Made by a program: the position numbers and the translations under genes
The notes under the pieces: generated by a model
What the model was told of the DNA's origin: nothing
The model's input: the letters and a program-made list of their open reading frames with translations, nothing else
Database searches by the model: none
In this document: positions 1-64,000 of the stretch, in pieces
Layout of the letters: each line of letters begins with the position of its first letter
How positions within the stretch are numbered: position 1 is the first letter of the stretch
From: Pseudogymnoascus verrucosus
Lineage: Eukaryota
Strand: one strand, 5' to 3'
NCBI GenBank assembly: GCA_001662655.1
Contig: KV460255.1
DNA length: 64,000 nt

Positions 1-358
1 TGCTGGTGGTTCCGCCCCGGCTGCTACTGATGGATCAGCACCCGCTGCTGGTGCGTCTACTGGACAGCAACAGGATTACGGAGATAAGGGTATGTCTTTC
101 CTTCCTTCCCTTCCTTCCCTACCCTCCTTTCTTTCCCTACCTTCTTCTAGAGGTGTGGTGATGGGTGGGAATGGACAAAAAAAATCAGAAGATAAGAAAG
201 AGGAAAGAGACTAACAGACAAAAACAGCTTTCGCAGCCATCTCCCAGAAGACCGGCCACACCTTCTCCGCCGACCAGAGCGAGAAGATCACTGATGGCCT
301 CCGTGGCGCATACGAGAAGGCGACGGGGAACAAGGTTGATCCTAAGTACTCCAACTAG
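1..358 (+). CDS. 3' part of a small hydrophilic fungal protein (5' end outside window); intron 90-227
   Basis: Spliced reading ...ASTGQQQDYGDK|AFAAISQKTGHTFSADQSEKITDGLRGAYEKATGNKVDPKYSN*; GTATGT donor at 90, CTAAC branch, CAG acceptor at 227, TAG 356-358. DYGDK and EKITDG..FEKATG-like motifs resemble a small conserved ascomycete hypothetical family. Confidence 0.75.
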
Positions 359-735
359 AGCGTGAGGGATGACGATACCCGAGGGTTGTGTTGATGGATA
401 TGGATATGGGTGTTATGGGATGATGATGATCCATGGGTCTTTGTTTTGAGATTTATGATGATATAGCAATGACAATCACTCTTTTTGAGGTTATACTTGT
501 TTTGAGATGTGTAGATGTGTGATTTAAGTCTTCAGAAGGTTGCATTCTGTAATGGCGTGGTCCTTTCTCTAGTTGCGCTATTATCTGGGATAGAGCAACT
601 CTTTAACTAACTTAACGTACGTCGTACGTTCACATCACGCCTACTGAGAACAAACTTCAAACCTCCAAATCCAACTTCCACTACCACCCACATCCACGTC
701 AAAATCCCCACACACTCATCAATAAGAAAAGAAGA

Positions 736-1118
736 ATGGAGCCTATCCCACCTATTATCAAGTTCGCGCCTGCTATTCCGTTTCCAGACCCCTTCGTGCC
801 TGAGAGGAGAATCAAGCAACTCCGCCACTACCTCGCCGAGGCAAATACAAATGATTCCATCCCCCTAGCAGGGCAACAATCAAATATCCTCGCCGCGATA
901 AAATCATACGAAGAAGGTGTGATAGATGGGAGTCAAGGAGTGAAGACGTTTTTCGTCAATGGAAAGATCGTTTCTAAGGATGAGGCGTATAAGGGATATG
1001 GACGTGTGTGGATCGAGGTAGGTGGTTTGATATATTTGATATATTTTGTTTGGGGTTTGGGTTTGATGGTGACGGTGGCTGATTGTTTGAGAAGGAGGGG
1101 GTGGGTTATCAGATGTGA
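736..1118 (+). CDS. Hypothetical protein (~100 aa); exon 736-1017 plus a short terminal exon (1095-1118, or alternatively 1141-1164)
   Basis: ATG ORF with globular composition up to RVWIE, then GTAGGT donor at 1018, CTGAT branch and AAG acceptors at 1094 and 1140. Confidence 0.55.
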
Positions 1119-1460
1119 GTAGGACTGATTGTTTGAGAAGCAGTGGGTTGTTCGGCAGATGTGAGGAGATGTACTGGGATATTTTTCGGGGGGGTACATT
1201 TTGAGAGACTTGAGAGAGGGGATGAGGGATGGGGCTTACGGTTACTAGGGATTGTGGTTGAAAAGTGATGCCTACACCTCGTTACAGAGCACGATTCTCC
1301 CCCTTGAAATGCTGGCAGTCTAGCCTCGTCCCTATCGACAATAGCGTCTGTCTCGTTCTTAGGAAGTCTATAGGATATGTTAGAAGTGTGTCGAGCGCCC
1401 ATCGTTAATACGATGTTAGGAAACTCTAGAGGGTAGGAACAGGCTTTAGAGGCTTGGGAA

Positions 1461-1660
1461 GGAAAGAACGATGGTAGGTAACTTGAGAGGGAAAGAACGA
1501 TGGCTAGGAAGTTAGAAAGGAAAGAACGATGGGACGGAACTCAAGAGGGAAAGAACGATGACAAGGAAAGAACGATGGCCTAGAACTAAGAAAAGAAAGA
1601 ACGATAGCTAGGAACTTAAGAGGGAAAGAACGATGGCCTGGAACTAAGAAAGGCAAGAAC
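1461..1660. repeat. Minisatellite, 29-bp period, 7 units plus a partial, core GGAAAGAACGATGG
   Basis: Unit starts at 1461, 1490, 1519, 1548 (17-bp truncated unit), 1565, 1594, 1623 and degenerate 1652. Confidence 0.9.
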
Positions 1661-2033
1661 TAACTCTGTTAATGCCGATTATCAAAGACCCAGGTAAGAC
1701 CTACCTATCCCCAAAGTCCCAAGCACATTCTAACCGGCCGAAAACAGTAAGACTAATATCTCTAGACCTAGATCTCCTCACCATGTCTGGAAAATTCGTC
1801 GCCCAAGAGCTAGTCCTCACCCTCCTCGACGCTGGACCCCTCACCCCCCTCAGTTTCCTCGTCTTAGCTGAGCCCTTCGGCTTCGTTGGAATTATGGTAT
1901 ATTTTGGTATATGGATGGATGTGATGGGAACTGTGGTGCCGGTGATTTGTGTGTCCTATTGGTATTTAGGGTGACTGTGGCTTGGGGAAGATGATATAAC
2001 ATTTGTTGTCGCTGTGTGGGTGTGGGAAGATCG

Positions 2034-2131
2034 TGTTGCTGTGGGTATTTTCTCTTTTGTTAAATGTGCGTAAGTGGACTTATGTTGCTGTTGGTATTCT
2101 CACTTTTGTTAAATATGCGTAAGTCGACTTG
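2034..2131. repeat. 49-bp imperfect tandem duplication
   Basis: TGTTGCTGT(G/T)GGTATT..CTTTTGTTAAAT(G/A)TGCGTAAGT(G/C)GACTT at 2034 and 2083. Confidence 0.85.
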
Positions 2132-2593
2132 TGTTGTTGCTGTGTAGATGTGAGAAGGCTGTGTTTGGTATGTATAGCCAGGCCGACTCACTTCCATCAA
2201 ACCACTACTGAGTTTGAGGAGGATCACCAGTCACTAAACGCGAGTGGCTCTGCATGGTGTCTATAGCCAACAGATCAACCACCCACCCACCACCACCACC
2301 ACCAACAGCGGGGTAGCTGTGTATCATCCAACAACCGACACACACCTGCGCCTTGCCAGAGGTAAACCAAGCTGTCATTTGATACAAAACCCATCTCACG
2401 TACAAAGAGCGTCACAATATGCATAGCCATAGACAATATGTAAGGATGTTTGGCTGGTATGATAGTTGCCTAATATAAATATACACACCAATTCCTCTAG
2501 CCCTACAGACCCCAACCCATCCTCCTTCCCCCCTCATACCACCCTACAATTCTCCCACCCACCATCCATTCATCGCCATCGAACCAAGCATCC

Positions 2594-3804
2594 ATGGAAG
2601 AAGACCGGGTTGACAAGGCGAGCCTCGCCGCCAACGAAGGCTACGCATCTGAAGAGGAAAAAGATTGGGCCGACAACGAGAGCGTCACCACCGACGAGGA
2701 ACACTCCGATCCCCCCGCAAAAAAGAACATCCACGCGCGCAGATGGAAACTAATCCCCAAAGACGATGGTTCCTTCACCATCGAAGGCGGCCGCAAACCA
2801 AAGGAAATCCGCATCATGCCTAGAGCCGAGATATTTGAAAACGAGAAACATCTAGCTGAGGCGGACTTCATCTTGTTCGTCCCCTTTTTCCCGCCGCCCA
2901 GTCTTCCCATAGTTCACTTCACCTTTCTCATAAGAAAAAAACTAACACGTCCCCCCACAGGCCGCGCCTCAACCTCGCCAGATTCCCCGGCCGAAACGGC
3001 CACATCTCGCCTGGCATCTTCCACTCGGGCTACATCTCGCGCACCCTCGAGACAATGGGGGAGGAGTTCCAGCACTACCAGACGCTATGGCTTGCGAGCC
3101 CCGCCTGCACCTCTCTACGGCGCACATTTGATTCGTTGAAGCGCGAGCAGGACAGTCGCGTAGGTATCGACAACATCGTCTGCCTCGCGCTCGGGAGCCT
3201 GCAGGCGATGATGGAGGAGTGTCGAGCGGCTAGCTTGACGCAGTTAGCTGTTCTGTTGACTGTTATTGGGGAACTAGGTAGGTATTTCCATCTATCTATC
3301 TACCATAAATAGCTGGAAGCGCATTTGCACCTGGACTGATTTGATATCTCTCTTCTAGATTTAGATCCGAAAACCACGCCCGGGAAATTCGTCGCGCAGG
3401 ACCCTATTTTCACCCCTCTAGACGCAGAGTTCCTATCTTCCCTCGGCTTCGTCGTTAAGTCGGATCCAGATGGGTTCTTGGCTATCACGGAGAACACGCT
3501 CGTATTCTCGATAGCGGGGTACCTCGAGATGGAGTGGGTGATTAGCCGTGGTCCGTGGCCTGCGGCGATGGTGTGGGGAGATACGGAGGCGTTTATGAAT
3601 AGGCTTTTGGAGGAGAAGGTGAGGGAGGGGAGGAGGCTGGTTGTTCCGACGAGGAGGGAGAGGGGAGAAATAATGGGGATGTTGGGGGGGTGTGATGTTG
3701 TGGAGTTGGTGGGGGAGGGGGAGGATGCGTTGGAGGCGTGGGATGGGATTGGGAGGCAGAGGGTTTATTGGCGGAGGAGGGAGGGGGAGGGGAAGGGGCT
3801 GTAA
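2594..3804 (+). CDS. SRR1-domain-like protein; exons 2594-2874, 2961-3277, 3359-3804
   Basis: Spliced frames join; motifs IDNIVCLALGSL, TQLAVLL, AQDPIFTPLDAEFLSSLGFVV and ITENTLVFS match the SRR1 (sensitivity to red light reduced) domain pattern. Confidence 0.75.
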
Positions 3805-4291
3805 TTAATGCGTTCTCTGTGTGTTTTTAGATGCGAAGGGATGTTAATAGATGGTGTGGAGGGGTGGATTGTTTAAATCGATGTTATTCATATTCTTCAA
3901 CCTGGGAAGTTCGTACTATGCCTGCCATACCAAGATGGCGGGTTTGAACTATATCACACTCTGCCGGGGGAGATTGATCTCTGTATCCCTCCTTTCGTAA
4001 CCCATACATATATCATATCCCAACCCAACACCTGACAATCATACCCATACCCATACGCCTTTCCCTACCAACCCACCCAGCCAGACTTAAGTCGTTCCGA
4101 TATACACCTTCCGTCCATCCCAGCTCCATATATTCCCCGCGCTTCGAAATGCATGAAATGACCCGTCCATCCGTCCCCATCCTCCTTTCCCACCGCCCCT
4201 TCCCTCATTCCCCATCCCTCATCTGACAACATATCAATCTCCTAACCTCCAGTCGATCGACCATCCACCCCCCTCGTGTCTATCCCACCCC

Positions 4292-4939
4292 TCAATCATC
4301 CTTATAAACCTGATAACTCATAACCATCATCCAGAACCAAAACGCATCCCCCACCAACAAAAACGCCCACCCCGCCTTCCAACACTGACAAATCGTATCC
4401 TGCATCAGCCACGCCAGCGTCTCCTGCCCCTGTCCCCTGCTCTCCTGCCCGCCCACATACAGAGCGCAGTTCCCATTAACGTCGCCTTGGGGCCCCCAGA
4501 GTTCGAGGCTTATGACGATTAGACCGACTAGCCAGAGAACGAAGAGGATGAAGGAGCCGAGGATTACGATGCCGGGGAGGAGGGCGCGCGCGTTGATGAG
4601 GTAGAGGAGGAGGATGAAGAAGGAGAGGCCAAGGGCGCCGATGGTGATGTTGTAGGTGAAGTACCTGGGTTTGTTAGCTTCTATCACCTTCTATCCCAGT
4701 ACAGTACAGTTCAATCCAAGGGGGTAAGGTAATTGATAAGTGAGAACAGGGAAAACGTACCAAGGCGTCCCAACACCAAGCTGCGACTGTATAGAGCTGA
4801 AACTCGCAAAGATCCCCAACACGCTACTACACGAGACCAACACGATGAAGAGCCAGAAATTGAGCTGCGCGGCGGGCCAGCGGTACTTGCGGCGCACGAG
4901 GCGCACTTCGGTGAGGTCGGAGATGGTGGTGCTTGCCAT
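4292..4939 (-). CDS. Four-TM MARVEL-like membrane protein; intron 4665-4760
   Basis: MASTTISDL...YRWPAAQLNFW...GTPW|YFTYNITIG...GDVNGNC...ICQCWKA; four hydrophobic segments; GTACGT donor, GCTAAC branch, CAG acceptor. Confidence 0.75.
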
Positions 4940-6113
4940 TGCGCCTTGCTTCTTTGCTTTCGTTTTCCTATTCCTATTCCCTTTCCTTTCTCGAATATCG
5001 AGTATAGGATTTTCGTAGTTATGATATGATAAATGATGTCTCTGCTCGATCGATGGCGACGATGCGCACAGTATCAGATTTGTTCGTTTGTCGTTCAATT
5101 CGTGTCGTTGATAATTTTCCTCGCAAGACACCAGGGTACCACCCGCGTTATAAACCCCCCTTCTTTCACTCTCAGGCAGCTACAGCACAGCAACAGCACC
5201 TTACCAGCACCACCGACTGAATGACTGTACACCAGCACTCACCGCAGCGCAGCGCAGTCACAGTCGTGGAGCAACACCCACAGCGACACGTCCTCTCGCC
5301 CTCCACCCGTCGAATCGCGCTATTTGTGCTATCTGGGTCCCGTTCCTGGCGCGAAGCGTGCCACGTCGGTTGGGCCTACGCGCCTTTCACCCCGTGACTT
5401 GTCGGGGCGAATCCGTCGTGCGTCCGCGGCGATTGATTCGGTTTAAAGTTGTGATAGTGTAATAGTAATGAGCGGATCCGATGGATTTGAGTTTTTTTAG
5501 TAATGAGCGGTGATGCGACGATGCGACGAAGTGAGGAGCGGCGGTGATTGTGACGACATTGACGGTTTGGAGGGGGCTGGTGAGCATCCCTGTCGCTGCC
5601 CGGCGGTGGTGGTGCGGCGCGTGGTGGGCGTGTGGGTGGAGGGGTGGGTGGGGTGCTAACGGGATTTGGGTGGGACCTGGCTGGGTCCCCTTGGGTTTGG
5701 CGACAGGTACGCTCCCTCCCGTCAGGACAGGCGGACAGGTACAGTGCGGGAGGGTCCGTTTGAGGGGACTTCATATCTGGGATGATTTTGTTGACGACGA
5801 CTATAGTTAGGTTAGAGATGACTATATCTGTAATCGTGATCGTTGTAGAAGCTGGCTCATAAATGCCCAAGAGCCATATCTCGCAGCAGCACCGCTTCAA
5901 ATCACCCCCCCAGAGAAAACAGAACGAGCTCTAGATATTTCATCAAACATTAAAATCTCAAAAGACAACAACTAATGCTAGTAGTACCTCCACAAAAGTT
6001 TCAGCTATCTACTTTTACCCGAACTCCGAGTCCTCTCTCATCCCCTCTCCCCCTCCCCTTCGGAGCTTTTGCCTATTTACGCGCGCGCCGGAAGTCATCA
6101 CAAAACAACACAT

Positions 6114-9100
6114 TTACGCGATAAGCTTCAGCCCGCTCCCATTCTTCCCCACCTCGCACACCTCGCACACCGCGCACACCGTGCCCTTGTACTTGGACTG
6201 GTACTTGCTGCCGTCGAAGGCGCAGGTCTCGAAGGCGCTGCCGCTGTAGATGGGTGTGTGGGAGGCGGCGCAGATATCGAACTCGGCGAACTGGTCGAAC
6301 TCGATTTCATGCGCGTCGTTGGGGCTGCGCTCGCATGAGGCTTTGATCTTCTTGGCCTGTTGAAGACAGTAAAGTTAGTAAATGTATTCGGGGATTGCGG
6401 GGTAGCGGGGGGGGAGTCTTACCTGTTCCAAGACCTTTGCTCCACCGCCGTTGGCTAGTATACGGTTGGCAAAGCTTAATGCGGAACTCAAGTTCTTGTT
6501 GGTGTATGCCAGCTTCATCGCGCTCATCAGCGCAAGCTGTCTGTGTGGAACTTCGAGCTTGGGGATGGTGAAGTATGCGGAAAGCTCGAGGCTCTTCTTT
6601 AACTTCTCTGGCGACTTGGCAACCTCGTCGTTGGTGCCGAGGTTGCGGCGGCTCAGCTCGATAGCAATCGCAACGCTGTACTCGGACGCCGAAGTGATGA
6701 GCTTCTTGGCCTCGTTAACCTCAGATGGAGTAGGCACCACGTTGACAAGCAGCGCGTGAAGCATCTGCTTGAAGATAACAGCCCCATCCTCGAGCTTGTT
6801 GGTGCGGACAGAATCGTATCCCTTTTGCAGGAAGTTGGCCGCGATAGACTCCAGGTCATCTGGAATGAATGGCAGAACGCTCTGGGGATTTGTCTCATCC
6901 AAAGTTCTCCTGACGTAGTTGACAAGCGGTGGCTGGCCTGGGAATGCGGGGACGTATGTTCTCGAAGCCTCAAAGATCGACATGAAGCGGGGCTTTAGAG
7001 GTGCGAAGTTCACCGCGCCAACTTGTCTGTTGAGGAGCTGCATAGCACTTTCGAATGAACCGCCAGCGACGTGGTCCGCAGCAAGCGGAGAGTTGCGGGC
7101 CCATAATTCGGCCTCGCTGCTCCCGACGCCGATGTCTGCGCTTTCGATGTTGACGAAATCGCTCTCGGCCTCTGGAACGATATCATCGCCCATATCCCAG
7201 CCAGCAGCATCATCTTCTTCATCAGCGTCGATCAGGTTGCCGTTCTGTTTCGCGACACCTTCATCTTCATCTTCAAATCCGAAGCCGTTAGTTGCAGCAG
7301 CAGGCTCATCCTCTAATGAGAGACCCTCAACTTGGCCGAGAAGTGCCTTCTCAAAGAATGATTGCGACGTGGCCTTGGTTGGCCAGTTGGCCTTGTAAGT
7401 AGACACCACCGCTCTGGGGGTAGAGAGCGGGACGCCAATTGCGGGGAGCGTGATTTGGTCTTCGGTCAATCCAGTTGCCTCGAGGATGCTCTCACATTCT
7501 TCGGTCAGGTCATGAGCCTTAGCGGTCATGTATGCTAGCGGGTCTGGTATGGTTAGCATACGTCCAATAGGAGGGGTACTGATATCTTACATAGGTCAAT
7601 CTCCTTGAAGATCTGGATCCTGTCGTTGACATCGCCGAGGTACAAAGCGTTCTGGAAGCGGGCGGTGAAGTCGCCACGGTGCTCAGCAATCTTTGCCATA
7701 CGTGCAAGCTTCGCGTCGTCACCTGTAGCAAGGTAAAGGAAGGAAAGCTTATCAAACTGGCGAAGTTTCTGGTATGTCATCTCGACAATTTGATGGTTTC
7801 CATGGGCAAGAGCTTCGGTGCCTAGTCGCGTCCAGAGCTTAGGCTTATCAAGCTGCTTTGCCATCTCAACAGCAACGTCGAGATTGCCACATTCGATAGC
7901 CAGCTCGAAACGTGTCTGAGGATCTTGAACGAACTGAAGCGCAATTTCCGGGTAACCCTTCTTTTGCAGATACGAGATGATGCTTTGACCAACAAGACTG
8001 GAGTTCTTAATAATTTGCAACATCTCCTCGTAGTTGCGCTTAACAAGGGCCAGCTTGAATCTGTATTCGGTGGGATCGATGTTGAGAACCTTGGGCCTCC
8101 CGTTTCTATCCAAGCAGTATACAGTGCGTGCCTTGACGCGAACAAGGTACACTGTTTGATCCAAAGTCCTCACAATGCCGTTGTCGCCATTCAGCAGGGT
8201 ATACTTGATGTGGTTGAGTGTAGAATATAGCAGCACGCCGGCATCGTCCCAAGTGGCGCTCTTAATCCTGATTGTCTCGTGGAGTGTGCTGACTTGTTCC
8301 AATGTCTTTGTAACAATAGTAACGTTGTGCTTGCTCAACAGAGCAGCATACGCTCCATCGTTGGACCAGACAACGTACTTGACGCCGCTAATTGCGAGCT
8401 CTGCCACATTCTTCTTCTGCTGAATGTCGTATAAGTGCACAGCCGTTGGCGTAATCAGTAATAGGTTGCCAGTTCCGCCGAAAACGATATCCGAAGTACC
8501 TGCGGGGGGCTTGATCGTCTTAGTTGTGGAGTTGGAAAGATCCTTGATATCGATCTGCTGTGCTGCCTGGTTGAACACGGCGAAACGGTTGCGAGCCACA
8601 AAGACGGCAGAGTTACCAGGACCACGCTTCTTGAGCTTCTCATCAGGGATGCCACCATCCCTTGGAAGAACAATCAGCTCATAGGTCCCCCCCTCAGCAG
8701 GCGATGCCACAAGGACAGATCGCTCAGCCGGGTTGTAAGATAATGTACGAGGAGGAATCCACGGGCTGCCAAGCTTCTTGATTGTCTCCAAGTTGGGGCT
8801 CTCGATATTTTTCGTAAGGTCGTAAGAACGGATCTGCTTGTCCTTGGTGATGAAGAAAAGGTTGTTTTGATAGACTGCAGAGGCAGGGCGCTCGCGCTCC
8901 AGCTTGAAAACCATAACTCCATTATCGTGGCCAGCCGCAAACAAGTTTATCTCCGGATGCGCCGCAATAACCCAAAATCTATCATTTTCGCGCCTGAACG
9001 ACTGGACTGACGTCCTCTTGTTCAGATCCCATACTCTAATCGTTTTATCTTCGCCAACAGAAAGGATGAGGTCCTGGTGCGGGTGGAAGAGGCAGCCAGA

Positions 9101-10059
9101 CGCGTTCTGGAAATGCCCGCGGCATGTGTCGACCTCCCAAGCCTTGGTCTCGCTCATGCGCCAAAGCTTGACCAGTCTATCGTCACCAGCCGAAACAATC
9201 AATGGCAGCGTAGGATGGAACGCGACCCAGTTGACACCCCTATCGTGTCCCTCTAGCACAAATTTGACGACAGCGTCTGTGTTTCCGAACATATCTGCCT
9301 GGTTGGCATTTTGGCGGGCCATCTGGTCTTCGTACACATTCGATGTTGGGGCAGAGTGCTTCTTGCGGAGACCCGAGATGTCCCACACTCGAACCGACTG
9401 ATCGAGAGAGGCAGAAACTACAAGGTCGTCCTTGGGATGGAACTGAGCGCACATTGCGTAATGGTTGTGGCCAGTCATTGTGCATACTAGAGGCCGACGT
9501 CAGTTGGTATTCATCGACAGAATACGGGTACTTACTTAACGACCTGTTCTGCCAATTCCAGATACGAATTGTCTGATCATCAGATGCCGAGATAATCCAG
9601 GGCAGCTCATGATGGAAGAAGACTGTGCGGACATAATCCAAGTGTCCATTGAGGGTGAATAGGCAGCGCCTTGTTTGTAACGACCAGACTTTGATTTTAT
9701 AGTCGTCCCCACCTGAGACGAAGAGGGGTTGGGTCGGGTGGAAGTCGATGCCACGAACTGGCCCATCATGCTCTTCGAAGCGGTCTATTAATGTGCCCAT
9801 ACGATAATCCCATAGCTGAATTGTCGAAGAGTGCAGAGAAACAAGAATCCATGGCCTGGAATGCATCAGTATAGTTTGCGACTGACTATGAAGGCAACCA
9901 ACCGTTTGGGATGGAATGCAATGCCCTTCGCCCTAGACGACTTCGATTCGAACTGTACGAAGCAATATGTTAGCTTGCTCATAGATACACAAATTCAGAT
10001 GCTCAATGCATTATTCTGGGCGTGCGAACCTTGGTGAGCATATTTGGGGAGGCCGCCAT
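6114..10059 (-). CDS. COP1: Coatomer subunit alpha (multi-exon)
   Basis: [54 protein letters not shown]-terminus, WD40 repeats, [23 protein letters not shown], last exon ...[10 protein letters not shown]...[20 protein letters not shown] (TAA 6114-6116). Confidence 0.97.
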
Positions 10060-10579
10060 GGTCAAAAGGCGGGATGGGTGAAGCTCAAGCTTCGAGCATC
10101 AAGGGGGGGCGGTCGGGGCGGCAAACACAAGCCGTTTCTGAGCCTCCTTTTCCTGCCCAGATTGGAGAAATAAATATAAGATCAAAGGGCGGAGTAAAAG
10201 AAAGTTGCTACTGAATGTGCGAGTGCAGCTACAGTATCTGGAGATTATTGTGTGGTGCCCCCAAAGCGCAACAAGGTGGCTTTCCCGTGGAAACCTCAGG
10301 CTCAAACACATGCACGCTAACCGCTTTTGATAGCTCTCAACCGTGTCCAGAATTTGTATCAGCCTCGTCAACCTTGTTAGTTATTTGTACTCTGGAGGCG
10401 GTTATGCTGTATATTTTGTAGCTTTCGAATTTCCAGATTGTAGGCTATGTATCGCTGTGGCATGTTTACTGTTCCATCTCTTTCTTGAAGGAGGACTCGT
10501 TATATGGAAGCTTTCTTGGAACCCAATCCGTCTTGACCTTTCCTTGGCCTGGACTGTGAGGAACCTAAATTAGACCGCA

Positions 10580-13500
10580 ATGGTTCAGCTTGGGAACATA
10601 TGGAGCCTGACTGGCAGCGCCCTCGCGTTTTCCTGTCTGCAGTCTATTAAAGTCTCGGCGAGCCCGACTATAAACGTTGCGTTGGCAGCTTCATTCACCT
10701 CTGCGCCATATCTTATCGAGTTGCTGTGAGTCCATCAATGCCGGTATTGGTCAATAACCATTACTAAATTGCCATAGTGAAACTGCCGGAGACGAAAATT
10801 CAACCTCATACTTCCCATTACTAGACCGAATCGCAGAGGGACACTTTAAAGATGCGAGAACAGACCTTGAATTGTACAACTCCTTCGTGAAGGTGCTCCG
10901 AGATGATGGACACCTCGACTCAGAGGGACTCGCATCCTATAGTCTTGCGCTTTCTCTGCGGACTTCTGCCCCAAGAATTGAAGCCCAATACCAATTTTAC
11001 GACACCGCTATTGAGCCGTCAGGAGACGATTCATCATGCCTCGCATGGGTTCTCTTTGGGGGCAAGAAGCATTGCTCTCCGGCACTAGACGAGGCCCATG
11101 GCACATATAATGGCCGAAGGTGAGACATTTATCATTTTTGGGGTCTTATGCAACTATCACTAATATAAACTAGAGGAACTGAACAGCTTCAATTTGATAG
11201 AATTACTGGGAATCTGTCCGCGCCAGCTTCCATTCTTTATGCTGATATTACGTCTCCGGAGTTTAGCCAATTCCATAAAAAATTAATCCAAAAAGCACAG
11301 AAACAAGAGATATCATACCGCATCCGCCACAAGAAGCCGACTGCTCAGGAACCCAGGCCTCTTATCATCGGTGGATATGGTGTCGAATTAGCTCTAAAGC
11401 GCACAGACTACATAGTCATTGATGATAGAGAAGCTGAGGCTCAAGTGCAAGTGGGGTCGGCAAAGGCAGAAGTTGTTCTTGAGGATGAAGAACTTGCGGA
11501 CTTGAAGCCGCTTTCGGCATCTGAACTGGTCTCTCTTGGGCTAAAAGCATCGAGTTTTATTATGCAAAACGAAAACCCCTTTGAGGTGTTGACTCGACTC
11601 TCGCAAGACTTTCCGAGATATTCATCGGCCATCGCCGCTCATAATGTATCATCTGATTTTGCCGAGGAGCATCTTTATAACCGCGGTCAGCTAGTGCCAG
11701 CCGGTACGAATGTTGTTTGGATCAATGGTTTGCAAGTACCGGCGAGGCACATGGATGCCTTCAGCATGCTTGACATACTGCGGAAGGAAAGGAAGCATTT
11801 GAAAAAGTTTTCTCAGCTCGGGTTGACCGGGTCGCAAACGATCAGCCTCCTGTCTCATAAAGATATTGCCTTTACAAAGGCTGACGGTGAACCTGCGAGG
11901 TTTGATTGGAGGGACAGCGACGGAGATGTCATCATATGGCTAAACAACATAGAAAAAGACAAGCGCTATGACGGATGGATGACAACTGTTAGAACGGTAT
12001 GTGGGAATTGCAAATATTAACTTTGGGGTTTACTGATAGCTCTGCAGCTTTTACAAGCAGGATATCCAGGGCAATTGCCTCAAGTACGGAAAGACCTGTT
12101 CAATCTGGTTTTCCCCGTCGACTTGTCAAATCTTGAGGATGTAGAACTCGTCGTCACCCAACTATCAGAATTTGTTAAAAGGGCATTGCCGTTACGATTC
12201 GGTCTGGTACCGCTGACAAACTCCAATGCTGCTCTTGAACAGGCCAAGATTGCCTATTACCTACTGGACAGTTACGGTTTGTCAACTATGGTGGCCTACC
12301 TCAACGGATATTTTGCCTCGAAGGGAACTCCATCGTCGAGAAATGCCAATTTTGAAGCTGCAATCGAGGAGCGTAAACTCCTGGGCGACAAAGTAGCCAA
12401 ATCATTGGAAGAGGTCCTGGACGCAGATGAAGCAAACGGGTCAATCGAACATTCGAAACAATGGAGCGCCAGACTTGGAGCAAACGACAAAGTACCCCCG
12501 GTGTTTGTGAATGGAGCTGCTGTGCCGCGCGATGAGACCTGGATGCAAGGGATGAGCCAGCGTGTTCAGATGGATCTCCGACTTATGCAGCAGGCAGTTT
12601 TCGAAAATACCGTGACTGATGATCACTGGCCTCCAATGCTGTACCTGCACGATGCCGCTTCTGGCCGAAACCCCTTTCTCATGCCGGAGAACGACAAAGA
12701 TCTTCAACTGTTTGATGTCAACGCCATTTACTCTGATTATGCCGAGGCATTGGAAGGCCTTCCTGTTATGAAAAGCGACCCCTCCACTGTGCAAGATGAC
12801 TGGGCATACATGATTCTGATAGCTGACGTGGAGAGCGCACAAGGCAAACGGCTTTTAATGGCGGCAGCTGAGTTCATCAAGAAGAACCCTTCAGTTGAAC
12901 TTGTTATTGTCCCCAGTTCAGAGTCTCCAGCAGGAATCTTGAGCGTACACGAGTATATGGCTAAAAGATCGTTCCAACCACTGAAATCTGTCGATGATTT
13001 GGATAGCCTTGTCGAAGCGGTGTCAATAACCGCTGGCGATGAAGAAAGGCAGATTACAACACAGATCTCGGAAAAATGGTCCGCGATAGAAGGCCTTGTG
13101 GGATCGTTGGGACTAAAACCTGGTCAACAAGGACTTCTGTTAAATGGTCGATTGGTCGGCCCAATTCCGAACGAGGTCGAGCTCGGAGTCAATGAATTGG
13201 ACCAGCTCCTCAGCTTTGAGCGAACCAAGAGAATCAAGCCTGTTTTGGCGGCTGTTAAAGCTCTCGGATTCTCCGATGCAATCAGCGACCCGCTGGCGAG
13301 CTCTAAACTCACATCACTTGTGACTTTGTCGTTTATTTCCAATGTCCCCGAGGGAATTTTCGAGCAAGCGTCTACTTTGAGAATCGACTCCTTCAAGGCC
13401 TGGAAATCCGAGTTTACGGCGATTGAAATCGGTGATGAGTCCACTGCTTCTATTCATATTCAAGTCGCGCTGGACCCGGCGAGTCAGGAATCCCAGCGCT

Positions 13501-15224
13501 CGATTCCAATCTTGAAGGTGCTGTCGGAGCTAGATGGAGTATACCTGAAACTGTTTCTCAACCCTAAGGATATACTCAAGGAGATCCCGATCAAGCGCTT
13601 CTACCGTTATGTCCTAGAGTCAAAGCCGATGTTTAATGCCGATGGCAGTTTGAAGGATATCAAAGCGCAGTTTGTGAGCGTTCCTCAGGAAGCTCTGCTG
13701 ACAGTGGGCATGGATGTGCCAGCTCCATGGCTTGTAGCACCGAAGCAATCTGTTACCGATTTGGACAACATCAAGTTGAGTTCCGTTAACGGCGATGTCA
13801 ATGCTGTCTACGAGTTACAGCACATCCTAATCGAAGGACACTCATCAGAGAAGGAGACCGGACAAGCTCCAAGAGGGGCCCAACTTCTCTTGGGTACTGC
13901 AGCCGATGCCCACTTTGCCGATACCATCATCATGGCCAACCTTGGTTACTTCCAATTCAAGGCGAATCCAGGATTCTACAAGATAAATCTCCAAGAGGGC
14001 CCCAGCTCCAAGATTTACAGCATCGACACCCTCGGAGCCTCAGGACGCGATGCCGCACAACCAGACGAAACCACCGAAATCTCCCTCATCAGCTTCCAAG
14101 GCCTGACCCTCTTCCCGCAACTCTCCCGCAACCCCGGCCAAGAAACCGAAGACGTCCTCGAGCCTACCACAGACCTAAAAGACGACATCGTCAGCAAGGG
14201 CCGCAAGCTCGCCCAAAACATCCTCAACTTCGGCAGCAAGAAGTCCACCACCGCGGTGCAAACCACGCAAGCGGAAATCAACATCTTCTCCGTCGCCAGC
14301 GGCCACCTCTACGAGCGCATGCTCAACATCATGATGGTCAGCGTGATGAAGCACACGAACCACACGGTGAAATTCTGGTTCATCGAACAATTCCTCTCCC
14401 CCTCCTTCAAGCAATCCATCCCCTCCCTCGCCGCGGCCTACGGCTTCGACTACGAGATGGTGACGTATAAGTGGCCTCACTGGCTGCGCGCGCAGTCCGA
14501 GAAGCAGCGCGAGATTTGGGGATACAAAATCCTCTTCCTCGACGTCCTGTTCCCCCTGTCCCTCGATAAAGTCATCTTCGTCGACGCAGACCAAATCGTG
14601 CGTACCGATATGCGGGAATTGGTTGATATCGACCTCCAAGGCGCCCCCTACGGCTTCACCCCCATGTGCGACTCCCGCACCGAAATGGAAGGCTTCCGCT
14701 TCTGGAAACAAGGGTACTGGAAATCCTTCCTGCGCGGGCTCCCCTACCACATCTCAGCCCTGTACGTCGTCGACCTTCGCCGCTTCCGCGAGATCGCCGC
14801 CGGCGACCGATTGAGGCAGCAATACCACCAACTCAGTGCCGACCCAGGGAGTCTGGCGAACCTGGACCAGGATCTGCCGAATCATATGCAGGCGCATCTT
14901 CCCATTTTTAGTCTGCCGCAGGAGTGGTTGTGGTGCGAGACTTGGTGTAGTGATGAGAGTCTCGCGGGGGCGAAGACGATTGATCTTTGTAATAACCCGT
15001 TGACGAAGGAGCCGAAGTTGGAGAGGGCTAGGAGGCAGGTGCCGGAGTGGGGGGTTTATGATGAGGAGATTGCAGGGGTTTTTAGGGCGGCGAAGAATGG
15101 GGGGGAGCAGGAGGTGGGGGCCAAGAACCAGAAGAGTAGGACACTGGAGGAGGAAGAGGGGAGGAATGAGAAGAGTAGGACTATGGAGGCGGAGACTACT
15201 AAGGGGGTGAAGGATGAGTTGTAG
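10580..15224 (+). CDS. UGGT: UDP-glucose:glycoprotein glucosyltransferase (GT24; UGGT/Gpt1/Kre5 family), multi-exon
   Basis: Signal peptide, GYGVELALKRTDY, INIFSVASGHLYER, IFVDADQ, LDQDLPN, WLWCETWC, DLCNNP and C-terminal KDEL. Confidence 0.96.
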
Positions 15225-16105
15225 GCAGTTTTGGGGGGGGGGTATATATACGAAGCATAGATAGAACAAAGCATTGGCCAACTTCTCACATCACATCACA
15301 TGCACCATCAACCAGTATTCGGATAAGAATCAGCTTTTCCACTCCCCCCCCACACGCTATGAATCCGAATCCGACCCCTCATCATATTTATACACTACAC
15401 ACACTCCAGTCCGATCCATCGCCATCGTCCCTGAAAAAATTCAAAAAAACGCCCCTCATCCTCCTCCTCCTCCTCTTTTCTCAGGCAAAAACAAGCAAAT
15501 AGCTCCCTTTCGCATCCCGCCACCCCAAGGAAGACTGTCTATACATGCAGAACCACTCATGAAAACGTCGACGTTCAACCAACCCCCCGCCGAAAACAAA
15601 GAGACAGAGACAAAACCGAAAACCCCCTAGCGCGCACGCTTGCGCGCGCCATGAGAGACACAAAAATAATAATAGTAGGAATAGGAACAGTATGTACAGT
15701 TTTTTTTCTTATCGTATGCGAACAAATCGCCCGGTCGGTCCGGTGGCGAAAAAAGCCCGTATGTATGTATCTCCGCACCCCGCGCCGACTCCGAGGATCA
15801 GATATCTCCGCGCTGACGACGCTGACGAAGCCGCCGGGCCGTTATCTGATGAAGCCGTGTCGCCAAGACCGGGGTTTGGCAGGGATACGTGGTTACACAC
15901 GCATGCATGCATGCATAGGGAAAAGGACGTATTTCGCGTTCGGGGTTTGGTTTGGGGGACTTCCGATGTCGCTTGGCGGTGCGTGGTGGTGGTCAGGCTA
16001 AATGGGAAGATAACGATTTGTGTGCGCGCGCGAGAGCCGGGTTATGGATGTTCGGGGCTGTGCTGCGCCTCGTGGGCTGGGGGGGGGGGGTGATGGGTGG
16101 GTGGT

Positions 16106-17469
16106 TTATAGGATTGAGTCGTTGCGACGGATGAAGTATGCCCTGTGGTTATGGTTGTTAGTATGCGACGATCAAAATAGTAAAGGAATGACAAAAAAAG
16201 TAAAATGGGACGGGGAAAAACATACTTGCAAGCCTCATACCCCGACCAACAAATCGCCGTACTAGGCATCGTCGTAATAACCCTGGGCTTCACCCCCTTA
16301 AAGAACCCCCTATACCCCTCCCTTTGATGCAACAACTTACACCCCTCCACAAACCCATTAACATTCCTCAGCGCCGCATCGCTCGCCGACCCCCTCGTCT
16401 GCAACATCGTCTTGACCACATCCATCGGCGTCGTCAGCGCCGCCGCGAAGCCTCCCGCTACCGCGCCAGCTGCGCAGTGCGTGACGGGGTCGTAGGCCTT
16501 GGTCGGGTTCATGGAGGTGGATATCGATTCGTAGGCGAGGAATTGGAGCGCAGTGAAGGGGACGGTCATGGAGAGCGTGGTGGGGTAGGAGACGTAGAAG
16601 GCGCGCAGGCCTTCGGTGCGGAAGACGTAGCGGGCGCAGTCGGGCATGGTGCGGAAGAGCTTCTTGGAGCCGTGGATTTGCATGCGTTGTTTGATGACTG
16701 GGGGGTGTTAGTGAGGCTTGGGGGGGGGGGGGGGGGGGAGGGTTACCATCAAAGGGGTTCATGAGCGCGTCGCTGGCGATGGTAGCGCAGGCACCGCTGG
16801 TGGCAGCAGCGAGGGGGTGGTGGAGTCCCGCCTGGTTACCGCCCATCAAGTGCTTGACAGCCTCGTAGGTCGCGAAGTAAATCGCATGTGCGGGACCTAA
16901 ATCGCATATCGTCAGTCAAAAAAAATGTCACTGCCAGACAGAAATCAAGGATAAGAACTAACCTGCTCCCACCACAACACTAGACATTCCTCTCCATAGC
17001 CCGATGGCCCATTTCATGTTATACACCGTGCGTGGCTGGATGGCGCCGAGGAGTTGTGTGCGAGTCTGTTTTTGGTGCCGAGTTAGCCAAGGCCCTTGGG
17101 GACAGAAATCGGAAATAAATATTGGTGCGCAACAGAACATACCTTGATCGAGTCGATGGGGTACATGACTGTGTGTTCCTATTTCCAAAAAGTCAGTCTC
17201 CCTGCGTCCTGTTGACGAAAGGGCGGAAACATACAGCAATCCCCGCCACCGCACCGGCTGTCATGTTTTGCAACAAGCTGAAATTCTGTATCCCATTCAT
17301 TAGCCCTCCATCTTTGGCCCCATTGTATCTATCGAGAAGTGTCATACCGGAGGTAAACCCTCATAACTAAACAAACACACATGTAAGCCAATTGCCGACA
17401 GCTGGGGGGATAGTCCTGGGCAACTCACTCATATTCCTCGAGCGGGACATCGCTCGCGCTCTGAGCCAT
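16106..17469 (-). CDS. MRS3: Mitochondrial iron carrier (mitoferrin, Mrs3/Mrs4 family), multi-exon
   Basis: [100 protein letters not shown]. Confidence 0.9.
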
Positions 17470-18896
17470 ACCTACAGCGGTCGCTGGACCGCCGTAAGCC
17501 TCTGGTTGCAGCGCCAGTGTTCCCGATTTGACGGATTCCCGGGGGATAAGGCTTCTGTTCGCTGGGTCTCCTCCGTTCGCTTTTGGGGAAAGCGATGAGA
17601 AGAAGATGACGCTGGTGAGCTAGTTCGACAGAAAGACGTAGTGAGCTGTGTCTCTTTGACGGGCGTTCAAAAGCGTTCGTTTGTTTGATGTGTCGTTGGT
17701 TTGGGGGAGAAGCAATATTATCTCCAATGACGAAAGGCGGATATAATCGTTTCGTTCTGTTCAAAAAGAGTATGTTGTGTTTGCTTCGCCCAATTCCGAG
17801 GGATAAGTATTTGGGAAACCGGAGAACGGAGCTAAAATAATTGCAAGTACAAAGCCAACGGCGGTTGTTTTGGAGACGCTAGTTGACCTTGGGTTCGCCT
17901 GGGTTCAGAAGGGGATTCTACACTAACCTAACAAACTAACCACCAAACCGGATAGGGAAGAACAGGGGTTGGGAGAAATGATGGGCCGAGGAGGTGGTGG
18001 CTGACATAAGCGGTAGATATAGCCGTGAAGCCGTGGGTTGGGTGAGTGAGTAAGTGAGGGCGTAGGAAAGACACCGAGGAGTCCGACAATGTGACTCTGT
18101 AGAGTACAGTAATGATCTAATGATCACTATAATCAGTATATACACTCCTACTCTATAATCCTCATACAATAATATCCTCATCTACTCCCTCCTCTCCCCC
18201 ATCTCCCAGCCTGTGCCCCTAATCTCCTATCTCATCTCACTCCCCTCTCGGCATTCGCAACAGCCAACACATACCCCCTCTTGGCGCGAAAATTCGATCT
18301 GATAAACCCTCCACACAGACCACCACCCACTCCACAAAAAACCAAACGAAGGGCGTCGATTTAGGCAGCTGCACATTAACGCGGATCTGATTATTCCTCA
18401 GCCGGTTACTGGGTCGTACCGATGTTGGTCATACATGGAGTAGTCAGGTAAGCGTTGAGGGAATGGGACAAGCGCCATGTGATACGACAGTGAGGTTAAG
18501 AAGAGTCCACGCAATCAAAGACGACGTGGCAATTCTTTGTAATGGGCGAATTCATTTGTTCTACTCCTCTATCCTCCGATAAAAGGAAGGGCAGATTTGA
18601 TTTGATGCTCCACTCCACAAAAATAGCAATATACGACCTCAGCCCCGAGGTACCCGGTATCCCCGATGCATCCCCGATTCATCACCGAGAATGTTCGGTA
18701 TGCGCTTCTACTCCATCACATGCTCTCCCACCATCCCAACCCCCAAAGCCACATCAACACCACCAGCACCCGCCAAAATAGCAAACACCCTCCTGCCCCT
18801 ATAAACACAACCACGCACGCCCCTAAAACGCTATAAACGCAACCTCCCCCCTCTTAAAAACAAACGCTCTAAACAACCAAACCCCCCCCCCCATCC

Positions 18897-21745
18897 TTAA
18901 ATATTAACACCAGGCCTCGTGTCCGTCTGCGCCTTCTGAAACTGATACAACAACCCCAACACCCCTCCTCCCACCCCTCCATCATCCCCATCGCCCCCAT
19001 CCCCCCCCTCCACCGCTCCAATCCCACTCCTCGCCGGCGAAGTCTCCCAAACAGACGCATCAAGCCCACTACTCTCATTCGGCATCGACGGCACCGGGGG
19101 CGCCTCCTCCTCCTCCCCATCCTCAAGCGGCTGTTCAATAATACTCCTAGGCTGCTGACCCCTCCACCTCCCCGACGGGCCGCCGTGGAAACTCTTACCC
19201 CCGCCGCCGAAGCCAGTAGTTGAGGGCTGGTGGTGCGGGTCGAGTAGCATAGAGGGCATAGGCGATGCGTGCGCCGCGGCGGGGGTGGATGGGAAGCGCG
19301 GTGTGCGACTTGGTATTAGCCCTGCGCCCGCAGGACGGGATTTATGTTGATGTTGACCGCCAAGGCGGGAAGTCTGCATGTCCGCCGTGAGAGATGGGGA
19401 CATCAACCCTGGAAAGGAGGGAGGGGGGTGGAATTGGTGTTTTATGCCCGGGGGCACGTGGCCTGGGATTCCAGTCTTGGGGTTCGTAGCGTAGTTATCT
19501 AAGAAGCCGTAGTAGGACGCAGCCATCTTGCCGTGCTTGGTGGAGTAATATTCATCTCTCAACCCTTCTGCGGCGTTCCCTGCTCCGGGGGGGACGGCGC
19601 TGCCGCCTACGCCTTTCTTGAAGTCGAACACGGCGAAGGAGCAGACGTAGCCGAGACCATCGACGTGGACTGTGAATTCGCGGAAGAAGTCGATGATGCG
19701 ATCGCTGCATTTGGGGAGGGTGAACCAGAGCACCAAGGGGGTGAATATGATACTCAGTACCTCCTCGAGGAAGATGACTATTTTCATCTGATATAGTTCC
19801 GCGAACTCGCGCTTGACTTCGTCGGTGTGGAGCCGGTCTTTCCACTGCTTCGGCATGTAGTGCGTGTAGTCGATCACGTTGCGGAGGGCGTATTCCGGGT
19901 CGAAGACTTGGTTGTCAGGGGGCACGGCGCCGTGGGCCACGGCCCAGAGGGTGCCCATTACGCCGAGGTAGAAGAGAACGGTGCGGTCGGGGGTGATTTC
20001 GAAACCGAGGAAGAGCTCGGGGTCGATGATGGAGGCGAGGGCGAGGATGGAGACTATGCCGCCGGCGACGAAGGCGACGAATCGTGCTATTTGGACGGTC
20101 ATGATCTTGGGGAACTGCTCGACGTAGCGTGATGCGAATGGGTAGGACATGTTTACGCGGTTGTCGAAGAGGTGAGGGAGTTCGTTGAACTCCCTAAACT
20201 TCCATTCCGCGAGTGGGGTGTACTGTCGCGACCCAAGTGCCGCCGGATTCTTGTGGTATTCCTATAGTCTTGTAAGCAGATGAAATTCGAGGCAGACGCA
20301 ATACTTACATTGAAATACTGGAAGAAATACACAATAAGTGTGTATAAGACAATAACAGGCGCACAGATAATGTTCATCAACCCCGCGAACAGAAACCTGC
20401 TGCGAAGAGCGTCGCTTAATTGCCGTCTCTTGCTATCCTTCAGCACCATCTGCTGAATTTGCCCTTCAGGGGTAAATATGAAATCGAGGATACAGAAGTT
20501 CAAGTTCCACTGAATGGTCCTCGAAAACAGCTGGCGATTTCTGAAAAACGGGATGGGGAGAGTCAAGTCAAGAATTTCCTTGTTGAACAACGCAATAAGG
20601 TAGTTCTCCTTCCTCATCAACCTGTTGGCGATATCATGGGCGTCCAAGCGTTGCTTAGACTGAGTGCCCATGAAGTGGCGTAGTGCTGGTGAAACCTTGT
20701 CTGCTAGAATCGGATTCGAATCGCGCAGGTTCATCAGCCTCGCCACTATCTCCTGCCACGATATCGTCTGCATGTCGCTCTCAGGGATTTCCAACAGGTA
20801 CAGATAGAAGTCCTGCATCCTCCTCAAGCGGGAGATGTCGACAATATCTAATATGGATTGATATATGAGATATAATACCAACAGCCATATCGCAAAGTTT
20901 GGCATCCCAGACATGTTTTTCGTGCATTGTGGGACAACAATTTGTGACATAGATGTGCTATGCCTTATCTTGCTGTAATCGACACACTGTGTGAGGAAGG
21001 TTGTAAACGTCGCAACGAATACAATGCGTAGAAGGTTGAGCAGCCTGTCCAGGCATATGGGCCATATCCCAGCCCCACGATAATATGCATAAATCTCTCC
21101 CATAAACCGATCCAAGTTTGTGACGTTTATCCACATCCACATCGCCCTCTCTTTTCGACTCGCAGAGAATATCCCGGGTTTGGGAACAGCTGCCTTTGGC
21201 CGAGTGGTTCCTATGTCATCGTGCAGCCGTTGCTGCTCTTGTACTGCAGCCCATCGAGCCTGGGCGTTTTGTGTTGCAGTTCCTGTTATGGGAGCAATCT
21301 TAGCTGGTCGCGGGGAGTGTTGTTGGGCCGCTGGATGACTTGGTCCTCCACCCTCCTCTTCTTCTTCGATCAGTAAAGAAGCTGGAACGTCATCGTCGCC
21401 ATCATCGCCCAGCATCCTCGGTGAGCGCGATAGCCATTTGGCTTTGGCGCCACCCTTCGACCTCCGATCCCTGCCGGGACTCTTGTGTGGTTTCTTTCTT
21501 ACTTGCTGTGCAAGAAATGCTGTGCTTTCTGTCGTCATGCGGCTTTCATGACCGTCGAAGAGGTCTTCATGGAGCTCGTAGTCTTGGTATCGGGTTGAAA
21601 GGTTCTCCTCGTCGATGGCCATGGCAGCTCGCTCTTCGATATCTCCGGGGTCTGACATCCCATGGTCGCCAGCCCTCAAGTCTTCGTAGATCGACGGTGC
21701 CATGTTGTTAGACGGTAGGAACCGCGATAATATGTGTGAGGCCAT
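18897..21745 (-). CDS. ATG9: Autophagy-related protein 9; intron 20262-20308
   Basis: [82 protein letters not shown]. Confidence 0.96.
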
Positions 21746-22254
21746 CCTGCTAGGAGAGCTGTTGATTGTAGCGGGGTGTGTTATTGCTAGCGCGATTTCG
21801 CCCAGAGAAGGACCTGGTATTGACGCCAGCAAACATTACTTCTCAAAGAAATAACACACATCAGACATCATCCCAGTTATTTATGTCGTTTCAACGCAAC
21901 TTCGAGGCGGTTTTGCAGTATCTGTTGCTGTGAACTGCTGTGTGCATCGTGATCATCTAGCTACCAGTCACAAGGTTACCTGGTAGGATACCTGGGGATG
22001 GATCCGCTGCCAAGCGACGGCCGTTCATCGGCTCGGAGAAAGAGTTTTTCCGATGAACTATTCTGGGTGAGTAACAATCGGGAAATTTATATGCGGTCGA
22101 CGTCTCTCTTTGTATTTCAAGCCGTTGTATATGCGGCGCAGCCACGAGTTTATGACGATTGGAAGCTTATAGGCCCTTATTTCTTGGACGCGTTTTCTCG
22201 GCGCGGCGCTAATCGGATTTCCAGCGGCCCAAGGAGGACAAGAAATCAGTAGCC

Positions 22255-24574
22255 ATGGCGGGGCAACAGAAGAACAACACAAAACCGGCGGCCAAGGGCA
22301 AGAAGATGGCGCCAAAGGCGAAGAAGGCTGATGAGCGCGAGGAGACGTTCCAGGCAGTGGTATGTAATATCTATTAGCTATTAATTTATCTTATTCTAAC
22401 TTGCGCCAGGTTTTGACAGACTCGTTCGAGACGCGCTTCCTCCCATTCTCACTGGAGCGACCAAGAGTGAGTTCTGCCCATGCGACGTTCAGATCTAGAT
22501 GCGCGGCGATCTTGCAATTTGTATAGCATTACATTGGCTAATATGAAAAAAGTGTCTTCTTCCAATCGGCAACACGCCAATGATTGACTATACCTTGGAG
22601 TTTCTTTCTTTCAACGGGATCAGAGAGGTCATTGTCTACTGCACGGCGCATACATTTGAAGTGGAAGCATATTTGCTGGCTTCAAAATGGAACCCTGCGA
22701 CCTCCTTCGCCTCGCCATTCTCAAGCCTTGAGTTCATTCATTCTCAGTCCACTTCATACGGAGATGCCATGAGAATGATTGATAGCCGCGGTATCATTAC
22801 TGGCGACTTCCTCTTGACTTACGCCGACGTTGTCTCGAACTTACCTATCGGCCCCATACTCCAGAAGCACCGAACGAGAAGGACCGACGATAAGAACGCG
22901 ATCATGACGGTCATCACAAGATACGGCGGGCCTGGGCTACACCGGGCGAAGCCTAAAGCGGTTGTCCCAGTGTTTGTCAACAACCCACGCAAAGTTCGCA
23001 TTCTTCACTATGATGAGATGACTCCATTCGACGAGAGGAAATACATTGACCTGCCAGTCGAGGTACTGGAGGAGCCTGAGTTTGAGATGCGTGGCGATTT
23101 GATTGACACGGGAATCGATATCTGCACTCCAGACGTCTTGGCTCTTTGGTCAGAGTCGTTCGACGCAGAGAAGCCACGATCCCAATTCCTTCACAATATC
23201 CTGAAGGATTACGAACTCAATGGAAAGACTATCCATATTGAAATCGTCGACAAGCATTACGCTGCAAGAGCTAGCACGCTCCAGATGTATGACTGCGTCA
23301 GCAAGGACATCCTTGGGCGATGGACGTTCCCAATGATTCCTGACAACAACTGGGTCATTGATCAAAAGTATAACCGTGGCGCTGGTGGTATAATCAAGGA
23401 AGACGGTGTTATCCTTGCCCGCAGCTGCAAGGTCGGCAAGAAGACGGTACTCGGGAGAGCAACCAGTATCGGCGACGGCACAGTTATCAGCAACTCTATC
23501 ATTGGCCGTAGGTGTCAAATCGGCAAGAACGTCGTCATCGAGGACTCCTATATCTGGGACGATGTTGTCGTAGAGGATGGGGCGCACATCCAGAAGTCCA
23601 TTATCGCCAGTGAAGCTGCGATTGGCAAATCCGCAGCCATCCTCGAAGGATCACTCATTTCATATTCCGTTCGAATCGGCAGCAACACTACAGTCAAGGC
23701 CGGCGAGCGCATAACTAGAGCAAAGCGCAAGCGCGAAGACGTTGATGGCGAGCCTCTTGCACGAGTGCCAGCAGACACCGCTATTGTCGGTGAAGGAGGC
23801 GATGGTTATGCCTACGAAGATGCTGAAGAGGATGAGAAGGATATCTGCCGTGATCTTCTCAGCACCCTTATCTACAGCACTGCACACCTCAACATCGCCG
23901 AAGACTCGTATTCCCAGATCGGATCCGATGCAGGCTCTGACGAGGATGAAGCCGAGGCACGCTCCCGACACTCAAGTTTCGCAAGCGCGGTATCTGATGA
24001 TGAGGCCTCGGGAGACGAGTCAAGTGGCGCAAACTTCCACAAGGACGCTGTTGCGGATGTGTTCAAGACTTTGAGCGAGAGCGGCGACTTCCACAACACC
24101 CGTGTAGAATTCACTTCCCTTCGTCTCAGTAATAACGCCACTGACCACCACATGCACCGTGCCATTGCAGTCGGTTTCATCAAGCGCATTGTGCAGCTCA
24201 TCGAGGGTGGTGCTGAGCCGCTCAAGGCCGTCAAACAGACACTTGCACAGGAAGGCGCCACGGCGTTCCTGTCTGATGTTGCCCTCGGTAGGGACAAGCG
24301 TGTCGGAGACCAGGCTGATCTCCTCACGAGCTTCCAAAAGGACCTCTGCAATCGTGATAAGGGAGAGGCTGTCCTCTTCAGTCTCTGCAAGGAGTTTTAC
24401 GACCTAGAAGTCATCGAAGAGGAGGGCTTCGAGGCATGGTGGAAGGACCCTAAGAGCAGCGAAACCGAGCACATGATACGTGTCAGGACGATGGCAGGTG
24501 GCTTCATTGCGTGGCTGGAGGAAGCGGAGGAAGAAGATAGCGATGATGATGAAGACGACGAAGACAGTGACTGA
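22255..24574 (+). CDS. GCD6: Translation initiation factor eIF2B epsilon subunit; two short 5' introns
   Basis: ETFQAV|VLTDSFETRFLPFSLERPR|CLLPIGNTPMIDYTLEFL, hexapeptide-repeat region, acidic W2 C-terminus (WLEEAEEEDSD). Confidence 0.95.
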
Positions 24575-25067
24575 AGCTCTGAGCATGTTGATTGTACACG
24601 ATTTATGTCATGTAGTGCAGATGATTACGAATGGAAATACCTGGGGGGAAGACTCGGTAGTATCCTGGGCCGCAGTCTGAATGATCCGGCGTGGGGACTG
24701 CTTCAGGTATTAAGTGAGGCGAGTGATTATTAGAATCGTGGGCGGGTTGTAAGTTCCACGGCCAAGATTGTTCTTGGTGGACGCCTACCTACCTTTACTA
24801 TAGAGAGGAATATATACACGATTAAACAACTTATAACTTATTGTGATATATGTGTAGAACAATTGTTCAAAAAATAGAAGCCGTAGATGTGTAGAATGCC
24901 AAAATAATGGCCGTTGTTCAAACTCCGTGGCTGTGGGTGCGTGCGACAAAAGTGAGAAGCCACACAGCCGCCTCACAAGCCTCAGTCAATAAGCCTCATC
25001 GACGACTTGAACGTAAAACCTCCCTCTTCAAAATAGGCAAAAATAGGCCAAAAAATTGCAAGAAACA

Positions 25068-25206
25068 TAGCCAGACCCAGATTCGAACTGGGGTCTCCCG
25101 TCGGTTCTCAACCTCAAACTCGGGGGCTTGCCGAAGGCGAGTTTTGATGTATCCAAAACCGGTTGATAATTGAGAGACGGGCATCTTACCACTAGACCAT
25201 CTAGCC
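25068..25206 (-). tRNA. Intron-containing tRNA, anticodon CTC (Glu) in the canonical register, with an atypical acceptor stem; intron ~25103-25170
   Basis: GGCTAGA/TCTGGCT acceptor, TGGTCTAGTGG A box, CCCGT/ACGGG anticodon stem, CCCAG-TTCGAAT-CTGGG T arm, downstream T6 Pol III terminator near 25050-25055. Confidence 0.8.
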
Positions 25207-25473
25207 TTTTGAATTAAAATGTACTCGTATTAAGCGCTATATAGACCGGACGTCCTGCATAGGGGTAGGGGGTGGGGGGCACAAGTAGCTGCACAACATA
25301 AACGCTCCAGGCGTTCGAGCCCAGAAGGGCATGGCCCGGCCGTAGTGCCCGACGACGGCGTAGTTCAGCTCCCATAATATCTATTATCCAAATTTACATT
25401 CGATGCCTTGACATCGTCTAGCGGTGGTATGACATACAAAATAACGAAGCCCCTTCTCTATCTATTCCAGTAC

Positions 25474-26680
25474 TCAAATGTATCTCTTATCCGGATCCAC
25501 CTTATCCATCAACTCAATGCTCTTCTCGTACATAGTAAACACAATACCACCGCTAAGCATCAGTCTCACCAACCTCGGCAACGCTCCTGACCACAGCGTC
25601 AGGAAGCCCTCATTCCGCACAAGCTGACTCCCACAGTCCCAACTGTTCTTATACAGGTGCTTCGCCTCAATACTCTGCATGCGCGTCTTAATTGTGTCCA
25701 CGGGCTGCGTCACATACACCGTGATCAGGCCTGCGAGACCACCAATACCGAATGTGCTAGCTGCGCCCAGCTTCTCACCAGGCGCCACGTATGACTCTGC
25801 GATTTGCTTGAAGAAGTTGTACGACCCAAATCGTGTCGCCGAGTTGGCGGCCTGACGTGCCGTCGTCGGTACGAAACCTTGGAAGAAGCCACGAAGTCCG
25901 CGCTCTCGTGCGATGATGGGAACAGCATGGAGGAAACCGCGTAGGCGGGGCTTGGCAGCTTTGCGATCGTCGATCCTAGGAGTGTCAGCAGGCGCCATGG
26001 GGGGGGGGATAGAGAGGCCGTCTTACAGTGTGGTCTTGATGCTCTCGAATGGGGTCACGGCAAGCAACGACTCGGTCACACCAGCTCCGAAGCCGGCAAT
26101 GACGGTGCGAGGGCCGGAGATGTGGCCATTCTCATCTTGCAGCATGGACTTAAACTGGTCGAATGCCACGAACCGGACTCCAGCCTTCAGGGAGTTGCCG
26201 ATAATCAGCGTTGTGCAGCCGGCGTACCATGCGGGACCGAATTTTGGCCATGGGAGCTTATCGGCACCGGATAACCGTTGGTTGAGTTGTGTTCGGGTTT
26301 TGGCAACTATCTTCCTGTCAATATTTCCATCCTCTGGTATCAAGAGCGCATCCGGCCCACGAAGCTACGCGGAGCAATCTCTCCTGGGGCGGCACCGTGC
26401 TCTTTGAGGATCTCTAGAGAATCAACAGGTAGCATTTTCAGTCGTACGCCATAGCTTCGCAGTCGCTCGGAAGGGTTCCAACATACATTCAGCAGGGTAG
26501 GTAATAGCTACAATCACATTATTAGCCCATGCTCCAAAACACAGCCCACCACCAAACTCTGCTGTCAAGCAAGCTGCACTTACAAATTTCGACGGCACCA
26601 GCACTCGCCCCAGCTATCACCGAGCGGAGAGCGCTTGGCTTCTCCTTGCGCTTCTCCGGCGCCTTTGTCGTCGACGCCAT
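25474..26680 (-). CDS. CTP1: Mitochondrial citrate/tricarboxylate carrier, 4 exons
   Basis: SVIAGASAGAVEI|AITYPAEF|AKTRTQL, YAGCTTLIIGNSLKAGVRF, AVTPFESIKT, TTARQAANSATRF, GALPRLVRLMLSGGIVFTMYE. Confidence 0.92.
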
Positions 26681-27300
26681 GGCGCCTATATACCCGAGGG
26701 TGACTCTTTGCAATTGCCGATCCTCCAATGGCTTAGAGCCAACGGAAATATCTGGAGGGGCAAAGCAATTGAGCTATTACACGGAATCCGAAAGCGAAGG
26801 AAGGACAATTGAGCGAGTCGGCGAGAGAATGGCGTTGAGAATGTAGACCCCGCTACGATAGGAAATAAAGTTTTGACGAGGTCCGATGCGGCGTCGGCAA
26901 TTATGACGAAATATCTGGGGAACAGGGGCCCGCGGCTGCATTGACCTAGATTAGCGCTTAACGGAGCAACTTCGCGCCTCAAGACTCTAAACGCCCACAT
27001 CTCTTGTACAAATCCTACCATGGCAAATCGTGGGCTAGAACGTCAATGCGAGACAATAATATGACGGTATTATTTAAAATAAAATGTATAGCAAACGCAT
27101 TTATCATCAACGACTTCGTTATTTCGACATGGAGTTTAACCTCTCGCCGAATTGTTTTGTCCTCCTAAACAAGTGCAAAGCTTAACCCTTAAAAGGCACT
27201 TTGTTCAGTAGCCTCAATGTCGTTTGTCGTGGAATACATCACATATAGAGGAAAGCTAGGTCTCACGAGAATAATTTCCTATCTGTTTATACTCTGCCTC

Positions 27301-27543
27301 TCGTACTTTCCTATTTCTGTCCATGTTTGGCCCCGTTCCTTCCTATCTTTTATCCATATCACCTCTGGTTCTTTCCCAACTCAACCATCCATATTACCCA
27401 TCGTTCTTTCCTATCTCAATTCATATTGCTCTTCGTTCCTTCCTATATATATTTGCCCGCTCGTTCTTTCCTATATTGATCCATGTTGCCCTCTCGTCCA
27501 TTTCTATATATTTCCATATCTTTTACCTTAGTTCGTGCTTTCC
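27301..27543. repeat. Degenerate minisatellite, ~33-bp period, core TCGTTCTTTCCTAT
   Basis: Unit starts near 27301, 27334, 27367, 27401, 27433, 27461, 27494 and 27533. Confidence 0.8.
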
Positions 27544-27626
27544 GCGCTGCGTTTAGCTCTGCCTATCACATAAACGACGATATTATCTCTCTTCTCATAC
27601 ATTTCATCACGCTGTTTCTTACCAAT

Positions 27627-28166
27627 ATGTATGGTACCAGCACAATAATCAAAGCGACAAACGCTGTTGCCGCGGACACCCGTGATACCAGTCATTCGCT
27701 TCGCGAAACCACAAACACAATGGTTGTCGTATAGATACTGTGTGTCAGCTTAACTTTCTTCATCTGCATCAATGCATGGGCTATTCGGGCCTTTCGACAA
27801 CGCAAGCGCGACCAAGAAGCTATATCCGCCATCCTGGAGCGGGCAGAGTCGCCTGCTAGAGGGCCTACTACCATGGGAAGTCCAAGTACACAAAGCCAGT
27901 TCCGCTCATTTCAATTGAGCTATCAACTGCAAGCACTATCGTCGCCAAGTACGCCTCGCATATCGCCTCCAGAACGACCTACAAACGTGCCAGGTTACTC
28001 CTCGAATGATACAGAGCGGAACGATGAACGGCATTCCGTAGCCACTGGGAACATGGCCTCATCTTCTTACACACCCGACGAGACCGGGGAACAATTACCA
28101 AAGTACATGGAACGCGATCATGACTTGCCCGATTACGCGGATCAGAGGGCGGCGCCGGTAACATGA
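27627..28166 (+). CDS. Single-pass membrane protein (179 codons) with C-terminal LPxY motifs, interrupted by an in-frame TAG at 27732-27734 (pseudogene or editing-dependent gene)
   Basis: MYGTS...TNTMVVV*ILCVSLTFFICINAWAIRAFRQRKR...LPKYMERDHDLPDY...; the frame is open for 143 codons after the TAG. Confidence 0.6.
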
Positions 28167-29587
28167 TGGGTGAAGAGAACTACGGACTTGTCCACTCGAG
28201 AAGATCAGATGATTGAAGCTCTCTATGGTCCAGCGAACTTTGGATTGGATAGGAGATCCAAAAAATCGGTAAAACAGTTTTTGGCGACGTCGTTATGAGT
28301 CTATGGTTAGAATGACAAACATCGTCAAACCACTGCACCAGGTGCACCAGAAACGATATGGCGCTTGGAACCGCGGAAATGGTGGTAAGTGCCGAAAGCC
28401 GAGCAGTTTTAATTCCGCGCTGACGGTACTACCACCAGATATGCTGGGAAATATTATTTTTGCCCGATGGGCTAGTTCCGGCATATGAATTAGAATGCAG
28501 CACAGCCAGCGTAATACAAAATAGCATGAATACAACACGTATTAACCATGCCTCAAGCTTTTCAACACTAATGGAAGAATCTCATGGCCTATACTCATTA
28601 TAAGATATGATTGAACTGGCGTGATGCTACTTTGAGGATGTATCAATGGAGGAGTAAGGTTCGGGAAGTGGGGTGATGCGGGGGTGGGATGGTTGGATTG
28701 CATGTTGCTCCTGACTAATTATGAGCGACGACGAACTCATTCTCAGGAGAGAGAGCACTGAGCGGAGGTTGAAGTCCGAGGAATTTATCACCAGACTCAA
28801 GCTTTAGTACTTTACGAATGCTCGCTATAGTGCGAGTTTTGTAACTTTATAGCGGCCATGCTCGACCAAAGCTTTATTAGACCAAGCTGATATAGGGTTT
28901 GGGGGGTCACAAGCCAGAAAATGTGACATCAAGCGCCGGCTACAGGCGGCGCGGAGGGCCTTCCCGGGCTTGGTCGCTCCTCCGTCGGCACCAAATCGAG
29001 AGCTCCCGGACCAGATAATGGTCTAAGACAATAGACCAGCACGTTAAAGTCGTTAGAGTCGTTGAAGTAATGTACCCACCGAATAAGGAAATCCGTTGAA
29101 TATTAGATGAAGAAAGAGGTAGTAGCATAGTCTACTAACGATGCGCTACTAGAGACGATCTATATTTTTGACTAAAACCCCAGGGGTCGAGCTCTGATAG
29201 CCTCTTGTTGTGGTCTATGGAATCTGGGGGAACGCGTCATGACGGTTAATTTGACGTCGAAGGACCATATCAAAATCCATTTGGCTCATAGAACAGTAGA
29301 ACAGGTAGGGCTTTGGGCCTCACCTCCGTTTTGCTACACAACCTTACTACCTCGTGAGTATCGCCAGCCTTATTCAACAACTAGGCTGCTTTAACAGCAT
29401 TGCGAGCCATCACGATCACTGTCACGAGCGTGGCCCTCTCCCTAGGCTTGTGTCCTGCTTCCAATTATTTCTTAAGACATCTTATTCTGCCGAATCCCAA
29501 AATAATTTTGCGTTCAGTTGCTCTGTTCTGCAGTGGTCAGTTTAAATTGTTCAGTTCATTTATATTCAATTGTATTTGTATATTACG

Positions 29588-31009
29588 ATGCCTCCTCTGA
29601 GATGCATCCCGCCTGCCAAGGCAATCAAAGTAGTGGTCTCATATCACTCCATCCAACAGAGTTACTAACTGCTTCAGACCGAACGTACACACGAGGAGAA
29701 CCAAGAGCGGGCCTACATAGCCGCTTCAAGGAGGAGTGACCGCTCATTGGAAGCGCGCGTAGAATCGGCCAGGCGCGCATCAGAAATACACAAGCGACGG
29801 ACCGGCAGGTCATTACGAGTCTCTGAGGAAGATGTAATAAACGAAGAGATGTATGAGGAGGAGGAAGACGATCTCCCACACCATTATCGGTACCACGGCG
29901 CCCATCTTCATAGCCACCCCAGCGATTTCAACAGCCCTGAGTTCTCAGATTACCTCACGAACAACCTTCATGTGCGGACAGCTCTTGAAGGGGCCCTACG
30001 AAACTCATATGCTTCACAGGCAGTTACACAGACAGCGCAGCATGCAAGCCAGGTTCCCAGTTCTTATCCGAACGTCGCCAGTTTGATGAATGCGCATATG
30101 AATTACCAGGCGCAAATGATGAGCGATAGCCACCCGCCGCCGTATGGTATGCCTCATATCATGCCGACAATGCCAATCACCATACCTCCGCCTACAGCAT
30201 ATTTGCCGCAACATCAGTTTCAAAATTTCGATCCACAGCTAGGGGCTACGCAGAGTATCGCCAATCGACGTCTCTATCCCAACCAGTGTCAAGCCGAGTC
30301 TGCGATGAAACTTCAGCAATCAGCGGCAGTTAAGTCGCCAAGTCCGGATACTTCGAAGCCAAGTCGTGGCAAGTCTATGCCAGTCGAAATAAAATCCGAG
30401 TCGCCTGCCTTGCAATCTATCGAGCAATCCCAGGCGGCGAAAGTTTGTCGATCGTTTGAGCAACGATCGCAGCTCTCGAAACGGCCTGAGCCTGTTGATT
30501 TCAACAGCACGGATAGTTCTATCACGGCAGGAGTATCATGCGACAAAACATACATACCGCAGGTCAACATCCAGGATTCAGATACCGAGTTCAACCCGTT
30601 TGCAACTGCGACGCCACAGGATGACGGAATCTTCAATGAGAATCTTGGATTTCCAAACGATCCCCTAATGGGCATGCTTATGGCTGGCAATGACGCGATC
30701 AATGCGCCTGCTTCTTTTGACAGCAGCTTGGATACTTCCTACGCCGGAACACCCGCGAGAAAGCTAGATTTAGCCACGAAGACTCATGTCGGCGGACTGG
30801 ACTCAACTGTCGGGGGTGGCATTGCACCCGCCCAGCTAGAATCAGCTGCCGTGAAAAAAGACCTTGATGTGATATCGGGAGTTCCAAACAGATTGAAGAG
30901 TGTCGCGACTGCAATTACAAGAACGAGCGCCACCGGAACTCCAGCGATTGCGCCAGACAAATGGAATGAATGGATTGAGCAGGGAGAGTTGGACGGTGTT
31001 CCCCAGTGA
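29588..31009 (+). CDS. Conserved uncharacterised fungal protein; intron ~29630-29677
   Basis: MPPLRCIPPAKAIK|TERTHEENQERAYIAASRRSDRSLEARVESARRASEIHKRRTGRSLRV..EEMYEEEEDDLP, a motif I recognise from Pezizomycotina hypotheticals; ACTAAC branch, CAG acceptor; low-complexity C-terminus. Confidence 0.8.
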
Positions 31010-31508
31010 CACTGGCTTACCCTTTTCTCTCGAGCCAGCCATTGATTTCTTATATATATATTAATGCTAGAAATATTGGCTGGATGCATTATTATTTTGC
31101 ATTATTGGTAGATAGGGGCTTCAGCCAGTTTAGACTGTTTGATACACATAGATTGCACACAGATGAGAACAGGCTATTATGACCGGTGTATCAGAGCACA
31201 ATTAGAGGTTGTAAATAGCTAGATTCCGAAAATAAGATTTATATAAAAAACAATATAAAACATATACAAAACTTTAGTTTCCTCTTTGAAAACAACATAT
31301 TTGCATTAACACCATTTTAAATAATTATATTTTGTAAGGCATCTGCACTTGCGATCTACCATCTGATAACCCTTACGGGGTCTGTTGAACCTCACCCCAC
31401 CGGATAAACATATTTTCCACCAGCGCGTACGTCATCTCTAAGTGAGACCTCACCGACCCCAACTCTCCCCGCCTTTTCATCTCTCACCGTCCCAAACATC
31501 ACCACAAA

Positions 31509-32519
31509 ATGCGGTACCTAACGCCGCTGGGCAAGGCGCTCTACCCTGCGCTCTACCCCATATGGGGTATCTGTTTCTTCATCGTCCACCCTCCGTTTTG
31601 GAGCCTCTTCAAGACGCGTCTGATACCCGTGCTGTTCCTGAGTTTACTGGTGTATACCCTCTTGTTTATGTTTGCTTTCCTGCCACAGGCAGCGCTGTTG
31701 GCTATATTCCATGGCCCTGCGGCGTTTGTGAGTGCCGCGTTTTTGGTTTTGGGAGAAGGTGAGTCAGCGTTTTTATATTTCAAGCTCTAGGCCCCCAGCC
31801 GTCCACCATGAAAACGCCCCAAAAGATCAAGCGCGGAAGCTGATTATGAACAGGCGCTGTCATCGTCGCCCTCCTCTTTGAAGCCTTCTTCGTTGATGAA
31901 ACGCTTGTTGACGTTTTCGACGCGACCCTCCTCTCCCGGCACCAAGAAGCCCTGCTCTCACCCTCGCGCACTATTTTCCCCGCCGCCTCAAACCCAGTCA
32001 AGGCCCTCGGCCCACCAACAGAGAAGGCCGTGTATGGCCCATTCAGCTTCCGCCAGATTGCGGAATTTGTGCTGTTCCTGCCGCTGAATTTCATTCCCTT
32101 CGCGGGCGTGCCGCTGTTCTTGATTCTTACGGGGAGGAGGGCCGGGCCGTTGCAGCATTGGAGGTATTTTAAGTTGAGGGGGTTGGGGAGGAAGGAGCGG
32201 AATAAGGAGGTGGAGAGTCGGCGATGGGGGTATACTTGGTATGTTGCTCTAAACTAGTATCAGTTTGACGTGGGGAAGGCGATGAAACTCTATACTAACT
32301 CTTGGACTCAGGTTTGGGACCATTGCGCTACTGCTACAGCTTGTCCCAGTGTTGTCAATGTTCTTCTTACTTACATCTGCTGCTGGCTCAGCGCTGTGGG
32401 TTGCGGATTTGGAAGAAGCAAGGCAGCAGCAGTTGTTGGCTGCTGAGTCAGTCGTTGGAGGAGCGCAAGTTGATGACGAGTTTCCGCCAGAGTACACGGA
32501 TACGGAAGATCAGGTATAA
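31509..32519 (+). CDS. EI24-domain / Rrt8-Lds-like membrane protein (outer spore wall family), 3 exons
   Basis: LYPIWGICFF, FAFLPQAALLAIFHGP, LVDVFDATL, LPLNFIPFAG, HWRYFKLRG, W|FGTIALLLQLVP, AAGSALW. Confidence 0.8.
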
Positions 32520-33252
32520 TGCTCATAAAGTTATTTATGATTAATATTTACTATTGTTGAGTTGGATCTATACATTATTTGTCTCCATATGAAGTGCTGT
32601 CTATCTGTAGTCACGATTCTATGAGAGAGGGAGGCAAAGTTGTTTCTCTATATGTCATGCTATGCAGAGCCATGCTTGTTCACAGGAATATGTCAACTGC
32701 GACACGTCTGTGTTTGAAGTCCTGTCTACTATCGCATTTGTTTTATTATTCTACAATGATCTTGCCGCCTGAGTCAAGATTTATAAAGTGAGTATGGAGT
32801 TTGCGCAAAGTTCTGAGCAGACCATTTGATCTATAATAACACAGAAATGTTTGTTCGAGCGAGTTTATGCCAAAGCTCAGTCATCCATCAATGGTTTTAT
32901 ATAGCCATTGGAGATTAGCTTTAATAAGTGGCCTTGTTGATAAGATGTATAAAATACACAGGAATTAGCGGTCATCCGAATTGAGTGAAATTCAAGTGCT
33001 CTTCCTCGTTCCTTCTACAATTGGCCGCTTAGGGGGGTTGACAGACGCGTGAACCCTCTGCCCACGATTTACCGTCAACTACCACAACTTCACTTCTTCC
33101 ACTTCACAACAACACCTTTCTTCCTCACCCCCTTCATCGCACTGATTTGAAGGACATACGTCCCTTCACAGTCTTTATCTTTCTATGTTCTGATCTTTTG
33201 ATTTGATACTTCTCACTTCTCAAGGTTTCTACTTTGTACCAGTTCTTTCAAG

Positions 33253-35543
33253 ATGCACCTCCTGGTGTATCTTGGATTAGTCCTTGTCCTTTGTGGCATT
33301 TCCTCTGCTGCTCCAGCTGCCGCAGCTGCCCTGTAAGTTGTCGATCTACCTTTAATGAACGATATTGCCGCGCTAAACGTCCTCAAGATTTCAAGATGGG
33401 AACCCTGGCAAGCTTTGCAGCATCATCACAGTCTACGTGACAGTTACCGAGGACCCTTCACTCCCTGATGTTAAAACCTTTGGCATTGCCCATCACTTGG
33501 TAACAACCTCCTCCTCAATACCTGTATATGAGATAAGTCTTACTGACCTTCACAAGGCCGAGACTCAGCATCTTGAAGCCGCTTCTGATGGACTGGCTAT
33601 CACAGTCACAAGAACTCATACTGGATTCAAAACTGTCACCGTTACCATAAACATTTCCGGGGTTCCAAGCTCTGATATTAATATCTGGGAGTCTACATCT
33701 GTCCGTTTCCTCCACGATGGTCCTTCTCCAACTGAGAAGCAAGAGCAGAATCTCACAGCGACGCTGACTACTACATTCCAACCTCTCAATGGAACTGAAG
33801 GCCCTAAGGTCCCCGAGACTGTCAACACCACGTCCCAAAGCCTCGCGGTCCCTACTGAATCGGATGGGTCGAAGGCTCCATTGATGGTCAATACTGCGTC
33901 CCAATATCTCACAGCACCTACTGGAACGGCAGCGACAAAGGACCCAGTGACGGTTAATACCACCTCTCAATATCTCACGGCCCCCACTGGAACGGGAGTA
34001 CCCACGGCCGAGCTGACGGTTAATTCGACATCCCCTACCGAAGCACAATCTGGTTCTGGCGGCGATGATGTCGCAGTCGAAACTGTTACAGTATACCCTG
34101 TGAAGTCTATCGCGCCAGAAACGAATTCAAACGATTCCATTTACCAAACTGTTGCAGCAGGTCCAACCCCTCACGATCCAGTGTCAGCGAGTCTGTTCTC
34201 AGGCGGCACCGAAACAACCCCCACTCATACAGTTGGTATTCTAACTAATGTTACGATTCGTGCACAATCTCCGTCACAACGCACCACACTAGCAGCTATG
34301 AAAGGATTTGCCAATGACGAGAGTAAACCGCTCGAACGTAAGGACGGTATGTATTCTATTCCCAAAGAACAAAATGCCTATCTGACTCCAGGAGCACTTG
34401 GTGCAATTCCTTTCGTACCTCTCATTGAAGACGTTACAAAAATCACCCTAGGGCTTCCATTTATCACCACAGTCACTGTTCCTGTAGATTTTTCAAAAGC
34501 CACCGTATACACTTCCGGACGATCTTTCTCAACTTACATTCCTGGACTAGGAGAAGTTCGGTTCAAGAAACCTACAACTACCCCGGCTGACTCTACCACG
34601 TATATGGCCCGACCTCCTGGTACTCATGCACCTCTGGTGCCTCTTGACGAAGCTGCAACAGTCACCTTAAAGATTCCATTTATCGCCACAGTCACTTTTC
34701 CCGCGGATCTTTCAAAGGCCACCACGTACACATCTGGACATTTTTTCTCAACTTACATTCCTGGAGCGAGAGAAGCTCGGATGAGAAAACCTACACCTGA
34801 CCTGGCTGACTCTACCACTGCCACATCCACTCGGCCTCTTGTTACCGTTGTTACATCATGCGGCGAGCAAGGTATCTTCAGGCTTACTGTAAGTTTCTCT
34901 ATCTCAACCTACATAGATATAACACTCTAACCCCTTGTTCCAGTTTGATGACATCCCTCGTCTCGCCGGTCCAGCAAACTCCAACGACGTCCAACCCCAA
35001 CCCATTTCCAACCCCTACCACCACTTCTACTTCTCTCAAGGCTTCGTCGTCGCCCCTCCCCCCAAAGACCCCTACACCCCCAAATCCGCGCCGCTCCTCC
35101 TCGATTTCGTCACCCAGAGCACTGCCGACGTCACACGCACCCACAACTCCCCCCCGATCGACGAGTACGGCGCCACCGGTGAAATCGGTATCGGTCAAAA
35201 CCTACAGTGGGGGTGCTACACCTTCCATGCCCTCGCGGCGTCAGTGGGCTGCGATTCCTTGGGGCCACAATGCGATTGGCAGTTCACGGGCGTGCAGTTC
35301 AATCCCAGGAAGCAGGAGTATGAGGAAGTGGTCACTTAGCTCGTGTCGACGGCTAGCTGCCCGGGGCTGCAGGATTGCAAGCTCACGGATATAGTGCTGC
35401 TAGATGATTTCACGCATTTGCAGGCGCTGAAGGTTAATGTCACGGTTGCCGGGGAGCCGAAGAATTGGTGGATGGATGATTTGAAAATGGAGTGGGCGGA
35501 TGGAAGCTGTGATGCTGGATTGTGTCGCTCTATGCATCGTTGA
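33253..35543 (+). CDS. Secreted Thr-rich protein with a Cys-containing C-terminal domain (DUF7371-like); exons 33253-33332, 33388-34888, 34944-35543; in-frame TAG at 35337-35339
   Basis: Signal peptide MHLLVYLGLVLVLCGISSA; CGEQGIFRLT|FDDIP, NPYHHFYFSQGF, GCDSLGPQCDWQFTG, then *LVSTASCPGLQDCKL...WWMDDLKMEWADGSCDAGLCR. The family name is from memory. Confidence 0.75.
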
Positions 35544-38500
35544 GAAATCATGATGCTGCGACGTATGTCGGATGTTGAGATGCCTGTGGGTGGCCATGAG
35601 CGACTTGTATGATTACGAATTTGCGGCTTGTATGTTATAAAATGGCCCAGTATATGGGCGGGAGGTGGATTTGCTTCGATTGCTTTACTATTTGTACGCC
35701 ATGGATTATCCCAGGCTGTCTATATTATCAAGGTGGAAGGTTGAGTTATGGGGTTACAGTTCTTATAGCTGAGGCTATGATTTGAAAGAGACGGCTCTAT
35801 GTCGTATAATCAATCAGACCAAGTTCTACGCAATAAAAAAATGCTTCGCATTATCCAGCCTACCTTACAAATGGCCATTTTCTTCAGGGGTCATCAGCTT
35901 TCGCGTACTATGGGGAGGTTACAATACGACGAAGTGTCCTAGGGATACGAGTAATTTTTCCCCTTCGAGATGAATCGCCTCATGAACAGCTTGAAAGTAT
36001 ACTCCCATCTTGGGAAGCATTCTACAAATGCCGAATTCCACGGAAACGCGGCAACCGCCCCAAATAACGAGAGCAACGATTCGCCGTCCATCACATAATC
36101 CCGACAAACCCTCCAGAAGTGTGGAGTCAGCCCTAAATAATCCCCAATGGCCCTACTTGCTATTAAAAGGACTCGATGCAGCATGCACGCCTGTCCACAT
36201 GGAGTTCAAGGGTTCACACATACAATGCTTGCACCCCCCAAGATCGTGCATGCTGTAAGCCCTGCGTAGCACTGCAGCTTTCTTGTACGACCATCCAACA
36301 TGCACGCACACAGATAAGACGAACGACGGCCAGGCAGGGCCTTTCTAAGCCACGTTTTTTGAAGGGTAAGCTGAACGCGCGTGGTGAGGATAGGATGGCT
36401 TCCGTTTTGCCCGGCGGAATTTCTTCGGGACGGCCAACGGATGTTGGTGGGAGGAGTTGTTTCGGGCCGGGTGCAGCGGGTGGCTCAGCTGCGAGGATGG
36501 GGGAATTGGAATTTTACCTGTGGACAGCGGCTCCCGACGGCCTGTGGCGCGTACGAAGAGGGAGGGCCTCGCATAGCAGGCCGGGGACGGGCAGGTTGGT
36601 GTTGTATCGCGTCACAGCCGATGAGGGCGACGCAATCGGAGGGACCTCCAACTGGTCTGACAGCGAGACTTGATACGCATCCCGCTTCTCACCTCTCCGC
36701 CGCGAGTTTGTGCTGCGTTGGACAATGAGGCGCTGCGCTGTCCTGGACAGATGAGGAGTCGGAGTTGGAGTATCAATATTTCCGAAGATGTGTTTGTGTG
36801 GCGGCGGCTGAGTTTGGAGGGGTGGTGAAGCTGGCCGACCTCTCGGAAACGCCAAGTATCGATGGAGATCACGTTGTGATGATCCGGCTCGGACAGCGCC
36901 CTCGGAATTGTTGGAACCCCGCAAACGCGCGTCGATCTATGACTCGATCGGGTAGTGGTGTTAGTTGTTGGTTTCACCGCTGCTTTTCCCCTTCAAGGTC
37001 TGTGTTATTTTTGGGGAACGGATGAGAAATAGTTCGGTTGAGCACGTTCTTTTCCCCTCGCTCACCGTTGCCCGTTATCAGAATGCTTTTCCAAGCTTTT
37101 CTTCACCGCCATATACTGACATTTTTGCGATTGGGTAAAACACACATAACAACCCATCAGCGATTATTCAGGGGCGCAAATATGAGAAGGTCATATGATC
37201 AGTTTATCACCAAATTTCGATGCCCGTTCTCCACCGACTGTGTTGGCGGCCGGGCACCCAAATTTCTGTACCAGCTAGCTCGAATCCGGCATGGCTAGGC
37301 GTTTCACCACGCCACGACGAACTGTGCGATTATCTCCCAGTGGAAGTTACTTACAAATGTAGCTCGAGAGTGACATGTCTCGGACGGACCCCAGTATGGG
37401 AGCCTGCAATGCATCCCATCCCTCGGTACGACTCATGGGTCTACAGCATGGTGGGACGTAAAGACGTCACTTCATGCAGCCACTGACAAATGTGTATATG
37501 TTTCCCAGCATCGTCGACGAGGGCGGCATTCAGAACTGCTCAGCAAGCTGACGGATTAGACGGCGGTCGGCCTCATTCCGCTCTTGGGAATAGCTTGGAT
37601 GTGAGACTATGAAGGTGGTAGCGCACATGGCTAGGAGGGGACGGACCGAGGTTTGGTGTGGCTCAGCGTATCACCGCTCCAGATGGTGCTTCGAGAACTG
37701 TGCCACGACGGACTGTCCCGTTGGCCCGCCTCCAATCCGTTCAGTTCAGTCAAGTGGATTCCACTAAACATGCGCGCCCTGCTTTTATGATTCACCTTGT
37801 TGATTATGTCATGCACCGCTCGCTGATGAGGTTCGTTGCTGGGACCGTGGCTGTCATGATGGCCGCATGTTTCGGTGGCCGCATGCAATGATGAGTGCAG
37901 GCGGCTGCTTACATGTCTGCAGGCCAGCCGGCAGTGCAGGCCCTCCTGATCACCTACATGCTGGGCGCTCATCGGCACATGCTGGAGATACAGTGTCGAG
38001 AGTGATAAACGCCGGGTCTGGAGTTGTTGACCTTGGAAGCTGAGATGGAAGCTGGGAAGGGGATGGACTTATTCGTCTACGTGCAGGCTGATGGACGGTT
38101 GGGGAAGAAGGGGAGCTAAGAGCTGGAGTAAGAGCTACGAGATCCAAGGCGTGCCCAAGGACAAAGGATGCCCAAGATAGGATATAGATATGGTACTTAT
38201 ATGGGAACCCCCACGCTATGTTTGGAACTATGAGTTATGGGAAATGTGGCAAAGTGAGTGTACCAGATACCAACATTACAACAACGTTATGGTTCTAACA
38301 AAATACTCTCCGCTGTACTCCACTTCCACTGTACCGACAAATACTGGAGTACTGACAATATCCACTGTACTCCACTATACTTTAGCTGTTTTGCCCGTCC
38401 TACTACCAACCCTGCTCCTTGTCAAATTTGCTCTATGCTCTCCATACTCTCCACTCCATACAAAACTAATATACTAAACTAACAATCTCACTTTATTGAT

Positions 38501-39282
38501 TCACGCGATTCAAGAGGTGAACCACAGCGCTGGATACAAGCGAGAGTAACACACGAAACATGGGAGAGGGAACGTCCAACCAGTATGCCAGCATCCCACC
38601 AATTGTCCCAACCATAATCCCAGCATGGGTTCGGGCGTAAACTAAATCGCCGGGTCGCTCCCCTCTACAAACTATTCTATACTATTGTTTCGACTGTATT
38701 ATTACCATTACCATTACCATTACCGGTATATCCTTCATTGAGAAACGATACTCCCGTACTCCCCTCTCCTCTAGCCCGTGTACAAAACAAGGGTGCATAG
38801 TTTGTACACCAAAGCACAAACAAAAACTACTCTACTGTCGGCCTTCTCATTAGCCCCAAAATCAAAAAAAGAAGTCGTCCCCCCTTGCTTCCTATATCCC
38901 GTGTTGTCCGTCCGCCATCCACCTCCTCCCAACGTCAGGCAGACTAGACTGTGGAACCCCTCCCAAGGGTCCTATCATCGTCATCGACCAGGAAGAAGCT
39001 TGAATCCCGTCCCTCCCGCGTGGGCTACCGTTGTTACGGGTGCGAGTTGGAACAGGCCAATCCAACGGCGGGGTACGATCAGCGGTTGTACGAGAGAAGG
39101 TGTGTGGCTCCTTACATTATTTTACTTTTCCTGTCCCCTCCATATATACATGGACCTGATCTCCCCCCCGCCCCCGTTTTTCTTTCCCTTGGTCCCTCCC
39201 CTCGTGGATTTTCTCCTATAGCGAGATTCTAGCCTACTGGCGATTTTTTGGTTCTCACTTTCCCACTTGACTTTCTCTGACA

Positions 39283-41319
39283 ATGCCATCTTCCTCAGAC
39301 GAAAAACGCCCCAGCGTCTCTCCGTCACAAGAACAGCCTGCCACTACCGCCTCGGGCAAGGTTGTAGAACGGACTGCCCATCCGATGGCGACTATGCATG
39401 ATGATGATGAGCGGCTGCTGGCTCAGATTGGCTACGAGCAGGTGGGATTGTTCCCTAGTCTAGGCAGAACCACGGGCACGGAATCCTGACAATGTGATAG
39501 AAATTCACCCGCCACTTCACGAAGTACTCCACGCTCTCCTATGCCGTCTCAGTCTTGGGAGTCCTGGGCTCTGTCCCAGCGACATTTGGAAGCCCGCTCA
39601 GTCTCGGCGGACCGGCTGCGGCGGTGTGGGCTTGGGCGTTTGGATCGTTGATGGCTCAGTGCATTTCTATGTCTGGTATGTTTCCCAATCGAGTTCTGGC
39701 GGACACAGACTGACTCACTGTCATAGTTGCGGAGCTGGTCTCTGCGTACCCCACGGCGGGAGGAATGTATTTCGTCACCAAGAACGTGGTTCCGCCGAAG
39801 CACTCGGCGCTCTGGTCGTGGGTTATCGGATGGTGTAATTTCCTAGGCCAAACAGCTGGAGTTGCTAGTGTGGCATACACAGTCGCCCAACAGATCCTCG
39901 CGGCGGTTAGCATGAACTCTCACTTCGACGGCGAGGCATATGCATTCTCACCGTAAGCTCACCTCGCCCCCCATCTCACCTAATACTAACACCCACCAGC
40001 TCCGCCCTCCAAACCGTCCTCCTCTCCATGGCCGTCCTGGTCATAACCGGCGTAATCTGCTCCCTCACCACCCGCAACCTGCACAAAATCATCCTCTGGT
40101 TCGCGCCTATCAACGTCATCGCATCCGTCTCCATCTGCATCGCCCTCCTCATCCTGACGCCCAACCTGCAGCCCGCAAGCTGGGTCTTCGGGCACTTCAC
40201 CGATGGCTCCGGATGGGGAACCCCATTCTCTTTTTTCCTGAGTTTCTTGTCCGTGGCTTGGGTCATGACCGATTATGATGGGACGACTCATATGTCTGAG
40301 GAGACCCACGACGCCGCTATTCGTGGACCTCAGGCTATTCGCTGGGCTGTCACTATATCGGGATTGGTCGGGTGGATGATCACTGTCACGCTGTGCTTCT
40401 GTACCACCGATCTCGACGCCGTTATTAACTCCCCAACCGGCATGCCCGCAGCACAGATCTTCCTCAACGCTGGCGGCAAAAAGGGGGGAACGGCAATGTG
40501 GTTCTTCGTCATCCTCGTCCAGTTCTTCACAGGCTGTTCCGCAATGTTAGCAGATACACGCATGGCCTTTGCCTTTGCCCGCGACAACGCCCTGCCATTC
40601 TCCACGTACGTCCCTCCCCCCACCCCCACCTTACTCCTCTTCCTTCCCCTCAAGCTACCTCGCCGCTAACCCCCCCCCTAGCTTCTGGTCCACCGTCAAC
40701 CCCCGCACCAACACCCCCATCAACGCCGTCTGGCTCGTCGTCGCCTTCGCCATAGTCCTAAACTGCATCGGCATCGGCAGCACCGAGACCATCGTCGCCA
40801 TCTTCAACATCACCGCCCCAGCCCTTGACCTCTCCTACGTAGCAGTAATCCTCGCTCGCAACATCTACAGTTCCCAAATCGATTTCCGCCCCGGCCCCTA
40901 CGTGCTGGGCTGGATGAGGAAGCCGCTGAATGGGATTGCGGTCACCTGGGTTTTCTTTATTAGTGTGGTGCTGCTGTTCCCGACGATTAGGCCGGTGACG
41001 GCGGAGAATATGAATTATGCGTCTGTGGTGGGGGCGGCGATTGCGTTGTTTGCTTGGGGGTGGTGGTGGGCGGGTGCGAGGAAGTGAGTTTTCCCCTTTT
41101 CCCCTTTTCCCCTTTGTATTCCTCCACGCCCGTGGATTGGCTGCCGCGTGCTGTGCTTTGCCGTGGAATTTTGTGTGCTGACTGGGTTGGTGGTGTAGCA
41201 AGTACTCCGGTCCGATTACGAAGGATATACTCGAGATCATCGCCACAGAGGATGGGCTGGATGATCACATCAACGAGGATTACCATACCACCGACTACGG
41301 CGTCGCCAGGTTATCTTGA
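39283..41319 (+). CDS. APC-superfamily amino acid permease (GABA/choline, Uga4/Hnm1-like), multi-exon
   Basis: DDERLLAQIGYEQ, AELVSAYPTAGGMYF, WVMTDYDGTTHMSEETHDAAIRGP, TRMAFAFARDNALPFS, NMNYA. Confidence 0.92.
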
Positions 41320-42005
41320 GCGAGTTTAGAGCCTTGTGTGGGAAAGTGTGTGCGGAGGGAGGGGGTGGTCGGATTATAGTATAGGTTACGCACGTCTGAC
41401 CAGCACCGTGGTCGTTCGTTTGAGATGAGTGAGAGTTTTTCGTGTTTTGGCGTATATATAGCGAAGGAGTTTGGGAGGTATTTTGGGTCATGGTATAGAC
41501 TTTTTTTATTACTTTATTACTTTATTTTTATCCTGGTAATGGGTCCTAGAGAGCTATGGTGATGAATATAGGTTTTATTTCGGTCTTGTATCTACGCGGG
41601 GGGTTTTTTTAGAACAGTAATTACCCAGAGTGTTTCTCGAATTTGATTCAATGTGCAATAGTCACACATGAGACAGCACGTAGCATAAGCTATATAAATA
41701 TTTTTTCTCATCTCCCAAAGTAACAAGCCAAATCTATTAGCACGCGCGCGGAGGCATTTATTTAATCCCAGATGCTACGTCAAAAATGTGATTAAAAAAA
41801 ACCACACTCTCACATACACATCACATCACACATCACTAGATAAAAAAACCCCCAACAAACAAACCATCAAAAAGTTAAAAGAAAATATATATTCCAGATC
41901 CAAGCCTGCATGCAAACTGCAATATTACTGTGTTTTTCTTACATCCGCTCTACGGATCTTTAAAAACAACGTGACCTGCACCTCTCTCTTTCCCGAGGAT
42001 ATCAT

Positions 42006-43062
42006 TTATGCAACAAATGTGCGGCGGTTGACACGCCTGCCTCCTCGCCTTCCACCCTGTCCTTTGTTGTTATTGTTGTTGTTGGCAGCGGCAGCGGTAG
42101 CGGTAGCGGCGGCGGCGTTGTTGTTATTGTTGTTAGCAGCGGTAGCGGCGGCGTTGTTGTTGTTATTGTTATTGTTGTTGTTAGCAGCGGCGGCATTGTT
42201 GTTATTGTTGTTATTGTTGTTGCCACCGTTGTTGTTATTCCCAGCACTAACAGTAAACTTCGTACAATCATCCGACGCACCACGCTGCGCAACAGGCATG
42301 AGAACAAGCTGATGGTTCGACGACGAAGCCATAGTGCAAACACGGTAATTGCCCGCGGGAAGTCCTCCAGTAACAGTCGCCGAGAGCCCGCCCTTTCCAT
42401 CACCTGCATCGTTGATCCCCTTGAAGAAGGCGAACTGTGTGGCGTCGAGGGGGGTGGTGGGGTTCAGGGTGTTGCCGAGATCCTGGACGGTGACGTGGGT
42501 GTGGCCGACGACTTTGCCGCCTTGGAGCTGCTGGGGGGCGGAGTAGTAGGTGTTATCGGCGTTGGTGAAGGTTCCGGCGACGAAGTTGGCCATTTGGACT
42601 TTGATGTCGAAGGTGGTGTCGGCTTGGACGTCGGCGCCACCCTGTGTTGGGAAGGTGATTATGGATGAGACCATGTTGGATTTGGAAGGGATGTCTCCCA
42701 TGACTGTCTCGTGTTAGAAAAATTGATTGGTATTTCTTTGGAGTAATATACGCACCAACTCCGTTACAAGAACCTCCTTGAACTTGCAGACCATCTGTCA
42801 GTGTCTTCCCCGAGCAGAAGTTTATGAAGTTGTTATCCGAAGTAAGTGACAACGCCTGGCCGGCTGCGATGTTGGCAGAACCATCTTGTGCAGACCCCTT
42901 CTGAACGGCATTGGCTAGCAGTGTGAGGCCATCAGCTGCATTGTTGTTGGCGTTGTTGTTGTTGTTGTTGTTGTTATTCTGACCCCCCTTATTCTGGTTG
43001 TTGTTCTGCGCAACGGCAGAGCTCGCCGCTAAGGCGACGGCAAGGGCAAACTTGTAGAGCAT
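42006..43062 (-). CDS. Secreted Asn-rich protein of a conserved fungal family (often mislabelled 'ribosomal protein S17'); intron 42704-42755
   Basis: Signal peptide; SLTSDNNFINFC, GGSCNGVVMGDIP, GHTHVTVQ, FAFFKGIND, YRVCTM, VLMPVAQRGASDDC. Confidence 0.85.
42064..42238. repeat. Coding AAC/AAT microsatellite blocks (poly-Asn interleaved with poly-Ala); a second block lies at ~42940-43005
   Basis: (TTG)n/(TTA) runs on the + strand inside the CDS above. Confidence 0.9.
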
Positions 43063-44794
43063 TGTAGCAGCTTCTTGACCAGAATTATAAGATGGTGAGA
43101 GTCGAGAGGCTGGTGAGGTTGGATGTAATGAGCGTTGTTGTTGTCCGTCAAGGAGTTAGATGTAAGAAAAAGAAAGGCACGTTCGACGTGTGATCTGATT
43201 GACCGGCAATTACAGATTGAAGAAGAGAAATAAAACCGCACGAAGATACACGTTTGGAAGGTGAAAGAGAGGTTTTAGACGGTGATGAACGTAAAAGAAG
43301 AGATGGATATTTCGGATGCAGAGTACTTCTTGTAGGAAGCTTGGCATCGACTAGAAGCGAGCAACAGATGAAAGATGAGGCCATGCTCTGGAACGAGCAT
43401 TGTATCGTCGGTGAAGTGGATATGGAGATCCCGTTGAGTATGAGACAGGAGATGTAATGCTTGGCGGCCGTTCTGTGAGCCGGGAAGGAAGTATATGGAT
43501 ACCAGACAAGCCGAGACGAGATCTTCAGGAAACTTTACTGGAACTGTAGTAGAACTTCGTAAAAGAGCCTATCACAGATGCCTGGTCTGGCTGTTGCCAT
43601 TTGTAAGAACGGGACGGGATTCGAGATGAAGTTTCTGATTGTTGCGCATTGTCCCATGCCAAACAGCAATTGTAAGAGAAAATGGTGCCAAGCTCAAACA
43701 GCATGAAACTCGTAACGCTGAAAAACCCACATTGAAGAACATCAAACCTGTCACAATGCCGTGTCTGGCTCTTAAAGGCAGGCAGTCAGCTCTGCGATGG
43801 GATTTTTCGATCCATAGTCTGATTGTAGTTGAACATTGGCAGTCTTGGCCGCCGTTGTGAGGGCATACGCGCCGGCAGTCGTTGTGGTCCGGCATCTACA
43901 CCATCCAGCACATCCACAACTGGGCAAATGAGAAACAGTGGCTGTTCTACATTTGCTTCAGCAGGATCTGTTTGATCACTGAAGATCTGTAGATATATAG
44001 TTGTCGGTGTTTGGTTGTGGTGGTGGCCATAACTGGTCGCAATGTGTCACCCATTCATTGTTGAATGATGATGAAGTTGTTAAAGTGCTGAGAGTTGTGA
44101 GTTATGAGGATAAATAAAGTATGAGTGAGAGACAGGGTGAGTGAGCGAGTACTCACAGATTGATCATGTGTGTATGTATGTACTGTATACATCATTCCCC
44201 GATACAGCACTGTGCAGAACTCAGGGTCCTGTCTACAAACTCTAATCACAGACCTGGGATTTATGTACCTGGCCACTCACTCGGTGCCCTGAAAGTGACA
44301 ACAAAAAAATGAAGCCCAAAAAGCATCATCTTTCTTGGATACTACATGGTATTTTCGTTGTCCTAGAGTTATAATTTATTGTTTGGCAATATTAACGTCA
44401 TATTATATTATACTCCTCTGGTATGAATCGAATACATCTTCCTTTTTGCTGGTTATACCGGTCGCACCCGCTCAATTGACTCTCAACGGCATGATATTCA
44501 AGAGGCACGTGTTGTCACCTGAGTAAGTAAATTCGCCGAACGTCGCACACTGAAAAAGAGAGATTGACTCCAATTCCCCTTTCTCCCGATCATCTTCTTC
44601 TTCATCTCTTCATACTCTTCATCAAACCATCCCCGACTTCACATATTTCACCACAATTATCTCTTCATCTACCTTATCTATCTCCTAAACTACCCCGCTG
44701 TGAACATTTCTCTCCAGATTTGATCCATTTTTGTTGTTAATTCTTCTGGATTGACCTATCACAAATTTTACCTCGAAAACCACCCCGAGTCACA

Positions 44795-45810
44795 ATGTCT
44801 TCCCCAGAAGAGAGAACCGTTAAGCGGCCGAGTGAGTAGCATCATCCCATCCATCCTATCACTGACTTTTGCAAACCTTTTTCGATATTTTTCCGCTCAA
44901 CCAGCACCCCCACCCCATACTCCATCAGACTTCAACGTTGAACATTTTCCTCCCAAACACTCCACTGTTCAACACAATGGCAGCATCCGATCTAACAGAC
45001 ACTCCCATGGCAGGAACCCAGTCGCTCCCGCCACCATCGCTGCCACGACTCACCGCTGAGCAGCATGTCCCGATTCCTGCGACTGACAAGAGCACCCAGC
45101 GCCTGATCGTTGTACTCTCAAATGCCAGTCTCGAAACCTACAAGGCCTCGCACGGTGCGCCAGCGAGGCCAGGCATGCCCAGCCGCGACGAGAAGTACTC
45201 GCTGCTGAACAGCGACGAGCACATTGGCGTCATGCGCAAGATGAACCGCGATATTAGCGATGCCCGACCGGATATTACACATCAGGTTTGCACGATCTAG
45301 CCATCTTAGCGGGGCAGAGACTAACGTCTGCAGTGCTTGCTCACTCTCCTCGATTCGCCCGTCAACAAGGCTGGTCTGCTGCAAATATATATCGCTACTG
45401 CGAAGGGTGTCCTCATCGAAGTCAGCCCGACAGTCCGAATCCCACGTACATTCAAGCGCTTTGCTGGACTTATGGTCCAGTTATTGCATCGCTTGTCTAT
45501 TCGCTCTACAAACTCCCAAGAGAAGCTGCTTAAGGTTATCAAGAACCCGATTTCGGATCACTTGCCTCCGAACTGCAGGAAGATCACGCTCAGTTTCGAT
45601 GCGCCCGTTGTCAAGGTCAGGGAGTATATGGAGGCCCTGAAGCCAGATGAGAGCATCTGCGTGTTCGTCGGCGCCATGGCGAAGGGATCCGACAATTTCG
45701 CCGACGAGTTCGTCGACGAGAAGATCTCCATCAGCAACTTCAGTCTCTCCGCTAGTGTGGCATGCTCCAAGTTTTGCCACGCTGCAGAAGATGCCTGGAA
45801 CATCATCTAG
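44795..45810 (+). CDS. EMG1: 18S rRNA pseudouridine N1-methyltransferase Nep1/Emg1; introns 44832-45013 and 45286-45333
   Basis: [97 protein letters not shown]. Confidence 0.95.
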
Positions 45811-47143
45811 GAGACCTTCATAGCGCCGACGCCGGCAGAAGATGTCCTCACTAGCGACAAGATACAATTCAGTCACGAGTGCGAACATGTCACAGCAAGG
45901 GCATTGGTCGATATAAGGTGAAAGCGAGGATCACTTCGGACGGCCTGATCATAACATCACGCTAGTTTGGGTGGTTATCGAGCTTGGGTTATCTGTGTGC
46001 TCAGTCTTTGTTTTTACAACCAAAACATCGGGCGTTCAACAACAGATCCAAGACGCTTTAGTCGTCTTTTGTGGGCCACTTCAACACGGTCCACAATTTC
46101 CTTTGTCAAATGCTTCAAGTGCTTCCATTGTTCTGGATTGTTGCGATAAGTATCGCGTTGCTGTCCCTCGATATGACGAGAATACCGAGGATGAAACCTA
46201 ATATTAGCTTTCGCTTTGGGCAGCAACACCACTATTTCGTGGGCACCCAGCGCACCTGCACCCAGTTTTGGTATGCTAGTATGCTGGTGTGCCCTCGACT
46301 CACTGTCCAACTACATAGCTAAATAGCCCGTAGAGACGTCGGACTTACTCCGCGCCAAGGGCAAATAAGTGAGATATTCATGCCCATCATGCTCGACCCA
46401 TTGTCGACCCATTGCCGACCCACTAGGATTCTGGGCCTCAAAGTGCGCAAGAATCCCGCATCATGTACCAGGATATGCCAGGGATATGCCCCATATATGA
46501 CTTGCCAAATGCTTCAGCTAATTCGCCATTTACAAAATAGCGCTCTAGCTATACTCTAACTATACTCAAGCTATACCATTGGATTCTCGTTGCTGACCTA
46601 GAGCCCCATTTTCATACCGATTTCGTAGCCTTCACCTTTTCATTCGGTGCTGTGTCGTCTGTGTGCCGTCAACTGGCAGCCAATGACTTTGTCGAGGCTG
46701 CCGGGGATATGCAACACCATGCTTCCGACCAAACGTTGCTACCCCACCGAGACGTGGCACACTTACAGCTGTACACTGAAAATGGCCTATGTTTCCAACG
46801 GCAGAAATGTACAGAAAGGTGAAGGCCTTACCGTACATGAATTTGCTCCAGTGCGGATTATCCTAGACTCATGCGTGCTACGCTGCTTCTGCAGCTTCAA
46901 GTCAAATTGCAAGGTGAGTGGTTGCCACTGAGCTTCACATGGGCCACAAGAACGAGTTTGAAGATTAGATGGCCTCACAGCTGCCGCCTCGTCTCATCGT
47001 GCATACAGCCATATAATGGTACCTTTTCCCTTCTGTCTTGCAGAGCATAACATTCTCTTCACTCGCGCTTCTATTCACTTGCGATCACTTCATCATTCCC
47101 TCTCTACACATCTCTCTCAAGCACCAAAACCCTCACCGCATCA

Positions 47144-48628
47144 ATGATTCCCACCATTGAAGTCTCCCACCTCCCCTCCTCCTCCTCCTTCTACGCCGCC
47201 GTCACCCAACCCCTCGGCATCCACTTCCTCTGCGCCTCCCCCTCCTCCCCTCACTCCCTACACTTTGGCATCCCCGCCCAACCCTCCGAAATCCTCTTCA
47301 CCCTCACCGAATCCCACTCCCCCCGCCCCTCAACCCTCTCCCTCACCGCCTCAAACTCTACCCAGGTCGCCAACTTCCACGCCCTCGCCCTCGAGTCAAA
47401 CACCCGCCACTCCACAAACCTCATCCAGCACTCCGCCGACACCTCAGTCGCCAAAACAACAGACCATGACGGCAACATGCTCGAGGTCCGCTACGCGCGT
47501 AGCACGCCCCGCCGCGGCTCTGTCCACGCGGCGCCAACTACTATCACCACCGCCTCGACTGCAAAGGAGGCCCGCAGAGTCCTAGACTGGCAGCGCGACG
47601 TTGCTCGCTCCATCTCCTCCCAATCCCCCACTCAAAGCCGCGACGGAAGCCCCGAGCGGGCCATGGTCCTCGCACAGCCAGTGCAGGAGGAGGCAGCACC
47701 ATCGCAGGTCGCGCCCCCAACAGAGGTACCAGACGCGCGCCCCGCCCTCCTCAGAAGCGCGACTACGCCCATGATGACGGCTATGTACAATGAAGTCTCC
47801 TCCGCCCTACCCGAGCGCATTGGAGAGGGCCTCTCTGCCCAGGCTATCATCGGGACTATCCTCGGCGCTGCAGCTGGCGCTGCAGTTGCCTACGCCATGG
47901 TTCGCAGCGAGGAGCCAGAGCCACAGCGTCCACAGCTCGTAACCTATTTCTCCGCCCCCGCTGCGCAGTTTCCACAGCAGGCGCCTGTCATGGAGGTAGC
48001 GCGCTCCAAGGCGCCGTCGATGGGCGGGTCAAGGGTGGGGAGTGAGAGGAGCCAGGGCGGGCAGCGGTACGTGCTTCGCTACAATGTCGCGAGCAATGCT
48101 GGTACCAGTCGGGGAGGGAGAGAGGGCGTGCTCCAGCCAGTAGACGAGAGGAGGAGTATGAGTTACTCCGCCTACGACGGCGGACGGAGCCAAGCACCCG
48201 CGCCTAGCCAGGCTTCGACGGCGAAACAATCCCGTTATACTGAGAGGGATGTTGGATATGAGAAGCCCGTTACGGTTGTTAGTGCGTCCCGCCACTCTGA
48301 GGCGGGGAGGCACTCTGAGAGTGGAAGAAGCCATGTGAGCAAAAGGAGCGATTCGACTATCAAACCCGCACGCACGAGCTCGAAAGCCGGAACGGAACGC
48401 CGTGACCAGACTGTGGTGAGCATGAAGAGTGACAGGAAGAGCACGACTGTCAGCGAGCGGGCGCGCAGGGTGCCGCTCCCGGAGAGCGTGATGGGGGGGA
48501 GTATGGCGCCTAGTGAGCGCGCGCGAAGGGTGCCGCTGCCGGAGAGTGTGGCGGGGAGCGTGGCACCGAGTGATAGTATTAGTAATATTGGGATGAGGAG
48601 CCATTACAGCAGGCGGGATGTGTATTGA
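47144..48628 (+). CDS. Hypothetical protein: N-terminal VOC/glyoxalase-like region, central hydrophobic GTILGAAAGAAVAYAM segment, disordered S/R-rich tail
   Basis: 494-aa ATG ORF; EVSHLPSSSSFYAAVTQPLG and DHDGNMLEV resemble VOC-fold ends. Confidence 0.75.
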   Translation: MIPTIEVSHLPSSSSFYAAVTQPLGIHFLCASPSSPHSLHFGIPAQPSEILFTLTESHSPRPSTLSLTASNSTQVANFHALALESNTRHSTNLIQHSADTSVAKTTDHDGNMLEVRYARSTPRRGSVHAAPTTITTASTAKEARRVLDWQRDVARSISSQSPTQSRDGSPERAMVLAQPVQEEAAPSQVAPPTEVPDARPALLRSATTPMMTAMYNEVSSALPERIGEGLSAQAIIGTILGAAAGAAVAYAMVRSEEPEPQRPQLVTYFSAPAAQFPQQAPVMEVARSKAPSMGGSRVGSERSQGGQRYVLRYNVASNAGTSRGGREGVLQPVDERRSMSYSAYDGGRSQAPAPSQASTAKQSRYTERDVGYEKPVTVVSASRHSEAGRHSESGRSHVSKRSDSTIKPARTSSKAGTERRDQTVVSMKSDRKSTTVSERARRVPLPESVMGGSMAPSERARRVPLPESVAGSVAPSDSISNIGMRSHYSRRDVY

Positions 48629-49029
48629 TCCCTGAGGATATAGGTAGGGACAGAAGAATTTTTTGACAGGAAACTTTGGACGACAGAACAGCACATATCA
48701 GGGATGGACGGATGGGACTCGCGATCTCACGACGGGAGTGGGGTGGGATGGGATGGGCGTTTGCGAATTCGAATCTACTTCAACACTTCCGGTTCTCTAT
48801 CGGCATTTTTTCTTTTGTTTGACGAGAGGTGGTGTGGCTTTTGAGCTTTGAGTTGTGGTGTTTGTTATAGGAGTGGATTTGTCCAAAAGACTAATATTTT
48901 TAACTCGTTATATTCGTGCCATATGCCCCTTTTGTCCTGCTACTGTTGACCGTATTTTTACATATCATACAATTTTATTCTTATTCTCACAACTCCTCCT
49001 GCTTCTTCCTCTTGCTGTATGTAGGTTGT

Positions 49030-49528
49030 TCACCTGGGTCCGGCGGTTGGTATCGAGCCGATTCCTGGTGGGACGGATCCTGCTGGGATTTCCTGTGCGC
49101 CTTCTGCGCGGAGCTTCTTCATTTGTTGGTCGCGCTGGTATTCCATCACTCGGCGCTTCTTGAAATATGTAACCTATTCGGAATATTAGCCATAAAGTTA
49201 TCACAAATGCCAGCCGCATCCGTCCCCAGTATCACTCCTCCCACCTTGGGCCCCCCCCCGCCCCCAAACGTAAAGTCCAAGAACTAGAACTCACCCAGCT
49301 ACTCGCGCAATTCTTCTCAAACCCTTTATTCTCCGCACCGCACGCCTTCTCCGCGGCATCCTTATTCGTCAAGCTGTCGATAATGGTGTTCTTGTCCAGG
49401 CACTGGAAGTATGCGTCCCTCGCCTCCCAGCACTTCGCGCGCGCGGTCCGGTCGGGCGCGATGGGTGTGCCGTCGGTTGAGATCTTGGGGGCGGGCAGCT
49501 TGTCGGCTGAGCTGGAGAATAAACCCAT
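49030..49528 (-). CDS. COA6: Cytochrome c oxidase assembly factor 6 (Cox6b-like Cys motif); intron 49174-49294
   Basis: APDRTARAKCWEARDAYFQCLD...C...FEKNCASSW|VTYFKKRR. Confidence 0.88.
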
Positions 49529-50005
49529 GGTGTGTGTATTTGGGGAGGAGGAGCTGGTGGCTGGGGTAGCTGTGGTGCTGAGGCCGGACTTTTCGGTCCC
49601 TTGGATTTTGGTGGTTTTGGTGTGACTTGATGGTGTAGCGGGGCGATCTGGACGAGTAGATAGTGCGTAATTCCCTTGCTGTTCAATTACTATATCTTGA
49701 GTGATCGGTATAGAGTAATCGTCTCCCAAATCCAACTTTCCAATCAACAATTTAGTCTCTCCGACGACATCATCGACACTACTCACGTGCATTCCCGCGC
49801 TAGTCGACCTACCCCTGTCATCCCCGTCCCCTAAACTTTACCAGAAGCCTATGCCATCCAGCCACCTCATGAAACCCTCCTCATCACCAACCTCCTACAA
49901 CACAAACTAAACAACTCTCAACTAGAGAACGACTACACTCCCGCAAATGCTACCAAGGTAGCCCACCATACCACCACCAACCCGGCATCGCACACACACG
50001 CACGC

Positions 50006-50753
50006 ATGCCTCTCCCACGGCGACGGCGCCCCCCGCGCCCCGGCGCCCTGACCGAGCTCCCGCCTTTGCGCATCCTCACCCAGATCCTGGCGCTGCAGGC
50101 GCTGTACTACGTCAGCGCCGTGGTAATGATCCTGTTTACGACGCTGGTGATGGGCACGCCATTCAGGTTGCTAGATGATATATTAGGGTGGACAGCGCTG
50201 AGGGGGGATACGACACAAGGATGGCTGTTGGGGATGGTGTGGATGACGAATGCGTTTTTTATGTGAGTAGCTGCTACACTGCGCCGCGCCGAGTTTCTAC
50301 CTGCAGCGCGCGATGCGCAGAGGGGGTGTAAAGGGTATAAAGCTAACGAACAACAGTGTAATAGCGATCCTCTTCATAATCCAGCGCTCCAAACTCGTCC
50401 TCGACTTCGTCATAACCCTGCACATCGTGCACCTCATCCTCGTCTCTCTCTACTCCCACGGCCTCCCGCGCAACTGGCTCTGGTGGGCCCTGCAGATCTG
50501 CAGCGCGGTGTTCATGGTCGTCCTCGGCACGTGGGCGTGTCAGCGCCGCGAGCTGCGGCCTATAATCTTTGGTGGCTCCGCGGCATCGCCTACGGATGGG
50601 GGGTCCGCGGGTGCTGGCGCGGGCGCGGGGCCGTCGGATGCGGTAGGGGATGAGGAATCGGGGTTCTCTAGGGGCGGGAGGAGGGGGAGGGGACGCGATG
50701 GGGCGGGGGAGTATGAGATGGTTCCGATAAAGACGGAGAGGCAGGAGGCGTGA
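50006..50753 (+). CDS. SYS1: Golgi integral membrane protein Sys1; intron 50263-50356
   Basis: PLRILTQILALQALYY, IQRSKLVLDF..TLH..HL, LP..WLWW, GTWACQRRELRPI. Confidence 0.9.
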
Positions 50754-51145
50754 GGACTTCTAGCGGGGCTTCGGCTGGTGTTGTTGTTGTTTATTATATC
50801 TGCTACTGTACGGAATATGGGCGACTAGACATGCGACGGTTTTTGATGGCGTTCAGGGGGGACTACAAGGTGGATAAACCTTGGGGCGGTCAGGATTTGG
50901 GATATTGGCTAGGCCATACGGATACCCTCATGATTCTAATTAAACGAATTGCTCGAATTTTTGCGATGCAATATCTGTACAACACATATGTTCCAACTGC
51001 CATAGCTGCACATCTTTCACCGTTGTTAATTCTTCCGTTGTCGGAACCGATATTTTTGCAAGGCATTCGTGCTACTCTTCATGGTGGGCATCTTGATAGT
51101 TTGATATCCCTGAGGCTAGTTGGAAATTCAGACTACTACCTCTTG

Positions 51146-53368
51146 TCAAAGAAAGCTCCTGGCTTTCCTTTTTCCCTTCCGATCCCCTTCATCCCATAAT
51201 CTGGCGGGTGGTCCAGCTGGCGATTCACCAACTTCTATGCTGTCGTCACTTGGTGTAATAACAGTTGTCCCAGCTGAGCTTATCCTCTGCAACCTGCTCC
51301 TGCTCATATCTTCTTCGTGTCCTTCTACAGGGCCATGCATGTTTTGAGAATCGCCAGCGAGGTACAAATCCTGCTCAGTTAATGCATTTAGTGAGCGACA
51401 TCTTGCAAGCCGGTGAGACTCCGGGCCCGCCTCGCATATCGTCTCAGCTGGAAACTCTCTACTCGAGCTAGATTTCAATTCTCCAGTGCCTCACATCACG
51501 TCGTTCCCACTGCCCTCCATCATAAGCTGTTCCGCTTCCGTCAGAGTAATATCCCCATAAGGCGTGGATACTTCAGATAACATGCTTGGCCGCCTACCCC
51601 GACGCTTGTTTCCACGAAGCGGAACAAACGAAGGCATGGTATGGTTTGGACCGCTCCCTCCTGACTTGCCTATAAAGAATCCAGCGGGGCTCCGAGGAAG
51701 GGGTCGGGGATTAGAGCTTTCAGAGTCCGCATCAGAGGTGCTATTCGAGATGAAAGATGGGATGGAGTGGTTAGAGCTTGCTGGGGGGCTCTTCGCTTTG
51801 GTAGCATTAACCACTTCTGCTAGGGAAGAAGAGCCCCTGGATACGGACATCGTAGCCGTCGGGTCCGCAGGTATTTGGCTTGAGGCATCGCTTGTTGTTC
51901 CGGATGTTAGTGAATTATACCTCGGGCTGCTTTCAACGCTGCTGCTGTATATATCGTGTCTCTCCCTAGCATTTCGACGTCGTTGGACTGCCCAGGAGCT
52001 TGCTGACGGGCCAGCCAGAGCTGGCCATGACATGGACATTTGTTCATTCTTAAATGGTGCAGAGGTGCCTCCTGGATCGGGGCAGCCACGGCTAAGGGTA
52101 TTATCAAGCTTCTTGCGGAAAGTCTGCCAGCTCTTTACAACCAGTTCTTTGACGGGCTGAATAAATACTGGGTGCGGTTCTGTTCTAATTGCAGGCTCCA
52201 AGGTGTATCGACTAGACTCTAGCTGCCAACGCGCCTGTGGGGTCTGGACAGGCGGTTCATCTATCTCGATTTGGGTAGGAAGATGATGCAGCCGAGTTCC
52301 TCGAGACACCGGCTCAGTAGTCAGGGTAGGGCTCACGGGACAACTATGAGCCTTGCGCCCTGGCATCAGGTGAGACCTCGTTTGCTGCGTAGAGTCACTG
52401 AAGCCCCCTTCTGCCGAATCCAAAGCAGAGCTTTCCAAAGCCGGGATAGACCTGTGACCATCAAACTTCTCGACATGCTCTTGCCCTGACCTATTCGCAG
52501 GCGTGACATATCGTATCCGTTGCCGTTTTCTCTTCCGCTTCGATCTCCGACTTCTTCCCGAATAGCTCAGATCGAGAGACACTGGCGCATCTCCAAGTCC
52601 TGCTAATGGCTGTTCTCCACCGTGGGTTGCTTTGAAGAGATATTCAGGCGAGGTACTCCTTGCTTCATGACCAAATGCTGGGGACCATCGATAGTCTGTG
52701 TGCATCCGCAGAGAGCTGATCAGCCGAGCGTCTGGCACGCCATCAGAAGCTGTGGCGAAGTACAAGTTTGTTGAGCTCTTAGAATTCTCGAATTGCTCTA
52801 CAGGCAACGTAAAGCTGACGCTCAAAAGCTGGACCGCCGTAATAAATGCCTGTTCTTGGGTGTCTGAAGTGCCTTTCATGTGCTTTTGCTGTTGAAATCG
52901 TTGGGTTGGAGCAGGCCAGTTGTCACCAAAATCAGCTGTCCCCATGTCCGCCACATCTCTACTCGTTCTCGATCGAACCCTTCTTTGACTCGTCCATCTT
53001 GATGTCGGGGACCACCAGCTTGGCCGACCAGTTCGGCAGACAGTTTGCCATTCTAGAATCTCAGAGTTTATGGTTTCCCATGCGAGCTTCTCTCGATTGA
53101 GCCTATTTGCAACTCTAGAGTGTATCTCAGCGTCGTCATTGGTTATTATAGACTTGTTACTGATTGCAGATAATGACTGGCGTTGTTGTCGTCGCCGAGC
53201 TTTCTTTGGGGAGATATAAAGTGGGGAGTCCTGATCTGAGGTTTGTGTGCTTCGGCGCGATTCCTGGTTTCTACTCCTTGTTATCGTGTCGTCGCCAGTT
53301 GGGGTTTCTGCTATCGTCGGGCTGTTTGCGACGAATATCCTGCTTTCATTCTCATTATGTCGACTCAT
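51146..53368 (-). CDS. Large S/R/P-rich hypothetical protein; in-frame TGA at 51491-51493 followed by 114 more open codons; true start uncertain
   Basis: 634-codon ORF (51491-53395) and ORF 51146-51478 share one frame, separated only by the TGA and 4 sense codons. Confidence 0.65.
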
Positions 53369-53783
53369 TCTGCAATATCCAATGACTAGCCACAAAAGTG
53401 AAGAGAGAAGCTCTCATGGATGTTATAGGGATAAATGATAATGAATATTTAGTTGTAGGTAGAATAGAGATCGGTTCGAAAGACAAATAAATGGTACTAG
53501 TCTTTTTATTGTTCTGCTTCTCACGACTCAGGCCTTTATACTCAACTGGAAGGTGTGACCGATATCGTTCACGGATAATTTTCTCAGTCGTTCCTTCCCC
53601 TTGGATGAATCGGTCCCAAAACAAATTTCATTATTTGTCTACCTTGCCCCATCAATAACCTTCGCATAAGCCAAGTTAATGAATTAAATTGTACAAGTCT
53701 AGCATTCCATAAGCCAACATGATCGTATGATATATCCCCTACTCAGCTATATTTCACAACTCCAAACACCGTGTCCCTCACAC

Positions 53784-56622
53784 TCATAGAGCCTTCACAC
53801 TCTGGAAGAATGGGCTGTCGAGCAGCTTTTTATCCGCCATAACCAACTCCTTCATCCTAGCCACCATATCATCCCCCTTCAAGCCTTCACTCTCGCACTG
53901 GCTCTTCCAAGTCTTCAGAAGCTCTTTCAGCATGGTACTTCCATCTTCCACATCCTCCCTCTTAACCTTCACCGCGTCATTTTCATGCTTGCCAGTAAAG
54001 TCCTCTAACTCATCTGCCTTCCGCTTCGCCATATTCACGACCTTCTCCGGGAATCGAACGAGCTCCGCGACATGGATACCAAAACTTTGGTCGCAGACTC
54101 CGTCTTCCACCTTGTATAGGAGGGTAACTTCCCGTTTGTCGCCCTTGCCATCTGATTGCGGGCCGTCACCAATATGAGCAACAACGTGCAAGTTAGAGAC
54201 CTGTGGGAACTCGTCTGCGAGTGCCGTCAATTCGTGGAAGTGAGTCGCAAACATGCTGAACGCGCCGATTTCCTTGACGATGTGCTCTGAAATAGCCCAG
54301 GCGAGGCCAAATCCATCATACGTGCTTGTTCCGCGGCCGAGCTCGTCTATTATAATGAGTGATTCGGAGGTTGCGGACTTCAGGATATTGGCAGTCTCCA
54401 ACATCTCGGCCATGAAGGTCGACACGCCCTTGAGCTGAGAATCGCTGGCACCGACACGAGCGAGGATGCAGTCGAAAATGGTCAATTCTGCTGTTGTGCA
54501 GGGAACAAAGCAGCCGATTTGAGCCATCAGTGCGATAACGCCGATCTGGCGGATATAGGTCGACTTACCGCCCATATTCGGACCGGTGATGATTAAAAAC
54601 TCGGACTTTTTGCGGATCAGCGAGACATCGTTTGTTATGAACTGGATATCATCTTGCATCTCCATACATGGATGGCGGGCCTCCTTGAGTATAGTATCGC
54701 CAGTTCCTCGTTCATGCATCTTGGGCTTTGTGTAGGCCGTAGGAGCGTGAACGGAAACGTGAGCGAAGCTGACAATCACATCTAAGTGCGCAAGAACGCC
54801 AGCCAACAGCTCAATAACAGGACAGTAGGATGCAGCGACGCTGACAACCTCGTTAACCAAGCTGCTTTGGGTGCGGTTATAATTCTCCGAAAGCTGATCA
54901 TGCTCCCGCCTCATGCTCTGTAACGCATTCGTTGTGAAGTAGACGCCGTTCTTCTGCGTCGAGCATTCCAAGTACCGCTTTTTGTTGCGGATACAAGCTG
55001 CCTCTGTCCTTGTCAACCGCAGGCACCAGCCGTGTGTCCTGTGGTTTTCCAAGAATAGCTTCTTGTCGAGTTCCTGATCGAGATCGTCTGATACACTTTG
55101 AGACTCTTTCTCCATATCATACTTTAGCTTATCAAGATTCTTTCGGATGATGCGGAGGCTATCGTCAAACTCTGGCTTGATGATGAACTCGTGGCGATCC
55201 ATGGCGTCTAAGTCCACCGTCGTTTCAACCATCTCCTGTAACTTGGAGAGGCTCTCCGAATATTCTCTGATCTTAAGAGTATATGCGTCGTCAAGGATAT
55301 CCTTGTACTTGTCGTCCATAACTCCTTCCAAAGTTCCGATAAAGCCAGGTAGCCTAATAACAACCTGATATGCTCTTACTACATCCTCCAGGTTGGCCAT
55401 TTTCTTCTGGAACCGCTTCGCTAGCCTATACAAGTCGGGTATCGAACGGAGATGTTCTTCCTGCATTGTCTGTCGCAGCTCGGTGTCCTCAACAAAGCTT
55501 TCTACTAGCATCTGTCTCCTCTCGATCTCATCCTTGCTCATAAGCGGTTGTTTTAGCCACTGCGCCAGAAGCCTAGTGCCAACCGCAGTCTTGCAGTTGT
55601 TCAGGAGCCCAAAGAGACTCATTGTCTTCGAGCCATCTCTTGGGCCAGGCATGAGGTTCAAAGCCTTTAGGGCTGAGGAGTCCAGCTTCATGAATTGTGC
55701 CAGGTCGTGTTGATAGAGCTGGTATTGACCAAAATTTGACGGGTCGTGTAAGATTCCAAGGTATTTGATCAGCGCCGCCGCAGACCCCATAGCTAGTTTC
55801 AAGTCCGTCTGTGGTAACGCTCCCGACGCCGCTTCGTCTTTCAAAATGCGTGCCAGGTCTTGCTCGATATCTTTCGTTCCAAAATCCGTAATTGGGCGTT
55901 CTGAGACCGCAATCCCACAGCTATCAATAATCGCCTTCAGTTTCGAAATCTCAATATCCTTATTCGACTTATCGACTTGAATCAAACACTCCTTGACACC
56001 CAGTTGGATGAGGAGCGACTCGAGATTCGAGTACAGGTCGTTATCGAGAAACTCGCTCACACCCAACTCTCGCACACTAGCGTCAGCGAAGCAAACGCCC
56101 ACATTCCTTGCCTCCGAAGCCTTAGCCGACACCTTAACAGCCAGCATAATAGGCGCAGCATCAATCTGTCCACCCAGCTCATCCTCAATATCCTGAAGAT
56201 TCCCCGGCGACGCCTGCTTCCCAACCTTCCACTGCATGCGCCCCGTGCTCTCCCAGACCTCTATCCTCTTCCCCAGCCGGAACAGCGCCTCGCGCAGGAA
56301 GTTTCGGAAGACAGTCACGGTCATGGTGACGGAGGGAAGGCCGGTGTGGTCGTTGCGGCCGAGCTGGCGCAGGACGGAGGTCGTCTTGTAGACGGTGCGG
56401 GCGATGAAGGAGGCATCTTCGCCGTGGGCGGTGTAGTAGTCGCCGCGGTTGAAGATGCGGATCGTCTCGCTGCCTTCGGTGGGGAGGGATTTGAAGAACT
56501 TGATGAAGCCTTGCTCGTCGTCAACCTGGGGAAGGGGGAGGATGTTAGCATGGATGAGCTGGGTTTAACTAGGTTAAGTGGTGAGTGAGTGGGCTAACCT
56601 TTAACTCAGGGCGATTCGACAT
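53784..56622 (-). CDS. MSH2: DNA mismatch repair protein Msh2; intron 56526-56598
   Basis: MSNRPELK|VDDEQGF, DYYTAHGEDA, Walker A ITGPNMGGKSTYIRQ, STFMAEMLE, DELGRGTSTYDG, FATHFHEL, SFGIHVA. Confidence 0.98.
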
Positions 56623-57009
56623 AATTGCTGCAATGGCAAAAGTGAATTAATTCTTTTCCGGGTTTTAAAATGGCCCATACGACGAATCCTTTGTTGTTTC
56701 GTTCTAATAGCAATGCGGGTCAGGTCAGGAGCACTTTCGTCAATTACCAGTTTAACGATCTCCAAAAGCGGTGGACCGGTGGACGCGATGCGCGAATCTA
56801 CGCGATTCTGCCACCGCCTTCAATTAAGCAAAAATGATCACGTGCAATATATTCCAGATTCTCCTCCACCAACCCCAAAAAGGTCCAAAGAGGGGCTGCG
56901 AGAAAAAAAGGGAACCGCGGCGGCGCCCACAATCGATATTAGACTGGCGTATCCACAGCTCCGCTCCCAGAAAAAAAGTCAAAAAAGAAATGCCGAAGCA
57001 ATCAAACAC

Positions 57010-57081
57010 TGGAGAAACGGCGAATCGAACGCCGGACCTCTTCTATGCTAAAGAAGCGTTATACCACTAAACCATATCCCC
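57010..57081 (-). tRNA. tRNA-Ala(AGC)
   Basis: GGGGATA TG GTTT AGTGGTAT AAC G CTTCT TT AGC AT AGAAG AGGTC CGGCG TTCGATT CGCCG TTTCTCC A; G3:U70 identity pair; downstream T run. Confidence 0.95.
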
Positions 57082-57534
57082 TTTGTGTGTTTATCTTGGC
57101 TTGGGGGATTGGCATTAACAATTGAGGGTGATGGGATTTCTCTCTTTCAGTCTGTCTCACAGTTATAGCCTTGTGTAATCGAGTATTTATTTCAATCATA
57201 GTTACTGTGGACATTGGTGTAATGTATCGTCTCTGTTTGGATTTTGAGGTAGCACGAGTAATAAGAAGAACGTAACAGTTTCCGTCCAAAGTATCATTTC
57301 GTTGCATATTGAGTGGCTAAGGTATCTAGAACTCCCTCTCACCACCGATCGTGCATACTCAAACCCTACCTCCTGGACAGATATACCCTACAACCAACCC
57401 CCCCCCATCAAAGAGCGCCAGACTCGCAACCCCCCTCCCAATAACGCCTCCAAATGCACCACCACCCCCATCCCGTACATGCTCAAGCCACGCTCAAAAC
57501 AAGAAAGACAGATCATATCATGAATCCCTCCCAT

Positions 57535-60422
57535 CTAGCCCCCTCCCCCACCACCACCACCACCATCCCCACCCCCCTCCTCCCCACTATCCCACCCCCC
57601 CTTCTCAAACTCCGCCATCATCTCCGCCTCAAGATCATTATCAAACTCCTCCTCATCCTGCGTATCCGGCTGAAGCATCTCATCCCCATCCTCCGCGGCC
57701 GTCTTCTCCGGCGTCGGTAGGCTGGACCCCGACGCCGAGTTGGGCGTTTTGACGGTCTTGAGCCCGGTGGTGCGGTTGCGTGCTAGACGCTGCTTTTTGG
57801 AGATGTTGCTCTCTTCGTCGGTTTCTTCGCCGTCTTTGGAGGCGGCGAGTTTGCGTTTGCGGCGGATGCTGATGGTGCTTTGTTGGCTGCGGTCGCTTGT
57901 ATCTGTGGGGTGTTAGGAGGGTGGTTTTGAGGGGGGTTCGGTTGGGGAATGGGGGGACGTACTGCTCGCGACGCTCTCGCTGTCACTCTCGCTGCCGCTT
58001 GCCATGAATTCCTCGAGTTCGGCGTCGACGCCGCTCCAGTCTACGTCTTTGAGGCCCTCGATGGGGGATTGCCCGTCCTCAAAGTCGTCGGGCATATCGG
58101 CGTCGTCGTGGCTAGAATGGCCTTCTCCCCCAGAGTCGTCGCCGCTGCTATCGTCGAGGCTTCGGCCGTCGGAAAATAGTTCTGGCTGGGTAGATTTGTC
58201 TTCGCGATGGATGTTTATCTGTTTTTGTTGTTAGTCTTACGAGTTCTTCTTTGAGGCGTGGCAAATGTGGCGTTTTTTGGAACAAAGGGTTCGTTCTGGA
58301 CTGGGCGGGGTCTACATACCAAGTACGGTGTCTCATCAACCCTCTCCCATCTACTCATTGAGTCGACTAGCCACTGCTGATTCACAATCTTAATATGAGG
58401 ATAGCTAGTAGCCTGGCGAACCTTCTGTGTCCGAGTGCGATTCGCCGCAACGACAAGGTGTGTAACTTTGCGCGATATCCTATATGATCATTAGCAAACC
58501 GTACCTTCAAAACTCGGACGGGAATAAGCATACTTAGTGTGGATCTGTGCACCAAAGCTCATCGACTGTATCGCTATTTCGGACCTGCGTTTCAACTGTT
58601 TAGCCATGTACTTGTACCTAATAATATCAAACGCCAAAAATAAATCCTCCTTAAGTCTTTTAATAAATGTTCGTAAATACCTCAATACATCAACGCCCAA
58701 TGGCACTAGGCCAGACAGCACTATGCTTGTGCCGCGTAGACTGTTCGATCTTTGCATTTGTAAGTATAGGTTTCATTAAAGACAGTGTTGGAAAGACAAA
58801 ACTTACTTGATTTGCGGCATTACTTCCCCAATGTCAGGGACGATTTGGAGGTCAGCTGCTTCGTCTTTCATGTGAACCTTCTTTGTCGCTCCAGGCCGAA
58901 GGTGAGCCACACGGTCTCCCTTGGCGTTAATCAATGCTTTATCGTATTGCTCATAGAACGTCCTATGCAGACCAAGAAGATGGTTCTCAAGATATGCAAG
59001 CTCATTATCATCATCCTTCAGCAGATGGTGTCGATGGTGATTGTACGCAGAATCATCCGTATGTTCCGATTCATCGGCAGTTCCATTGGCGGACTCTTCG
59101 CCCTCGGCATTATCTTCTTTGTCGAGTTGCTGTTGCATATGCAGTAGCGGCCGTTCCTTTAGTTGTTTCTCCAAAAACTCGGCCTGTTCCTGGGCTTGGA
59201 TCTCGCGGACGGTCGGGTCATCCCCACCTCCCATAGCGACGAGTTCTTCCAGAGCGCTCATGCTTTCGGTGATGTTGGTGGATGTTGCTTTCGATTTCAG
59301 CACCTCGCGTTTAACCCGGGCCTCGCCCTCGGCAGCGCCTTCTTCTTCAGTTTCCGTGGGTTCCTCCGTGTCGGGCATTGGTGCGATCGGTGGCGGCGCT
59401 GGGACGACCTTTGGTGTTTCCTCCCGTTTGGGCAGGAAGCTCGAGTTGATGTCTCCGATGCCGATGAAGAAGTCGTATGGGACGACCTTGATAAGATTCG
59501 ATCGATTCCGCGGCCATACGTCCGCTCGATCATCTATGATCACCACCATCTTCGTGTCCACCGGGAACAGTCTTGAAAGCGTCTTCGCCGTCAAACTCCC
59601 ATTCTCGTCTCTGCTGATGATTCGATCACCGAAGAGCTTATGCTCAGGATCAACAATCTTCGCGATTTCCTGCGCATACGCCCTCGTTCCCATGGTATAA
59701 ACGTGTAACTCGTATTTTTCCGCAATGGTGGCGAGGAAGTGTGCCAGACCCGGGCGCATCTTGATATAATACCAGCATCCCGACGCCAGTCCACGAGGTC
59801 CATCATCATGAAGCTGGAAAGATTTGACATCCTTAACAGCTTCGTAGTTCGGGGATGTCGGGTCGCGCTGCCATTCGCCAATCGTGGGCTCGATACAGGC
59901 GTGGATGATCGTCTGATCCAAATCAACCACCAGCGACAGCTTCCTGTTCTTCAGCAGTCGTCGCTGCAACTGCTCTTCCGCCCGCGATGCTTCGTCCTGG
60001 CTCACCGACAACAGCGTCTGGTCGTGAATCATGTTGATTTGCGCCCGCTGCGCGTCGACCGTATCCGTAGCCCACGAAGTCTCGTTCATATCCTTCCCAC
60101 ACAGCGCGCAGAGACCCGCGTACTGAACGGCATGCGAGCAAGTCTCATCGATCTCCGCGCAGGACTGGTCACTATTGATGACCATGCCCGGTCTGATCTG
60201 CCATCGTAGTAGCTTCCCATCCGCCGTGCTGGCGAAGCTGACAATCGTCGTAATCTCCTCCTCCCATTTGTCACCAAACGCGTCTCCGACCTCCTTCTTC
60301 CATTTGAAGCTGTACTCGAAGATGGCGTCGCCCTTGGCGAACGAGTCGCCGGGGGATTTGAGAAGCTTGTTGACAGTGATGGGGTACTTCAGTTTCTTCC
60401 CTAGGCTGAGCGGTTTTCCCAT
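57535..60422 (-). CDS. FCP1: RNA polymerase II CTD phosphatase Fcp1 (multi-exon, BRCT region split by short introns)
   Basis: CSH...GLCALCG, LSLVVDLDQTIIHA, YYIKMRPGL, LHVYTMGTRAYA, IIDDRADVW; acidic tail ending at TAG 57535-57537. Confidence 0.95.
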
Positions 60423-61221
60423 TTTTGTTTCCTCCGTTGGCTTGGAGCTGTCGGCGAAAGCATGTGGGATTATTGCTCAGATGGGGGGCCTAGTCGGGAG
60501 AGGGCGCGTGGTTAGCTGTGCACACTTTCGGCCTCAGCGGCGATTCACACAGGTATGCATCGAAGTATTCTAGAAGCTCTAGAAAGCTTCGCGATGCATA
60601 ACCAGGTGCGACAATGGAGGGCGATAACTCACTGATAATGTCTTGGCCCTAGAGTGTAAGCTCTTTGACCTGGGACGTGGGGGGTAATTCGGGGTCTCTC
60701 TCTCTCGAATCGTATATGAAGCGCAACTTCAACAAATGGCCATTAGTCCAACCATGCCCAATATCCTCAAAGTAACCAATCAATAACAATGGCGATCTTG
60801 TTGTCCTTGTCCTCTCTGGATTTCTTTGTTGTGCAAAGCTGAGTTTAATAGAAGAGACAGATGCACGTCACTCTGTGGGTCGTTCTGTGAATTAAAATGG
60901 CGGTAGTGGTTCGTAGTGGTTCGTAGTGGTTGCTCAGGCAGATACCATGCTCGTGCGGCCGCTTCCGTACTTCTGAAAGGTGCTTGGAAGGTCGGGGCCT
61001 TACCAACCTTTTATGCCATTTGCCTCCGTTGCGGGCGAAGGAGCAGGGTCAGGTGATTGGTTGGATTGTTGGGGTGGGATGCATGACGTCCTAAGGCAAC
61101 AACCGATCCCTTGGACCTCCTTGGACTCCCTTGCCACAGCCTCGACCAACAGTTCGTCAGTGTGTCAGGGTCCACACTCTTAAATATATGGTTCTTGGAG
61201 CTTATTTGAGGTTATACAGGA

Positions 61222-61272
61222 CATAGAAGCTGATATAGAAGCTAATATCGAAGCTAATATAGAATCTAATAT
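61222..61272. repeat. 12-bp tandem repeat x4 (ATAGAAGCTAAT-like)
   Basis: atagaagctgat atagaagctaat atcgaagctaat atagaatctaat. Confidence 0.8.
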
Positions 61273-61664
61273 CAAAGGGGTGTCTTACAGCCTCGGAGCT
61301 ACAATAATTCCCATAGGGCTATTGATTTACTAAGCACCCGCTCGCTCCAGACAACAAACCAACACTGCCGTCACCACAAACGAAGTCGCGACCTAAAACG
61401 AATATCTCAAAGAAAACATAGGTATATTGACACCAATCCCCTATGCTCAACAATCCTAAAAGGAGCCCCGCTCTATCCTAACCTCGCTATCCTAATTATA
61501 CCCATGGCTCATATCCAGGGCCCTCCATCCATCTACACTCCCACCATGCCAATCTATCATTAAGGCCAGCACTCTATAACAACACCATCCATACCAGTCG
61601 TACTCCCGACAGCGTCTCATCATAATATTAGTAATATACGTCCGACCCCATCCCCTGCACCGAA

Positions 61665-64000
61665 TCACTTGGTTTCCGCGCCCTTTTCAGATGGCAGCGG
61701 CGTCTCAGATCTTGGCGTCGGGACCGGAGACTCGGGCGCATCCTTCGACTGTGATTCAGTCAAGTCCCTCGACTGCGCAAGTACCACCCGCGGATCCCAT
61801 GCGTGGATACGGCTCATAAGTTCCGGATCATTGTCGTCGCCGATGAACGTCCAACTCTCCTCGATATCTTCAGCTAACCCTTCGTGGCTGCCGGACTTCC
61901 GCTTGATCAGACTATTAGCGTATTCCATGTCGCGGTAGATGCATTGGATCGCCATATCCACGCCGTTCTCCTGTAAGATTATTAGTTTCTAAACATCCAA
62001 ATGACTAGGGGATGAAGAGGGGACTCACGCTTCTGATCTGCTCGCCTATTAATTTCGCCTTGGCAATTATCCGCTCACTATGCGTAGCTTCCCACAGCGC
62101 GCGCGCAAAGACGCTCACATTGAGCTTCCGGAGGTAAATCCCAACACCAAGGTCCTCCACTCGCCCGCCATAGAAAAACTGGTCTCCAAAGAACGGCTTA
62201 ATAATCGTAGGCTTGCCAGCTCTCAGACTCGCTCCAGTCGTTCCGGAACCGCCGTGGTGGGTTACGGCATCGACTTGCGTGAACAGCCAGTCGTGGGGTG
62301 CGGACTTGATCTGCAAGATTTCCTCGGGGAGGACTTCAGGCTCGGTTGCGCCGATCTTGTCGAGTCTGTCGGACCATCCCTTTGATAGGATGCAACGGAC
62401 ATCAGCTTTTAGTACTGAGTTCACAACCGTTTTTGTGAGAGCTGCTGAATCGGATACGACGATGGAGCCGAATCCAATGTAGACCAGCTTCTTCCCATCA
62501 GCCCTAGCCTTAGCGATGAAATCAGAGAGCTCCTTAGGTGGCTTGTAGTCAGTGCCTTCGTCGAGGAACCAGTATCCCGTCACCCTAATCCAGTCACTGT
62601 AATCGAGCGGTGGTACGACGACCGAGGGACTGAAGTTGTACAGGAATGGCACCTTATTCGGCTGCATCTTCTCCAGACTGGTGCGAGGCAGGCTAAGCTC
62701 CTTCTTACGCCATCTGTTTATCTGGCCCGCGATGGCTTTCCAGAAGACGTTCTCGAACATGACGTAGGTGATGTAGTTGTAAGCTCCGCCCATCTTGTGC
62801 TCTGGCACAGCAAAGGCATGGGGATAGGCGCGCGTTCTAGTCCATGGCATCGTAAAGGCGCGGAAGTAGGGGATCCCTAATGCTTCTGCGATATGTATCC
62901 CGGCCATGGCGCTAGGGCTCTCGATGAGGACATCTGAGTTCTGGCAAGCTAACCAAGACGAAGAAAGTAGGTCATCGATCCACCCGCGGAAATTCGTGGA
63001 GGCTTCTTTCAAGAATGAGTATGTGAACATGCCGTTCTCAACGCAGATGCGCATAAGTTCGGCCGGATCACCTCCGACGGGGGCGAACTCGATGCCATGG
63101 CCCTCAATCCAATCCTTGAATTCAACATGCGTCGCGATCTTTGGTCTATGTCCTTCTGCTATAAATCCCTTGCAGAGCGCGATGTATGGTTGGACATCTC
63201 CGCGGGAGCCGATAGTTAAACAAGTAATGCGAAGTGACTCGGTCGGCTTGAAATTTAATATCGAAGCTCGGGGATCGTCGAACATAATAGGGGCCGTCTC
63301 AGTTGAGGCACCTTCCGCCGTAGTTGGCAATTCGAGGTCATGGCTATGCTGTCGCGACTCTTGGCGTGCTTCTTGCAAAGCCTTATGCTCAGCAACCGCC
63401 CATGCAGCGCTTTCCTCTTCCTCTTGCGTTAGTAAGCCCGATTCCTTAAGGTAGCGAATCGTTTCTAGGTTTTGAAGCAAAGTGACACAGCAATCATCTC
63501 TTGCATCCGGTTGCCTGAACTCAAAGAAGAGTTCCTCATGTCCCTTAACAACGACCACCAGTCCAGAATAGCCAAAGCGGAAGCCCTTTTCCTTGTCTAC
63601 ATTCTCAATGTCTTTGAGTGGCAGAATCAGCTTTGTGCGAGAGCCAGGTAAAAGGCTTCTAAAGCAAAACGAGCGATTGCTGATGTAAATCTTTCCATAA
63701 AGAGGCAATACTCGGTGGAAGTAACCGAAATATGCGGCTTGCAACTTCTCTCCAGCCGGAAGTGCAAAATGGGCTTGAAAGCGATGTTCAGCTCCATCAG
63801 ATTGGCCGCCTTCATCGTCTGTGTCATCTTCTAGCCCCTGGCCTAGTGGTTCATCGTAATGTTTCTTCCCCCCTTTCCACATCCCGGAGACCTTCTCAAC
63901 ATATCCCATAGACTCTGTTGCAAGAAGGGTGCTCATGCGTTTTGAGTGGCGGTTGAGGTAGTTAGCAAAGCCAGCAGCCCTCTGCAATGGGTATGCACCA
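61665..64000 (-). CDS. ATG26: Sterol 3-beta-glucosyltransferase (GRAM plus GT1 domains), 5' end outside window; intron 61971-62028
   Basis: [14 protein letters not shown] domain, [59 protein letters not shown]. Confidence 0.96.

What the first reader, a model, noticed from the sequence alone, without database searches (positions are those of the whole stretch)
27627..28166. Hidden membrane-protein gene with an in-frame UAG inside its transmembrane helix (candidate A-to-I restorative editing target)
Seen: the ORF track splits this into two unrelated pieces, but ATG 27627 to TGA 28166 is one frame with a single TAG at 27732-27734. The stop lies in a hydrophobic run, MVVV*ILCVSLTFFICINAWAI, followed by a basic stop-transfer patch (RAFRQRKR) and two LPxY motifs near the C-terminus. 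The stop sits in the loop of a minimal GTA-TAGA-TAC hairpin, and I see no CTRAC branch point upstream that would make the TAG a splice acceptor. Established: in Fusarium graminearum and Neurospora, sexual-stage A-to-I mRNA editing prefers U at -1 and converts premature UAG to UGG (Trp); PY motifs bind Rsp5-type ligases. Inference: Trp fits this helix well, so the gene could be an editing-gated Rsp5-adaptor-like protein.
Basis: partly seen in the sequence, partly recalled or inferred. Interest (0 to 1): 0.75.

Follow-up and report, generated by a model that had tools for sequence, protein, structure and literature searches.

The report
Young nonsense allele in fungal gene
A small membrane-protein gene of a Pseudogymnoascus-type fungus carries a real stop codon where close relatives have tryptophan in their DNA; this is likely an ordinary, recent loss-of-function mutation rather than an RNA-editing switch.

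Summary
In detail: ATG 27627 to TGA 28166 is one frame with a single TAG at codon 36, inside a hydrophobic helix. The gene is real: named homologues are all Pseudogymnoascus (Leotiomycetes), dN/dS is about 0.4, and both LPxY motifs are invariant in 37 of 37 database proteins. The TAG is probably no assembly error: 2 of 4 laid runs show it. But it is not conserved: the other two runs, 98-99% identical, and a distant locus have TGG in DNA. The editing reading fails three tests. The stop is confined to a near-identical lineage. The claimed hairpin is unstable (+2.0 kcal/mol, probability 0.002 or less). The genome's one Ame1-group cofactor found carries KN, the residue pair shown not to support editing, where a Sordariomycete has MV (PMC11087585). 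No sexual-stage RNA was available, so editing is not excluded directly. Best reading (0.85): a recent TGG>TAG null allele of a genus-restricted single-pass PY-motif protein, likely an Rsp5 adaptor or cargo by architecture. Interest is low.

The parts
27627..28166 (+). Single-exon frame of a genus-restricted single-pass membrane protein, 179 codons, broken by one stop
   Evidence: Met at this start in 30 of 37 database proteins; single copy in G000
27732..27734 (+). Premature TAG at codon 36, derived from TGG by G>A at 27733
   Evidence: A in runs X1 and X2, G in runs X3 and X6; TGG in L002; W in 34 of 37 database proteins
27720..27785 (+). Predicted transmembrane helix, codons 32-53
   Evidence: Kyte-Doolittle 19-mer means up to 2.44; conserved in alignment A1
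27786..27809 (+). Basic patch RAFRQRKR, predicted cytosolic side (positive-inside rule, established knowledge)
28095..28106 (+). LPKY, first LPxY motif
   Evidence: invariant in 37 of 37 database proteins
28125..28136 (+). LPDY, second LPxY motif
   Evidence: L, P and Y invariant in 37 of 37
27483..27626 (+). Open in-frame upstream stretch from ATG 27483 (48 codons, weak start context); possible alternative start
   Evidence: used as start by P0002, P0017 and, similarly, P0004, P0023
27873..27875 (+). In-frame ATG (codon 83, A at -3 and G at +4); possible re-initiation site for a 97-aa soluble tail
   Evidence: only partly conserved in A1
27729..27806 (+). 78-nt GT..AG stretch whose removal gives database protein P0006 exactly; read here as a gene-predictor intron that bridges the stop
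   Evidence: it removes most of the helix that 34 of 37 database proteins keep; nearest branch-like site is about 50 nt from the AG
27729..27738 (+). Claimed GTA-TAGA-TAC hairpin; not a stable structure

Best explanation
The frame is a real single-pass membrane-protein gene whose tryptophan codon 36 has changed from TGG to TAG in one near-identical lineage, likely giving an ordinary null allele that is not repaired by editing. Shown: the frame, the stop, TGG in close relatives' DNA, purifying selection over the gene's history, invariant LPxY motifs, and KN in the one Ame1-group gene found. Inferred: the intact protein inserts with a short N-terminus outside and a disordered cytosolic tail whose two LPxY motifs bind the WW domains of the Rsp5 ligase, as an adaptor or cargo in the manner of yeast Rcr1/Rcr2. 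Also inferred: in this lineage translation stops after 35 codons, inside the helix, and the mRNA is probably cleared by nonsense-mediated decay; the allele persists because the gene is dispensable enough and the lineage largely clonal.
For: TAG in 2 of 4 laid runs, both identical to the window over 1201 bases (52x and 193x contig depth); G at 27733 in the other 2, which differ by only 13 and 19+2 letters. TGG in L002 at dS about 0.6, so the stop is very young against the gene's age. The closest database proteins differ from the window by 2-4 other residues and have W (P0017, P0018, P0002). W36 in 34 of 37 proteins. dN/dS against L002 is 0.42 (bootstrap 0.28-0.63), with 1 gap run in the CDS against 27 in the 3' flank at equal identity. 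The Ame1-group gene L003 matches at 100% over the searched region a cluster holding XP_024324723.1 and XP_018126011.1, the Pseudogymnoascus Ame1 orthologues listed in PMC11087585 Data-6. It has KN 30 residues before the catalytic Ser, where the Sordariomycete P0156 has MV. PMC4438637 (abstract and passages) reports mainly clonal evolution and 137 pseudogenes in its 14 strains.
Against: No RNA data, so neither decay nor lack of editing is shown. Both TAG runs are flagged as possible sources of the window, so at most one is independent. Only 4 of 20 holder rows were laid. Protein databases cannot show a stop, so the 34 of 37 count is biased towards W. The gene was under purifying selection, so a null is not free; too few changes exist on the TAG branch to test relaxation. 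In Fusarium, true edited stops were also hidden by wrongly predicted introns (PMC5496914 passage), as here with P0006, and most arose from TGG (PMC10776026 section 9). The Rsp5 link rests on motifs only.
Confidence: 0.85

Rival explanations
1. Restorative A-to-I editing: in sexual tissue UAG is edited to UGG and the full protein is made, as for Fusarium PSC pseudogenes.
For: Trp is the ancestral residue. Most Fusarium PSC stops came from TGG (PMC10776026 section 9). Some Pseudogymnoascus lineages make ascospores (PMC4438637). Pezizomycetes edit by an independent origin (PMC10776026 passage), so an Ame1-MV-independent route exists. The A is mostly unpaired in the folds (0.54-0.94).
Against: Leotiomycete host; editing not found in Botrytis apothecia (PMC11156358) and SsAME1 does not complement (PMC11087585). 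KN in the one Ame1-group gene found. TAG absent at 1-2% divergence. Hairpin unstable. U at -1 and G at +1 come with any UAG, and +3 is U, not the preferred A or G.
Confidence: 0.03
2. The allele is hypomorphic, not null: leaky readthrough gives some full-length protein, or ribosomes re-initiate at ATG 27873 and make a soluble 97-aa LPxY tail.
For: The upstream frame from ATG 27627 is only 35 codons; ATG 27873 has A at -3 and G at +4; both LPxY motifs lie downstream.
Against: UAG-AUA-C is not a known leaky context (recalled, not tested). Met 83 is only partly conserved. A tail without its helix loses the conserved architecture.
Confidence: 0.06
3. The stop is spliced out: either the 78-nt GT..AG stretch implied by P0006 is a real intron, or the TAG is a 3' splice site.
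For: P0006 equals the window protein minus codons 35-60, with GT and AG ends; P0015 also lacks the helix.
Against: The splice would delete most of the helix kept in 34 of 37 proteins. The donor GTATAG does not fit the consensus pattern used, and no branch site sits near either candidate acceptor. In relatives the TAG is TGG, so it cannot be a conserved acceptor.
Confidence: 0.03
4. The TAG is a sequencing or assembly error.
For: Both runs with TAG are flagged as possible sources of the window, and only contigs, not raw reads, were seen.
Against: Two runs from two studies and two organism labels both give A at 52x and 193x. Database model P0006, otherwise identical, skips exactly this codon, which suggests a further assembly with the stop (its DNA not seen).
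Confidence: 0.02

Closest known systems
Fusarium graminearum PSC pseudogenes (PUK1, AMD1, FgRID, FgAMA1 and others; PMC10776026, PMC11156358)
   Same: Single in-frame UAG at an ancestral Trp codon; stop masked by a predicted intron in a database model (P0006, inferred).
   Different: Host class not known to edit; Ame1-group gene has KN, not MV; stop not shared beyond a near-identical lineage; no stable hairpin; no RNA evidence.
Small type-I PY-motif membrane proteins: yeast Rcr1/Rcr2, fly Comm, human PRRG4 (PMC7401822, PMC5578492, passages)
   Same: Short luminal N-terminus, one helix, basic patch, low-complexity tail with two L/PPxY motifs; G000 has an Rsp5-like gene with three WW matches followed by HECT-like sequence (HECT recognised from memory).
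   Different: No significant sequence similarity: Pfam Comm only E 0.1 or weaker in 6 of 15 members, below cut-off. Family limited to Pseudogymnoascus in the searches run. Binding untested.
Lineage-specific pseudogenes of Pseudogymnoascus (PMC4438637)
   Same: A gene intact in sister lineages and broken in one; 137 pseudogenes reported in 14 strains.
   Different: Whether this gene is in their list was not checked (supplements not opened).

Membership tests
PSC (restorative A-to-I editing) pseudogene | In-frame UAG in an otherwise intact coding frame | tested here: met
PSC (restorative A-to-I editing) pseudogene | A>G in sexual-stage RNA against matched DNA | not testable with these tools
   No listed holder is on record as RNA; only contigs laid
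PSC (restorative A-to-I editing) pseudogene | Editing-competent Ame1 (MV at the Tad3 interface) | tested here: not met
   The one Ame1-group gene found has KN; Sordariomycete P0156 has MV at the same offset. Searches give lower bounds, so a missed copy is possible; PMC11087585 Data-6 part 1 of 2 plus a term search list one orthologue per Pseudogymnoascus species. The second DUF726 gene (L004/L005, 37% identical) has LV here and is read, from memory, as the Mil1-type paralogue.
PSC (restorative A-to-I editing) pseudogene | Stop shared across related species or an ancestral node | tested here: not met
   TGG in X3 and X6 (1-2% divergent) and L002
PSC (restorative A-to-I editing) pseudogene | Edited A in a hairpin loop with preferred flanks (a preference, not a rule) | tested here: not met
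   Claimed hairpin +2.0 kcal/mol, probability 0.002 or less; +3 base is U. The A is often unpaired, though not in the claimed hairpin.
Rcr1/Comm/PRRG-like PY-motif membrane adaptor | One transmembrane helix with a cytosolic C-terminal tail | tested here: met
   Hydropathy and charge only; a prediction
Rcr1/Comm/PRRG-like PY-motif membrane adaptor | Conserved L/PPxY motifs in the tail | tested here: met
   37 of 37 database proteins
Rcr1/Comm/PRRG-like PY-motif membrane adaptor | Sequence homology to a known family | tested here: not met
   No Pfam hit at E 0.1 for P0001; Comm below cut-off; no PDB hit better than E 0.6
Rcr1/Comm/PRRG-like PY-motif membrane adaptor | Binds Rsp5 WW domains and directs cargo ubiquitination | not testable with these tools
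   Needs a binding or trafficking assay; no complex prediction was obtained

The most novel reading that the evidence does not exclude
Pseudogymnoascus edits mRNA A-to-I in its ascomata by a route that does not need MV-type Ame1, and this very young TGG>TAG is a restorative-editing site caught at birth, still polymorphic among near-identical lineages: the first editing target in Leotiomycetes. A possible second lesion in the same helix in another lineage (P0015) would then be a parallel origin.
Probability: 0.03. Interest if true: 0.8.

Novelty: new member of a known kind. Interest (0 to 1): 0.12.

Why it matters
As read here it matters little: it is one more lineage-specific nonsense allele, plus a note that an unnamed Pseudogymnoascus family has the build of an Rsp5 adaptor and that database model P0006 probably hides a stop behind a false intron. 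If editing were shown, it would extend fungal mRNA editing to a class where it is reported as not found, contradict the Ame1 KN-to-MV model as the only route in this clade, and give a segregating TAG/TGG pair with which to test the harm-permitting model directly.

Tried and rejected
Expression: no RNA holder listed among 24 runs; no evidence either way. Split forms: a search for shorter proteins (30-83 aa) with A1 scored none of 177 candidates, and it did not cover the 97-aa tail; the three window fragments are not in the protein collection. Metagenome scan: only 1 locus (L002) among 317 pattern matches, so no population count of TAG versus TGG. Second null allele in X6: a one-base deletion at 27679 would end the frame after 41 codons, but both X6 deletions lie in homopolymer runs, the in-frame ATG at codon 32 lies downstream, and database protein P0018 with the same three residue changes is intact; not counted. 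RIP as cause: TGG>TAG is a TpG>TpA change, but the gene is single-copy and 27733 is the only place where the window has A and both relatives G; rejected. Editing marker genes: none of 7 DNA-methyltransferase matches in G000 holds an in-frame TAG; RID was not singled out, so this is weak. No complex prediction of tail with WW domains and no ESM Atlas look-up were obtained, and no structure was predicted. Literature: searches for Pseudogymnoascus with RNA editing (1 hit, unrelated by title), with nonsense mutation (2 hits, unrelated by title), and A-to-I with mRNA editing and Helotiales (0) found no report; the library lacks most subscription papers. Earlier scan notes: none. PMC10776026's supplement held as text does not name Pseudogymnoascus; its figures were not visible.

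Full report
Observation. The window reads ATG at 27627, one TAG at 27732-27734 (codon 36) and TGA at 28164-28166 in a single frame. The ORF caller gives two pieces, 27483..27734 and 27873..28166. The stop lies in the strongest hydrophobic stretch (residues 32-50, Kyte-Doolittle mean 2.44), followed by RAFRQRKR and, near the end, LPKY and LPDY. No CTRAY-type branch site lies upstream within the scanned 27601-27830. The hairpin is in the letters only: +2.0 kcal/mol, pair probabilities 0.002 or less in 7 of 7 windows, and a third of all TAG triplets in the window (428 of 1297) have some 3-bp stem round the A.

What the gene is. The read-through protein found 14 homologous clusters among 34 candidates; every one with an organism name is Pseudogymnoascus. 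A full HMMER scan of 1.84 billion representatives found only 2, both among those 14. The gene is single-copy in G000. It has no Pfam hit at E 0.1. Of 37 database proteins (P0002-P0038; P0039 came later and was not counted), 34 have W at codon 36, and L-P-x-Y of both motifs is invariant in all 37. The three without W are a 71-aa fragment and two gene models that skip the helix. Against the one distant locus whose DNA I hold (L002), dN/dS is 0.42 (bootstrap 0.28-0.63), 0.39 downstream of the stop, and lowest over the PY region (4 non-synonymous against 9 synonymous changes, the latter saturated). The CDS has 1 gap run against 27 in the 3' flank at about the same identity. So it is a real, moderately constrained, genus-restricted gene. 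This is one pair, and it mostly measures history before the stop arose.

Is the stop real, and how old is it? I laid 4 of the 24 listed runs (20 hold the stretch or part of it). X1 and X2, from two studies and two organism labels, equal the window over all 1201 bases, TAG included, at 52x and 193x. X3 and X6 differ by 13 and by 19 letters plus 2 gaps, and both have G at 27733, that is TGG. Both TAG runs are flagged as possible sources of the window, so at most one is independent, and contigs are not raw reads. Database model P0006 equals the window protein minus codons 35-60, a 78-nt GT..AG stretch; the simplest reading is an assembly with the same stop and a predicted intron round it (inference; DNA not seen). 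P0017, P0018 and P0002 differ from the window at only 2-4 other residues and have W. With dS about 0.6 to L002 and 1-2% divergence to the nearest TGG carriers, the stop is very young. Protein databases cannot show stops, so the W count is biased; the DNA-level tally is TAG in 2 runs and TGG in 3 sources.

Can this fungus edit? From papers: genome-wide A-to-I editing is reported for Sordariomycetes and Pyronema, and was not identified in Botrytis cinerea apothecia (PMC11156358, parts 1 and 2 of 3 read). It needs Tad2-Tad3 plus Ame1; the Sclerotinia orthologue does not complement, and changing MV500-501 to the ancestral KN gives the deletion-like defect (PMC11087585, section 17 and passages). 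All Fusarium PSC stops arose at ancestral nodes within Sordariomycetes, though single species of other classes, mainly Erysiphe necator among Leotiomycetes, also show stops at such sites with editing undetermined (PMC10776026, section 9 and passages). I tested the cofactor here. G000 has two DUF726 genes. L003 matches at 100% over the searched region a cluster that holds the two Pseudogymnoascus accessions in the paper's Ame1 table. It reads KN 30 residues before the catalytic serine. Among the 120 best hits, 115 fit the motif pattern: 83 KN, 22 KS, 5 MN, and one each of KT, KA, KR, LN and MV. The MV is the Sordariomycete Pleurostoma protein listed in the paper's table, which validates the position. 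Against my reading: the second DUF726 gene has LV at the aligned place; it is only 37% identical, and I take it from memory for the Mil1-type paralogue, untested. Genome searches are lower bounds. Pezizomycetes edit by an independent origin, so KN does not strictly exclude editing. Passages of two 2026 papers and the AMD1 paper report no Leotiomycete editing. Pseudogymnoascus is mainly clonal, some lineages make ascospores, and 137 pseudogenes were counted in 14 strains (PMC4438637, abstract and passages).

Mechanism. Shown: an intact gene across the genus, a G>A change in one lineage, no conserved stop, no stable hairpin, a non-editing form of Ame1. Inferred: the intact product is a small single-pass protein with its tail in the cytosol; PY motifs of consensus P/L-P-x-Y bind Rsp5 WW domains (PMC7401822 and PMC5578492, passages), and G000 has a gene with three WW matches followed by HECT-like sequence (HECT recognised from memory). 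It would thus act as an Rsp5 adaptor or cargo, like Rcr1/Rcr2. It is not a member of those families by sequence: Comm scores only E 0.1 or weaker in 6 of 15 members. In the TAG lineage translation would end after 35 codons, 429 nt before the normal stop, and the mRNA would likely be subject to nonsense-mediated decay (established knowledge, untested here). I put this at 0.85. Leaky readthrough or re-initiation at ATG 27873 gets 0.06, editing 0.03, splicing 0.03, assembly error 0.02.

Loose ends. P0015 equals P0014 minus 17 residues of the helix. By my own reasoning, no GT..AG intron can give that from DNA ending in a TGG codon, so that assembly probably has a lesion there, either a stop at the second Trp or a frameshift. 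I could not see its DNA. If real, it is a second break in the same gene, which fits a dispensable gene best but also fits repeated editing-permitted stops. The X6 deletion is ambiguous and was not counted. No sexual-stage RNA, raw reads or binding prediction was available, so the editing and Rsp5 questions stay open to direct test.

Verdict. Observation confirmed; interpretation partly supported for the protein's architecture and not supported for editing. New member of a known kind: a young nonsense allele in an unnamed PY-motif membrane-protein family. Interest 0.12; the editing case has probability about 0.03 and would merit 0.8.

Noticed in passing
P0015 (KFY28828.1) versus P0014: The model lacks exactly 17 residues of the helix, ending at the second Trp, and is otherwise identical to P0014; this implies a stop or frameshift bridged by a predicted intron in another lineage (inference, DNA not seen).
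   Followed up: partly
window 27679 in run X6: One-base deletion in a CCC run within the coding frame; a real frameshift or a homopolymer error, as a second deletion lies in an A run at 28260.
   Followed up: partly
window 27260-27530: Pyrimidine-rich degenerate repeats of 33-35 bp upstream of the gene, overlapping the open in-frame stretch from ATG 27483.
   Followed up: no
L004/L005 (G000:C15:484925-485987): Second DUF726 gene has LV at the place aligned with Ame1's KN/MV pair.
   Followed up: partly
P0120, P0135, P0141, P0143, P0145, P0147: Six Ame1-group hits, two named as Hymenoscyphus albidus and Oculimacula yallundae, have MN or LN, half-way between KN and MV; better candidates than this genome for asking whether any Leotiomycete edits.
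   Followed up: no
window 22580-24574 (+) and 25474-25998 (-): Neighbours are an eIF2B-epsilon gene and part of a mitochondrial carrier gene; no functional link to the finding.
   Followed up: partly
window 11562-15224 (+) and 46871-48628 (+): Long frames joined across a single TAA (152+1067 and 59+525 codons); probably introns, not checked.
   Followed up: no
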